NCBI RefSeq assembly: GCF_000743755.1 | Contig: NW_014569512.1 | Location: 1 to 53,485 of the forward strand | Direction: 5' to 3' | From: Blastocystis sp. subtype 4 | Taxonomy: Eukaryota | Length of the DNA: 53,485 bases | Shown: in pieces, positions 1 through 53,485 of the stretch | How the letters are laid out: each line of letters begins with the position of its first letter | Numbering within the stretch: the first letter of the stretch is position 1 | Notes under the pieces: generated by a model | Database searches by the model: none | What the model was told of the DNA's origin: nothing | The model's input: the letters and a program-made list of their open reading frames with translations, nothing else | Position numbers and translations under genes: made by a program

Positions 1-3000
1 AATCGTTCTCTCATTATCGCATCTGTTGAATATTGAGGAAGATCCAACTGAAAGAAACATGTATGAGCCACAGGAAGCATCTCATCTCCTGATGAACAGT
101 AATTCAACTTGAATGGTCGTGACCAAGTATTCCCCTTCGGCAATCGTGATCTTCCCCATGTAAACCGTAAGAATTGGGTTCGATCCTTACTTGATAATCC
201 TCCCATCACTCTCCAAAATCGCTGAACCACTTCATGTTCCTCTGTCCATCCAGCATACACTGTATGCAATCGCAATATGTCCAGATTCACTTCAGGCATT
301 CCTTTCACAGCTCGTTCTAACTGCTCCCATGTGAACAATGATAAGGCTCGCTGAGGTACCAATGCGTACACTCCTGCAGCTACTGCTTCAGCAGCCTGCT
401 TGCTCTCATTCAACCTGAAATCCAAAGCAAGCTCATAGAATCGCATTCTGTTTTCAAAGGTCACAGCCACTTGACTGCCAGAAGGAATCAATTCTACCTC
501 ATTCCCTGCACTGTCTTGAATGCTGAACATCAGACCAAAGAGATATTGGAAGTCTTCACGACCATCACTCTCCTGATACTCCTTCACCTGACGAAGAGTA
601 TTCATGAACCCTGAGTCCACAGCTTCCACATCCTCCACTGTGATCTTATCACCAACAATGGTCTTCCAGAAGAAGGATGACAGTTCAATTGACATGAGTT
701 GTTTGGTACGTAACGAAATACCAATCAGATTGCCTACAAAAGTGTACCTAATCATCATTTCATTCTCTCATCATTACATGGCCACAGCATCGGATGAATC
801 ACGATATTTCGGATTCGCTACAAATCGTTCTTCCTCATTCCCATTCTCTTCTTGCGAATTAGGACATGGAATGAATAAGTCAATTCGATCACTGAACAGA
901 TCTTCCACACTACAACTCATTCTCCTCTTCCTTCCTTACCATCGTTCAATTGTATCTCGATACAACCCACCCCAATCCAAACCCTGTTCTCCTTTGTATT
1001 TCACAGAGAGGAGACGTTCACGAGCATCCAGAGGAGCACGCATTACTTCCACTTTGTACTTTCTCATCTGTCGGAAGAGTTGGGCGAATGTACACTGACT
1101 GGTGCTAGCATTGGCACCCTCTGAATTCGTTCCTCCATGTAACTGAAGTTCACTCCGTTCCATGTCTGTGTAAACACGACGATTATCCAATTCAACAATA
1201 GGATAAGCATCCTTTCCATGGTAAGTCGTTTGTGTGATGGATAATTCCAAGAAGTTCTCCTTCACAGAAGGGAAAATGTATCCTGTGAGAAGACTTAAGT
1301 ACATTCCCAAAGTATTCGAACTGCTATATCGTGAAGTACCCACTTCTACCAAATGAACAACACGATTAAGCTGTGAATTGTAATATTGAATTAGAGCAAG
1401 TCTGTATCTGACTTCTCGATCAGAGAATGAAGATAAGGCATAGAACCGAGCTCGATCGTCTTCATTCAGTGTTAGTTGACTCACATCATACAATAGCATT
1501 GGCATTCGACTTTTGGACGCTTTCTGTTCTAGCAAACCAAGGAGCTGCAGATCTAACTTTCGTGAACACCTTCGATAGGTCTCAACTATTTCAACTTCAC
1601 TCTGTAGATCCCATGATCGACCAGCAATCAGTACAGCTCGTTTCAGATAAGGAAGAGGAGGTAAAGATTGGAAGAAGAAGCAATAAGTGAGAAGATAAAC
1701 AGTATCAATTGAAGCCTTCAAATCCTCTCCAATATCTATCACATCAGGAACAAAAGACGGAATGGAAGAAGATTTGGTATCTTCAATCTTCAACTTCTCT
1801 AACTGATCATTGTTCTGATAAGAACATAAAAATTCAAGCAAGAGAGGAAGTTGAGCAGGAACAATAGATTGTCGATCTAATCCCTCACAGAAGTGCATCA
1901 CCACATCGTACATGTGTCTATGAATCACTCATCACACTATCACTTACTGAATATTGGGAAGCTGGATATGCGTAAGAGCTCCTGAACCACGTAACTTGAT
2001 CAACAGTTCGACAACGCGTGATTTGAATGGCATTCCACTAGATCGGAGATATTCGATCAGATGACTAAGAGCCATGTTTAGGAATGATGAATCAGTTTGA
2101 CCTCCACATTTGATTATCTCCAGTACTAACTCCAATGCAAAGCAACTCCAATCAAAACAGGAAGCTTCAAGAACATCAATGTCGCCATTCCACCGAACAT
2201 GCTCAAATGGTTGGATGACAAATGCATAACCCCAAGAAGGAGCCGCTTTACTACTGCTCTCAAAGAGATATCGCAGGGTATTTCCACGTACAGTGAACGC
2301 ACAGAAGGCAGATCCTTCACCTGTGAATCGTGCAATGATCTCAGCATGATCATCATCACGGAAAAAAGTGAGTGAAGCATACTTACTATCTAAACTGCAT
2401 CGTTTATCAAATACAACACGTAAACCAGCTACTCCCTGAACTGTGACTTTATCATAGTATTTGGATTTCCCAAAAACTGGATGAATTGACATTACTGTGT
2501 AACGCCCTCGATCTTCGGATGCTAACTGAATCGATGAAACATTTGTAGAATGAGAATGAAGTGGTCGAATCGAGTCTGCTCGACGATAGGAGACCGAATG
2601 CGTATCAGCAGTATTCCCTTGTTGTCCCCAAGCATCTTCCTTCAACACATCTAATAGTTCCTTCCTTCGTGAACTTGTCAGACAGAGTTGCTTCACACAA
2701 CCCTTTAAAATCTTGAAGAGACAACTCACAAGAGTGACATAGTTATGCTTTGATGGATTTAGTATCTGATTGTTCATATGGGCTACATAAGTATATTGAG
2801 TGAACAACACGACATCTGTTGCATCTAAGGACCAAGCTTCTAGAGCATCAACGTGATTCTTATGAAGATAATACAGAAGACAAATAAGCAATTCACGAAC
2901 ATATTTCATACTCAATACTGCACAGATTCGACCTGTTACACCTCGGAATAATTTCACATTACCGAGATAGTATAACAATCGATACTTGTGAAGTGAGACT

Positions 3001-6000
3001 GTTTTTGAGGGATAGGTATTCTCTTCCAGAATACCTGAATTTTCATTTAAGAGGGATAACGTCACTGTATCATTGAACACACCTGTAATCACTCCTGTTT
3101 CTGGAACTGGTGAATAAAGAACAGTTTTATCAGTGACTGAAGCAACAACACCATAAATACTATTCATGTTGCGAATATTCTCTTCTGTTAGCTTCTGTAA
3201 TCGAGTGAATGGAGGTAACACTTGTGCCAGAATGTCATCTGTGAGTCGTGAAGCAGTACTACTGGAGGCTACTTGGAGACGTCGAATTCCCAACTCCATA
3301 TCTGATAACACAGAATCATCAGAATTGACACTGTGATTTTGATCAAGCTGTAATGGACCATAGTTCTCATGAAGTACTCCAGGAGGCTGTTCTACAAGGA
3401 ATGAAGTAGCTTCATTATCATTATCATTCAGAGACTACAGATCATCTCTCTCTACTAATACATACCTGAAGGACTGCATAAGCTACCATCACATCCACAT
3501 TACAAATTACCGCGATTTCTCTGGCCTTCTTCATTCGCTTTTCATTCCGAATTACCTTTGGTCCATCCGTTTCTTCTCCTTCATCAAACCTTACTTCTTC
3601 TTCCTCCTCTTTACCAAATCCAAATCGAGGATCCACCTTATCACGACCATGCACAATCTCTCCATCTTCTTCTGTCTGGAGTTCCATAGGAAGCAAACGA
3701 GCAGAACCTGTGTATGTATCAATGAGATACTCAATAAACCAATTGAAATACTGACGGACAATAAGTGTATTGAAGGAGACATTACATGGCAAAGGACGTA
3801 GAGCCATCTTCCATAACAGTTGAACTATCTCAGGCTGCAACTGTGTTGCAAGCGTATCATTACTGATTACAAGATGATTGATACATCGTACACAGTAGAG
3901 ATAGAGAATAATGTTTTGAAGCTGTGATGGATTGAGACATAAATCACTTGTATTGAAGAAAGGCATCTCTGCTGCTGGCAATGTGAACAATTCTTCATTC
4001 AAATCCAATCCCTTCAACATATGTTCAATGGCTACTAAGAGCTGCCCATACACACCATTTCGATCTTGTGGAGGCTCTATCCGATCGACCACATCAAACA
4101 CATAACAATTAACCAGTTTGGGAGTATCCAATTTATCCATCAACACTAGGGCTTCACCCATCGAACGATGATACTTGATAATTGTACCTGTACCATGACT
4201 CTGATACGCTGCATGAATGAGTGTTGACACATCATTCTCACCATCCATCAAGAACTCGTGGATTCGAATACGACTTCCAGCATACATACGAGGTGTAATC
4301 GCTCCCAGCACCTTCAAGACAGCAGTAGTCTGGTGTACGTCGACGTAAAACCACATGAAATCCATCCTGCCGAGGATAGAGCTTCTCGTTCTGAAGCTGC
4401 TCTGCAGCAACATTCAATACATCTTGAAATACACTCAATGTCAATGAGGCCCATGGCTGCGTTTCCAACATACGACGCATCAAATAGACAACCTCTTCTG
4501 CAAACACAAGAGAGCAGAAAGCAGCAGTATGTCCATCTGGTCGAATACACATCTTGCAGGAAGAAACAAACACTTTCTGTCGAGTGATCAGGATCTCTTC
4601 CATATAGGCATCCTTATTAGGAATGGAGAAGGACGGAGATGAGCGACAGAGAGTATTGTAGATAAATGGGAAGAAAGTACAACAGAGAGCACATGAAGTA
4701 CGTTCACCAATCAGGGCTCCAGGACAGCCATCACTATGGGAAATGAGGTGCAGTAAGAAATATATGAAGGCTTCACGTTGCTCTAGAGTTGGAGACGGAG
4801 TTGATGGGAAACTGGGTGGTTTGAGGAGTGGATTCTTAAGTACAGAATCTGCATCAGGAGTTCCAGGAGTGATCTGCGTGAACTGATCAGGGAGCTCTTG
4901 AAAGACAGGGGGAATATAATCAGTAGCAGGAATAATATACTGAAAGAGCATGATGGTAAGTTTCTGATGACGAGGAGAGAAATACAGCATATTCCACAAC
5001 ATACCACCATACTGATCCCAAGGAAGAATGAGTGAGAGACGCGTATGAGAGATGAAGAGAGTAAGAGCCAAATTGGAAGCAATGAGTCCTTCTCCTGCGG
5101 AGATTAGCATATCTGTGGCAATCATTCCTCTCATTATATTCTTCTCATCAACCACTTTCACACAAGAATAAGGATTGCCTGCAGATTCATTGGTATGATA
5201 GCTGATAGGCGCAAAAGGCTGCCATGCGTCACAACGTTCTTTCAACACACGCTGTTGCCGTGAAAGATCCTTCATGAAGCAATGAAAGAGAGAACATGTG
5301 AATGCCATGTACTTCGCACTCAACCGAACAAATAGATTGGATACATCCGTCAAAGTCCAATTATACAGTGTATCCGCATTCTGAGCAGGACTCTGACGAC
5401 TACGTGGAAGGTAATCTGAGAAGGCTTGAATAAGAATAATTGTTGATGCAAGACGCATTGCATTAGCCAGAGCCATCACCGATTCTGGAAAGATTCCCGT
5501 GATTGTGGCTGTCTGTGTATTCACATATTCCCAATTCTCTTGAATATCACGAAGCATACGATGGAAATGAGACTGATTCACAGTAATTTTCTTCTCGGAA
5601 AGAGAGTCCCAGAAAGGACCAGGAGAAATTAGGATGTCTTTCGAGTAATCATTTGTCATCTCATACCACTTGCTTAATTGCAAACTGCTTTCTTGAAGAA
5701 AAGGAAGAAGATGAAGATGATATGAGAACAAGGGAAGTTTCGGTGATATGACAGTTGTAAGGAACCAGAGAATGGTTGTACCAAGACGCCATTGGAGTGT
5801 CTCCACACATTTCTGAAATCGATTCTTTAGTGATTCACAAAACGAGGTGAGAGTTGTAAGGAGAGACTGCATGATTTGAATAGAAGCTCCTTCACAGTTC
5901 CCCAGATAGTCCAATCCATAAGACCCTTCATTTCGTCTCTTTCCATCATGATAACCCCCTACACAAAGTGTTGAGAATACGGTCATCTCGTGGATTAGTC

Positions 6001-8998
6001 CAAGAAGGAAAAGACGTGATGCTTGAGGGAATGAGTGAAGGAGAGAGAGGAAGTGAGATGCTTCTTCAAATATATCACGTTTGTTCTGTGCATTTTCACT
6101 ACGTCGCTGAAGACTTTCAGTCAAATGCTTGCATGTCACAGTTGTTGACATAAGCAAATACTTCTTCACACAAATAAGAATCAAGTCTTCTCGTGATTCT
6201 GGTACTACACCCTTCTCTTCAATAATCACACTGCTGTTTCGAGTGAGAGAAGCAATGATTTGTTTTCGATCAATCTGGAGTTGGGCATCTTCAGCCATTC
6301 CATTCTCCTCATCCTTCAGAACATCCCAAGGCTGGTTCAGAGACATCAATAAGTCCAGTTTCTGAAGCAACTGGTCCAGATAATCTTCATAATTGGACGT
6401 AAATAGCAATTCCCGTTCTTCTTGATCTGGCATCTCATGTAACTCCCCATGCAGGTTTGTTGGGATTCGTTCAAATGACACAGGTTCCTTTTCCGATGGT
6501 GCATCTGTACCTGCAAATGACATTAGTTTCTGAATCCGCTGCTTTCGCTCAGACGGCAAGGAACGCAGATTCAGATCCGATTTCCGGGAATCCAGTCGAA
6601 GCTGGGTACTGTCGCTACGAATGAACTGACTACTGCTGAGACGGCGAATTGGCATCATTGTTTGAGAAATACCTTGATTGAATCCAAGACCTGAATGAGA
6701 TGCAAATTCCTGTTTCTTCTTTCGTAAATGTTCACGAAGATTGATAACTTGTCTCCATAGAAGCCCTAGAACTGCAGGAACAGGTAGAAGAGAATCATGA
6801 GACTCTACTTCCTAAGTTTGTTCATTCACTCTTACCAACAAGCTTCTCATACGACTGAAGTAACAGTTCTTCTTGACCACACAAATACACCAACACAGCA
6901 AACACTTTCATTTCCACACTCACATGAATAGGTTGCCGTTTCCTTCTCCAGGCAGGCTCAGGATAATGAGAATCCATCCATCGATGAATACTCTCATACT
7001 CACTCAATGCATTCTCGTAAACAGCATGAATGAATTGAATAGGACGAGATTGATGAGTGTTCTTCTCAGCAAGACCACCACTGAAGACATAACTCTCCAG
7101 AAGACAACGTATATCTTCCCGTGGTTCCACATAGTTCAAATGTAGACAGGAGAAGTGATATTTGGTTGTGGTAGTTACAAGGAGATTGAGAATGGTGATA
7201 TGCCATGGTGGGGAGAAAGCAATCGTGTGATACAAAGGATTATAAATATTGGCTGTGAGTACATCTTCCTTACTCTGGATGATAGCATGCTACCAATGAC
7301 ACATCTATTCAATTCCTACATCAACACCACAGAGTAACATCAATGAACACCAAGCTTGGGTTAGCTCCATTAAGTCAGTTCGAAGATTGGCTGCTATATG
7401 AAGAGAGTAATGACCCATATAAAGAATTGAAAGCACATATGGAAGCAATACATCCAAAGGTGTAGCTGTAAGTGATGTTAGGACTGTTGGTTGAGCAGAT
7501 GGGAGAGTGGTAATGGCTGATTGAGCACTACTTACGATCCGAATGCACAGAGGAAGCAACTGCATCAAATAACCTTCAAGGATCTCTGACTCAGTTCGAA
7601 CTCCAGCAGTATCACCTTCAGCTTGGGAGAGGAGATAAATTTGAAATGGAAACAAAACTTCATGGAGGAGACGATGACAAATCCGAGAAGGAACATACGA
7701 AGTAACATATTTCTTACTGTTGAAATAATTTAGAATATCCTTCTCAATGACAGTAAGAAGAGTGTTCAGACTACGTAATGACTGACCAGCAAATGCTTCT
7801 ATTTCTCATTCTCAATCCATTCAACGACCATCCATTCGACTGTCTGCCTCGTAGTCAGGAAGTAGATTCACCAAATCATCGGCTGGGAGACACTCTAACA
7901 GACGATAACGGTCTCGAGATGAACCTCGTAAGAGATAATGAGGAACATATCGACTCCAATATGTCTCAGAACACTCCATAAACCCTCCAAGTGGAACATA
8001 ATCATCCTTCTGCATAGGATTCACTCTACAATGAATAGAATCCTTAACATCTACTCCACTACATCATAACAATAATCAGCGCCATAACGATAGACATTAT
8101 CTTCACCACTGTCCCAATGAATGCATACCTAAGCATTACCAAACTTTGTCAAACTAACTCCTTGGTCTTTGTTTCCTTTCCATTCTTTTCGTCGAATCAC
8201 GGTTCCTTCACCCCCATTTCCCTGATTTCCCCACTGCCAATCAGGTCCTCGAATAACTCGATCTCCAGGGTTCAAAAGAGGATACAAAACTAAACGTTAA
8301 GAGAATTTAATACTAAAACAGTTCTTCTCCTCTTCGTAGATGTCATGATATGGACAGTATTCCAAATGGGGAACAACCCTAACAGTTATCATCTCCATCT
8401 AACTTTACCCGCAGGTGCAACATGTTAGACTCCCAGGATAAGCTGGTTTAAGAGAGGCATGATGCACTTGAGCGGAACGCAAAATTCTATTATAAATGAT
8501 AAGAAGAGAATAATACCGTTGTAGAAACAAAAAGACTGCATTACGAAGCAAAAAGACTTCTTCATATGGAGAGGATGTATGAACTAATATAGAGAGTTCC
8601 TATCATTTACGACAAGCATGAAATGAAACCTGAAAGGCCGCAAGTTCATATTTGCTATCATTTTTCTGTTGGATCGCTCCAGAACTCGCCCTGAGCACAA
8701 AATTCTTGACACTTTCACAATCTATTACATAAGACACGAAATAGCCAAGTTTTACATTCTTTTCGTTCATTTTCTGGTAGCCGTATTTTTTGTTCATTTC
8801 CTAATCGAATGGAACTTCCTGTTCTGAAAATGGCTGAGAATGGAGGGATATCCGACAAGAGTCGTCGAGGAACAGATACTAAAAAGTTTGCAGAACAGCG
8901 TTCCTATAAAATCAAGAAATAAAAACACAAATCACATAAAACCATCCTTCCCCTCCAATGCAGTCATAATCATCACTTGCTGGAGTTTCTATCGGCAT
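1..8998 (-). CDS. Giant HECT E3 ubiquitin ligase with N-terminal MIB/HERC2 domain (multi-exon; 3' end runs off the window)
   Basis: C-terminal HECT: KYKGEQGLDWGGLYRD...FLRFTWGRSRLP...LPVAHTCFFQLDLPQYS with catalytic Cys near nt 57-62. N-terminal PGDRVIRGPDWQWGNQ...WDSGEDNVYRYGADYCYDV (~8055-8270) is the MIB/HERC2 signature. The minus-strand ORFs join through ~25-34 nt GT-AG introns back to ATG at 8998. Confidence 0.9.
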
Positions 8999-9108
8999 AT
9001 GAGATGATTTGTAACTCTAAACTGAAACAAATGACTATGAATGATGGATGTGGAATCGTGGAAACAAGTTGATTGAAACAAATATTAGCAATATAGAGTA
9101 CAAGAACT

Positions 9109-10592
9109 CTAGAATAGTCGAAAAAAAGTTTCAAATCCTCCTCCATCTACATTATCATGACAAGAAATCTCATACTAGTACACGATATTGATACAGATGA
9201 ATGAAATGGGCGATGTGAAAATGAGATATTTTGCGAGGAGATTTGGGGAGTGTTGAGAATGACAACAGAGTCCATATAGCAGAGGGAATTAAACCCACAT
9301 TGAAAAGAATGTAAAAATGGTAAATCTATAATGAAGAAAACTGTGAATCCGAACTAGAAAGTGAAAAGAGGTTATAACAACCAAGTAACTGTTTGAACCT
9401 GTCTTGTTGATCCAATCCTTTTAGTGAATTATCATGAATCGATATCTCTGTCAACATGGGAAGATCTACAAATCAGTCTCACTTTCATTCTTTACTTTCA
9501 AACGAAACGACAGTAGCACATACAAAAGATCCAGAACCAATATTTACCCCTTCTAATCGAGGTAAATCTAGATAACAACGTCATTGCTTTCCTACTTTCA
9601 ATAACAAGTCTCCAACAACTCACAAACGCTGTATTACCAATAAATATACGATTGAGTTGTGGGCAACAGGAGATTGAAAACATATTGTAGTTGGTAAGCG
9701 AATGATTCCCAATCTGAAGAAGGCGCAAGTTTGGGAGGTAGGACAGAGTTAGTGCTAGTGGGCTTTGCGTAGTTCCTGGCTCACCACTGACCATACAATA
9801 ATCACCAATCACAATTTGTTCTAATTTCCAGATCTGGTGAATGTGAATACTAAAAAAATAAGCTCCAGAATAATTGTCAAATAGGATTTGTTTGGTTAAC
9901 GACAACAGATTGGTCACTTCGGTGTCTTGTGGGACCACACGACAGATCTCAGAAAACAAATTGGAATCGTAGATCCATTCACCCTCATATTCCTTCTCGC
10001 CATGTCGATTAAAGAAACGTCCCATCCCAAAGTGTTCTCCATTATAGATCATTCCTTCGTAATACAAAAGTTGTGTTTCGAGGTGACAATGGTAATAGAT
10101 CCCATAACAGACATCACAAGAGGAGAGACGAAAGCCCTCAAAGAGTAAGTGATTGTCTTCATCATAGTAACAACCCCATCCACAAGGAGAGGCATCGCAA
10201 ACAGTTCCATCCCAGCGTTCACCAGTATTGTAGTCATCAAGAATATCTTTCGAAAGAGATGACATATCCTTTGAATAGACTATGGTTCCTCGATTCGCGA
10301 TGTAAACAGCTGAAAGGGTTCGAGTCTGAAGATTGGCCACAACAATTTGACCATGAATGACACCATCTCTCCAGCTCACCTGAACAACAAAAGGAAATTT
10401 GGAAATGACACAATGTCCATGGGGTTGAAAATGATTGTTAAACGATACAAAAGCATAATCTAATGGGATTTGCACTTTGTCTCCAACCTTGAAATACCAA
10501 CCACTTTCCGCCAACTCTTCTTCTCGCAATAAGAGTCGTTGATGCTTCTCTTGAATCTCAACATACTCTTCCCCGCAAGTATTTCGTTTCAT
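9109..10592 (-). CDS. MORN-like repeat plus leucine-rich repeat protein
   Basis: GERWDG..PCGWGCYYD, YYEGMIYNGEHFGMGRFF, EYEGEW (MORN-like), followed by LPxLxxIxIGxxSF/L repeats continuing through short introns to TAG at 9109-9111. Confidence 0.65.
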
Positions 10593-10648
10593 AGAACGTG
10601 CGTCCCTCTTTGTGATATGTTAGTAAATGATTATCTGAACAAACAGAT

Positions 10649-13600
10649 TCATACTTCCACAGCGCTAGAAATACCGCTATTTATATGATGAATCTTACAA
10701 ACATACAGGAGATTCACCTTTAGCAAAGCCATTTCTTGTCCTAGTTGAGTATCTGAAAACTTCGAGTTGACAAAGGTAATCCACTTGCCAATATAAATCA
10801 TCATATCCTGTGTTAGCTGTTCATTCTTTGAGAGATTGTAAATGTTACGCTTGCAACAAGCTAACAAACGGAATAATACATCCGTAAGTCGTTTCATTAC
10901 ATCCATCACATATGGATCCCTCTTCATCTTTTCAATCATCCAAGGAGTATTGTTATCACATAGCAAACGAATAGCAACAATACACCATGCCATATCTGGA
11001 TATCTTCGACTGTATCTCAGCGTCAATTCCGTACAAAGACCAATAAAGATGGGAAGTGTATCATCATTGAGGAATGGAAAGGGAGAGACGAAAGGAGAGG
11101 CAGATACAGAAGCATTGATCTCGATCAGCTCCTTCATGGTTTCGATCATGAGATCCAGGAGATCCGTTCTTAATCGCTTGTCTGACTCTGAAGGAGTCGT
11201 AGAAACGGTTCGCTTGATGGATGATGAAGGAACGTCTACTTGACTGATAGTTGCTGCTTGGAGAATGGATGTGATCGTTGGTTGTCCCGGAGTATGCGGT
11301 CGATTCAAGTTCTTAGGAGTGAGTGGACGCAACGTAACCCTTCTACACTTCTTCGATCCAGGAATGGAGATTGAAGGAGTTCTTTGTAACCAACTTGGAA
11401 GGCTCAATGGACATGAAATGAGATCCTTTCTAACTTTGGCTACTCCTAAATGCAAATACATGACAGGGTCACACATAAACCTAAGAAGATGAGATACAGT
11501 AGTTGGAATAGAAGGATGTACAATCGTCTTATCAAAACAGAAGGGCATCTCAGATTCAAAGCAAAGCGAAGTATCCTTCAATATCCGAAATACTACCTGA
11601 CATACTCTCTTTTTATAACACAGTACAAGACCAGAAGGGAGGAATACCAATAGGTTAGACAGGACTAGAAGCAAAGCGATTTTATCATCCACAGAATGGA
11701 CTGAAGAAATGTATGATAGAAATGTGCCAAAGACCTTCACACAATTGGTATTAATCTCCATAAAGACTTGAGATATGAAGAGAGGGTATTGCCCTGGTGG
11801 ACAAAGGTGCAAGGCTTCTGCAAAGATACAAGCTTCAACAGCACAAGGAGACTGAGATTCTACATTCATAGCAATACGATGAATCAGCATATGAATAAAA
11901 GAAGGATTCTTAACAAAATGAATGGGCTTCGCAGGGAAGTGACGCATATTCAATAGAATAAGGAGGAGAATGCAATCTTGGCTTGCTTCCTTAATAGCCT
12001 GATTCTGTTCATCATTATAGTGCAGATCATCTACAATCATATCCTTCAATTAATTCCTACAATGTTCAAAGAGCTTAATACCAATATCGAGAGAAATACC
12101 TTCCACGAAAGACATTAATTTGGGTGAATGAAACAGATGTGAGAGCAAATCAACACATACAGAGACAGCACCAATACTTTCATCAGGCATATATCGTATA
12201 GTACTACATGCAATAGCCACATCCAAAAGACATTTCATATCTAATGGATCGATCATACGAGGCTGATTATCGGTAGGTAGGAGATCTGAGTAATTGTGTT
12301 GATAGAGTTGATTATGAAAGATAAGAGATAGAGTAAGACAGTCGATACTCAAGACAAACTCTACTGGCCGAGAATTATTGATAAGGGGTAAGAAATGCTT
12401 CTCCAACTTATAATAATCGAGTCTAGAGTTATCAAGATTAACCCAAGAAGGAAACGATATCATGGAAAGATATCGCGACATAGCGAGGTACATACGAGTT
12501 TGATCTTGGTTATCCATACGAGCCATACTACGAACAAGATTCAGATAGATATCCACTCTGGAGCACTTAAGCAATAACATTAAAGCATAATCATTAACGG
12601 CCGATGGAAAGAGTTTTGGAGAATGAAGAAACATCAGACATTCTTGCTCATTAAGTGAACCAATCACACATTTCAGTACAACCGGCAAGGTATTCATCTT
12701 GATAGACTCTAAATATTGAACAGAATTCAGACCACTTTGGATCCAGCAAAACAGGAAACACTCAATTAACGACCAGCAGAGATGACCACTTTCACAAAGA
12801 CATTTGCATGCGTCCATTAATTTTCTTCCAAAAGCTTTAAACAAGACTACATAGATCGTTCTTCGGAGTGTCGTTCCATGATACAAGCGTAACCACACCC
12901 ATTCATTCTCAACATCAGTAGCAGAGAGTAATTCAACACAACATCCCGCTAAGTCGTGTGCTTTTTCAAGAGCGATTGTTTGAGCAATAAAATGGCAGTT
13001 ATAAGGTGTAAAGCGCCCCGAATGGAACGAATTCCAGAGATATTCATGAACAGAAGGATAATATAGAGATAGCTTTAGGAGAATCAACATTGCTTGGTCC
13101 GGCACACGAAAATAGTCTGCTTCCTTTAGAATCGCTGAAATAACAACTACAAATGAGGAAAATCGCGATAGAATACATTCATCAGCATGAACTAGATCTG
13201 AAATAAACGGCAAAAATGAATGGTAATTAAGGCAGAAGAATAATTTAAGGGCAAAAACGTTGATAGAATAATCATCATCAGGAAGAATAAACTGAATATA
13301 ATAATCAAAAATGGCTGCTCTGACACCATCATCAACAACCTTCCAGAGCGACACAACGCAACGATGAAGACTAGTAATTTCCTCTTTCGATAATGGTATT
13401 AATGCAAAGCAAGAAATAGCTAAGCAAAGAGGTAATTCTCTCCTTTCAATGGATCTGATGCAAGCATCAACAGCAATTGCATACAATTCTATACTAATAT
13501 TTGAAATAGGATTTATTACCAGGATGTCCTTTTGTTAACAAAGGAATACCTTCCATTATGATTGGCTGGCATTCCTTATCATGAATCTCTCCCAGAATCT

Positions 13601-13736
13601 CAAGCAAGACCTTTTTTCGATCCATACCATACAGGATGCAATCACTTATCTTCACGCTGATCGATTTAGCATTCTATGATGAAGTATTCATCAAACCACA
13701 TACAGACTTCGGCATATTGGAAACTTTCTGATGCAT
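10649..13736 (-). CDS. Hypothetical ~1000 aa helical (ARM/HEAT-like) protein
   Basis: ORFs 12050-13486 and 10649-12049 are joined by a 30-nt stop-containing intron (gtaggaatta...attgtag). Two upstream exons lead to ATG 13736, and a TGTTTGTT element follows the stop. Confidence 0.65.
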
Positions 13737-14099
13737 AATAAGAATTATAGAACGAAAACAAGAAAAGTCAAACAAGAAACGATGGTACTAAAGTGATCCG
13801 AAACTAATCGATAAGGTTTTCCTTCCAGTGCCCTACTTGATCAACTAAATATAATATGAATCTAATCTGTTTCAAAGTACCTATCAAACTTTGAGTTTGT
13901 CACGGGAAATTTTGACAAGTAGCTGAAACTGTCAGTACACATCATTTTTCTTTTCTTTCTTCTAGAATTGTAGTACTTATATTCCCCTATCGGTCTGCCA
14001 GATGTCTTCTGCCGATAGTAACTCGTTTGCTGTGATCAAATTCTGTGACGATACCTCGAGATATCAGGTTACCTGGACAATAGACGACTTGTAGATGTC

Positions 14100-15205
14100 A
14101 TGAAGGCTTCCGAATTTAGAGAATGCATATATGAAGAGGTTCAATGTCCTCCGATTGTTGATATGGGGGAGTGGATTGCCTATTACAGTACAATTCGATC
14201 CAAATTGTCACTATAGTCTATCTTATTCGTGAGGATCTTGCCTATCTCTTTGATGCGATTGCGGATGAGTGTACATTGGGTTTGAGTTGTTGTAACATGT
14301 CTGCTGGAATTCAGTATTTGTTCTATCAACGAATGATGTTTAGTTATTATTACTACTGGTCGGATAAGAAGAGATATCACTCTCCTGTCATGTTCCACAC
14401 ACGACGCTATGTTAACACCCTATTTTCTTGGGTCAATGATCTCCTTCATGAGGACTGTCAGATCTCTTCAGATAACAGTAGCAGCTAGCGATGAATTCCA
14501 TCTCTAGAGCCCAGATTAAACGCACTGTTTTCGGAAAGTACTAGTCGCATTTTCCGGAGACTCCTTCATGTATATGCACATATCTACAACAGTCACATGT
14601 ACTTCATCTTCCAGTTGGGTCTTGCTGAAGAGTTTCTTTACAGTTACTGTTGTGCTCTTTTTCTAGTAGATATCTATTCTCTCATTGGACCAACTGATCT
14701 CGATCCGCTGTATCCGCTGAATATCCAGATTCTACCATACTTAAAGTGTTGTCGTCCACTTTCATTTTTATGTAATAGCATACTACAACCGTACTATACC
14801 ATTACCAAGATATCTTCGTGATCTATTAGGTGAGGATAGACAAAAACGAAAGAATAAGGGTATGTATATGGCGCAATACTGACAACAAGAGTATCAGGTT
14901 TCTTCTGTTTCATCGAGCTGTTTGCCATCTGCTAGAACTGGTTTAGGATGAGAATTGATGTTAATAAGTAGAAGAACTAGATGTTTGCATTGATCAAGAC
15001 AGTAGTTCCGAGAATCCAATTAGCCATGAGAGCTCTCACAAGGGGGACACCAACATTCCAACAACAAGTGAAGTAGATAAAGAACTGGACCAGAACTTGA
15101 AACAAGATGAAATGTTAACACGAGAGTTTGAAAGAGATGAAATGGAATCAGTATGTTGAACAGATTTACAGTTAGGTATAGAAATGTCTCTGTTCCATTT
15201 ACTAG
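14100..15205 (+). CDS. MOB1/phocein family kinase activator with low-complexity C-terminal extension (both ends uncertain)
   Basis: VQCPPIVDMGEWIAY, CCNMSAG, YVNTLFSWVNDLL, RIFRRLLHVYAHIY, LIGPTDLDPL follow the MOB family pattern. Further spliced exons extend to ~15160-15260. Confidence 0.75.
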
Positions 15206-15342
15206 GAATCACTTGATCTCGAACTCAATTACCTGTCTACTTTTGTTTGCTTTCGAGTCCTAGTGCTTGTTTGTTGAAACTCAGGATAAAATGATACTAC
15301 TCATAATTGATTGTGTCCCAATCCTCTGTTAGTTCCTATGCC

Positions 15343-16544
15343 ATGGAATTCATCAAGCGTGTTTTGGGATATCACAAAACTCCACCTGTCCTTGTTGATG
15401 CTTGCTTGTTTGAACTAAACTGCATTATCCATCAAATTGTTCCAAAATATGGACGTCGTGTATGAGTGCAATGGATTTCACTTATTATTGTAGTTGAATA
15501 AACGGTTCTGGCAGATGAAGAACTTTCTCTTTGGAAAAGTAGAGTCATGGATATAATGTCATCCAATGTAGGGAGGTCGAGAGCCAAACCTAGATGAGTG
15601 TGAAGAATTGGCAAAGGAAATCATCAACAAACATGTTGTAATCCAGATCCTATTAGCGTTTCCGAAGCTCAATTTCGAGGTATACATTTTGAGGAAGAAT
15701 AAGAAGCAGGAACGCAAATCGTTTACTCAAGTTTTCTGTACTCTATTATACCGTGATCATTATAAATTTGCTTCCGATTATATGGTTTCGATAGAAGGAA
15801 GTGACATCTTGCTTTGTATTATGAATGCGTATCTCCTATCTCTCCATTATATTCTAGATATGGCGACCAGAGTCTTACAGTGAATGCTGGATTGATGTTA
15901 CGCGAGTGCATTCGAATACGTTGTATTCATGACAAATTACTATCGGATCCACGACTTATTGAACCCCTCTTTACTAAATATGTTTACAATGAGAATTTCG
16001 ATGTTTCATCAGATGCTTTTCAGACTATTCGAGATTTGTTGCGGAAGAACAAACAGTTAGTCAGTTCGAAGCTACAGCCTGGAGGTGTGCTTTTTAATGA
16101 ACTATTTGGGTGGTATCGAGAACTAATGCAATCTTCCAACTATATTATCAATCGGGTAATGGTGAAGTTATTGAGTGAATTTCTGTTGGATAAGATCAAT
16201 TTTGATATTATGATCGCATTTATCGGGAATGCAGAGAACTTGAAGGTAATAATGGATCTGTTATGTTCGTCCTATGAAACGATTCAGTTTGATGCATTCA
16301 ACGTGTTCAAAGTGTGATTTTGATTTTGTCTTTATTGATAGATATTCGTTGCTAATCCAGACAAGACGACTCCAGTGGAAACAATTCTGCGGATGAATAA
16401 GAATGGACTGTTGGAGTTTTTCTCAACGTTTCTTCCTAACAAGGGTACTAATGTAGATGAGTTGTGATTCTAGATGATGAAACGTTTATAGATGAAAAGA
16501 AACTCATTGTATCATTATTAAGTCGATTAGAAGATTATCGATGA
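15343..16544 (+). CDS. MO25: MO25/CAB39 family scaffold protein
   Basis: KLNFE-ERKSFTQVF, NAGLMLRECIR, FDVSSDAFQTIRDLL, SSNYIINR..KLLSEFLLD, IQFDAFNVFK-IFVANPDK; TGA at 16542-16544. Confidence 0.9.
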
Positions 16545-16565
16545 ATTTGTTTGTGAGAAAACAGA

Positions 16566-17925
16566 CTAGTGTTTAAATGCATCCATTAAATCCAGTTTAC
16601 AGAATGGACATATCCATTTGGTTTTCAACCACGATTCAATACAATCTACATGAGAGGTATGGATTAATCAAACCTTTATGAAACATATCATGACAAGGAA
16701 ACACCATTACTTCTTCTCCTGGTTCATATTCACAAGTACAGATGCAACAAGTTCCGTTCGATTCTCGCTGTGGATCGATTTCTTCTTGTTTCCATTCTTT
16801 CACTGTAAGGCGCTATGAATCACTTTCAACACACTATCATACATTCACCACCTCATCATGTACTTCATGCCACCGATCATCTAATACTCCTTTCTGGTTC
16901 TGTTCCAGACGCAACAACGCACTGTAACTCATATTATCCAAATTCATCTCAACATCTACAGCATTTATTGGATGTTCTTCTGTATGTTGTGAAGAAGTTT
17001 CATCATTTATATCGGAGAAACTGATAGATTTAAAATTGATGGCCGGATTGATATCACGAAGCAAAGAACTATCGCCTCCATCGCTTACGATACTACTACA
17101 ATTCCGAAAACTCAGCTCACCAACAGGATGCCGTAGTCCGCTACAGTTTAATGTAGACACATTGAGTGAAAGACTGACTTCACTATTCTCTTCTAAAACA
17201 CTGGTGGCTTGCCGTTTGACTAAGAAGGAGGAAGGCTCCACAGAGTCCCGTTTCTTTGAAACTTTCTCTTTTGGACTCGGTGAGTCAAACAGCAAAAGAC
17301 TGTCTTCAACTACCCGAATTGGGTTCATCGGACGATTTGTCTTAGGATTCGTATCTACTCTCGACTCTGATATGAGCGAGTCCCGAATTACTCGGGATCG
17401 AATCGGCGTACAATAAGGATCTGTCTGTAACTGTTCCACTCGATGACCTGATCGCTCCTGATAGATTTCTCCCTGACGGTAAATCCACGAATATAGACAA
17501 TACAACTATCTTATCACTTTGTTTTTGTAGTAGCAACTCCTTAAACACTTTCAAGTCGGTAATCTCCCTTTGCAATGCAACAAGCTGTCTTTTATAATCC
17601 AATTCTGAAGATGCTATATTCATGACTCCACTTCATCTTATACTCAATCTTCGATTTTCCTCTTTTAATCGATTCACCATTTCTCGTAACTGCTTGATCT
17701 AACTATGATTCTATCTTTTGATTAACACTTCTTCATTCAAGCTAGGATTACTCTGAATTTGAAGCGACTCTTTAAGAGTCTCTGTAGACTCAACTGGAAC
17801 ACGTTGTTTTCTGGAAGATTTGATTGGTGCTTGCAGAAGCGTTTGGGAACCTTAAAAATCACTTTTCACAAAATCCCATTACTTCGTTGTCGAAAACAAG
17901 GTGTTCGACATGGAGTCGAATACAT
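16566..17925 (-). CDS. RING-H2-type E3 ligase with N-terminal coiled coil
   Basis: LDNMSYSALLRLE followed by CCICTCEYEPGEEVMVFPCHDMFHKDCIESWLKTKWICPFCK after splicing. Confidence 0.85.
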
Positions 17926-17952
17926 GTCAAAAACGAAATGCCAACAAACAGC

Positions 17953-19994
17953 TTATATCTTCTTATTTAACTCTTCTTTTTGAATTTCCTCCATACTTTT
18001 CACATCTACAGCCACTTGTTTCTTCCAACACTTCCGTTTAGGTTTCACAGGCGTCGCCGTCTTTTCTTGTTTTGGTTTCTCAGCGTCCATCGCCTGAAGT
18101 GGAGCTAGTCATGAATTCCTTTCAGTATCCCTACCCGTCATTAGCCGATCAGTTTCCATCTTTTCCTCAATTAACGGTTTCAGAATGTCCATTTCTTCTT
18201 TTGGTAATGTCGACGGTACTTCCATGATCGTCAAAAATGAGTAGATATGGGCAATGGAGTCTCTACATGTGAATTTGGTTAATCACATCAACTTCATCAG
18301 ATTGAAATCTGCTTTGCGAATCACTTCAACTACCTGATGTTCCAGTGCAGTCACTTCCTCCAGCATATGATTTACCTTCTCTGTATACACTCTCACAATA
18401 TTCTCATTCTCTGCTCGTTCATTCTCCATATCACGCAGATTATGAGCCAAACACAAAGCCTGCATAATCTTGATCTCATCATTGATCTTCGATAAACGAT
18501 CCATAGCTATCTGAATATGTTCTCTCTTCTTCAACATGAATACTGTTAACATCTCCATCAATTCCTCACACTCAGTCAAATACAACTTCACGTTATAGCC
18601 GATATAATCTGAACAGCCTGATGTTATCAGATCAAAATATCGTTCGCGACTTAGTGCATCTGTCCATGGATGTAATACAGTCTCAATCTCTTTCTTAAAC
18701 TTTGTGTGTTCTTCTTCCAAGATCTGTATTTCTTTCGACCTCCGCTGATACTCTTCCCATTCCTTCAACTCCTTCTCAGCCAACTCTTTCTCTGTAGATT
18801 CTTCCTTCAGCGTTTGATCCACTGCAGATAGTTCTGAGTCAATGGCACTCAGCTCAGCAAGTAGCGCCTCACGCCGATTCTGTAGGGAGGATTTTGTACC
18901 CTGCAGTTCTTGAATGGAACAGTGTGCACGATTGAGATCCTGCCGAATAGACTCTGGATCTCTTGAGGGCTTTGGACACTTTACACAGAGAGGCGCAAAC
19001 AATAAATCAGCAATCTCTTCGGTGCATGCGTCGTAGTCCTCCTTTGATTCTTCACACGCCCCATCTAAGATCTATGGTGAATTCTTAGGACAATAGCTAC
19101 ACAAAAGATCTCATAAGCAAGTTGAACACGTTGTTTAGAGATAGTACATCGCTGGACCAGTGTCTCACAAGAAGAACCTCCTTTGACGCCGAGTTGTTGA
19201 GTTAATTGATTGATCATGGTTCGACGCTTCTGTTCCTCTTCGGAATGACGGCAGGATACCACACATTCACCCAGATCTGTCATACACGCTAGCACGTTCG
19301 CATCGGAAGGGAATTTCATTTGGGAGAGAGTGGAAATGGTAGATACCATGGCCTTACTATTCTCCTCACTAAATCCTGTGACTTCAATTAGTAAACGACA
19401 TAGAGCATATTCTGCTGGTGGCGTAAGAGGACTTGAAATGGCATTTGTGAACAGTAAACCAAAAATGTCTTTATTGAACACTAGCAGTCTCTATCCATGA
19501 TACCAAATCACAGAATAGTACCTCATTCTCTGGACTAATCTCAAACCACTTTCGTAAACCATTACAAACATCAACTATACTAGGAATCACCACGACGGCC
19601 TTTAGTCGTTTCACTATATTCTCTCGTTCTAACTCCTGCTTTTCATAGGGAGTCTTCTTCACTTCGACCGGCACTGACGAATCGAGCTCCTTTTTCATTT
19701 CACTGACTACAAAGCTCGCAGCAGCATCCACTGAATCCACAGTGAGTCCCTTTTCTAATAGACGGATCAACATCACTTTCACATCCTGTCTTTCGTATCC
19801 CATAGATACAACAGACTCTACAACTTTCTCAAACGTGTCTAATTGTGAATCAATGATGTTAGGACAAACTTCGATCCACAGTTGGGCGCTTGTCGATGAC
19901 AACATCTGCTAAAAGATGGGTTAGTCAAGATCCAAATTCAAATGACATCATACCCAACACCTTCATAACTCCTACTTTTCTCTGTTTCAGTCAT
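17953..19994 (-). CDS. Hypothetical protein with N-terminal UBA-like domain and long coiled coil
   Basis: FEKVVESVVSMGYERQDV (UBA-type MGY motif); heptad-rich ORF 18283-19002; TAA followed by gc-TGTTTGTT. Confidence 0.6.
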
Positions 19995-20117
19995 ATTAGA
20001 ATTGTTAGCTCAAAATCACAATACAAATAAAAGTATCCTATCTCTGTGTGAATACAAAGGAATAGGGAATTGCATATTTAGCTTCGTTTTCGGGAAATTA
20101 TAGTCTTTGCGTCAATC

Positions 20118-21328
20118 ATGTTTTCACTTGCAGTGGCTAAAACAACGTAGGATGCAGAAGTTATTGGTTACATTTTCAGGTTGCTTCGAAGTGCATCAGC
20201 GATTCGATGGGCTCCTTTTGTTCGTAATCTCTTTATTAGTGTGAAGGAGACTCCAAATCCCGACGTTCAGAAGTTTCTCCCTACTCCTCCTATCACTGTT
20301 CTTCCTGCAGAATTTGGTCATACCATGGTGCGGAACTCCAGTCGGATGTGACATTTAGGAGTTCAATAATGAAAAAGAAGCGCGACAATCTCCTTTAGCG
20401 AGCAAGCTGTTCGAAATTCCGGAAGTGAGTTCCGTTCTTTTCGGAGATCAGTATATTTGTGTAACACGCAAAGTGAGGGCATCCTTGAAGCTTCATTTCT
20501 AGGATGGTGTAGATTGGGAATATATCAATCCCGCAGTCTTTCATGTCGTTTTAGATATATCCTCCAAGGCAGATTCATTAGTTTCGTTCATGACACTTCT
20601 TTTCTACGAAGGAACCCCAACCTATTGTTCTCCGTCCTGAGGACATTCCAGAGGATCCAAACGATGTTAAGGAGACAGACAGTGAAGTTGTCAAATTGAT
20701 TAAAGAGCTTCTTGGTACTCGTATTCGTCCTCGTATAAAAGCGGATGGAGGTGACATCTTTTTCCAGGGTTTTGATGATGCTTCGGGTGTTGTGAAAGTG
20801 AAGGTGAGTTTATGGAAGGAATGTGATGGGTAGTTGACTGGAGCTTGTAAGGGATGTGCAAGCAGTAGTGTGACATTAAAACAGGGTGTAGAACAGATGA
20901 TGAAGCACTACATTCCAGAAGTCAAAAGTGTGGAGAGTGTAGAAGATCCCGATACTCCCGAAGTGAAAGCAGCCAAGGAGAAGGCAGAGAAGGAGCTTCG
21001 AAAGGATTTCGAAGACGAATTGGCGGCAGCGATCGCTGATGAAATGAAGAAGATGAAAAAACGTAGGTATGGTTGTTCTGATTCTCGATGATGATTTCTT
21101 TGGTGATTGATGGCTCCGGCATTCTACTGCGAGAGAACGACTAAGAATTGTTTTGTCTGCTGGAATGCGATAGAATTGCATTAATAGGCGTGATTATCCC
21201 AAAGTATGGGATATTCGAGATTTCGTAATGCGACATTGTATAAATCTGGGAGCAAGTATGATATCACAAAGGCGAATCTGAGAGATAATGAGTTTTGTGT
21301 ATTCTTCTTATCCATGTTAGGAAGTTAA
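20118..21328 (+). CDS. NFU1: NFU1 iron-sulfur cluster scaffold/carrier with probable MRO targeting peptide
   Basis: [75 protein letters not shown]. Contains an AT-AC intron (20557-20596) and a probable 258-nt last intron (21063-21320) giving ...KKRS-TAA. The unspliced alternative stops at 21091. Confidence 0.9.
20557..20596 (+). other. U12-type AT-AC intron (40 nt)
   Basis: ATATCCTC...TTCATGAC-AC; removing it restores VVLD|FFSTKEP in frame. Confidence 0.85.
21083..21285 (+). ncRNA. Composite box C/D + H/ACA scaRNA-like guide RNA (U85-type architecture), intronic
   Basis: Terminal stem TCTC/GAGA; box C ATGATGA 21088-21094; D' TTGA 21107-21110; two hairpins separated by box H ATAGAA 21170-21175; ACA 21233-21235; box D CTGA 21278-21281; antisense elements to U5 snRNA loop 1. 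Confidence 0.8.
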
Positions 21329-21498
21329 GTATTTTATAATTCAACATTTGTTAAACTCATTCTTGTTTCGTTGGAAGAAGCTATTCTTTAAAGTTTAACT
21401 TTACCTTTTCTAATCTGCTAATTAGTGTTCCTAAACCACGGGTATGAAGAATTGCCTGCTTACTCTTTCATTATTTCTTTGATCTTTGATCTATTGTG

Positions 21499-24400
21499 AT
21501 GCCCGAACTTTCTGAGTACTATAATAACAAGGAGGAGTATATTTTGTCCGAAGTACGGTTTCTAGTACTCATTAAGAATAGGATAAAGAAGCTTTTATCA
21601 AGAAGAGATTCACACAAAGTGAAGAATTATGTTACAAGGTGCATGTACTCCACCTATGTGATATGTAGATTCTGTATCTCCAAGTTTACAATCCGAACGC
21701 ATTTGATGAACAGAAAGATTGCTTTGAGAAACTTCGAGATCTCTCTGTGTATGGGAAAACTAAGGAATTGCGAGATATGTTGTACTTCCGCTATTTACTA
21801 CTGAAACAAGGAGAATGTCCAGAGTTGAATCCGGAGTTGAAGTCGTATATTGCAGATCACTATGATGTGGCTATGAACTTTGGAAAGGCTCCTTTGAGAC
21901 CATCTGAAGATGTTTCCACCTCTCCAAGCAAATGTAGTATTGATTATAATGCTTTTCAATCGTTTCTAAAGGATATGGACTTGGAGTACTGTACCGATGT
22001 GTATGTGGAACGACTTCTTAAGGTTAACGAAGACAAGAAGATTGCACATCAACTCTTGAAACGTATTTCGCGTCCTGGAATAGATGGCATTTTGAAGAAT
22101 ATCATGTTGTATCTATCTACACTGGAACATGAGAATCTCTCTAGTCAATCGTTGTGGTTAGGTCTGTTGACATTCGAAGATATGGAACAATTGCAAGTGG
22201 ATGTTAAGAAGACGTATGACTTCGATATGTTCACTATCAGTGATTTCCGAGAGCAATATATCAAGCGTTTTGGAGATGTTCATATTGCTAGTGATGCGGA
22301 TCCTTCTTCTATTCTTCTCTGTGAGAAGATTCGAAACCGTCGCATTGAATTTTTAAAGAAGAATAATTTAGGAGGCTTGCAAGATGAATACTCGGCTCTT
22401 CTTTCGCTTCAGAAACGACGTGGAGTGTATAATACGGATCTGTTTTTGGCTTATCTTCAATCATCTGTAAAGGATTCATCTCTAGTTCGAGAGGTACGTG
22501 GATACATGTCATATAATAATACTCTAACCAGTTTCCATCAAGACTTCCTTCATCATATCTTTCCTCAAGAGAAACCAGATCAATTCTTGCGCTATTTGAA
22601 TGTCCATGCAGTGTTGTCAATCTATGAAGAGGAGTGTCTTCTTAGTGGACAGGAAATCAAGATCTCTGAATTGAGTGCGGAGGATGTTCAACGATTGAAT
22701 GAGATGAAACGTTGTCGTGTGTTAGATGATAATCAACTGTATTATAATACAGGCGATCCTGTATCTGTTCGTGTTGCATTGAAGAATGTATCTTCTCTTC
22801 AAGTCCAGGTCTTTGAATTGAATACAATGAGTATTTATAAGAAGCAGGATTCCATTTCTTCTCATATTGATTTGGATGGTCTACAGCCATTGATGTCTAT
22901 GTCGTATTCCTATTCATTACCATCGATGGTTTCACATATTGAAACATTTACTTTCCCTTCTCTGGATCATCGTGGTGTGTATGTGCTAGATTTCATTGCT
23001 GGATCTATCAACAGTCGTTTCCTCATTCGAATGGGTTCATTGAAGGCTCTGGTACGTACATCGATCATGGGCTATGCTCTTACGATTGTGGATGAGTTCG
23101 GAAATCGTGTGGAGGAGAATGTAAAGGTCATGGAGGGAGTTCGAAGCTTCACATTGGATTCGAATAAGGAGATTATCATCCCATTCTTGCCCCCAACAGA
23201 CTCATCGCGCACTGTGACTCTTCTCTTGTGCCAGGAAGTCCAACCGAACTGGTATTTCGTGGATCGTCACACAATGAAGTTGGAGGAAGAGAGGCCTCGT
23301 CTGACTCTGTGTGGTGATGTGGACAATGAGGATATTGTCAAGGGAAACGAGAAGTGTCGTCTGGTACTTCGTCCTGTGGCAACTCTGAACTCCGAAATCT
23401 ATCCACTGTCGTTACTTCGAAATGTAACAATCACCATACGTTGTGAAGCTTCTCAGGATGTGCACACTGAAACAACTCTTCATCCCACTCTGAAGGATAA
23501 CCAGGACTTTGCTTATTCCTTCCGTGTTCTTGATCATGTAGTATCATTAGCTGCAACTATAACAGCAGATATTGCTCTGTCAAATGGTTCCTTGCGCCAT
23601 CTTACTGCTGATTGCAATCTTTATAATGATCCTGTGCCTTCCTCTGATGTTATTACTTCTGTGAAGAAGAATGTTACTCTCTTCCGTCGTCGAAATCCTC
23701 AAAACAATGAGCTTGAGTATGTGGCTGCATTGTATGGACCTGCAGGTGAGCCATGCTGTGGTGTTTCGGTCAAAGTGGAGTTGAAGAGTATTCTGACAAC
23801 ACGCTCATATAACGTTCAGCTGGAGACCAATGAAAATGGTCATATTTTGCTTGGAAAGTTGGAGGATGTGAATATGGTGACTGTAAATGATGTTTCATTC
23901 CCTCTCTTGCAAGATCGCTTTGATATTCCTTCGAATGTGGAGTGTTCAGATTCTGATCCTGTTCAAGTGATGATTCCTGCTGTAACCAAGGATCTCCAAT
24001 CATATTCTCTGATTTGTATGAGTCAGATAGATATGAATGATCACTATGGCTCAATGGCGATTAAAGACGGATATTTGATGATAAGCGGATTGCCTGCTGG
24101 TTCGTATACTCTATATATGACTGGAGAGAACTCTCAGCGATACTCAATGTCGATTGAAGTTCGTCGTACTGTTCGTTTAATGAAGGTTTATGACCTATAT
24201 GCGGTATATGACACATGGGCAAGATCGTTGATGCCACAGCCTCTTTCCTTGGCATGTAATCTTTCTGATTCTAAGCTGCATATTCAGCTTCAGGGAGGAA
24301 GTTGCAACCGTCGTGTTCATGTCCAGTGTAAGCTGCTCTACGATAGCATGACCTTGGGAAAGCATTTAGAAGAAGGAAGTTCGACAAGTCAATCGTATTT

Positions 24401-27400
24401 CACTTCTCTGGATCCTATTTCGTCGGTAATTGTAAACGATCGATCGCTTCCTGAGGAATATGCCTACATCCTTGATCGCAAGCGTCAAAAGCGGGATCTT
24501 CCTGGAAACATGCTGCCACATCCTGGTCCTTTGCTGCATCCTGTGGAGTTTGCAGACACTAAGAACACAAGCCAGAAGGCAGAGAAAGGAAATGATTTTG
24601 CTGAAGAGAAGGTGGGATCTGGTTATGGAGCCCGTAATGCCAAACTCTGTGGAAGTAGAAGATTTGATCCGAAACCTCAGGCCTACCAGCGTTCAGCTTG
24701 TGAAGTCATTAATCGTCCCTCAAGCTTGATGTTGAACGTGGCGTTGGATGAGAATGGAGAATGTGACGTCAATCTGGAGGAACTGGGTACATACGGAGCT
24801 GAAGTGACTGTGGTGGCTGTAGATGAGGCCAAAACTGTGGAACGTCATTTGTACCTGGAAGAAACATGTCAAGAGAGGAAGATTCAAGACCTGCTTAGTG
24901 AACATCGTCTAAAAGAGAGTTTGGACTGTTCAAAGCATTTTACTGAGAGAAAGATCATCTCTTTAGTGACAGAAGACTCACCTCTATCACTGGATGGTAA
25001 GAGTGATATGGAAACAATTGGATCTCTTTCAGATTTGTTCTTATTGCTAAAGACATTGTCACATAATACTGAACTGGATTCATTCTCGTTCTTGTTATCA
25101 TGGAACGAATTGAGTGAAGCAGAGAAGGAAATGAACTACAACCGCAATATCTGTTCGGAACTCAATGTCTTCTTATACTTCCGAGATCGTTCTTTCTTTG
25201 ATACCAAGATTCTCCCTTATTTGAAGTGTAAAATGGAGAAGTCGTTCCTAGATCTCTATCTAATAGGAGAGGATGTGTCATCATTCCTGCAACCTCCTAA
25301 GCTTCTTCTTCTCAATGCTTTTGAGAAGGCTTTGTTATGTAGTAGGATTCCTGCGGAGGCAGCGAAAGGATTGGCTGAGAGTATGGGAGTGTGTGGAGAT
25401 GGAGAGCGGATGAGTACCAAGCAGTTCATGAAGATCTTCAATACAGTGTTGAAAATGAAGTCTATGGAGAGTCTTCCTGTCGAGAATGAAGAAGCTGATT
25501 TTGAAACTCCTGAAGAAGAAGAATGTGTTGAAGAAGGAGTTGAAGAGGACTCATTATGTTGTGACTCATCAAATTTTGAGAACAGAATGTTGTGTGGAGG
25601 TCCTGTTGTATATGCATGTGCCACTGCACCCATGGCACCTTCAGCTCAAGGTATGTCTGCTCCACTTCCAGCTCCCTATATGCCAGCTTCACCTGCTTAT
25701 ATGTCTACTGGAAGTTGTAGAATGGATAGAGGTGGACCAGTTCTACCTGAGACATGCTTGTCTTCCAGATCCATGCCCTTTAGGAATCGAATGGCAAGAG
25801 ATATGGCTTCGTTAAAGGAGCATAAGCAGAAGAGAGAAAAGCATTATGAATTGATGGAGAATACAAAGGAATATGTGGAGGGTTTCTATTTTAAAGAAGT
25901 CACCATGTATGTCGATCCTTCACGTGTTCCAAACTCTCCATTCTGGGAGGAGTTTGCATGTTATATGAGTAAGAAGGAATCAACACCATTCTTATCCAAG
26001 GAGTTCATTTATTGTACTCATTCGTTGTCAGAAATCCTCTTTTGTATGGCTGTTCTTGGTTTAGATATTCACAATGAGGTGAAAATTGAAGGAATGAATG
26101 AGATTGTGTTGCATTCAACCTCACCTGTCTTTGTATTCCACAAGATGTTGGCAGAAGCTGATATCATTCCCCATTCACAATCTCTCATTGTTCTTCAAAA
26201 GTACATTGATAACAACAATAACTATGTCAAGATTCAGGGAGAGAAAATGGAGCGATATATGACAGCAAATGAATTCCTTCCTTTCCATCCTTACACTTGT
26301 AAGATTTTCATCACAAATCTGGATTCTCTCCCTCAGAAGGTCTCGGTATTGTATCAGATTCCTGAAGGAAGTTGTCCTCTGTCTGAGAATTGGTACATGC
26401 ATACAGAATCACTTCAAGTACCTCCATACTCCACATCAACATTCTCCTATTGTTTCTATTTCCCTTCTCTGGGTGAATACAAGCATTATCCTGCTCATGT
26501 GATTGATGAAGTCTCTTCAGATGTAATTGGTTTTGCTCAGTCTTCCTTTGATACATTAACGGTTGTTCCTATGTTGAAGACAGTGGATAAGTTGTCATGG
26601 CGTGACATTGCTTATTATGCGAGTGAAGAGGATTTGTTTGTCTATCTGCGAACGCATTCACTAAAGGACATTGATTGGTCTTTGATGTATTGGCGTCTGA
26701 AGGATAAGTCATTCTATCTCTCCTTCATCAGTTTCCTACGACAGCTTGGCTTCTACACGGAGACATTGTGGAGCTATGGAGTTATACATGGAGATGCCAA
26801 AATAACAGGCGAGTATTTGAGTCGAAAAGTAAAGGATAAGTTGGGGCTGGTGTTTTCGTGTCCTATGCTGACAGTCGAGCCAGCTGTTGAGAATCTGTTC
26901 CAAATTCGTGAATACAAGCCATTCATAAACAGTCGTGCTTTCCGTTTGGGTAAGAGCATCGAGATAACGAATGACAAACTGAAGGAACAGTATACTAAGT
27001 TCTTAACATATCTAACACAGAAGAAGCCAACAACGGATGACTATCTAGTAATGGTCTACTATTTCATTCTTCTTGATCGTGTTCATGATGCTTTGGTATT
27101 GTTTAAAACACGTGTATGTGAGGAGGTGAATGGACAACTTGTATGTCATTCAGACTGTCATAGTGAGATTCAGTTTGATTACATGCATGCCTACTTCGAA
27201 TGTTTTAACAGTGATTTGTCAGCTGCTCGAGCCATTTGTGAGAAGTATCATTCGTATCCTGTTCTTTATTGGCGTAACATGTTTGCTAATGTGGAGGAGC
27301 TGATTCATGATGCCGAAGGATCTCTGGATTCAATGATGTTGGAGGATGAGGAGGAGATGGATCGAACAAATCTTCCTGAGAATGTGATACGATCAAAACG

Positions 27401-28010
27401 TGTGAAAGTTTCAGAAGACAGTTCTGTGAGTGTCTCGGTGACAGACAATACCCTTTCGATTCGCTATACGAATGTAGAGAAGGTACAAGTGAATCTCTAT
27501 GAGATTAGTGCAGAGTTAAAATTCAGTAATTCTCCCTTCCTTCATGATAGCTCTTCTGATTCTCTCTTCATTCGTCCGAATTACACTGAGGATGTCCAAC
27601 TCCCTGCTGTGCCCAAAGACAGACTGTTCGGTACTTTCTCGTATTCTCTTCCGGAAACGTGGGCTCACAAGAATTTGCTCATAGAAGTGTGTACAGACGA
27701 ATTACGTGAGACCTGCTTCTCTTTCAACTCTACTCTGGTCGTTATTCTCTCCCAGAAGTCAGGACAGTTGCGTGTATTTGATCAGACAACGAAACGTCCT
27801 CTTGCAAACGCTTATGTGAAGGTATATGTGAAGATCAATGAGAAGGCGGAGTTCTTGAAGGATGGATTTACCGATATTCGCGGATACTTCGACTATTTCG
27901 CAGTCAGTAATGACTTGGGAACGAAGGCAAAGGCAGTAGCTATCTTTGTGGATAAGGAGGGATATGGTTCTTGTATTCGCGAGACTCTTCCTCCAAATGC
28001 TAGTTTTTGA
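21499..28010 (+). CDS. ~2,150 aa conserved protein resembling Dictyostelium AbpF and large bacterial hypothetical proteins (alpha-2-macroglobulin-like beta domains)
   Basis: Two short 5' introns, then an uninterrupted 6.3-kb frame. Motifs IDLDGL, RGVYVLDF, LPGNMLPHP and C-terminal RPLANAYVKVY...FLKDGFTDIRGYFDY. Family assignment is from recall. Confidence 0.7.
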
Positions 28011-28172
28011 GTAATTGACTTTTGTGATTGTTTGTTCTATAATGTTTCCTTTCAATGAACTGGTACCATAATAATCTCTCTTTTTGGAATTCCAAAATTG
28101 GCTATAATGGTTTGAAATGGTCATTCTTCGAGGATGGAGATTGAGACTGAATCACCATCAGTAAAAAGAAAT

Positions 28173-31135
28173 ATGAGTAACGTTGATGAATGGCTTCGTA
28201 AGGTTTGTGATTGCTGTTGAAATTGATAAATCAGTCAAAAGTGATTAAGGACTCTACTCCTACCTCTCTTCGAGTTCAAATTCAAGAATCTTCCTATGAT
28301 GCTTCTGTCATGCTCCACTACAATTCGGATATCGTGATCGGAGGATATACTGGGATGTTTCTAAGTGTAACAGAGCGCCAATCCTCAAAATGGAGGATCG
28401 CGGTTAATGGTTCAGGTTCGGGTGTTGAGGATGTATGAATAGAGTGGTAAAATCACAGATAGGATACATTTGTGATAGTAAAAGCGAATAATCCTAGTGA
28501 TACTAGTATTATCCACAATGGAGATGTTATATGTATTCGTCATAAATGTTGATCTATTTTATTAATGATAATATCTAGTATTCATGCGTTACTTGAGTTA
28601 TGATCCTGAAACAAGTGAAGTCTCTCTAGTTGCCCGTGTGAATGGCGAGAGTGAAAACTGGATTATTTTCAATGATTTTGTTCCAGATACTTCAGGAGAG
28701 GTGGAATCGGGAAGTTATGTAGTACTGAAACGTCCAACAGGTCAATATCTAACATATGTGCAGGATCATGGTCAAGAAGGATTATTAAGTGTATCTGGAA
28801 GTAATACGGATACACGTTTATATGATCAGCAAATTTGGCGTATTTTAAAAGCGCATTCGTCCTATTTGGAAGTACTTAAATGATTCTTTCATTTAAAGTA
28901 GATTACGCCCAATTCGTTGTACAGTGAACAAATCATCAATCCAAAGCAGAAAGAGAATGTAGACCTTCGAAATCTCCCATATCAAGTCCAAGCCTCTCTG
29001 ATAACAGAAGAAGTCCGTATGGCCTTATTCTTGTCTCCTGGCCGTTTATTATCGATTACAAAGAGTGACATGCCTCGAATTCAAAACAAACAACTGTTGA
29101 TCGATGTTCCGATTGATTATGGGAAAGCAGAGGACTATTTGAAACTTGGGTTTTCTGTTAACGATCAGTATCACTTTGATGTTAATCTGAAGAATCTTCT
29201 AGAAGTTCTTCTACCAAGTGTAAATCAAGTTATATCCTTTGAATGAATGAATGATATTGCGTTCTTAACATCAATTACGAATCAAAACCTTCATTAATCA
29301 GAACAATCGATTCGAGTTCGGTCGTGTCATAACCGCGGTTATTCATCTAATCACGGAGAACATCACTACGTTTGACCGCATTATTAGTGAAGTACTCTGT
29401 TCTTCTATTATCCTAATCTAGTTGTCTCCATCCATCAGTCTCTCCAATCTACATCTCGTGCTTCTCTATTGGAATAACCAACTAGAAGTGATGGATAATC
29501 TGTGTCGATTATGTTCTATTATTCGAGGAGGACAATTACTCAATCAGCTGATCTTATTAGAGGAGAATGAAAGTAATGAACAAAAGAAACAGTTCTATCG
29601 AGATGTATTGGATACAGCTTCCAAGGAATACTTTGATATGATGCAGGATTATATTTATAAGGGTGAAGTGAATGATTACTATAATGTAGATTGTTTTTGT
29701 CATTCCTGAAATATAGGAGTTTATGGTTGTACATCGTCAAGAATCGTTGGGACGATTAGGAGCAGTCAACGAGTTCGAGTTTAACCCGATTCACGAATTG
29801 TCTGCCATCAGCAGTTCGAATGCAAAGATTCTTCTTTGTGGTCATTACATCAATATTGTGAATCATACGAATACGCCAGTAGAGAACCCTTGTTTTAAGC
29901 AATGGGCTTTTGGATATGATGTGACAGTGTATGGAGAAAACGTGAGAATATGAATATGAAGTGAGGAATAGATTGATGAAGCCTTCGATTATGCAAACCA
30001 GTTATTGTTAGGAGTATTGCGCAACGACGAACATGATATTACAAGTGTGATATGTAATTTGAATCGTTTGTTTTTCCTTCTTCGAGGAGAGCTATGTATT
30101 TGTCTCTACGACACTCTAAATGATTATTTGAATCAAAATGCGTCCAGTATTGATGTTGTGAAGATGCAGTCTCTGTTTCAAGTTTGTATGATTTCAGCAT
30201 TTAATGATGGTAAGCCATCAACTCAGCGATTCATTGACTCGGTATCAGTAAATAAACGACTTGCTCGAAGTGATCGTGAAAAAGGCTGGGATGTGATGGA
30301 AGTGAGTGTGATGTTGGAGTATCCATTGAATATTGTGATTTCAAATGCTATTCTACAGAAGTACCGAAACCTGTTTCATTTGCTGTTGATGCTCAATGTA
30401 TGTTTGAAGAGGGATAATCACTGGTAGAGAACTTGTCGGTCATTGGATATGTGTTGGTGTGTATTGAATCAGTACAAGCAACGTTCCGTTCAATCGAAAC
30501 TATATATGGCTCGATCACTTCATAACAATCTAAAGTATTTTGTGAATACACTGTTGTATTATCTATCAACTGATGTAGGCAATACTCACATATTTAATAA
30601 CAGGTAATTGGTCCTGCAACTACACAATTCGAAAAGGAACTACCTGTATATTCAACAGTTGATGACTTTGTGAAAGGTTTTGAAGACTTTGTGGGAGATG
30701 TGTATGAAAAGTGTTTCTTGGTGAGTGAAGGGTTATTGCGTGGGTTAAGAAGCATTTGTAGTGTATGTCTCGATTTCACAGAATTTGTTGATAAGCAGTT
30801 ACATTGGGAGTAATGGAGGAGATATGAGAGTAATGAATAGTAATCAGTTGGGTCGACGGAAGATGGATCTGAGTATAGAAGAATCGACTCAGGAAGAAGG
30901 AACAATTCGTCCTTTGGTAGTGATGAACCAAGAGATTGGAACCCGTTTACGAAGTCAGATAGCAAAGGTAGAAGAAAGGACAGGAGCTGAACTCTGGAGT
31001 GCTCGTATAGAAGAACTGAAATCGAGTTTTGTTCGTTATCGAAGTGAGTTTTTAAGTATTCTGGAAGCGCAACCAGGGTTTTTGCAGTCAACGTTTTTGA
31101 GTTTGCATCGAAAATTGCGTCAACAGTATCGATAG
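28173..31135 (+). CDS. Gamma-tubulin complex component (GCP2/Spc97-like) with N-terminal beta-trefoil-like extension
   Basis: RGGQLLNQL, ASKEYFDMMQDYIYKGEVNDYY-EF, KILLCGHYIN, NLNRLFFLLRGEL, GWDVMEVSVMLEYPLNIVISNAILQKYRNLFHLLL are GRIP-domain motifs. Confidence 0.85.
29232..29271 (+). other. U12-type intron with AT-AT termini (40 nt)
   Basis: ATATCCTT...TTCTTAAC-AT; contains stops; removal gives VNQV|QLRIKTF in frame. Confidence 0.7.
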
Positions 31136-31167
31136 AGATATGTTTGTCAGATTTGAATAAACAATAT

Positions 31168-33227
31168 ATGAACTATTGTACACTTCTTCCAATTCTTCAA
31201 TACCACGTACTCGTCCTTCTAAAATCCACTTTGTTCACTTCCACCTACCTCCTAACTGATAGATTGCACAGAGCAAGAACTCTTTCGCACATATTCCTGA
31301 ATCAAACAAGAACGTCCTTCGATTCTTGGACTGAAGTAAGATATTGACAGCTGTACAGCCATTAGGATCGCGTGATCCTAATGTGACATAGCAAATTGAA
31401 GAGACTGGAATCGTTCCATTCAACACATAACTGCGTTCATACAACTGAAGGACACCCGAATCCAGTGCAGATCGTGGGAGCTGCCAAAACAGATACAAAG
31501 GTGTGACACCTTCCATAGATAACTAGAGATAAGTAATAATGAGAAGAAGGACCTCAGCTACATTCCACTGTATTCGACCCCGTTCAGCATTCGCTTTCTT
31601 ATCAGTATGACGAAGTCCTCGTACAAATTGATAATAACGAGTTCGCTTGAAGTTAACATACATCAACTCGAACAAATCTCTCTCACCTGGATTCACAAAA
31701 TAGAACCGAATTGGTTTGCGAATTCCTTCCTTGATAGCTGTATACCTATGTGAGAGAGAATGAGAATGACTACAAAACAATCTTATCTGGATGTAGGAAT
31801 GTGATTTCAATACCTTCCTTCTGAGCGAGAGATCGACGTCGTGATCGTTTTTCGATAGGACGAATGGTATGGATCTGTTCTAATCGACATTTGATGAAAT
31901 CCTGCTTAGTATCCAATGTTAACAGATGGAGATTCAGATCCATAGTGACTGTACCTTCACGCACAAATAGCCAGGATTTCTGGAGAATCGAAAAGGTATA
32001 ATGAAGTGCCGTCTTGGCTGATGTAAGAAGTGTCTCCTCGACAGCTTTGCTTGACTCCAGATCAACCAAAACTTGGGGCATTGGATCCCCTTCTATTTCA
32101 TGATTCCATTTCAACATCATTACCTTGAAATAGAATGTTTCGCAACTGTATGAGAATAGATGAATCTGTCGGATGATCTGGTCCATATGACACATCACTT
32201 CCTCGACTCAAATAAGAATTCTGTCGAATCAAATAGGGAGCTGTGAGGGTGCTGCTAGCTCGATCTTTCTTTGAGGAACTCTCTGATGAATGGATTGAAA
32301 AACTAGGATGACGCATAACTGTCTGATTTCGACGTACTCGATCATACATTGCATTGACAGCCAAGGCGTATTCCTGTATATTCTGGACCTTTGGAGGAGT
32401 AATCAGAGCTGTGGATTTAACCATGAATCCTTCTGGAACCATTGATGTGATCTCTCGAGTAAGGATATTGTAATAGAGAGTTATTCCGGAACAATCACTT
32501 ACACACCTCCATCCTCTTAGCTCATTCAATTTTGAATATTGGTAAAGACGTCGATTAACACTATCTCCAAGGTCTTTGGATCGGACAAGTACTTCTACAT
32601 CACGATTGTCATCGATCAGTTGATATGGCATGAATGATGATTGACCTCCTTCTCTTGAATACATAGCAACTTCTCTCGACTGTGTATAGGTCGTAGCACC
32701 TCTCCGTAACGAATAGGGATTAGTTCCACCTCCAGACATTCCAGAGACTGAACTCGAGCGATGTGAACTCTTCCTACATCTCAGATACCAGAAAAATGAA
32801 ACATGAAAAGTGATTCCAGCTGACGGTACTGTGACTGACTTCGAGAACTCGACGAAACAGCATCCATTCCGCGAACATGCTCCAGACTAGCTTCGGAAAT
32901 AATACTATCCGAATGAATGGTCTAAAAAATCAGACGAATATACCAATAACGGACTTGCGTATCGCCTTGGACTGTGATCATCTGACCAGTCTTGGTATTT
33001 TTGAAAGCTTGAATTCCATTGACCTTGAGGTCCACTTCCACAAAGGTATCCGGATATACTCGAACGAATTCTTCCCATGTGAGTTGATGAACTCGAACAC
33101 AATCCCGAATATTAAAAAAATATCTGTTGGTAATTCCCCAAACCTAAGAGAACAATAATCGTCCATCATTGGACACGATCTGCAACCATCGTAATTCACC
33201 ACGAGTGCTCCGTAGTTGGACACTCAT
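31168..33227 (-). CDS. Hypothetical protein with degenerate WW-like repeats and C-terminal PH-like domains
   Basis: RWLQIVWGITNRYFFNI, FVEVDLKVNGIQAFKNTKTG and RGWRCVSDCSGITLYYNILTRE are WW-like. Spliced exons end ...NSS-T followed by 4 nt and TGTTTATT. Confidence 0.55.
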
Positions 33228-33293
33228 TGCAAAGAAATACGGCTATTGGAAGAGATGTTTCGAATCCGCTAGAAAAATGACAATGTTTTTGAA

Positions 33294-34584
<1,291 letters not shown>

Positions 34585-34625
34585 GTGGTTTTGTTTTTTG
34601 TTTGTACCTCACAAAATGAAGTAGA

Positions 34626-34934
34626 GACAGTGAAATGATAGTAGTAGACGTATGTCACATACAAATTGGCAGTTGAATAAGAACGGTGTCCTGTTTATCT
34701 TCTAGCATTACTGTTGCGTTCAGTAAGATGCATTATACCAAGTTCAAGTAGCAGTCAATCACTTCTGAAATGTACTAAATGATCATATCAAGGACATCCA
34801 ATCTTGTTCATTTGGTTTATTGAAGATAATAATAAGCACATTCACCGTTATCTTAATGACATACCCATGTTGGTGACAGTTTGCTTGGTTAATAATTTGT
34901 ACGTGACATACGTCAACTACTTACTACTACTGTC
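34626..34934. repeat. Imperfect long inverted repeat enclosing ~310 nt (candidate structured ncRNA or MITE)
   Basis: GTAGTAGACGTATGTCACATACAAATT (34641-34667) versus the reverse complement at ~34894-34920 shows 2 mismatches in 27 nt. Nested inner stems are also present. Confidence 0.75.
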
Positions 34935-35154
34935 GAAATGAATCAACAAATATAGGGAAGAACAATAAAGTAATATAGGAAAATTATTGGTTTAGCCAGA
35001 ACTATGAGATTACCGATTCACCAATAATCTATCCGTATTCTAAATGATTGGTTAAACAAAACTCGACCTATGAAATTGCCTCCCTTTTGAACCGCGGCTT
35101 TTGAATGAAACGAGTTTCAGATTTCTCTTTACATTTGGAACCTTTATTGCAAAT

Positions 35155-35653
35155 ATGGTAAGTTTTGATTCCTTAGTGCGGTGTTGAGAGAACAACGGAG
35201 AATCGTACTTATTGTGTGTAGTCAGGAAAAGGAGGAAAAGGAGGAAAGGGAGGAAAGGCCCCTTCAAGCAAGAAGCAAGTGATGACCCGTTCGACCAAGG
35301 CTGGTCTTCAGTTCCCTGTCGGTCGTATTCACAGATTCCTGAAGAGCCGTGTGTCTGCTCGTCAACGTGTGGGAGCTACTGCTGCTGTATACATTGCTGC
35401 CATTCTAGAGTATCTGAGTGCTGAGGTACTGGAGTTGGCTGGAAACGCTTCTAAGGATCTGAAGGTGAAACGTATTACTCCCCGTCATCTTCAACTCGCC
35501 ATTCGTGGAGACGAGGAATTGGATACTCTTGTAAAGGCTACGATTGCTGGAGGAGGTGTTGTTCCTTACATTCAGCCTACTCTCATTGGAAAGAACGGTG
35601 AAGAGGATGAGGAGAAGGAGCTGGAAATTGAGGAGCAAGAGGATGTTGAATAA
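35155..35653 (+). CDS. H2AZ: Histone variant H2A.Z with acidic C-terminal tail
   Basis: ATG, 64-nt intron, then SGKGGKGGK...[66 protein letters not shown]. Confidence 0.95.
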
Positions 35654-35704
35654 GCCATGTATTTATGAATACAGTGGAGGATTGTTTGTTACAACAAGAA
35701 GTCA

Positions 35705-36310
35705 ATGAGCGATATCTCGCTTCGAGCACTTGCATCGACAGTGGAGGAAAGGAAGTTTGATCCTACAACTCATCTACTATTTGTTGCTCTACTAGATGGT
35801 GTCGGATACATAGGATCGAATCACCTAAAGGACAGATCTCTAAAGGACAACATTCGTGATGATATGAGCGTTCACAACGAAGACATTTCACTAGCGGAGA
35901 GGCTAAAGTCTCGTTCTTCTTACAAAGTGAACACGAATGACGTGGACATATGTGAGTCATTTCACCACAACATTCTTTTTGTTTGTGATAGTATTTCCGA
36001 CAGGATTCAACTGAACATTGTATTAAATGTTGATCGATGTCATACTCCTTACAATGAAAGCATCTATGCTGATTCGTTGATATCCACCTTCAGATCCTAC
36101 AACACCTTTTTGACAATCAGGACAAAGCCAAGGTTCACCTTGAGCAATGACAGCATTAACACTACGAATAATAGAAATGACGAAACTCAACCATTCGTGA
36201 TGAAAGAAGCGCTTGCAGTCACCAGTGCATTGAATCAAGGATCCTGAGAGCAGACACTCGCAACACCGTTCTACAGTCGACTCTTGAAGGCGTTGCTTCT
36301 TTGATTCCAT
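35705..36310 (-). CDS. Small protein made of three tandem NSD/EDM2-type PHD fingers
   Basis: CCEC..LIQCTGDCKRFFHHEC..WLCPDC; HRCFHC..LIQCSVESCRKYYH..C..ICPRHSCSLC..LVKCLRCERSYHHECC..LCIRH after splicing. Confidence 0.8.
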
Positions 36311-36375
36311 GTCCTACGGTGTTCGCTGAATCTACTTTTACTCTTGAATAGTGTTGTTTTAGATAATTAACAGTA

Positions 36376-36448
36376 GCCCACATAGCTCAGTCGGTAGAGC
36401 GTTAGGCTTTTAACTTAACGGTCTGGGGTTCGAGCCCCCATGTGGGCG
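36376..36448 (+). tRNA. tRNA-Lys(UUU)
   Basis: Acceptor stem GCCCACA/TGTGGGC, D arm TAGCTCAGTCGGTAGAGC, anticodon loop CTTTTAA, T loop GGTTCGAGCC, followed by T runs. Confidence 0.97.
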
Positions 36449-36475
36449 TTTCTTTTCATTCTTTTTCGTTCATAA

Positions 36476-37075
36476 ATGACTGGTTAATGTTTTCAAGAGT
36501 TATAATATAGATGTTCAAGACTTTAATGCAGAAATGGATGATGGCATGTTGGATTTGCGGGTGACTGTTAAAGCGACACAAGGAACCGAAAGTGTGTTTG
36601 ATAAGCTTAAAAAGTCCATCTGTTCCAAGTATCCTTTAGATGATCACTTTGTTTGGGAGGAATATGAAGTGCCTCGTATGGCACGCGTATGAGTTGTTTG
36701 GATGTAACAGCTGTAGATTATTGTAGAAGTGATCAAGTTTATCTATATCTTTGCTATTGTTCTAGTTGTTACCTTTTCTTATGTACGTTGTTTTGAATCG
36801 GGTTCTTGATAGATTCCATTTTCAGACGGCATCCTTATTGAGATTGCAAGAAAGGTTAAAGAAAACAAGTTCCAAATACTGATCCTGTGCTACTTATCGT
36901 TTGTGGTTGTTACAAATACGGTTTCAACGGGAGCCTTCGAAGTCTATTTGAATGATTCATTAGTGTATTCCAAAATACAAAAGTATCGTTATCCGACAGA
37001 GGAGGTAGAAGTAAATGTGCAAATGTAATGTTCAGGAGTTGGAACGTCTCATCGTAGAGTATGTGAAGAAAGAAT
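36476..37075 (+). CDS. Selenoprotein T (Rdx family)-like protein lacking the CxxU motif
   Basis: Spliced product ...VFDKLKKSICSKYP..EEYEVP..hydrophobic segments..STGAFEVYLNDSLVYSKIQKYRYPTEEELERLI; four 28-31 nt introns. Confidence 0.8.
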
Positions 37076-37096
37076 ATTCTCTTTGTTTTAAACGAT

Positions 37097-38364
37097 TTAA
37101 CTCTGGTTAGCTTTCCACGATTTGTGAAAGTAGTTCTTGGCCTTCTTTGATTCTGTGTTGATGATCGTTGCTTCGGATGGAGGTACGAATAGATCCATTT
37201 GCAAGACACCTTCGTTTAGATTCACATGACCTATTCCACAGAACGTTGTTGGTATTGTTTCTAACTAATTATGCTCTATGGATGGATACGCATTCTCCGT
37301 TTTCTATTGGTATTTCCTGATATCAATGTCTTTTTGGGACCACAAAGAAGAAGCATAGGAACTTGGGCCACTGGCTTCATAGGAACTGGCTCTTCCCTAT
37401 CCTTGATTCACTTTTCCTGTTTATACAGCCAACGTTCGTAGAATTTGATATCTGGTGATAGAGGGAGGATTTTGTCTCTGCGCAGGGTTTGGAAGAGTTC
37501 TACTTTACAATGAGGAATCAAGAGTACTTGAAGAAGGGATATAAGCAACACAATGCTGCTGCAACATTGTAATATCATTGAGTACAAACCAAGGAGCTAC
37601 ATTTGTATGGACATAGGAGAGATTCGTGATATCCCTACAGTGAACTTTCTAAACAACCAGTACTCCAGGTCAATGCAAAGAGGAGACGACTCCGGTAATC
37701 CACAATGTTTTGAACGATTCACCGTTTCTGAGGTAATTTCATAATTGGAATGAAATACTGTATTGATTTCATCCACAACAGACTGTAGTAACACATTTAC
37801 ATCACAACCTTGATCACAACGCAGTTGAAGTTGAGTCTCAATCAATCCACTGTTTGAGTAGTTTTTAATGAGGATATCTTGGATTCGAATAGGATACGAA
37901 TGAACAAGAGAGAGTGGATCCGACCGATACTGTCTTGATTCACCGATAAATGACGACGCCACTTTGTAGAACTCTTTTCGACTCACTGTTGGACCTTCTT
38001 TCGAAGAAAGAGTTAACGCAATATTATATATATTGGTTACATCGAGATACTACGTTGCATTCAAATGTGGAATCGAGTCATACCTTCATTAAAGGTTGGG
38101 ATCGACCAATCCCAAACGAAACAACTCCAGAATACTCAGGATCCAGATTTTCGACAACTGAACATGATGTAATATTCAGTTTCTCCATTAATTGGGATTG
38201 GACCTCCTCGACACTTTCTCCTTTGAATATGAATCAATTCGGATTTTCTTACCTTTGTACTTGTATAGCATGACATGTCCAGATGTTACAAACGAACGAG
38301 TGAATGATCCCAGCAAATACGGAGAATCCAAGACTCGGAATATAGGCTGTGACACACGATACAT
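37097..38364 (-). CDS. Divergent TruB-family pseudouridine synthase, probable organellar targeting (alternative start 38451)
   Basis: SGHVMLYKYKGES..LMEKLN..VVENLDPEYSGVVSFGIG (TruB motif II with Asp), FIGESRQ, LRCDQGCDV; N-terminus MYRVSQPIFRV...FTRSF. Confidence 0.6.
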
Positions 38365-38407
38365 CGGAATAGATTGAATCGAGGCCAACACAAAAGGATT
38401 CTGAAAA

Positions 38408-40220
38408 ATGGATGAAGATGATGACACTGGAAGTATTCTAAATCGAGTCATGAACGAACTTCATGTAGTTAAGTATCATCGAGAGAACAAGTCTACACAT
38501 GATGTGGTTATTTCAAAGGAATCCTTTCATCCAGGTAGTTTACAGCTTTGATTGATACCAAATAGGAGACGAAATCTATTGCAGTTATCCTTATGCGGCT
38601 GTTTCGGTTCCGCGACGGTCCTCTCAGATTTGTTCTTATTGCTTTAAACGGACAAAATTGATGAGATGTTCTCGATGTCGAAATACCAAGTATTGTAGTC
38701 GGGAGTGTCAAGCAAGGGATTGGTTGGTGAAACGATGTATAATAATATTCAGGCAACATCACAAAGTGGTTTGTTGTTTGAACAATACTGATGCGCTAAC
38801 TCATCTTCTACTACGTATTGTACTTTCGTTAGTAGGTTCGGAAACAATGACACCTCTCTACTGTGATGGTCGTAATGATATCTATCGCAAGCAATTCGAG
38901 TTGGAGACGTTCTTAGATTTGCAGGAGGTGTTAAATCGAGATCCAAATATTGCAGCTGTCGAACTGTATAAGAAATGTCCGTTTCAAGTATGGATATGGA
39001 TTCATTTCTCTCTAGAATACTCTTCAACAACTTATTTCGGAAATCGCGCCGAGAATTCTAGAACACAGTGATACTGTGCTGAGAGAACGAGGATTTTCTG
39101 ATGAGTCGTTAAGGCGCTTACAGAATGGTTCTCCCTATTCATCAAAAGTAACTGATTATTGTTTGGTTCGCCTGTTACGCAAACAGTGTGTCAATATAGT
39201 TCCAATTCGAAATCATATACTGGAAATTATCGGTTATGGCATTTATCCCACTCTTTCTCCCATTCAGCACAGTTGTGATCCCAATTGTGTTGTTGTCTTT
39301 GATGAGCTATGTGCTAAGTTGATAGCTATTCGTCCGATTTGTCCGAATGATCTCCTGACTGTCCTAATTGCAGTAATGTTCAAATGTAGGTTTCATTTAT
39401 TTCTACACGACATGCCTATCCGGTTCGTGATGAGTATGTATTGTGGTTGTGATCCATTCTAGCTTTCTCGCTCTCTATGGATGTTACGTCTGCGACTGTC
39501 CACGGTGTACAGTCTGGATCCGTTTTCAAAATCATATGTAGTGGAAATCGGAGGAATGGAAAAAGAAAGAAAAGGAAGCGTTTGCAATAAAATGTCCTGA
39601 AGTTTTTAATGGAATTTCTTGTTCAGGATTGTGCTTTCCTATTGTGTCGTTCCCAGGTACATATCCTTGTATGGAATTGAAGTGTCTTCGATTATAGTTG
39701 AATATTCTTGTTCCATTTGCCATAAATCGTTCAACAGTCTTGAATCGATGGAGGAATACTCGTTCTTTCATGGTTTTGAAGGATTGCAGAGCCATCGAGA
39801 CCAGGATCCGAATGAAATTAACATCAATCAACTAAAAAGATATATCACACAATTAGACAAATTGTATCCTTCTAGGAATCCAGAATTGTTGATTGCTCGA
39901 ATACTGTTACTTCGGTATTATGCAAATTCGGAGGTATGAATTGTCTGTATGGTGAAATGGAAGAATTATCAGGCAGCAGTTGAACTTGGAGAATTCCTTC
40001 TCCCGCTAGCAGTAGATGTATTTGGAAAGAGTCTGGAATTAATGGCCTTTGTATCTATCGTGGTGTTCTTTTAGACATAGTATTCGTTACTAATCTCTGC
40101 ATATGATGGAGTCCTTCTAAGCACAAGAGCGAGAGAATATCAACTACGATATAATGAATTGTTCAAACTGCCACATAGAGTTGATTTTGTAGAGCAGAAT
40201 TCTTTAAAGTCCCTTTCTGA
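38408..40220 (+). CDS. SET and MYND domain (SMYD-like) protein
   Basis: MYND CSYC..RCSRCRNTKYCSRECQARDW-HH..C; SET GIYPTLSPIQHSCDPNC; post-SET CDCPRC. Confidence 0.85.
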
Positions 40221-40264
40221 GTCAGACTTGTTTGTTTGAAACAAAGATAGAGCGAGCGGCGAGT

Positions 40265-40693
40265 TTAATTAAGCTTCTCAAGTTCTTTGAGACGATTGAT
40301 AATATCAAGCTTATTCACATCCAGGACCTCTCCAGCAACAATATAGTTGTCCAAAATCTCGTAAACCTTGTAGAAACTGAAGATGATGTCCATCTCGTTC
40401 ACGTTCTTGAAATACATATCCAGAGTCTCAACGAAGAAATGAATCGTTTCCAATGTAAGTAACTCATTATCCTCGATATCCACAGCCACTGTAAAGTATA
40501 AACCCGCATAACGTCGGGTGATCAACTTGTACGTACTAAATTCAATGAAGTTTGTCACCTTGCTCTCACGGGTCGAAACAAGCTTATGAATCTCATTCTC
40601 CAAACGACTCTGCTCCTCGAACTCGACTGGCATGTACCATTTTGACAGTCTTGTCTTGCCCTGTTTGTTCTGAAGCAATAGATAGCGAATCAT
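40265..40693 (-). CDS. AP2S1: AP-2 adaptor complex sigma subunit
   Basis: [20 protein letters not shown]...[35 protein letters not shown]; 142 aa, intronless. Confidence 0.88.
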
Positions 40694-41022
40694 CGAAAAA
40701 ATGGATCATTCGAGGAAATGGAATTGATTATTATAAGTCACTGGACGGTTACTAGTAATGTCGTTTAATTTCGCTTATTTCTTCCTATTTGGGGTTCGGT
40801 ACCAGTGATATTGATGTAAGAATGTAGTTAAAACCGAACCGACGAAGATCATCGTTATGGGTTATGCATAATGATCTATGGACTCCAACCATCTCTACTG
40901 TAAACAAGCAGTAAGAATAGAGAAGATAAATGAAGGATATGGCCCAAAATAGAATAGATTTGGCTATTTATTCATATTTCTGTACCAAGCTCGTTGTTGC
41001 TCAATTTCTCCATCTTTTTCCC

Positions 41023-41330
41023 ATGTCAAAGCCTACGGAGCCCTATGACCCCCAAACTCTGGACCATTACGAGTCTTTCCACAAGGAGATTGATCGAAAT
41101 GGTTACTTGCACATTGCAGGGTATGCCACGGTGTTTGCTCCGTTTGGATGGTTCATCGGTATGAGTGAGATTATTTTGATTGATGGGTAGCAAATGGTAA
41201 AGACAAACGAACTCGCTGTTTTGCAATGCTGGCTTGTGCTTGTCTAGGAGCCTATTGTGGTCACTGTGTTGCTATCACTTCTGCGCGAGAGAGATTGGAG
41301 AAGAGACGTTGGTTTAAGTATCACTGCTAA
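41023..41330 (+). CDS. Small (~90 aa) two-helix membrane protein of unknown function
   Basis: MSKPTEPYDP...YLHIAGYATVFAPFGWFI|ANGKDKRTRCFAMLACACLGAYCGHCVAITSARERLEKRRWFKYHC* via one 32-nt intron; TGTTTGTT downstream. Confidence 0.6.
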
Positions 41331-41404
41331 GTCTTTGATATCAGTATATCTAGTTCGATTCAATGCAATTTTAGTATGAAGTGTTTGTTGACTAGGAACT
41401 ACTC

Positions 41405-42141
41405 ATGTTTATTATGTCGAAGGGACAACTACACGCATTTGAGAACCGTTGGGTTCTCCTTGAACAGTGCTATATTGACAACCGAGCTGATCGGTCCAAA
41501 GGGTATGACAATTCGTTCGATAAACTTTGCATTATCGACACAGTTGAATCATTTTGGAAATTCTGGAGAGGACTTCCAGCAATAACGTTGAGGTTGAAAT
41601 ATGGGATTTAGGAATAGAGATGTCTTTTATGATGGATGTGAAAAAGTTGTTGAACGCACGGATTCCCGAGTTCCAGATGGCGCACCACGTAAGTGTAGAG
41701 TAGATCCGAACTGGAGATATGATGGATAGATTATTGGACAGTGTATTTTTAAAGAGGGCATCGAGCCGAAATATGAAGACCCCCACAATGAACATGGAGG
41801 TCACTGGATGTGTGTTTTTCTTAGTGGTGGCGATTGGATGGTTTCATTTCGTAGAAGAGGACCATGACACATTATCAGTATTCTGGGAGGCTTTGGTGAT
41901 GAGTCTTTTGGGAGAGGCACTTGACCCGGCAGACAATATTACGGGAGCTCGTGTCATTGATAAATCAAATCCGGGACACAATCAAATAAACTATCGAGTG
42001 GAGGTGTGGTTTGGAGATTGGAGCAATGAAGAATTCAAAACACATTTGCAAGAAGAGTTAGCTGCTCTGCTGAAGAAATGCGGTTGTAAAGCAACAGACA
42101 TATCAATGCAAATTAATGATACCAATAAATATGCAAAATAA
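41405..42141 (+). CDS. eIF4E: eIF4E family cap-binding protein
   Basis: HAFENRWVL, IDTVESFW, IFKEGIEPKYEDPHNEHGGHW, FWEALVMSLLGE, ITGARV, RVEVW. Confidence 0.9.
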
Positions 42142-42212
42142 TGAATTATTTGTTTCAGAGTAATGAAAAGACTATGACCATCTCATTGCTACTACAAACA
42201 TTCTACAAAGAA

Positions 42213-44040
42213 CTAAATCTCCATTGTATCATCTCCAAACTGTTTACGTATTGAGGCTGTGAGATTGAAGGCTTCTGCATCCTCCGGCAGACTACTAGGT
42301 TCTTCTGGCATCGATTGACGTCGCTGCACTCGAAGATTCCGCTTTTTATCATTCTTTCCATTTCCTGAGACGGTTGTAGATCCCAGGAACTCCGTTTCAT
42401 ATTCATTATCCTCGGTCATAATGCCAACTTTTGCATTATGCTCCAGACTATCTGCAAGACTCACTTGACCCGCCAGTTTTCCTCCGGGAAGATAACTACA
42501 CATCAACATTACAACCACCAGAATAATAGCTGGTATCAGGGTAATAAAGAAAGGTAAATCTGCTTGCTGGTTGTATAGCTCTTCGAGAAGAAGAGGTGAC
42601 ACGATGTAAGCAAGTTGACCTCCAACATTCGCCAAGGATAGAGCTTTCCCATGCGTCTCCTCGGTACTTTCAGCCTGCAATGAAAATACATGAGAAACCC
42701 TACAGAAAGAATGGAGGGAGCAACTGGGGCATAAAATCCGTAACCCACAATGATAAGAATAGCTCCCACAAAGTACCAGACACGATTGCTGTAGATACAA
42801 ATGATACAAGCGATGGCTATGATTAAGAATGATTATCAATAGGACCTCCAACAATACCAGCAAATGAACCCACTGTAGGGATGCTGATCCCTCTGTCATT
42901 AATGAGCCATCGGAATAAGAAGCCTGTCTGAAAGATATTCAGAGCACTTCCAACTGCACTAAGCAGACTAGTAGTGAGATTCATTCTATATTACGACCTG
43001 AACTGAAGAGAAGTTAATTCATGTTTGACACTTCCAAACTGACAGACAATTGTGTCAAAGATGGAAAATATGAATTTGTTACAAAACTCGCAGATGATAG
43101 CAATCACAATGAGATAGTTGATTGTCAGATGAGCGTTCTTTATTTTCTCTTTTTCTATGGATTCATTCGTCTCAGATCTCTTACGCTCCATTCGCAACGA
43201 TGCAAAGAATTTGGTTTGAATCTCATCAACTTCTATCAATCAGACCACTCCTCCAGTCTAACCCTTATCGGCAGCACTTAACAAGGACTCATCCAAACCT
43301 CCTATGAATCATGTCAATGGTTCACAGCTACGTCTGTTCGCCTGCTTCACCATTGTAAAGGTACGGAGTAACTGACGTTTCTCTACAACCGATTCAACAG
43401 ACTCAGGAAGAAAGAATAGGGCATAGATGAAACCGAAACAATCACAAGCCACTCCGAAGAATCGAAGCATCAAACCAACTCTTTAAAGCTTACATTGCAT
43501 AACGGACACTCTTTGTTGAGATTAAACCGGCAATGAGAGGCCCGATACACTGCCCAGCATTCATGACTGCCTCCAAACGAGCTAAACATGTTGCTCTTTC
43601 CTTTGACGATGATATATCTGCAACATAGGCTTGGGTGATAGATATGACACAGTCGAACAATCCAGAAAGACAACGTAACAGAATATATACGTAGTGATTA
43701 CTTGCCGTAAAACAGAAAAAGTGACCTAGAAGTGAGTCGAGAGACTAAAAACGACAAATGGAGAGACCACCGAGAGAAATGATGAGTGTATTACGTCGAC
43801 CAATCTTGTCGCTAATAGCTCCAAAGTAGAGAAAACCTAAAATCATAAGAGTAACAAAAATGGACTAAGGAGTTGAGTAAAATAATAACCACTGAAACTA
43901 ATAGCATAGAGAAGTCCATCAATCCCGATTTCCATATTCAAATAGGGAATCATAGGTAAGATGGAATAGAAGGATGTGATATGAGAAAAGTTCACAATAT
44001 ATAAATTCCATCGCTGCCATTGTTGACGAGATCCATTCAT
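42213..44040 (-). CDS. Major facilitator superfamily transporter
   Basis: MFS motif A (FGAISDKIGRRN); multiple hydrophobic exons; HGKALSLANVGGQLAYIVSPLL. Confidence 0.8.
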
Positions 44041-44409
44041 GTCCAATTAGGATGAATATGAGTGGCTTTTCATTAGTTGTATTTCGACAAATAGAAGTGA
44101 TTTAAATCAATACACTCAATTGCACGCAAAGATTCCTTATAAATGCTGATTCGTATGAATATATCGAATTATGATGACTTCTCCTAATAATCCGTTTCAA
44201 AATGTGTAGAGAGAATGATCCGAACGGTTCTTCTCTTCCTTATGGACAATCATGCTATCTGCAAGAATTGAAGTATCAAGCAATATCGGAAACCGATTCA
44301 ATGAACCAAATAGATTGCAGTCAAACTGGTGAATTATCACCAATTCTGCAGTGGAGAGAGGTACAGACGTCATTGCATGACTAATGACGTCATTTATTGT
44401 CTCTCTTTT

Positions 44410-46771
44410 ATGGGTTGCTCTAGTAGTCGCATTACTCCAACCTTCCAATATGCATCCACTCTCCCCAATACAGAAGATGTGGAACATGGATTGGTAGAAG
44501 TCTATTCGGTTCTTCACTGCTAGGGAGCTATTTATCGTGCTATAGGATACGAAGACCACTTTAAGTGTACAATCAATGACGATATTCATACCTTTCCTGA
44601 TCTCTATGCGTTTGTACTTTTCGACCCTTTTACTCTAGTTTTGGATCCAAGAGAAATCCAGGTGCAGCATTTCTAGGGTATCGTCCCAATAATCAGGGTG
44701 TTATAGGGGACTATGAATGGATAACGTAGCCAATTGTTGGATAATGAAGTATTAGGTATGAAGAATGTACGAAAGCTATCGAGGCCTACTCGCGTGCCTT
44801 GGTGAAGTATGATCTGTTGTCAGTGACAGATGGAACAAAGAAACGGTCTGATGGAACTCCAGTTAAGATATATGTCTATTTTCATCAATAGATGAGAACA
44901 ATTGGGCATTTCTTAAGGAATTGTCCAACTGCTGTTATCTCCCAGTATGGTGTTTGGAGGGTAAATGGTACGGTTGTGACTCTGTACGACACTCTGGGTC
45001 CTGAAGCTCTTGCGTAGGAATCGAGGAAGAGGTTCATTGGTAGGACGATTGTAAGTGAGGCAGAGTTGAAGACTGTTGTCTGTACTCCCGCTTCCGGTAT
45101 GATGTTATTGCGCTGTTTGGATACGGACCCAGAGAGATTTAGTTTTATCAAGAATTTGATTATTGTAGGAATTCTGAAATGAGTTGAGAATAGGATGGAA
45201 CAATTTCAGAGGAGTTAATGAGTATGGGAGAGCGTTATCAGGTTCGACTGTATTGTTTTGAAGAGTTGGTGAAGGAAGGTGCTTCGTTGCCTGAGGTTGA
45301 AACATCTCTCTTGACTCCAGAAGATATGTGTATGATTTGTTACACATCGGGTACTACAGGGGTTCCGAAGGGGGCATTGCTAACCCATGGAAATATGATT
45401 GCTGTGTCGACAGCAGTGGTTCAGTACATTGATACCATCGGAGGTCTGACGAATGAAGATATTCATATGTCGTATCTCCCAATGGCTCATGTTTTTGAGC
45501 ACTTTGTGCAGTCTGCTATTGTCTACTACGGAGCGCGAATTGGGTTCTATCAAGGAGACACGACAAAGTTAGTGGATGACATTTTGCATCTGCGACCTAC
45601 GATTTTCCCATCAGTTCCTCGACTATTGAACCGAATTACAGACAGTATCTTTGCTAAGGTTCGGAAGCAGAGTGGTATAGTTCAGATGTTGTTTAGCAAA
45701 GGATTTGAAACGAAAGTAGGGGATGGATAGCTGCTTGAAGGATAGAAGTATAATCTTCTTCACGAGAATCGTTTGGATCATCCTGTCTATGACAAATTGG
45801 TTTTCAAGAAGATTTGTTCTGTTATTGGACTGGATCGACTCAAGTTTATTGTCACCGGGTCGGCTCCAATCACAGATGATTGTTTAATTGCCTTGCGTGT
45901 GATTATGGGATGTCCCGTGATCCAGGGATTAGGACTCACAGAGACTGGAGGAGGTATTTGCTGCTCTTATTTCCAAGATAATTGTACTGTGGGTCATTGT
46001 GGAGGTATTATTTGTTGTGGTGAGGCTCGAGTATGTATGATAAGGATGAATGAACTGTAGTTGGTATCTGTTCCTGAAATGGGATACTCAATTACTGATA
46101 CCTATCATGGAAGAGAGGTAGCTGCTGATGGTACAGTGATTCAACCTGGAATTGAATGCAGAGGAAGAGGAGAAGCATGCTTTCGTGGTTGTAACATCAT
46201 TCAAGGTTACTACAAGCGTCCCGAGATCAATAAGGTTGTATTTGATTCGGAGGGTTGGTTCCATTCCGGCGATATTGCAATGTGGCTACCTAATGGCGCT
46301 ATTCAAGTTATTGATCGAAAGAAGGATATCTTTAAGTTGGCACAAGGAGAATACATTTCTCCGGATAAGGTGACAGCTGTATATCAAGAATGTCCTGTTG
46401 TATCTTCAGTCTTTGTGTATGGTGATTCGTACCAGTCCTTCCTGGTGGCGATTGTCGTTCCTGAAGAGAGTGAGTTGCGAAAGGCACTACGAGAACGAGG
46501 AATGGATGAGGCGGACTCGGATTTTGGTAATATGTGCAAGAGTGATGCTGTGCGGGCAGTAGTGTTTGAGGAGATGAGTAAGGTTGCTAACAGCAGTAAG
46601 CTTATGGGTTTCGAGAAGGTGAAAAATGTGTACTGTGATTCAGATCCATGGACTGTCGAGAATGGCATGTTGACTCCCACCATGAAGTTGAAGAGGGATT
46701 ACAGCAAGAATCACTACAAGGGAGTGATTGACCAGTTGTACAAGGAGGGAATGATGAAGATTAAGCAGTAG
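44410..46771 (+). CDS. Long-chain acyl-CoA synthetase
   Basis: ICYTSGTTGVPKGALLTHGN, SYLPMAHVFE, QGLGLTET, GWFHSGDI, IDRKKDIFKLAQGEYISP, LTPTMKLKR; N-terminus MGCSSSR. Confidence 0.95.
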
Positions 46772-47047
46772 TTACAATGTTTGTTGGAATCACAAATGAT
46801 TGGAATCAAAAGAGAGTGATTTGAAAATTGATTCTGCAGGATACTAGGAATATATCTACTGCTAGTGAAGGATACAAAGTGCAACAAGAACTAGCATTCC
46901 CAATTCGAATGGCCTGATTTACCTAGGATTGGTTGTTTTAGACAATAGTGAAGTGATTGCTAGAACGTTCTTCAGGGGATATTTGTCCATTCCCGCGAAG
47001 ACAGGGAGAATCCTCTTTCTTCAGACCCTTTCGTAAGACCAAAGAAA

Positions 47048-49598
47048 ATGCAAACTTTTGATATTCCGTCATCGATTGCTTTACCTTCCTATGAATTCAC
47101 GGAATCTGCCGATATCGGTTTGGATTCTTTCGAATTAATACGATGTATTGGATATGGAGCTTATGGGCAAGTGTGGCTGTGTGAAAAGAAGGACTCGAAA
47201 GTTCTGTATGCCATTAAGATCCTAAACAAGGCCCAGTTGGCTCGTCCATCTACACTAAAGCGAACAATCCGTGAACGAGAGTTGCTTGAAGTGGGGATAA
47301 CATTAGGATATGATGTGTAGATCATTGATAGTCCGTTTGTTGTGAAGTTACGCTTCTGTTTTCAGGATGAGTTGAACATCTACTTTGTCACAGACTACTA
47401 TTCTGGCGGAGATTTCTTTGCTTTAGTGGAGCAACAACCATATAACCGATTACCGGAAGCTACCGCTAGACCTTATGTAGTGTTCTGTTGTAGAGTTCAT
47501 ATGTAGTTAGCAGAAGTGATAATGGCGTTGGCAGATCTGCATCAGCGAAATGTCGTTTATCGTGACTTGAAGATGGAGAATATCTTAATGACAAACAGTG
47601 GTCATATCATCCTCACAGACTTGGGAATGAGTTGTCTTCTTCCTCCAGGGCAACGTTCCATCAGTTATGTGGGAACACCTCAATACATGGTAGTGAATTG
47701 GATTCTGCTTTATTGTAGTCTCCCGAGATTATCAATCGTCGAGGCCATGACAAGGATACGGACTATTGGTCATTGGGTGTTCTGGCTTATCAGATGATGG
47801 TTGGCGTAGTTCCGTTTAATGGAAATAGCGTTGAAGTGGGTGTAAGGAAGGACTGATATTCAGACGATTTTTTCTCGAATCACACGTCAAGCAGTGATTC
47901 AACCGCCTATGTTATCACTCAATGCTCGCAATCTCATTACTGCACTGTTGGAGAAGGTATTCCATTGGGTTCAATGTTACTCGTAGAATCCAGAAGATCG
48001 TCTTGGTCATCATGGTATTGAAGAGATCATGAGTCATCCATTCTTCCGAGGGGTGGATTGGGATGCAGTTCGGTGTCGTTCAACCCCTCTTCCTTTGACG
48101 CCAGCCTATACACAGATGACGAGTATCGCCAGTGGTGAGATATCCCCGAAAGGAGTTGGTATATCTGAGTTGTATGATGATCAGCCATCCATTTTTGATC
48201 GCTTCTCCCCCTATGTTGATGGGACGAATCGTTATCTCCAGAAGCAGTTACTAAAGCAGACACTAGTATCCTGGATGCGATATGAGATTAATCCTCGTTT
48301 GCTCTGTCACTTCGACTCCCGAGTGTTTGGAATCGTTCCCTCGAGAGGGATCTGGCCGCAAGAACGTCGAGGAGATCACACACTTTCGGGGAATGGGTAC
48401 TTTCCATACAACTCGAAGGATGAATTAATCGCACATCTCCAGAACGAACGGTCTCTTTTCCCCAATCTTGTTCTCTGTCTTAGTCAGATGTCAGCAACAA
48501 TTGAAGAAAAAACGGTCCTCTTTGAAGGTGACAGGTGTGTGTGTCAGTGGCGAATCTGGGGGTTTCTGTAATGAAGTGATTTGAATTATAGTCGAAACGA
48601 AGCTGATGCCTTTGTCTGCTTACATGGTTCGATGACAGCTCGTATCACAGCAGATGTAGGATTGGTGTGTGTATACCAAGTAGAATATGATCCATCAATT
48701 GGATATCAACACTTCGATTTCACCTATGCTATTATTCTCATCGCTAAGTGACACTCCTTCTGCTCTTGCAATCCAAAGTCCGGTTGATATTCTTCATTGT
48801 ATCGTTCAGACACTGGAACATCCGACAACAAAGGGTAAGACTGGATGGAGCTGTGACAAGTAGCTTTCGAGGAGATTCTTCGGAGTTCAGCTATGCAGAC
48901 TCTTCAATCGTATGATATCCATATCCAGAAGACATCAGTTGAGACTGTTGCAGTGATGCGTCTGAGTTGATGTTCTCTGTGATATATAGGACTCCAACAA
49001 GTAGTTCCGACGTTGTACGAGGCACTACGGAATCGATGTGTTAGCGTCATCTCCCGACCTGTGTTGCCCACTCCATCGAATTCGATTTCGTTTGTCCTTT
49101 CGGGTGTCCATGTGTCGACACTCTTTGGTCTGGCTCCTGTCAATGATATTGCCCATGTCTATGGCTACTTGTCGATAAACAACAATCAATTGAATGGAGT
49201 GATACGGTTGGATGCTTTGTGTGACTACACTGCACTCCAGGATCTGATTCGTGTGATTCAGGGAAATGAAGACGCCATCCTCAATAACCTCATCAATAGT
49301 CTCCGTTTTGATGTTGTTCTTTGTCTTGGTCTTCACCGTAGGGAGAGATTGAAAGAGCGTGTTGGCTGGAAATATGCAATGGGTTTAGGAAGTGTGATGT
49401 GATGTTGATTATGGTGAGTATCAAACAGTTGGCAAAGCAATGGTATTTGAAGGTAGGAAGAAGTAAAGTATTAGTATGTAGGGAAAAGATGAGTCGATTG
49501 ATGAGATTTATCAGTGTATCCAATCAAAATTGAATATTGAGAGTTGGGAGAATTTGCTGTCAAGTGACGAGGCTTGCCTGTCGATTCCCAGCTTGTAG
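47048..49598 (+). CDS. AGC-group Ser/Thr kinase with long C-terminal extension (start and end approximate)
   Basis: IGYGAYGQV, YAIK, YRDLKMEN, TDLG, YVGTPQYM-SPE, DYWSLG, HPFFRGVDW; spliced extension of several hundred residues. Confidence 0.85.
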
Positions 49599-49779
49599 TT
49601 GAATAGATGCGAATTTACAGCTAGGATCCAGAAAAAGTTGTTTATTTTATTACTATCTGTTGCAGTTCAAGAGTTTCTTTCTCATGAGTTGGTTCGTGCT
49701 ACTTTCTATCTTGTTTGTTATTGTTACCTGCTCTTTAATCATTACTGACAAAGAACACTAACTATCACATTATTTGTTT

Positions 49780-51093
49780 ATGAGCATTGACTTATCACAA
49801 TATATTGAGCCTCTTGAGGTTTGTTTGGACCAGAAGCAGCAGGCTCTTACGATTCCGTATATATGTAACTCGATGACAGTAACTCCAAATACAGCCAAAT
49901 TGTAGGTACACGATATCGGGAACGAGTTTTGTAGGATTCTTAAAGAAATTGCTGAAAAGCGAAAAGAGGCTGTGATTGCTGTGCTATGTGTGACAGGAAT
50001 TAGGAATGGCAAGTACACAATGTTTTTGTGTAGTTCAAATGCATTACAAGGTATTCTTATGTTTGGCTTGTCATTGTGAGATATGCGGAGTGGATTCTCG
50101 TTAATCACATCTGTTCATTACTATAGTGTATCCCCCAGATCCAATATTTCAATTTCAGATGGTGTTGGTGTTGGAAGGAATCGTGAGGTGTAGATTTGTA
50201 ATTCGATAAACGGAGCAATTCGAGATCGAGGAGCTGAAGTGGATATCTCGAGGTTGAAGTGGTGGTGGCTGTTGATGTGTAGCCATTCCCACATTATCAA
50301 TAGTTCGATTAAATTGAATCAGTCTGCTTCTCGAACATTCTCTCCTCCAAATATGCAGTAAATGTGTTCCTGTCATTCAATCTAGAGTTCACTCTTCTCC
50401 ATCAAAGAATCTTCTAAAATCGGGTGCTTCGCAATCAAGTGTTAAGAGTTTATTTGCAAAGGCGCCTTCAAAGAAGAAGGAATCAAGTCTGGTAGTTGAG
50501 AAGGAAGTGGTAAAGGAGAGTGTATCAGTTAAGAAGAGTACGGTAGCAAAGGAAACTACAACCGCTGAGGAAGATCTATTTGATGAAGAGGAGAGCGACG
50601 ATGATGTAATTGCTGTAGTTGTAATATGGGGAGTCGATGTATAGAAACGCAATCGGATTCGTCAGCTACAGTTGTATGCTGATAGTGAGGAAGAAGAGAC
50701 TCCCAAGGAGGAGATAGAAAACTCTCGGGAGATGGTAGACTCACAAGAATCGCAGGAACGGACGAAATCAAAGAAACGAAGTGAACCTGTCAATGGAGCC
50801 ATGTAGAATTATGTATTCTGACTGATTTTTAGGGATTTCTTTGCAAAGAAAGTACAAAAGGAAACTCCTGAACATCCTGGGAAACGATTGAAGAAGAAGT
50901 TGCGAGAGGTACCTGGTGAGGATGGCTTCTCTTGTATCTGTTATCGAGGGATTGATGATTAGACCTTGAAGAGTACTATGAAGAGGAAGATGTTCCTGAA
51001 GAGATACCAGTGGAGACTCCGGTAGTAAAGCCGAAATCTCCAGTTAAAAAGGCGAAACAAACCTCAATTGCAAGTTTCTTTAGCAAGAAGTGA
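49780..51093 (+). CDS. POLD3: DNA polymerase delta subunit 3 (POLD3/Cdc27/Pol32)-like
   Basis: N-terminal winged-helix-like LTIPYICNSMTVTPNTAK-ILKE, low-complexity middle, GEDGF motif, and terminal PIP box KQTSIASFFSKK*. Confidence 0.75.
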
Positions 51094-51205
51094 GCATTGA
51101 CTTCATTCATGTTTGTTGTTCCAAAGTTACATTTTCTCGAAACAGTTTGTATACGGAATTGTATCATTGATTGAATGTATTAGTAATGCTCTAGACGCTA
51201 TAGCT

Positions 51206-53242
51206 ATGAATGCTGCTGATAAGTTGGCCCAGTTGCGTAGAGGATAGGTGGTGATTTGTAATGGCTAGGGAGCGTTATGGAAGCAAAGAAATTGGATGCA
51301 TATGTAATTCCAAGCGAAGATCAACACATGAGCGAATATGTTCCTGATTGTTATCAAAGGCGTCGTTGGATCTCAGAATTCACTGGATCTGCTGGAACGG
51401 GTTTGGGTAGACTCTTTCGTTGACAAGTAGCAGTAGTAACAAAGAGTGAAGCCCTTCTTTGGACAGATTCTCGCTATTTTCTGCAGGCATCCAACCAGTT
51501 ACCTTCGTTTTGGACGTTGATGAAAATGGGAACGGAAGATTGTCCTAAAATGAGTGTACACGCATGGAAATGTCTTTTACTATAGGAATGGTTAGAAAAC
51601 AATCTTCCAGAGAAGAGTCGTGTTGGAGTGGATGGAACTCTAATCTCGTCTACAAGTGGGGAATTGATAGCAACACGACTGAAAAAGAAATCAATTGAAT
51701 TTGTCTGTGAAAAGGAGAATCTCGTTGATTTAGTGTGGAAGGATCGTCCTGCAATTCCTTGTACACCTGTTGTATATTTGTCAACGGAAGATGCAGGAGA
51801 AAGTGTTCAGAGCAAAGTGAAAAGAGTACTCCAAAGGATATTGATTCATTATAGGTTCGTAAAGCCATTAACGAACTGAATGCTAACACCCTCATTCTGA
51901 CGACACTTGCCGATGTCTGTTGGTTGTTGAATATTCGTGGAGATGATATTGCTTTCAATCCGTATGTCTACGGATATGTCGTTATTGATCCTGAAGCGGT
52001 GCATTTCTTTGTTCATGAAGGTCGTATTGACAATAGTCACTTCAGGGATGTGAATGTGATTCTCCATCCTTATGACTCCTTTTCGTCCTTTATCAATGAA
52101 TTACATGAACGGAGTGATGTGAAGCTGTGTTTTGACAAGAAGGATGTGAGTTTCCAGTTGTCCCAAGCTGTGTCAGATCTGAAGCCTCTTTCAGTTCTGA
52201 AGTAGTCATAAGTGGGAGATGTGATTGTAGTCCTGTGAGTGTAATGAAGGCAATGAAGAACTCGTTAGAAGTAGCTCACATCAAGGAGGCCTTCCTTCGT
52301 GATAGTGTGGCAATGATTCATCTGTTGTATTGGTTGGAAAATCAGATTGATACAGGTCTTACAGAAGTTGAAGTGGCTGAAAAATCGACAGAACTTCGTC
52401 GTGAGCTAGCCGGATCATTCGGAGACTCCTTTGAACCAATTGTAGGATATGGTCGTAATGCTGCCATTGTTCACTACAAGCCAGAGAAAGAAACAGCTGC
52501 TACGCTAGGTCGTGATTCATGTGTCCTGTTGGACACAGGTGGTCAGTACCATTGGGGCACGACAGATATTACACGAACCGTGGTAATTCCATCAGATCCG
52601 TCGTTGAGAAAGGTGAATATGGATTATCGGAGGCGATATACGGCAGTGTTGAAGGGTCATATTGCTCTGGAATGTATTCGTTTCCCCGAAGGAACTCGTG
52701 GTATTCAGTTGGATGTTCTGGCTCGGAAGGCTCTGTGGATGATGGGGCTTGATTATGGACACGGTACAGGTCATGGTGTTGGTTATTTCAGCGGTGTACA
52801 TGAAGGTCCTGATGTGAGAATGCGAAGTGAGGATGATGGATAGTCGATTAGTTGTCGTCCGACACAGTATCAGGGAGGACTAAAGGAGGGAATGACGATG
52901 ACAGACGAGCCGGGATATTATGATGAAGAAGGTGGATACGGCATCCGTATTGAGAATACGTTGTATATCCTTCGAGAATCAGATGATTGGTACCTTAATA
53001 GTAGTGGTTGAGAAGACGGATTATGTGAATGCTTCTTTCGGATGTCGGTTCCTTCATTTTGTCCCATTATCATATGTCCCTATTCAAGCCAGTATGTGTG
53101 TGAAAGAGATGTTAGAAGAGTGGGAGAAGAAATGGCTTCAAGAGTATAATCAAGAATGTGTCGATAGAATGAAGCCTTTGATTCATGATGAAAAGGTATT
53201 AGAGTGGCTACAGAGACAAGCAGACGAGGCGAAAGAATTGTA
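51206..53242 (+). CDS. Xaa-Pro aminopeptidase P (M24B)
   Basis: IPSEDQHMSEY, SEFTGSAGT, LLWTDSRYF, LDTGGQYHWGTTDITRT, HGTGHGVG..VHEGP, TDEPGYY, GIRIEN. Probable poly(A)-completed stop at 53241-53242; the genomic stop is at 53267. Confidence 0.95.
52965..53001 (+). other. U12-type intron with AT-AG termini (37 nt; 40 nt if the next AG is used)
   Basis: ATATCCTT...ACCTTAAT-AG; removal gives GIRIENTLLVVEK in frame. Confidence 0.75.
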
Positions 53243-53246
53243 TGAA

Positions 53247-53254
53247 TGTTTGTT
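53247..53254 (+). promoter_or_regulatory. GU-rich polyadenylation element TGTTTGTT
   Basis: Perfect motif 4 nt after an in-frame TA. Similar elements occur at many gene ends in the window (e.g. ~10638, 16548, 17943, 46788). Confidence 0.75.
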
Positions 53255-53404
53255 TGTAGATCTTTGATTATTTACACGTAATTAGACTTTGGAGAAACAG
53301 TAGATGTGGTATTTCTGTGTGTAGAGTTGCTAATCTATTCAGTACAGTATCTCACAGACTAGATAGTTCCATTCCTTCCAACAAATACAATCTTCACAAC
53401 TTCC

Positions 53405-53485
53405 TTATTCCTCTTCAGCCATAGCAGCCTTCTTAGCAGCAATACGCTCCTTGCGTTGCTCGAGAGTCAGCTTCTTGGGATGAGC
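53405..53485 (-). CDS. RPL5: 60S ribosomal protein L5 (uL18), C-terminal fragment
   Basis: AHPKKLTLEQRKERIAAKKAAMAEEE* resembles the eukaryotic L5 C-terminus. Confidence 0.75.
   Translation of the reverse strand, partial: AHPKKLTLEQRKERIAAKKAAMAEEE

Follow-up and report, generated by a model that had tools for sequence, protein, structure and literature searches.

We found that a stretch of DNA at 21083-21285 on the forward strand of a Blastocystis sp. subtype 4 contig (NW_014569512.1, all 53,485 nt of which are called the window here) is probably a composite guide RNA for stem-loop I of the U5 snRNA. Its likely source is the last intron of an NFU1-like gene, a weak intron that is mostly retained. 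We assign this reading a probability of about 0.62. The element itself is real as a sequence feature. In the proposed mechanism an H/ACA domain would be nested in the box C/D domain of one RNA of about 205 nt, the D guide would direct methylation of U5 G37, the pocket of hairpin 2 would direct pseudouridylation of U5 U34, and occasional splicing of the NFU1-like last intron would release the guide RNA.

Architecture and fold of the element

A composite C/D and H/ACA RNA had been proposed at this location in the original prediction, and all 17 of its motifs that were searched for, with their positions for boxes, stems, donor and acceptor, were located at or within the places it gave. The features of the element are listed below with the evidence for each.

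21083..21086 (+), 5' arm of the terminal stem, pairing with 21282-21285 (pair probability 0.49-0.56)
21088..21094 (+), box C, a perfect RUGAUGA that doubles as a stop codon if unspliced (motif search)
21095..21106 (+), D' spacer of 12 nt, complementary to U5 42-51 and to the D spacer
21107..21110 (+), box D', TTGA (motif search, fold)
21113..21117 (+), connector stem GCTCC, pairing with GGAGC at 21249-21253 and enclosing the H/ACA domain (pair probability 0.99-1.0)
21119..21168 (+), H/ACA hairpin 1, with TAAG in the loop and a largely self-paired pocket (fold z -3.71)
21170..21175 (+), box H, ATAGAA (motif search)
21178..21231 (+), H/ACA hairpin 2, with pocket strands 21186-21190 and 21218-21223 and a loop that starts AAAG (fold z -3.65)
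21233..21235 (+), box ACA, 15 nt past the upper stem of hairpin 2 (motif search)
21258..21264 (+), box C', ATGATAT, two mismatches to consensus (pair probabilities 0.66-0.96)
21268..21276 (+), D guide, D+5 being C21273 (9 Watson-Crick pairs with U5 34-42)
21278..21281 (+), box D, CTGA, its last base 39 nt 5' of the acceptor end (motif search, fold)

The minimum-energy fold, computed without constraints, contained the terminal stem, the connector stem and the two hairpins in nested order, with pair probabilities of 0.94-1.0 for hairpin 2 and the connector stem and 0.74-0.99 for the lower stem of hairpin 1. None of 200 shuffles matched either hairpin, the H/ACA module folded with a z of -3.95, and the whole 205-nt RNA had a z of -2.65, with 3 of 200 shuffles as good. 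A 3-nt bulge is made up of G21087 and the two opening bases of box C, and box D is followed at once by the terminal stem, a layout which we take to be that of a K-turn. Box C' had originally been placed at 21255 as AGTATGA; by the K-turn pairing rule it is better placed as ATGATAT at 21258-21264, because there the UGA core is kept, A6 lies opposite the U of TTGA in D', and the stem continues with GTGAT/ATCAC. With this register the spacers measure 12 nt (C to D') and 13 nt (C' to D). The spacing originally given for the hairpin-1 pocket was also corrected.

Boxes, spacing and the unconstrained fold thus agree with the nested architecture that had been proposed. The features that define composite C/D-H/ACA RNAs were found in turn: terminal boxes C and D with their stem, internal D' and C', and a complete nested H/ACA domain, together with snRNA antisense elements under the D+5 and 14-16 nt rules on U5 proxies (G37 and U34). 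The CAB-like loops, TAAG and AAAG, agree only in AG, and so weakly, with the CAB consensus ugAG (PMC4041459).

Predicted targets on U5

The U5 loop motif was absent from the window, and target tests were made on 11 Rfam-confirmed U5 proxies from other eukaryotes, whose numbering is used here. A motif scan of genome contigs gave 35 stretches, 16 of which were scanned with Rfam and yielded U5, U2, U4, U6, U1 and U3 genes. The search pattern contained the target, so that agreement across these 21 nt was built in by the selection; independent of it are the Rfam U5 calls and the positions to which the D+5 and pocket rules point. Several of these eukaryotic snRNA genes occurred in clusters (U1, U2, U4, U5, U6, SRP and tRNA) on contigs of prokaryotic assemblies (L056, L058, L059, L078, L086, L087), and assembly G001, a source of such clusters, also holds eukaryotic rDNA. 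The clusters probably entered these assemblies as contaminating DNA of protists whose snRNA genes are clustered. A tandem array of U5 genes spaced at about 436 nt was also seen on an 82-kb contig (L057, L062-L065, L068-L071, L074-L076, L080, L082-L084).

In 11 of 11 proxies the D guide formed 9 Watson-Crick pairs from D+2 and placed D+5 on G37 (duplex -12.6 kcal/mol), which bears out the target first proposed for it. This nucleotide is methylated in human U5, with no guide entered for it in the table of a 2021 review (PMC7960923); its equivalents are methylated as Gm38 in Drosophila (PMC13228274) and as G40/Gm41 in Arabidopsis, where the guide is snoR102 (PMC8053127, PMC2685112). The geometry proposed for the hairpin-2 pocket, framing U34 at 15 nt from ACA, held on the proxies as well: the pocket enclosed U34-U35 with 6+5 Watson-Crick pairs in 7 of the 11 and 4+5 in the other four.

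U34 is absent from the human U5 pseudouridines as listed in the review (43, 46 and 53; PMC7960923), the 5' strand of the pocket repeats the target of the D guide and simultaneous pairing is impossible, pseudouridylation of the U5 loop can be blocked by nearby modifications (PMC5733568), and hairpin 1 is without a target on the proxies. These points would favor an RNA that guides G37 methylation only, its H/ACA domain serving stability, localisation or docking to U5 with no Psi34 made. We consider this rather unlikely, given that the catalytic geometry is exact (two unpaired bases, 15 nt to ACA, 6+5 Watson-Crick pairs) and that the 3' strand of the pocket engages U5 bases left free by the D guide.

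A third converging element, the D' spacer, had been read as a guide for U5 C45. Opposite U5 42-51 it forms 8 Watson-Crick and 2 G-U pairs. Its D'+5, however, meets position 46, which is U in all 11 proxies (the search pattern permitted C or U there) and sits in a G-U pair, so a canonical guide role for C45 is not supported. Because it is complementary to the D spacer as well (-5.2 kcal/mol), the D' spacer does not add an independent third line of evidence; its probable role is accessory pairing. Of the three converging elements in the original argument, two therefore count as independent, namely the D guide and the pocket of hairpin 2. For hairpin 1, 35 registers tried against snRNA proxies and 7 against an rDNA proxy gave no convincing target. 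The U4 or U2 target suggested earlier did not hold up, in that, once pockets were required to have 3 or more pairs per side, no register rose above background on proxies lacking an animal-type U4 (animal-type U4, U6atac and U12 proxies were each found in 0 of 4 genomes).

Pairing with other RNAs was compared on a eukaryotic rDNA proxy, where the D guide scored 8.5 (9 on U5) in a match that did not start at D+1 or D+2, the pocket 7.0 (11 on U5) and the D' spacer 8.5. The guides might instead target native rRNA, a minor snRNA or an mRNA and match U5 incidentally, since the comparison used proxies in place of the native rRNA and snRNAs and the duplex of the D guide spans just 9 bp. The D guide taken singly is weak: 839 of 20000 random 13-mers reached its score of 9 on some snRNA proxy with G-U pairs counted. 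A different target is nevertheless very improbable in view of the weaker rDNA matches, of a joint null of 3 in 3041 shuffled windows (below), and of the agreement of two elements, to within 3 nt, on a U5 site that carries a methyl group in three lineages.

Tests against chance and searches for relatives

Random pockets reached the score of 11 in 72 of 20000 cases. In the real window three strict D-guide matches occurred, and the element was the only one of them with an upstream box C and the only joint match. Among 1224 shuffled windows, 11 satisfied a loose joint rule, and a C/D match on U5 37, 41 or 45 arose twice in the same 1224. In a larger set of 3041 shuffled windows, a box C with a D-guide match appeared in 845, a nested convergent pocket in 3 and the same pocket within a folded hairpin in 0; the null criteria were written after the element had been seen, which makes the shuffle figures optimistic. 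The elements are weak singly but not jointly, under these post hoc criteria.

No Rfam family reached its gathering score within the element, the best weak match being the 3' hairpin of SCARNA16 (13.5 bits, threshold 65), and the U85 model gave no match at E<=10. The covariance search against SCARNA and U85 families that had been suggested as a check thus returned no family at threshold. The sole Rfam match at threshold anywhere in the window was a tRNA gene at 36376-36448 (+) with anticodon UUU. A pattern search of RNA motifs in metagenomes gave 53 loci, two of which (L007 and L031) were 100% identical to the window and 51 of which had no BLAST similarity to it; identical copies were found among these matches, and no diverged orthologue. 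The most suggestive of the remainder, L052, sits among bacterial-type ORFs and was taken as a chance match. Two patterns gave 0 matches on viral contigs.

We also considered other classes of RNA. A telomerase RNA was rejected, the CCCTAA template being absent from the 258 nt; a different, USE-driven candidate for this RNA has been proposed (PMC8287931). A U5 pseudogene was ruled out, as the matches to U5 are split and lie at box-defined positions.

A chance structure, or an element of the mRNA 3' UTR with accidental boxes, would account for the absence of an Rfam match, of a diverged orthologue among the metagenome matches and of small-RNA support. It would also have to produce two hairpins with z near -3.7, six ordered boxes at canonical spacing and a combination seen in 0 of 3041 shuffles, and we regard it as extremely improbable.

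Host gene and the last intron

The window has a G+C content of 40.3%. At least 27 introns with RNA support were placed in it (25 GT and 2 U12-type), all of 29-64 nt, and three poly(A) sites observed in RNA run X1 lie 5 nt upstream of TGTTTGTT or a one-base variant. These poly(A) and intron features agree with the polyadenylation motif and spacing described for Blastocystis (PMC5608401), from which minor introns are already known (PMC5608401). The U12-type donor ATATCCT opens two introns in the window: one of 40 nt in the host gene (20557-20596, +; AT-AC, donor ATATCCTC) and one of 43 nt at 29232-29274 (+; donor ATATCCTT, non-canonical AA end), both removed in X1. Another spliced intron, at 35158-35221 (+), has 64 nt, double the usual length, and by eye no evident C or D boxes. 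An open frame of 2113 codons (21669-28010, +) is intronless within this intron-rich genome; X1 contig depth over it is high, with poly(A) at 28024.

The host gene and the features at its 3' end are as follows.

20118..21062 (+), NFU1-like host gene, six exons (open frame; X1 splicing)
20118-20146, 20180-20327, 20359-20472, 20503-20556, 20597-20803, 20834-21062 (+), host exons
21063..21069 (+), candidate 5' splice site GTAGGTA, strong (PWM 7.5)
21307..21320 (+), candidate 3' splice site, a TTAG end after a pyrimidine-rich run, weak (PWM 3.0)
21321..21359 (+), putative last micro-exon and poly(A) site at 21359 (frame; X1 poly(A) loose end)
21364..21372 (+), TGTTTCGTT, a variant form of the polyadenylation motif described from Blastocystis, 5 nt 3' of the poly(A) site

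Host introns 2-5 are removed in X1, and a loose end before 20180 corresponds to the end of exon 1. The frame encodes a protein of 260-odd residues with a CxxC motif in its C-terminal domain, which we take to be NFU1. The donor at 21063 scores above all 25 listed RNA-supported GT donors (0.8-7.0) and, among all GT sites of the window, ranks in the top 0.16%, while the acceptor beats only 2 of 25 listed RNA-supported acceptors and falls in the top 20% of AG sites. Splicing between the two would add a micro-exon that completes an R codon, adds S and ends at the stop TAA (21326-21328), leaving a 3' UTR of 31 nt. In the unspliced message the TGATGA of box C (21089-21094) forms an in-frame double stop, followed by a 3' UTR of 268 nt; a full-length protein results from either form. 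The double stop could be chance, as one frame in three would give it.

The RNA evidence that covers the element comes from one run, X1, in the form of assembled contigs, from which rare variants are lost. Its contig is unspliced and gapless from 20894 to 21359, where poly(A) begins, and empty adjacent intergenic bins argue against DNA as the source of the signal. A joint between 21062 and 21321 is not listed among the X1 contig joints, and depth in the bin 20900-21563 (79.1) equals that expected from the unspliced contig alone (79.05). The junction 21063-21320, which was to be sought in RNA-seq, was therefore absent from the contigs of the sole covering run. Since contigs lose rare forms, X1 documents retention and not the absence of splicing. 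Run X2 contributed one low-depth unspliced piece that ends at 21094 and also keeps an upstream intron; X2-X4 were otherwise uninformative on the element. Run X5 comes from a diverged relative, about 83% identical over the last coding exon. Its alignment reaches 21068, past which 96 further bases are unaligned, and some 38,000 depth-times-bases in the bin 20900-21563 lie beyond the pieces listed. This end is compatible with a spliced form and a diverged unspliced form alike, and we counted it as no evidence.

Of the 258-nt last intron first proposed (GTAGGT...GTTAG), the strong donor motif at 21063 and the weak acceptor motif ending at 21320 were recovered, and routine splicing was not, the X1 contig being unspliced. 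The guide RNA may be genuine and 21063-21320 no working intron, the element lying in the 3' UTR and being excised by a nuclease or acting within the transcript. The sole covering contig is unspliced and polyadenylated though introns 2-5 are removed in X1, the bin depth holds no junction piece though the assemblies keep 60-nt records, and a 3' UTR location has a precedent in snoR102-2, which serves the same U5 G (PMC2875012, PMC2685112), as has the keeping of a snoRNA-bearing intron by host messages in the snoRNA-retaining transcripts (PMC11028025). Against this location, the best-scoring donor stands 20 nt 5' of the terminal stem and a TAG acceptor ends 39 nt past box D, the 31-nt UTR of the spliced form is closer than 268 nt to the 14-nt 3' UTR of another gene, and rare variants drop out of contigs. 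We hold the 3' UTR reading to be unlikely, if still of some weight. An intron of 258 nt would need a reason to exist, because the other RNA-supported introns measure 29-64 nt. A mostly retained last intron is likely because the donor outscores the 25 listed RNA-supported donors, yet X1 is unspliced. We therefore prefer a last intron that is mostly retained and sometimes spliced to a pure 3' UTR location as the likely arrangement.

Comparison with known guide RNAs

The closest likeness is to U85 (SCARNA10 in human and Xenopus; scaRNA:MeU5-C46 in Drosophila), likewise a composite that directs methylation and pseudouridylation in the 5' loop of U5 (PMC5733568, PMC4041459). U85 makes Cm45 and Psi46, whereas the Blastocystis element is predicted to make Gm37 and Psi34, and at about 205 nt it is shorter than the fly U85-type RNA of 316 nt (511 minus 195; PMC13228274). 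Membership in the U85 family was not found, the targets being G37 and U34 in place of Cm45 and Psi46 and an Rfam match being absent. On sequence grounds the element would represent a U85-like architecture outside animals with different predicted targets; the architecture itself is already known.

U87/U88 (SCARNA5/6), U89 (SCARNA12) and the elongated SCARNA21 are hybrid scaRNAs too, SCARNA21 being described as a C/D snoRNA with an H/ACA snoRNA inside it (PMC4914119, PMC2685112), and the number of human hybrids is given as five (PMC4914119). Their targets are U5 Um41, U4 Am65, U5 Psi46, U12 and U6atac, which differ from the G37 and U34 of the element, and no sequence match to them was found; the U87/U88/U89 families were thus excluded both on targets and by Rfam.

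In Arabidopsis, snoR102 and snoR102-2 carry a box D guide for the equivalent U5 G, one of the variants maps to an annotated 3' UTR, and the RNAs are described in nuclear foci. snoR102 is C/D only and comes from a longer capped transcript, whereas the element is composite. The 2009 Arabidopsis survey reported no C/D and H/ACA composite (PMC2685112), and the sections consulted of an Ostreococcus survey mention none (PMC7671301). In snoRNA-retaining transcripts (snoRTs) and in the SNORD86/NOP56 case, the host message likewise keeps a snoRNA-bearing intron (PMC11028025). Those transcripts were described in human cells; in Blastocystis it is the last intron that is kept, both forms give the full protein, and box C acts as the stop.

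A full-text literature search gave, in its listings and the starts of abstracts, no composite scaRNA from a stramenopile and, by title or abstract start, no paper on Blastocystis snoRNAs. This is in line with the original prediction, which knew of no such RNA from this group, and does not establish absence from print.

Significance

The composite C/D-H/ACA guides in the literature consulted come from animals. If the element is what it appears to be, a stramenopile composite would bear on whether the design, and with it the RNA-guided modification of the U5 loop, dates to early eukaryotes. The element names a predicted guide for U5 G37, a conserved methylation for which the 2021 review, as far as consulted, lists no human guide (PMC7960923), and it predicts a new U5 pseudouridine at U34.

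The broadest form of the proposal, which we offer tentatively and consider doubtful as a whole, is that stramenopiles have a compact U85-style scaRNA, its nested design older than animals or arisen twice, that makes Gm37 and an undescribed Psi34 and is dosed by a facultative last intron that exists only to carry it, with box C providing the stop when the intron is kept. In a genome of approximately 30-nt introns, a mostly retained last intron together with a box C stop suggests that the output of a guide RNA may be tuned without loss of the host protein.

What the first reader, a model, noticed from the sequence alone, without database searches (positions are those of the whole stretch)
29232..29271. 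U12-type intron with non-canonical AT-AT ends in the gamma-tubulin complex gene
Seen: perfect minor 5' site ATATCCTT and a branch-like TTCTTAAC followed by only 2 nt (AT). The reading frame requires a 40-nt (AT-AT) or 37-nt (AT-AA) excision, and AC would be out of frame. The GT-AG alternative (73 nt) would delete the LRIKTFINQ segment. All three minor introns in this window share the geometry branch motif + AN = 3' end, much closer than the usual 10-20 nt U12 spacing. Inference: the 3' splice site is set by position from the branch point, with a free terminal nucleotide.
Basis: partly seen in the sequence, partly recalled or inferred. Interest (0 to 1): 0.72.

Follow-up and report, generated by a model that had tools for sequence, protein, structure and literature searches.

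The report
Compact AT-AA minor intron in Blastocystis
A gamma-tubulin-complex gene of what is likely the gut protist Blastocystis carries a real 43-base rare-class ("minor") intron that RNA shows is cut at AT...AA, not at the AT...AT end first proposed; it is an ordinary member of a known intron class, though this lineage packs the likely branch site unusually close to the intron's end.

Summary
The intron is real; the proposed ends are wrong. A spliced RNA contig joins 29231 to 29275, giving a 43-nt AT-AA intron (29232-29274), with no junction ambiguity. The 40-nt AT-AT, 37-nt and 73-nt forms are not seen. The branch motif is followed by 5 nt, not 2. I then predicted 40 nt AT-AG, not 37, for the window's second minor intron at 52965, and RNA confirmed it. 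In 120 of 336 published Blastocystis ST1 ATATCC introns, tallied by hand, the tail is 4-7 nt in 118, unclear in 2, never 3 or less; ends are AC 77, AG 38, AA 3, AT 2. An orthologue in another strain has a likely AT-AG intron at the same codon. Blastocystis minor introns are published, and AT-AA is the commonest non-canonical minor end. I did not find the short spacing or the AT-AG excess described in text. The scan noted an AT-AA minor intron before in another protist, none in this lineage.

The parts
29232..29274 (+). 43-nt A-type (AT-AA) minor-class intron, phase 0
   Evidence: RNA contig joint 29231->29275, ends AT..AA, unambiguous; keeps the ORF
29232..29239 (+). U12-type 5' splice site ATATCCTT
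   Evidence: sequence; donor used in RNA
29262..29269 (+). U12-type branch motif TTCTTAAC; likely branch A at 29268 (-7) or 29267 (-8)
   Evidence: 1 mismatch to TCCTTAAC; branch nucleotide inferred, no lariat data
29270..29274 (+). 5-nt tail; AT at 29270-29271 is skipped, CAA at 29272-29274 is the 3' splice site
28310..31135 (+). Gamma-tubulin complex component gene, GCP2-like; 836 aa from the ATG at 28310 (the true start may lie further up); 9 GT-AG introns of 29-31 nt plus the minor intron
   Evidence: introns from RNA, ORF, Pfam GCP_N and GCP_C; best PDB sequence hits GCP2 but weak, E 0.005 and 0.5
52965..53004 (+). Second minor-class intron, 40 nt, AT-AG, branch-like ACCTTAAT plus 5-nt tail, in a Peptidase_M24 gene
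   Evidence: RNA joint 52964->53005, AT..AG, both=0, depth 313.9; PF00557 E 7e-32

Best explanation
The stretch 29232-29274 is a 43-nt intron spliced at AT...AA, likely by the minor (U12) spliceosome, which likely picks the 3' end by a short fixed distance from the branch site. Shown: the junction, the skipped AT directly after the branch motif, the same 5-nt tail at the second intron, and a 4-7 nt tail in the ST1 introns read. Inferred: U11 and U6atac read ATATCCTT; U12 pairs with TTCTTAAC and branches at A29268 or A29267; at step two an A about 4-6 nt past the motif serves as A(-2), with a pyrimidine preferred at -3 (CAA wins over the AAT one base later). The last base faces the 5' A rather than a G and is loosely read, so AC, AG, AA and AT all occur. 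An AN right after the motif is likely too close to loop back onto the branch A. The spacing matches the major introns of the same window (A at -8 in 19 of 32), so it is likely a lineage-wide compaction shared by both spliceosomes.
For:: joint 29231->29275, skips 43, AT..AA, in a contig that also lacks the gene's 9 GT-AG introns; the run has poly(A) loose ends; prediction noted beforehand and confirmed, 40 nt AT..AG; orthologue L003 (53% GC, 65% aa over 142 aa) has ATATCC at the same codon boundary, a 39-nt stretch with an in-frame stop ending AG, 4 nt after TTCCTTCAC, and aligns with no extra Gln; hand tally of 120 of 336 ST1 rows gives tails of 4 nt 1, 5 nt 64, 6 nt 41, 7 nt 12, unclear 2. 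Introns of 131 and 178 nt keep a 5-nt tail. Three rows end in a 5-nt tail with AA (OAO17746_3, OAO15786_3, OAO16877_8); OAO12124_3 skips an AT directly after the motif; all four minor snRNAs and seven minor proteins are reported for ST1 and ST7; in the yeast P complex A(-2) pairs with the branch A, the -1 base with the +1 base, and Prp8 prefers a pyrimidine at -3; major-intron geometry.
Against: Each junction rests on one contig of one run (X1, library not on record); X2-X4 do not cover 29232, and contigs drop rare isoforms, so low use of the in-frame 40-nt site is not excluded. One X3 contig ends at 52965, one base into the second intron, so it says nothing on that junction. No lariat data. 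No U11, U12, U4atac or U6atac gene lies in the window or L003, and no whole genome is held, so the minor machinery was not shown for this genome. The L003 junction is inferred from homology only. The tally is by eye, on annotated introns, with two identical pairs counted twice. The genus is inferred, not looked up.
Confidence: 0.88

Rival explanations
1. One reading: the 3' site lies 2 nt after the branch motif, giving a 40-nt AT-AT intron as the main product.
For: In frame (870-residue open run); AT-AT ends occur in ST1 (2 of 120 rows) and in animals.
Against: RNA shows 43 nt; the same rule fails at 52965; 0 of 120 ST1 rows have a tail of 3 nt or less; the orthologue aligns without the extra Gln.
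Confidence: 0.02
2. Tandem acceptors: 43 nt dominates, but the in-frame site 3 nt upstream is used at low level, adding one Gln.
For: Both cuts keep the frame at 29232 and at 52965; contigs drop rare variants (tool note); U12 3' site choice is described as error-prone (PMC3584512 passage).
Against: No such joint was listed at min_share 5 or, for 52965, at min_share 1, though contigs cannot show absence. The +2 site would need A(-2) to pair with a branch A two bases away (inferred).
Confidence: 0.06
3. The intron is removed by the major spliceosome as a non-canonical AT-AN intron; the minor-like motifs are vestigial.
For: The branch-to-end distance equals that of the major introns; U2-type AT-AC introns exist (PMC1557818 passage); ST1 minor introns have a major-like phase distribution (PMC10639083); the minor snRNAs were not seen in this genome.
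Against: Perfect extended 5' site and a U12-type branch motif, kept in a 65%-identical orthologue; length class 37-43 nt against 29-34 nt for 31 of 32 major introns; full minor machinery reported in ST1 and ST7.
Confidence: 0.05

Closest known systems
U12-type introns of Blastocystis ST1 (Gentekaki et al. 2017, PMC5608401: 346 introns in 319 genes; Larue and Roy 2023, PMC10639083: 253, median 39 nt)
   Same: ATATCC 5' site, YTTNAY branch motif, 4-7 nt tail, about 37-43 nt length, AT-AA ends in 3 of 120 rows read.
   Different: Nothing of kind. The window is about 40% GC, unlike ST1's high GC, so likely another subtype; the paper's ST4 sheet and the held part of its ST7 sheet list no ATATCC-starting intron, so such introns are likely unannotated there.
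A-type (AT-AN) minor introns of animals and plants (de Wolf et al. 2021, PMC8280824; Sheth et al. 2006, PMC1557818)
   Same: Same 5' site and branch consensus, variable last base. AT-AA is the commonest non-canonical end in both kingdoms.
   Different: Optimum branch-to-3' distance is given as 11-13 nt and AT-AG as disfavoured; human has 169 AT-AC, 11 AT-AG, 3 AT-AA, 6 AT-AT. Here the likely branch A is at -7 or -8, and 38 of 120 ST1 rows are AT-AG.
Major introns with fixed short branch-to-AG distance in Trichomonas, Giardia and Yarrowia (Irimia and Roy 2008, PMC2483917)
   Same: Branch motif anchored a few bases from the end with no pyrimidine tract: 4 nt (Trichomonas, Giardia) or 2 nt (Yarrowia) before the AG, that is 6 or 4 nt to the end.
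   Different: Those are U2-type, AG-ending introns in mostly intron-poor genomes; this is a U12-type intron with a free last base in an intron-rich genome.

Membership tests
U12-type (minor) intron | 5' site RTATCCTT used as donor | tested here: met
U12-type (minor) intron | Branch motif close to TCCTTAAC near the 3' end | tested here: met
   TTCTTAAC, 1 mismatch; motif only, branch nucleotide not mapped
U12-type (minor) intron | Textbook branch-to-3' distance of about 10-20 nt (optimum 11-13) | tested here: not met
   Likely branch A at -7 or -8. A typical trait of animal and plant introns, not met by the published Blastocystis class either. I did not see how the review counts the distance.
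U12-type (minor) intron | Excised from mRNA, restoring the frame | tested here: met
U12-type (minor) intron | Minor snRNAs and proteins present in the genome | not testable with these tools
   No genome held; none in window or L003; reported for ST1 and ST7
U12-type (minor) intron | Splicing depends on U11, U12, U4atac and U6atac | not testable with these tools
   needs knock-down or crosslinking
A-type (AT-AN) subtype | First base A, penultimate base A, last base variable | tested here: met
   AT..AA, AT..AG at 52965, likely AT..AG in the orthologue
   junction is after 29274
Blastocystis ST1 minor-intron class | 4-7 nt between branch motif and intron end; length mostly 37-43 nt | tested here: met
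   5 nt, 43 nt; ST1 tally
Gamma-tubulin complex component, GCP2 paralogue | GCP_N and GCP_C domains; closest to GCP2 | tested here: inconclusive
   Domains met; GCP2 ranks first in two PDB searches but only at E 0.005 and 0.5; no tree built

The most novel reading that the evidence does not exclude
Blastocystis runs a rewired minor spliceosome that serves almost only A-type introns, measures the 3' site 4-7 nt past the branch motif (about half the animal and plant distance), reads only A(-2) and leaves the last base nearly free (a third AT-AG), with a shifted branch consensus CCTTCAC that should be mirrored in its U12 snRNA. G-type minor introns have vanished or been absorbed into the 30-nt major class. 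It would be a natural minimal system for how the minor spliceosome picks a 3' site.
Probability: 0.5. Interest if true: 0.6.

Novelty: new member of a known kind. Interest (0 to 1): 0.33.

Why it matters
As a single intron it is ordinary: AT-AA is a known end and Blastocystis minor introns are published. It matters for annotation, since automated gene sets that list no ATATCC introns will break genes such as this one, and classifiers that want a branch 8-30 nt upstream may score them poorly (inference). The lineage-level pattern behind it (very short fixed spacing, many AT-AG ends, few if any G-type introns) bears on how the minor spliceosome chooses 3' sites and on whether AT-AG is a viable intermediate in subtype switching, and it can be tested on public data.

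Tried and rejected
40-nt AT-AT, 37-nt and 73-nt GT-AG cuts: not the junction seen. Assembly error hiding an AC end: rejected, two identical DNA contigs. Excess of RTATCCTT in the window (17 against 4.4 expected): not evidence for introns; many of the other 15 sites lie antisense inside long ORFs or within exons, and looser scans gave no convincing third intron. 39661 as minor intron: rejected. Runs X2-X5 gave no cover of either junction. Protein search with the largest exon found nothing among 331 candidates; a second found 3 short predicted fragments of 44 candidates, none spanning the junction, so the ST1 orthologue of this intron was not identified. The profile search against representatives could not be run. 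PDB search with exon 29275-29391 gave no GCP hit. Rfam found only tRNAs. Primary papers on U12 3' site spacing (Dietrich 2001 and 2005, Levine and Durbin 2001) were not held. The scan's look-up for look-alike stretches returned nothing.

Full report
Observation. A 5' site plus branch pair of this quality occurs twice in the window against a mean of 0.08 in 200 approximate dinucleotide shuffles, 2 of which reached 2. The host gene has GCP_N and GCP_C domains; GCP2 is the best but weak PDB match. The frame argument was incomplete: cuts of 37, 40 and 43 nt all keep the frame, while 38 nt (AT-AC) and retention do not.

Organism. No genome is held. I infer Blastocystis from 29-34 nt GT-AG introns (31 of 32 RNA-supported major introns) and from three poly(A) sites each followed 4 nt later by TGTTTGTT. 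That this motif and poly(A)-made stops mark the genus is recalled; PMC12129017 mentions a downstream element and missing stop codons (passages).

RNA. Run X1 holds spliced, polyadenylated contigs. One contig of depth 169 skips 29232-29274: 43 nt, AT..AA, no letters that fit on either side, 255 letters of flank. It also lacks the nine GT-AG introns of the gene. X2-X4 do not cover this place. The claim fails by a third route.

A second test. The other strong site, 52965, offers AG at +2 (37 nt) and AG at +5 (40 nt), both in frame. I noted the prediction of 40 nt before the result came; the contig skips 40 nt, AT..AG, depth 313.9. I found no third minor intron; 39661 is an exon match ahead of a 29-nt GT-AG intron. 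RNA was laid on about 22 kb of 53 kb and tables were cut, so a third is not excluded.

Orthologue. L003 (53% GC, 65% identical over the 142-aa query) has ATATCC at the same codon boundary. Removing 39 nt, ending AG 4 nt after TTCCTTCAC, removes an in-frame stop and aligns the two proteins with no extra residue. This is homology, not RNA. It shows a conserved minor intron whose last base likely differs between strains.

The class. S11 Data of PMC5608401 lists ST1 introns from an RNA-curated annotation; 336 rows begin ATATCC, all in the ST1 sheet (the file is cut inside the ST7 sheet). I read rows 1-30, 76-105, 151-180 and 307-336 and counted by eye the bases after the YTTNAY motif: 4 nt 1, 5 nt 64, 6 nt 41, 7 nt 12, unclear 2, three or fewer 0. 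Ends: AC 77, AG 38, AA 3, AT 2. No rows were dropped; two identical pairs are counted twice. Several rows skip an AN directly after the motif, and introns of 131 and 178 nt keep 5 nt, so the spacing is not just a result of short length. In rows 1-30 the base before the last A of the motif is C 19, A 8, G 2, T 1. The 25 ST1 rows starting GTATCCTT are all 29-33 nt, the major-class length, which hints that G-type minor introns are rare or absent; I did not score their branch sites.

Mechanism. Shown: junctions, skipped proximal AN, spacing, free last base. Inferred: minor spliceosome recognition (machinery reported for ST1 and ST7; not seen in this genome), branching at A29268 or A29267, and step-two docking as in the yeast P complex, where A(-2) pairs with the branch A, the last base with the first, and Prp8 prefers a pyrimidine at -3 (10.1101/212811, passages). 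That fits CAA being used over the AAT one base later and makes a 2-nt tail unlikely. Major introns of the window have A at -8 in 19 of 32 and T at -10 in 24 of 32, so both intron classes likely share the short ruler.

Comparison with print. Blastocystis minor introns are known (PMC5608401, section Introns and supplements 12 and 32; PMC10639083, passages and section 30). AT-AA is the commonest non-canonical minor end in animals and plants, and AT-AN is a named subtype (PMC8280824, passages). The review PMC3584512 gives an optimum distance of 11-13 nt and calls AT-AG disfavoured (passages); human counts are 169 AT-AC and 11 AT-AG (PMC1557818, passages). Short anchored branch sites are known for major introns of Trichomonas, Giardia and Yarrowia (PMC2483917, passages). 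I did not find the Blastocystis spacing or AT-AG excess stated in text: searches, and term look-ups in PMC5608401, PMC10639083, PMC11347168, PMC12129017 and PMC8280824. PMC2846911 (passages) gave only the consensus motifs and scoring window. The logo in Fig 1 of PMC5608401, which I could not see, probably shows the spacing; the supplements of PMC10639083 were not read, and subscription papers are not held.

Verdict. A real A-type minor intron, 43 nt, AT-AA: a new member of a known kind. The headline AT-AT end and 2-nt geometry are refuted at two introns. What remains of interest is the lineage-wide compact, last-base-free 3' site, already latent in published data. Interest 0.33.

Noticed in passing
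window 53242 (+), also 28024 and 35678: Poly(A) is added at these places, each followed 4 nt later by TGTTTGTT. At 53242 the transcript ends in TA, so the tail likely completes a TAA stop for the Peptidase_M24 gene; recalled as a known Blastocystis trait.
   Followed up: partly
PMC5608401 S11 Data, ST4 and ST7 sheets: No intron starting ATATCC is listed for ST4 or in the held part of ST7, so those gene sets likely miss all A-type minor introns.
   Followed up: partly
PMC5608401 S11 Data, ST1 sheet: Branch consensus is shifted to CCTTCAC (C before the last A in 19 of rows 1-30); all 25 GTATCCTT introns are 29-33 nt.
   Followed up: partly
window 35158-35221 (+): A 64-nt GT-AG skip among 29-34 nt introns, with only 23 letters on its short side; about two intron lengths, possibly a skipped micro-exon or a weak joint.
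   Followed up: no
L003 vs window 15331-36466: Gene order appears conserved between the window and a 53% GC relative: six blastn blocks in the same order and orientation, including a tRNA.
   Followed up: no
window 28310-28900 (+): The GCP protein has an N-terminal part of about 300 aa with no Pfam hit above threshold on the two exons scanned, yet conserved in L003.
   Followed up: no
window 22000-27975: RNA contigs run over 1.3-1.5 kb with no gaps and higher depth: a long, apparently intron-poor transcript in an intron-rich window.
   Followed up: no

Follow-up and report, generated by a model that had tools for sequence, protein, structure and literature searches.

Locus and neighbouring genes

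The window analysed here is the whole stretch of 53,485 nucleotides of a Blastocystis sp. subtype 4 contig (NW_014569512.1). Between an NDP-sugar 4,6-dehydratase gene and a histone H2A gene it holds a non-coding fold-back element of 309 nt, laid out as follows.

33908..34590, plus strand: 3′ part of the NDP-sugar 4,6-dehydratase gene, from contig evidence, spliced, with introns of 29 and 30 nt
34626..34667, no strand assigned: left arm of the fold-back, with the outer GACAGT at 34626-34631 and the core at 34640-34667
34632..34636, plus strand: left copy of GAAAT, candidate 5-bp target-site duplication
34637..34934, no strand assigned: extent of the element (298 bp) under a transposon model, its 11-nt termini agreeing at 10/11 positions
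34668..34893, no strand assigned: interior, 226 nt, non-coding, 35% GC, folding at chance level, free of T4 and A4 runs
34682..34849, minus strand: RNase P/MRP-like echo, a 7-bp helix of 34849-34843 with 34688-34682, its 3′ strand preceded by ACAGGA (34694-34689)
34894..34934, no strand assigned: right arm of the fold-back, with the core at 34894-34921 and the outer ACTGTC at 34929-34934
34935..34939, plus strand: right copy of GAAAT, candidate 5-bp target-site duplication
34986..35051, no strand assigned: three CCAAT boxes (34986, 35021 and 35047) of the H2A.Z promoter, outside the element
35134..35678, plus strand: histone H2A gene, with a 64-nt first intron and an A-tail after 35678

Evidence on transcripts came from run X10, which is presumed to be RNA and was apparently selected for A-tails. 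Its contigs skip the dehydratase-gene introns of 29 and 30 nt and carry an A-tail after 34590; the element begins 35 nt further on. A TGTTTGT-type motif lies 3′ of this A-tail. The short introns, this motif and the samples in which this DNA occurs (mouse gut, mouse and wastewater) fit a Blastocystis subtype of about 40% GC. On the other side, the H2A contigs of the same run extend back to 35134, and the gene itself reads from its sequence as probably of the H2A.Z type. The A-tail and the start of the H2A contigs therefore leave a gap of about 543 nt, the left part of which is occupied by the element. With the H2A.Z leader and first intron included the gap measures 661 nt; the first-pass annotation had called it the largest non-coding gap of the window, which is doubtful, as 8910-9678 (769 nt) ranks higher in a rough coding-potential scan. 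Over the element, run X10 gave no contig across 34632-34814 and one 181-nt contig (depth 2.1) over 34840-35020 that extends beyond the element's end; given the apparent A-tail selection, neither was counted for or against expression. In human-associated Blastocystis, almost all introns measure 30 bp and the median intergenic length is 137-186 bp (PMC12129017).

A search of metagenome contigs with the H2A.Z gene as query returned 80 loci, 2 of which were close (L001 at 100% and L008 at 98%). L001 contains a second H2A.Z copy, behind which lie a similar PHD-type gene and the same tRNA, while L008 is a higher-GC, more distant relative with a different upstream gene standing head-to-head to H2A.Z. 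The duplicated block of H2A.Z, PHD-finger gene and tRNA spans 35217-36460 in the window and 654-2625 in L001; the two H2A.Z copies are 91% identical, and both are present as A-tailed contigs in run X10. When the window was scanned with Rfam at gathering level, the tRNA (36376-36448) was the sole match. Upstream in L001, a stop-interrupted fragment at 125-202 (plus strand) resembles a gene that we read from its motifs as CDP-alcohol phosphotransferase-like (46% over 26 aa, E 0.025). In L008 this gene is intact and stands head-to-head with H2A.Z on its upstream side, and the L001 fragment, oppositely oriented, is possibly a decayed, inverted copy of it.

The three CCAAT boxes lie at -236, -201 and -175 from H2A exon 2. 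Upstream of the second H2A.Z copy in L001 they recur at -251, -216 and -190, with their order kept and their spacing nearly so; since they are kept at the second copy, the boxes belong to the histone promoter. AAACCAATAA, located 50 nt upstream of the element on the minus strand, is one of the three boxes common to L001, and for this reason we rejected it as a candidate upstream sequence element (USE).

Terminal inverted repeat and folding

The arms at 34640-34667 and 34894-34921 form an inverted repeat of 28 nt that is 93% complementary, with a spacing of 226 nt and a core of 21 unbroken pairs, one of them G-U on the minus strand. With a score of 22, it is the top local inverted repeat of the window (runner-up, 15), and in third-order Markov simulations of the window the best score was 12-15 in 25/25 cases. 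The terminal inverted repeat is real and far above chance. The repeat of 27 nt with 2 mismatches reported in the first-pass annotation was thus recovered, as was its outer GACAGT/ACTGTC extension; with the extension, the arms measure 42 and 41 nt and match at 34/43 columns. On the left, the boundary of the element is blurred because its flank (34613-34650) consists of an imperfect tandem duplication in which AAATGAAGTAGAGAC is followed by AAATGATAGTAGTAGAC. The GC content of the element (35%) is that of other non-coding gaps (34-44%). No long open frame was found in any of the six frames, and a coding signal was also absent. A spliced micro-gene was considered and rejected: GT-AG-like pairs exist, without a reading frame. 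Arm motifs recurring inside the interior, tried as sub-terminal repeats or as a DIRS-type internal complementary region, amount to 8- and 6-nt matches that we estimate to be at chance level.

As a whole, the 309-nt element folds more stably than its shuffled counterparts on both strands (z -5.37, MFE -88.6 on plus; z -5.29, MFE -85.5 on minus). When the arms were removed, the signal was gone: the 226-nt interior gave z -0.45 on plus and -0.04 to -0.05 on minus. The whole folding signal stems from the terminal stem; folding both strands, as had been proposed, returned z of about -5.3 on each but no strand preference and no signal beyond that stem. The hairpins named in the first-pass annotation are present, and so are its nested helices (AACGGTG at 34682-34688 with CACCGTT at 34843-34849, and TTATCTTC at 34695-34702 with GAAGATAA at 34822-34829), but the helices only at the level of chance, the 3 perfect helices of at least 7 bp in the interior being equalled in 60/200 shuffles. 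A sub-window chosen post hoc, 34675-34860, reached z -2.14 on plus and not on minus.

The minus-strand G-U bias did not hold up, with confident G-U pairs at 6/88 on plus and 5/83 on minus; the claim comes down to one transition in the core stem. The nested helices and the G-U bias, cited earlier as specific signs of structural selection on a minus-strand RNA, are both at chance level. Runs of T4 or A4 are absent from the gap over 363 nt, the longest such stretch among 17 gaps; 300-nt windows without A4 on one strand are common in this DNA (198/532).

Copy number and searches for known RNAs

The element was single-copy at 80% likeness in 3/3 assemblies covering the region (runs X2, X3 and X4, from 2 samples). 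A single 30-kb contig spans it in runs X2 and X3, which come from one sample, possibly that of the window itself, and two abutting contigs cover it in run X4. As positive controls, the search recovered a 52-nt piece carrying 10 differences and the second H2A.Z copy, which has 38 differences over 394 nt; some records were filtered, and copies with only 30-40-nt ends in common could escape. No sequence difference was seen inside the element across the 7 runs touching it. Contigs were compared from 8/13 runs (X1, X5, X8, X9 and X13 left out), of which X12 had no coverage of the region. Of the two outcomes foreseen for a copy-number check, the dispersed copies expected on the transposon side did not appear, and a single copy was to support a non-coding RNA if joined by covariation.

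Upstream of H2A.Z in L001 and L008 the element is absent, with no alignment above shuffles, and the CCAAT boxes are what is common. These two loci are not orthologous empty sites, because the dehydratase gene is not their upstream neighbour. No orthologue from another subtype was found among the metagenome loci anchored on H2A.Z, and querying prokaryote genomes with the dehydratase gene gave 4 distant prokaryotic loci and no orthologous site. The arm pattern had 0 matches in viral contigs, and the best phage blastn hit to the element had an E of only about 4. A 13-mer of the CR-V-like site discussed below matched 2/84 loci with 1-2 mismatches, which we take as chance. Our literature search found no prior description of the element.

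The first-pass annotation had offered RNase P/MRP, SRP and telomerase RNA as identities and proposed Rfam as the check. Searching 651 or 241 nt around the element at E up to 10 gave nothing meaningful, P, MRP and SRP included, and the telomerase family was not matched either. According to Fajkus et al. (PMC8287931), the USE of Blastocystis reads AACCCRTAA and its telomere unit CCCTAA, and each Blastocystis subtype examined there has a telomerase RNA candidate. By the template definition of that source (a permutation of CCCTAA plus one base), no template was found on either strand of 34500-35100, even at 6 nt. No USE lies near the element; the window has three exact sites to this consensus, which derives from another subtype (PMC8287931), the nearest at 40863. 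The SRP helix-8 SRP54-binding motif was likewise absent from the element, so the earlier remark that telomere template and helix-8 motif are both missing was borne out by motif search. Tested by their defining features, the SRP, telomerase RNA and canonical RNase P/MRP identities failed. C box, B box, Sm site and U17 motifs, also searched for, were absent from the element, and U3, U17 and C/D snoRNA were rejected because their motifs are missing. A sigma-70 scan came out at chance and is irrelevant to a eukaryote.

Several other sites of the window were noted along the way. On the minus strand at 44416-44205, an exact USE, AACCCATAA (44416-44408), is directly followed by two hairpins within a 390-nt non-coding gap. 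The hairpins (44310-44410) fold at z -5.8 on minus and -4.6 on plus (60 shuffles), have no Rfam match and begin nearer the USE than a transcript normally would; this site, with a promoter motif that the main element lacks, may be the better small-RNA candidate. At 40863 (minus), a gap of 328 nt that precedes a gene holds a second exact USE with a GGTTCGGT/ACCGAACC inverted repeat behind it; the folding there is at chance overall. At 8375-8383, AACCCTAAC is a 9-nt telomere-template-like match that has no exact USE upstream and may be coding; a 120-nt window near it, at 8403, gave z -5.4 from only 20 shuffles. Another 120-nt window (21137-21256), in a 600-nt gap, gave z -4.2, also from only 20 shuffles.

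Interpretation and comparison with known systems

We tentatively read the element as the solitary remnant of a small MITE-like cut-and-paste DNA insertion, the explanation we favour while rating it somewhat below an even chance. A second register of the ends bears on this reading: GATAGTAGTAG (34637) matches the complement of 34924-34934 at 10/11 positions, and GAAAT abuts both termini on the outside. This flush 5-bp repeat had been missed when the first-pass annotation listed a MITE as an option. Flush repeats of at least 5 occur in 0.2% of random position pairs (0.002), with 19 registers qualifying, 3 of them in the outer set; as a candidate target-site duplication, the repeat is suggestive, not decisive. 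The register comes at a price. It requires about 10 extra nt in the right arm, inside its AGT repeats, and it makes the outer GACAGT/ACTGTC match, of about equal size, coincidental. In favour of the MITE-like reading we counted the arms, the flush GAAAT, the chance-level interior, the missing strand preference, the background GC, the lack of an Rfam match, a USE and a telomere template, and the absence of the element upstream of H2A.Z in L001 and L008, together with the 4.2-6.7% share of transposable elements given for human isolates of Blastocystis in PMC12129017.

The steps could have been as follows. A transposase supplied in trans would have recognised termini of about 31 bp and placed the element between genes, at one of the few sites where a compact genome tolerates an insertion, duplicating 5 bp. 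Slippage in the AGT repeats of the right arm would afterwards have added about 10 nt there, and siblings of the element would have been lost or never fixed, such a genome leaving little room for insertions. What folding programs draw as a fold-back would then be a side effect of terminal repeats in the DNA, and the element likely has no structured-RNA function.

MITEs are described as short, non-coding and bounded by terminal repeats (PMC8969392), which the size, interior and ends of the element fit. Among the features of the class, the element shows terminal inverted repeats and a length of 298-309 bp (0.05-1 kb for the class) without coding capacity; dispersed genome copies are lacking, and we place it in no MITE family. 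Any siblings should still be recognisable, the arms being 93% alike, so the single copy counts against the MITE-like reading, which thus gained the flush repeat and lost the dispersed copies. The 363 nt free of T4 and A4 runs, longer than in any of the 16 other gaps, also count against it. To our knowledge, the termini match no nameable transposon superfamily, and the literature search found no occurrence of an AGTAGT terminal motif. Polinton-type termini were rejected, as a flush 6-bp repeat is missing and the literature search gave no such motif.

Somewhat less probable, though still a serious contender, is a local inverted duplication, in which a template switch during replication, or a rearrangement, made an inverted copy of about 40 nt and the arms have decayed since, without any function. 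It would be placed at a synteny breakpoint beside the duplicated H2A.Z-PHD-tRNA block: the element lies just outside the stretch common to the window and L001, and the three H2A.Z loci show three different upstream neighbourhoods. The single copy and the unstructured interior with its background GC agree with such an event, and arms of 42 and 41 nt align without the large indel that the transposon model requires. The flush GAAAT repeat is left unexplained, and template switches usually span less than 226 nt, which counts against this origin. A local inverted duplication accounts better than a MITE-like insertion for the single copy, and less well for the flush repeat.

A further reading, which appears unlikely, is a non-coding RNA of about 300 nt, single-copy and uncatalogued, whose minus-strand transcription would lead away from the H2A.Z promoter. 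It would be transcribed by Pol III or by divergent Pol II from the CCAAT boxes, with the 40-bp stem protecting its ends and the loose interior serving as scaffold or guide. The single copy agrees with it, and so does the lone transition mismatch of the core stem, which is G-U on the minus strand (n=1). The signals named in the first-pass annotation are where they were said to be, TATATTT at 34954-34948 and a T4 run at 34616-34613 on the minus strand, so that in this direction a TATA-like site precedes the element by 14-20 nt and a T4 run follows it after 9 nt; no T4 is internal, within the 363-nt run-free stretch. The head-to-head upstream gene in L008 further suggests that the H2A.Z promoter can be bidirectional. 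Against such an RNA stand the chance-level interior, without strand bias or elevated GC, and the lack of a USE, Sm site, C box, B box or Rfam match; the run-free stretch loses weight given how common 300-nt stretches without A4 on one strand are.

That the minus strand encodes a strongly divergent RNase P or MRP RNA is very improbable. This strand does allow a P1-P2-P4-P7-P19-like order: P1 would be the terminal stem, P2 the pairing ACCAAG/CUUGGU, P4 the 7-bp helix, which crosses P2, P7 a helix of 8-9 bp directly following P4, and P19 the hairpin at 34704-34730. Helices of 7 bp with ACNNRA before their 3′ strand and a G at the conserved place arose in 0.5% of 2000 shuffles, a figure from a descriptor that uses a CR-V consensus and was drawn up after the sequence had been seen. 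Such P4/CR-V-like sites number 3 on both strands of the window, that of the element included, and once P2- and P7-like helices are added, 4/10,652 overlapping windows pass, one of them that of the element. By the same consensus, the first 11 positions of CR-V match on minus and the closing UA is displaced by 2 nt. The CR-I/CR-V echo noted in the first-pass annotation is therefore a real and uncommon likeness as far as P4 and CR-V go, but the catalytic residues of CR-I are missing. A P1 of 40 bp and a link of 10 nt after CR-V are unusual for RNase P/MRP RNA.

The catalytic details weigh further against such an RNA. The GAA of CR-I is an RNase P feature (PMC2996960) and a U is conserved in P4 (PMC10966300); the element has neither the GAA in the 5′ strand of P4 nor a bulged U at the conserved place. 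In PMC13184271, CR-IV starts with AG and counts 8 nt in P and 6 nt in MRP, and P8 of MRP has a GARAR pentaloop. GARAR loops are absent on both strands, and no AG-started CR-IV stands before the 3′ strand of P2: AG....A occurs on minus only at positions 4, 7 and 235, and none precedes the P2-like strand at 193 as a CR-IV. No Rfam P or MRP match appeared at E 10 in 651 or 241 nt. The missing USE does not speak against MRP, as Blastocystis MRP promoters are without USE (PMC8287931). Two older surveys found no P RNA in heterokonts (PMC2996960, 0/6; PMC1636426). A literature search joining Blastocystis with RNase MRP found nothing. A later survey (Lechner 2015) may have altered this picture of heterokonts. 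There is only a slim chance of a single-copy minus-strand RNA with a 40-bp closing stem, a P/MRP-type pseudoknot and remodelled catalytic residues, be it a stramenopile nuclear RNase P RNA missed earlier or an RNA derived from P/MRP that has taken on a new, non-catalytic role.

The readings differ in what they would mean. On the MITE-like reading the element is an ordinary kind of sequence that matters little, useful at most for marking DNA transposition at low copy number where a protist genome is very compact. An RNA gene of whatever kind, in all rather unlikely, would mean that a common gut eukaryote has a 300-nt RNA not yet catalogued; one derived from P/MRP would bear on the drift of the ribozyme catalytic core and on RNA-based nuclear RNase P in stramenopiles.

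Among known systems, eukaryotic SRP RNA is similar in its roughly 300 nt and in the long rod that folding programs draw for the element, which differs in lacking the helix-8 motif, a USE and an Rfam SRP match. The Blastocystis telomerase RNA candidate described in PMC8287931 has a similar size class and a single-copy intergenic setting, but it carries a USE and a CCCTAA template, neither of which occurs in 34500-35100. Eukaryotic RNase P/MRP RNAs (PMC13184271, PMC10966300 and PMC2996960) resemble the element in their roughly 300 nt, paired ends, P4-like helix with a CR-V-like 3′ strand and possible crossing P2, whereas the element is without CR-I GAA or bulged U, CR-IV, GARAR and a covariance-model match, and its P1 is much longer. 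From MITEs and other non-autonomous TIR DNA transposons (PMC8969392) it is set apart by its one copy, the lack of a visible partner transposase and of a superfamily, and arms that differ by 10 nt; it is like them in its 0.3 kb, its non-coding sequence, its terminal inverted repeats and its candidate flush target-site duplication.
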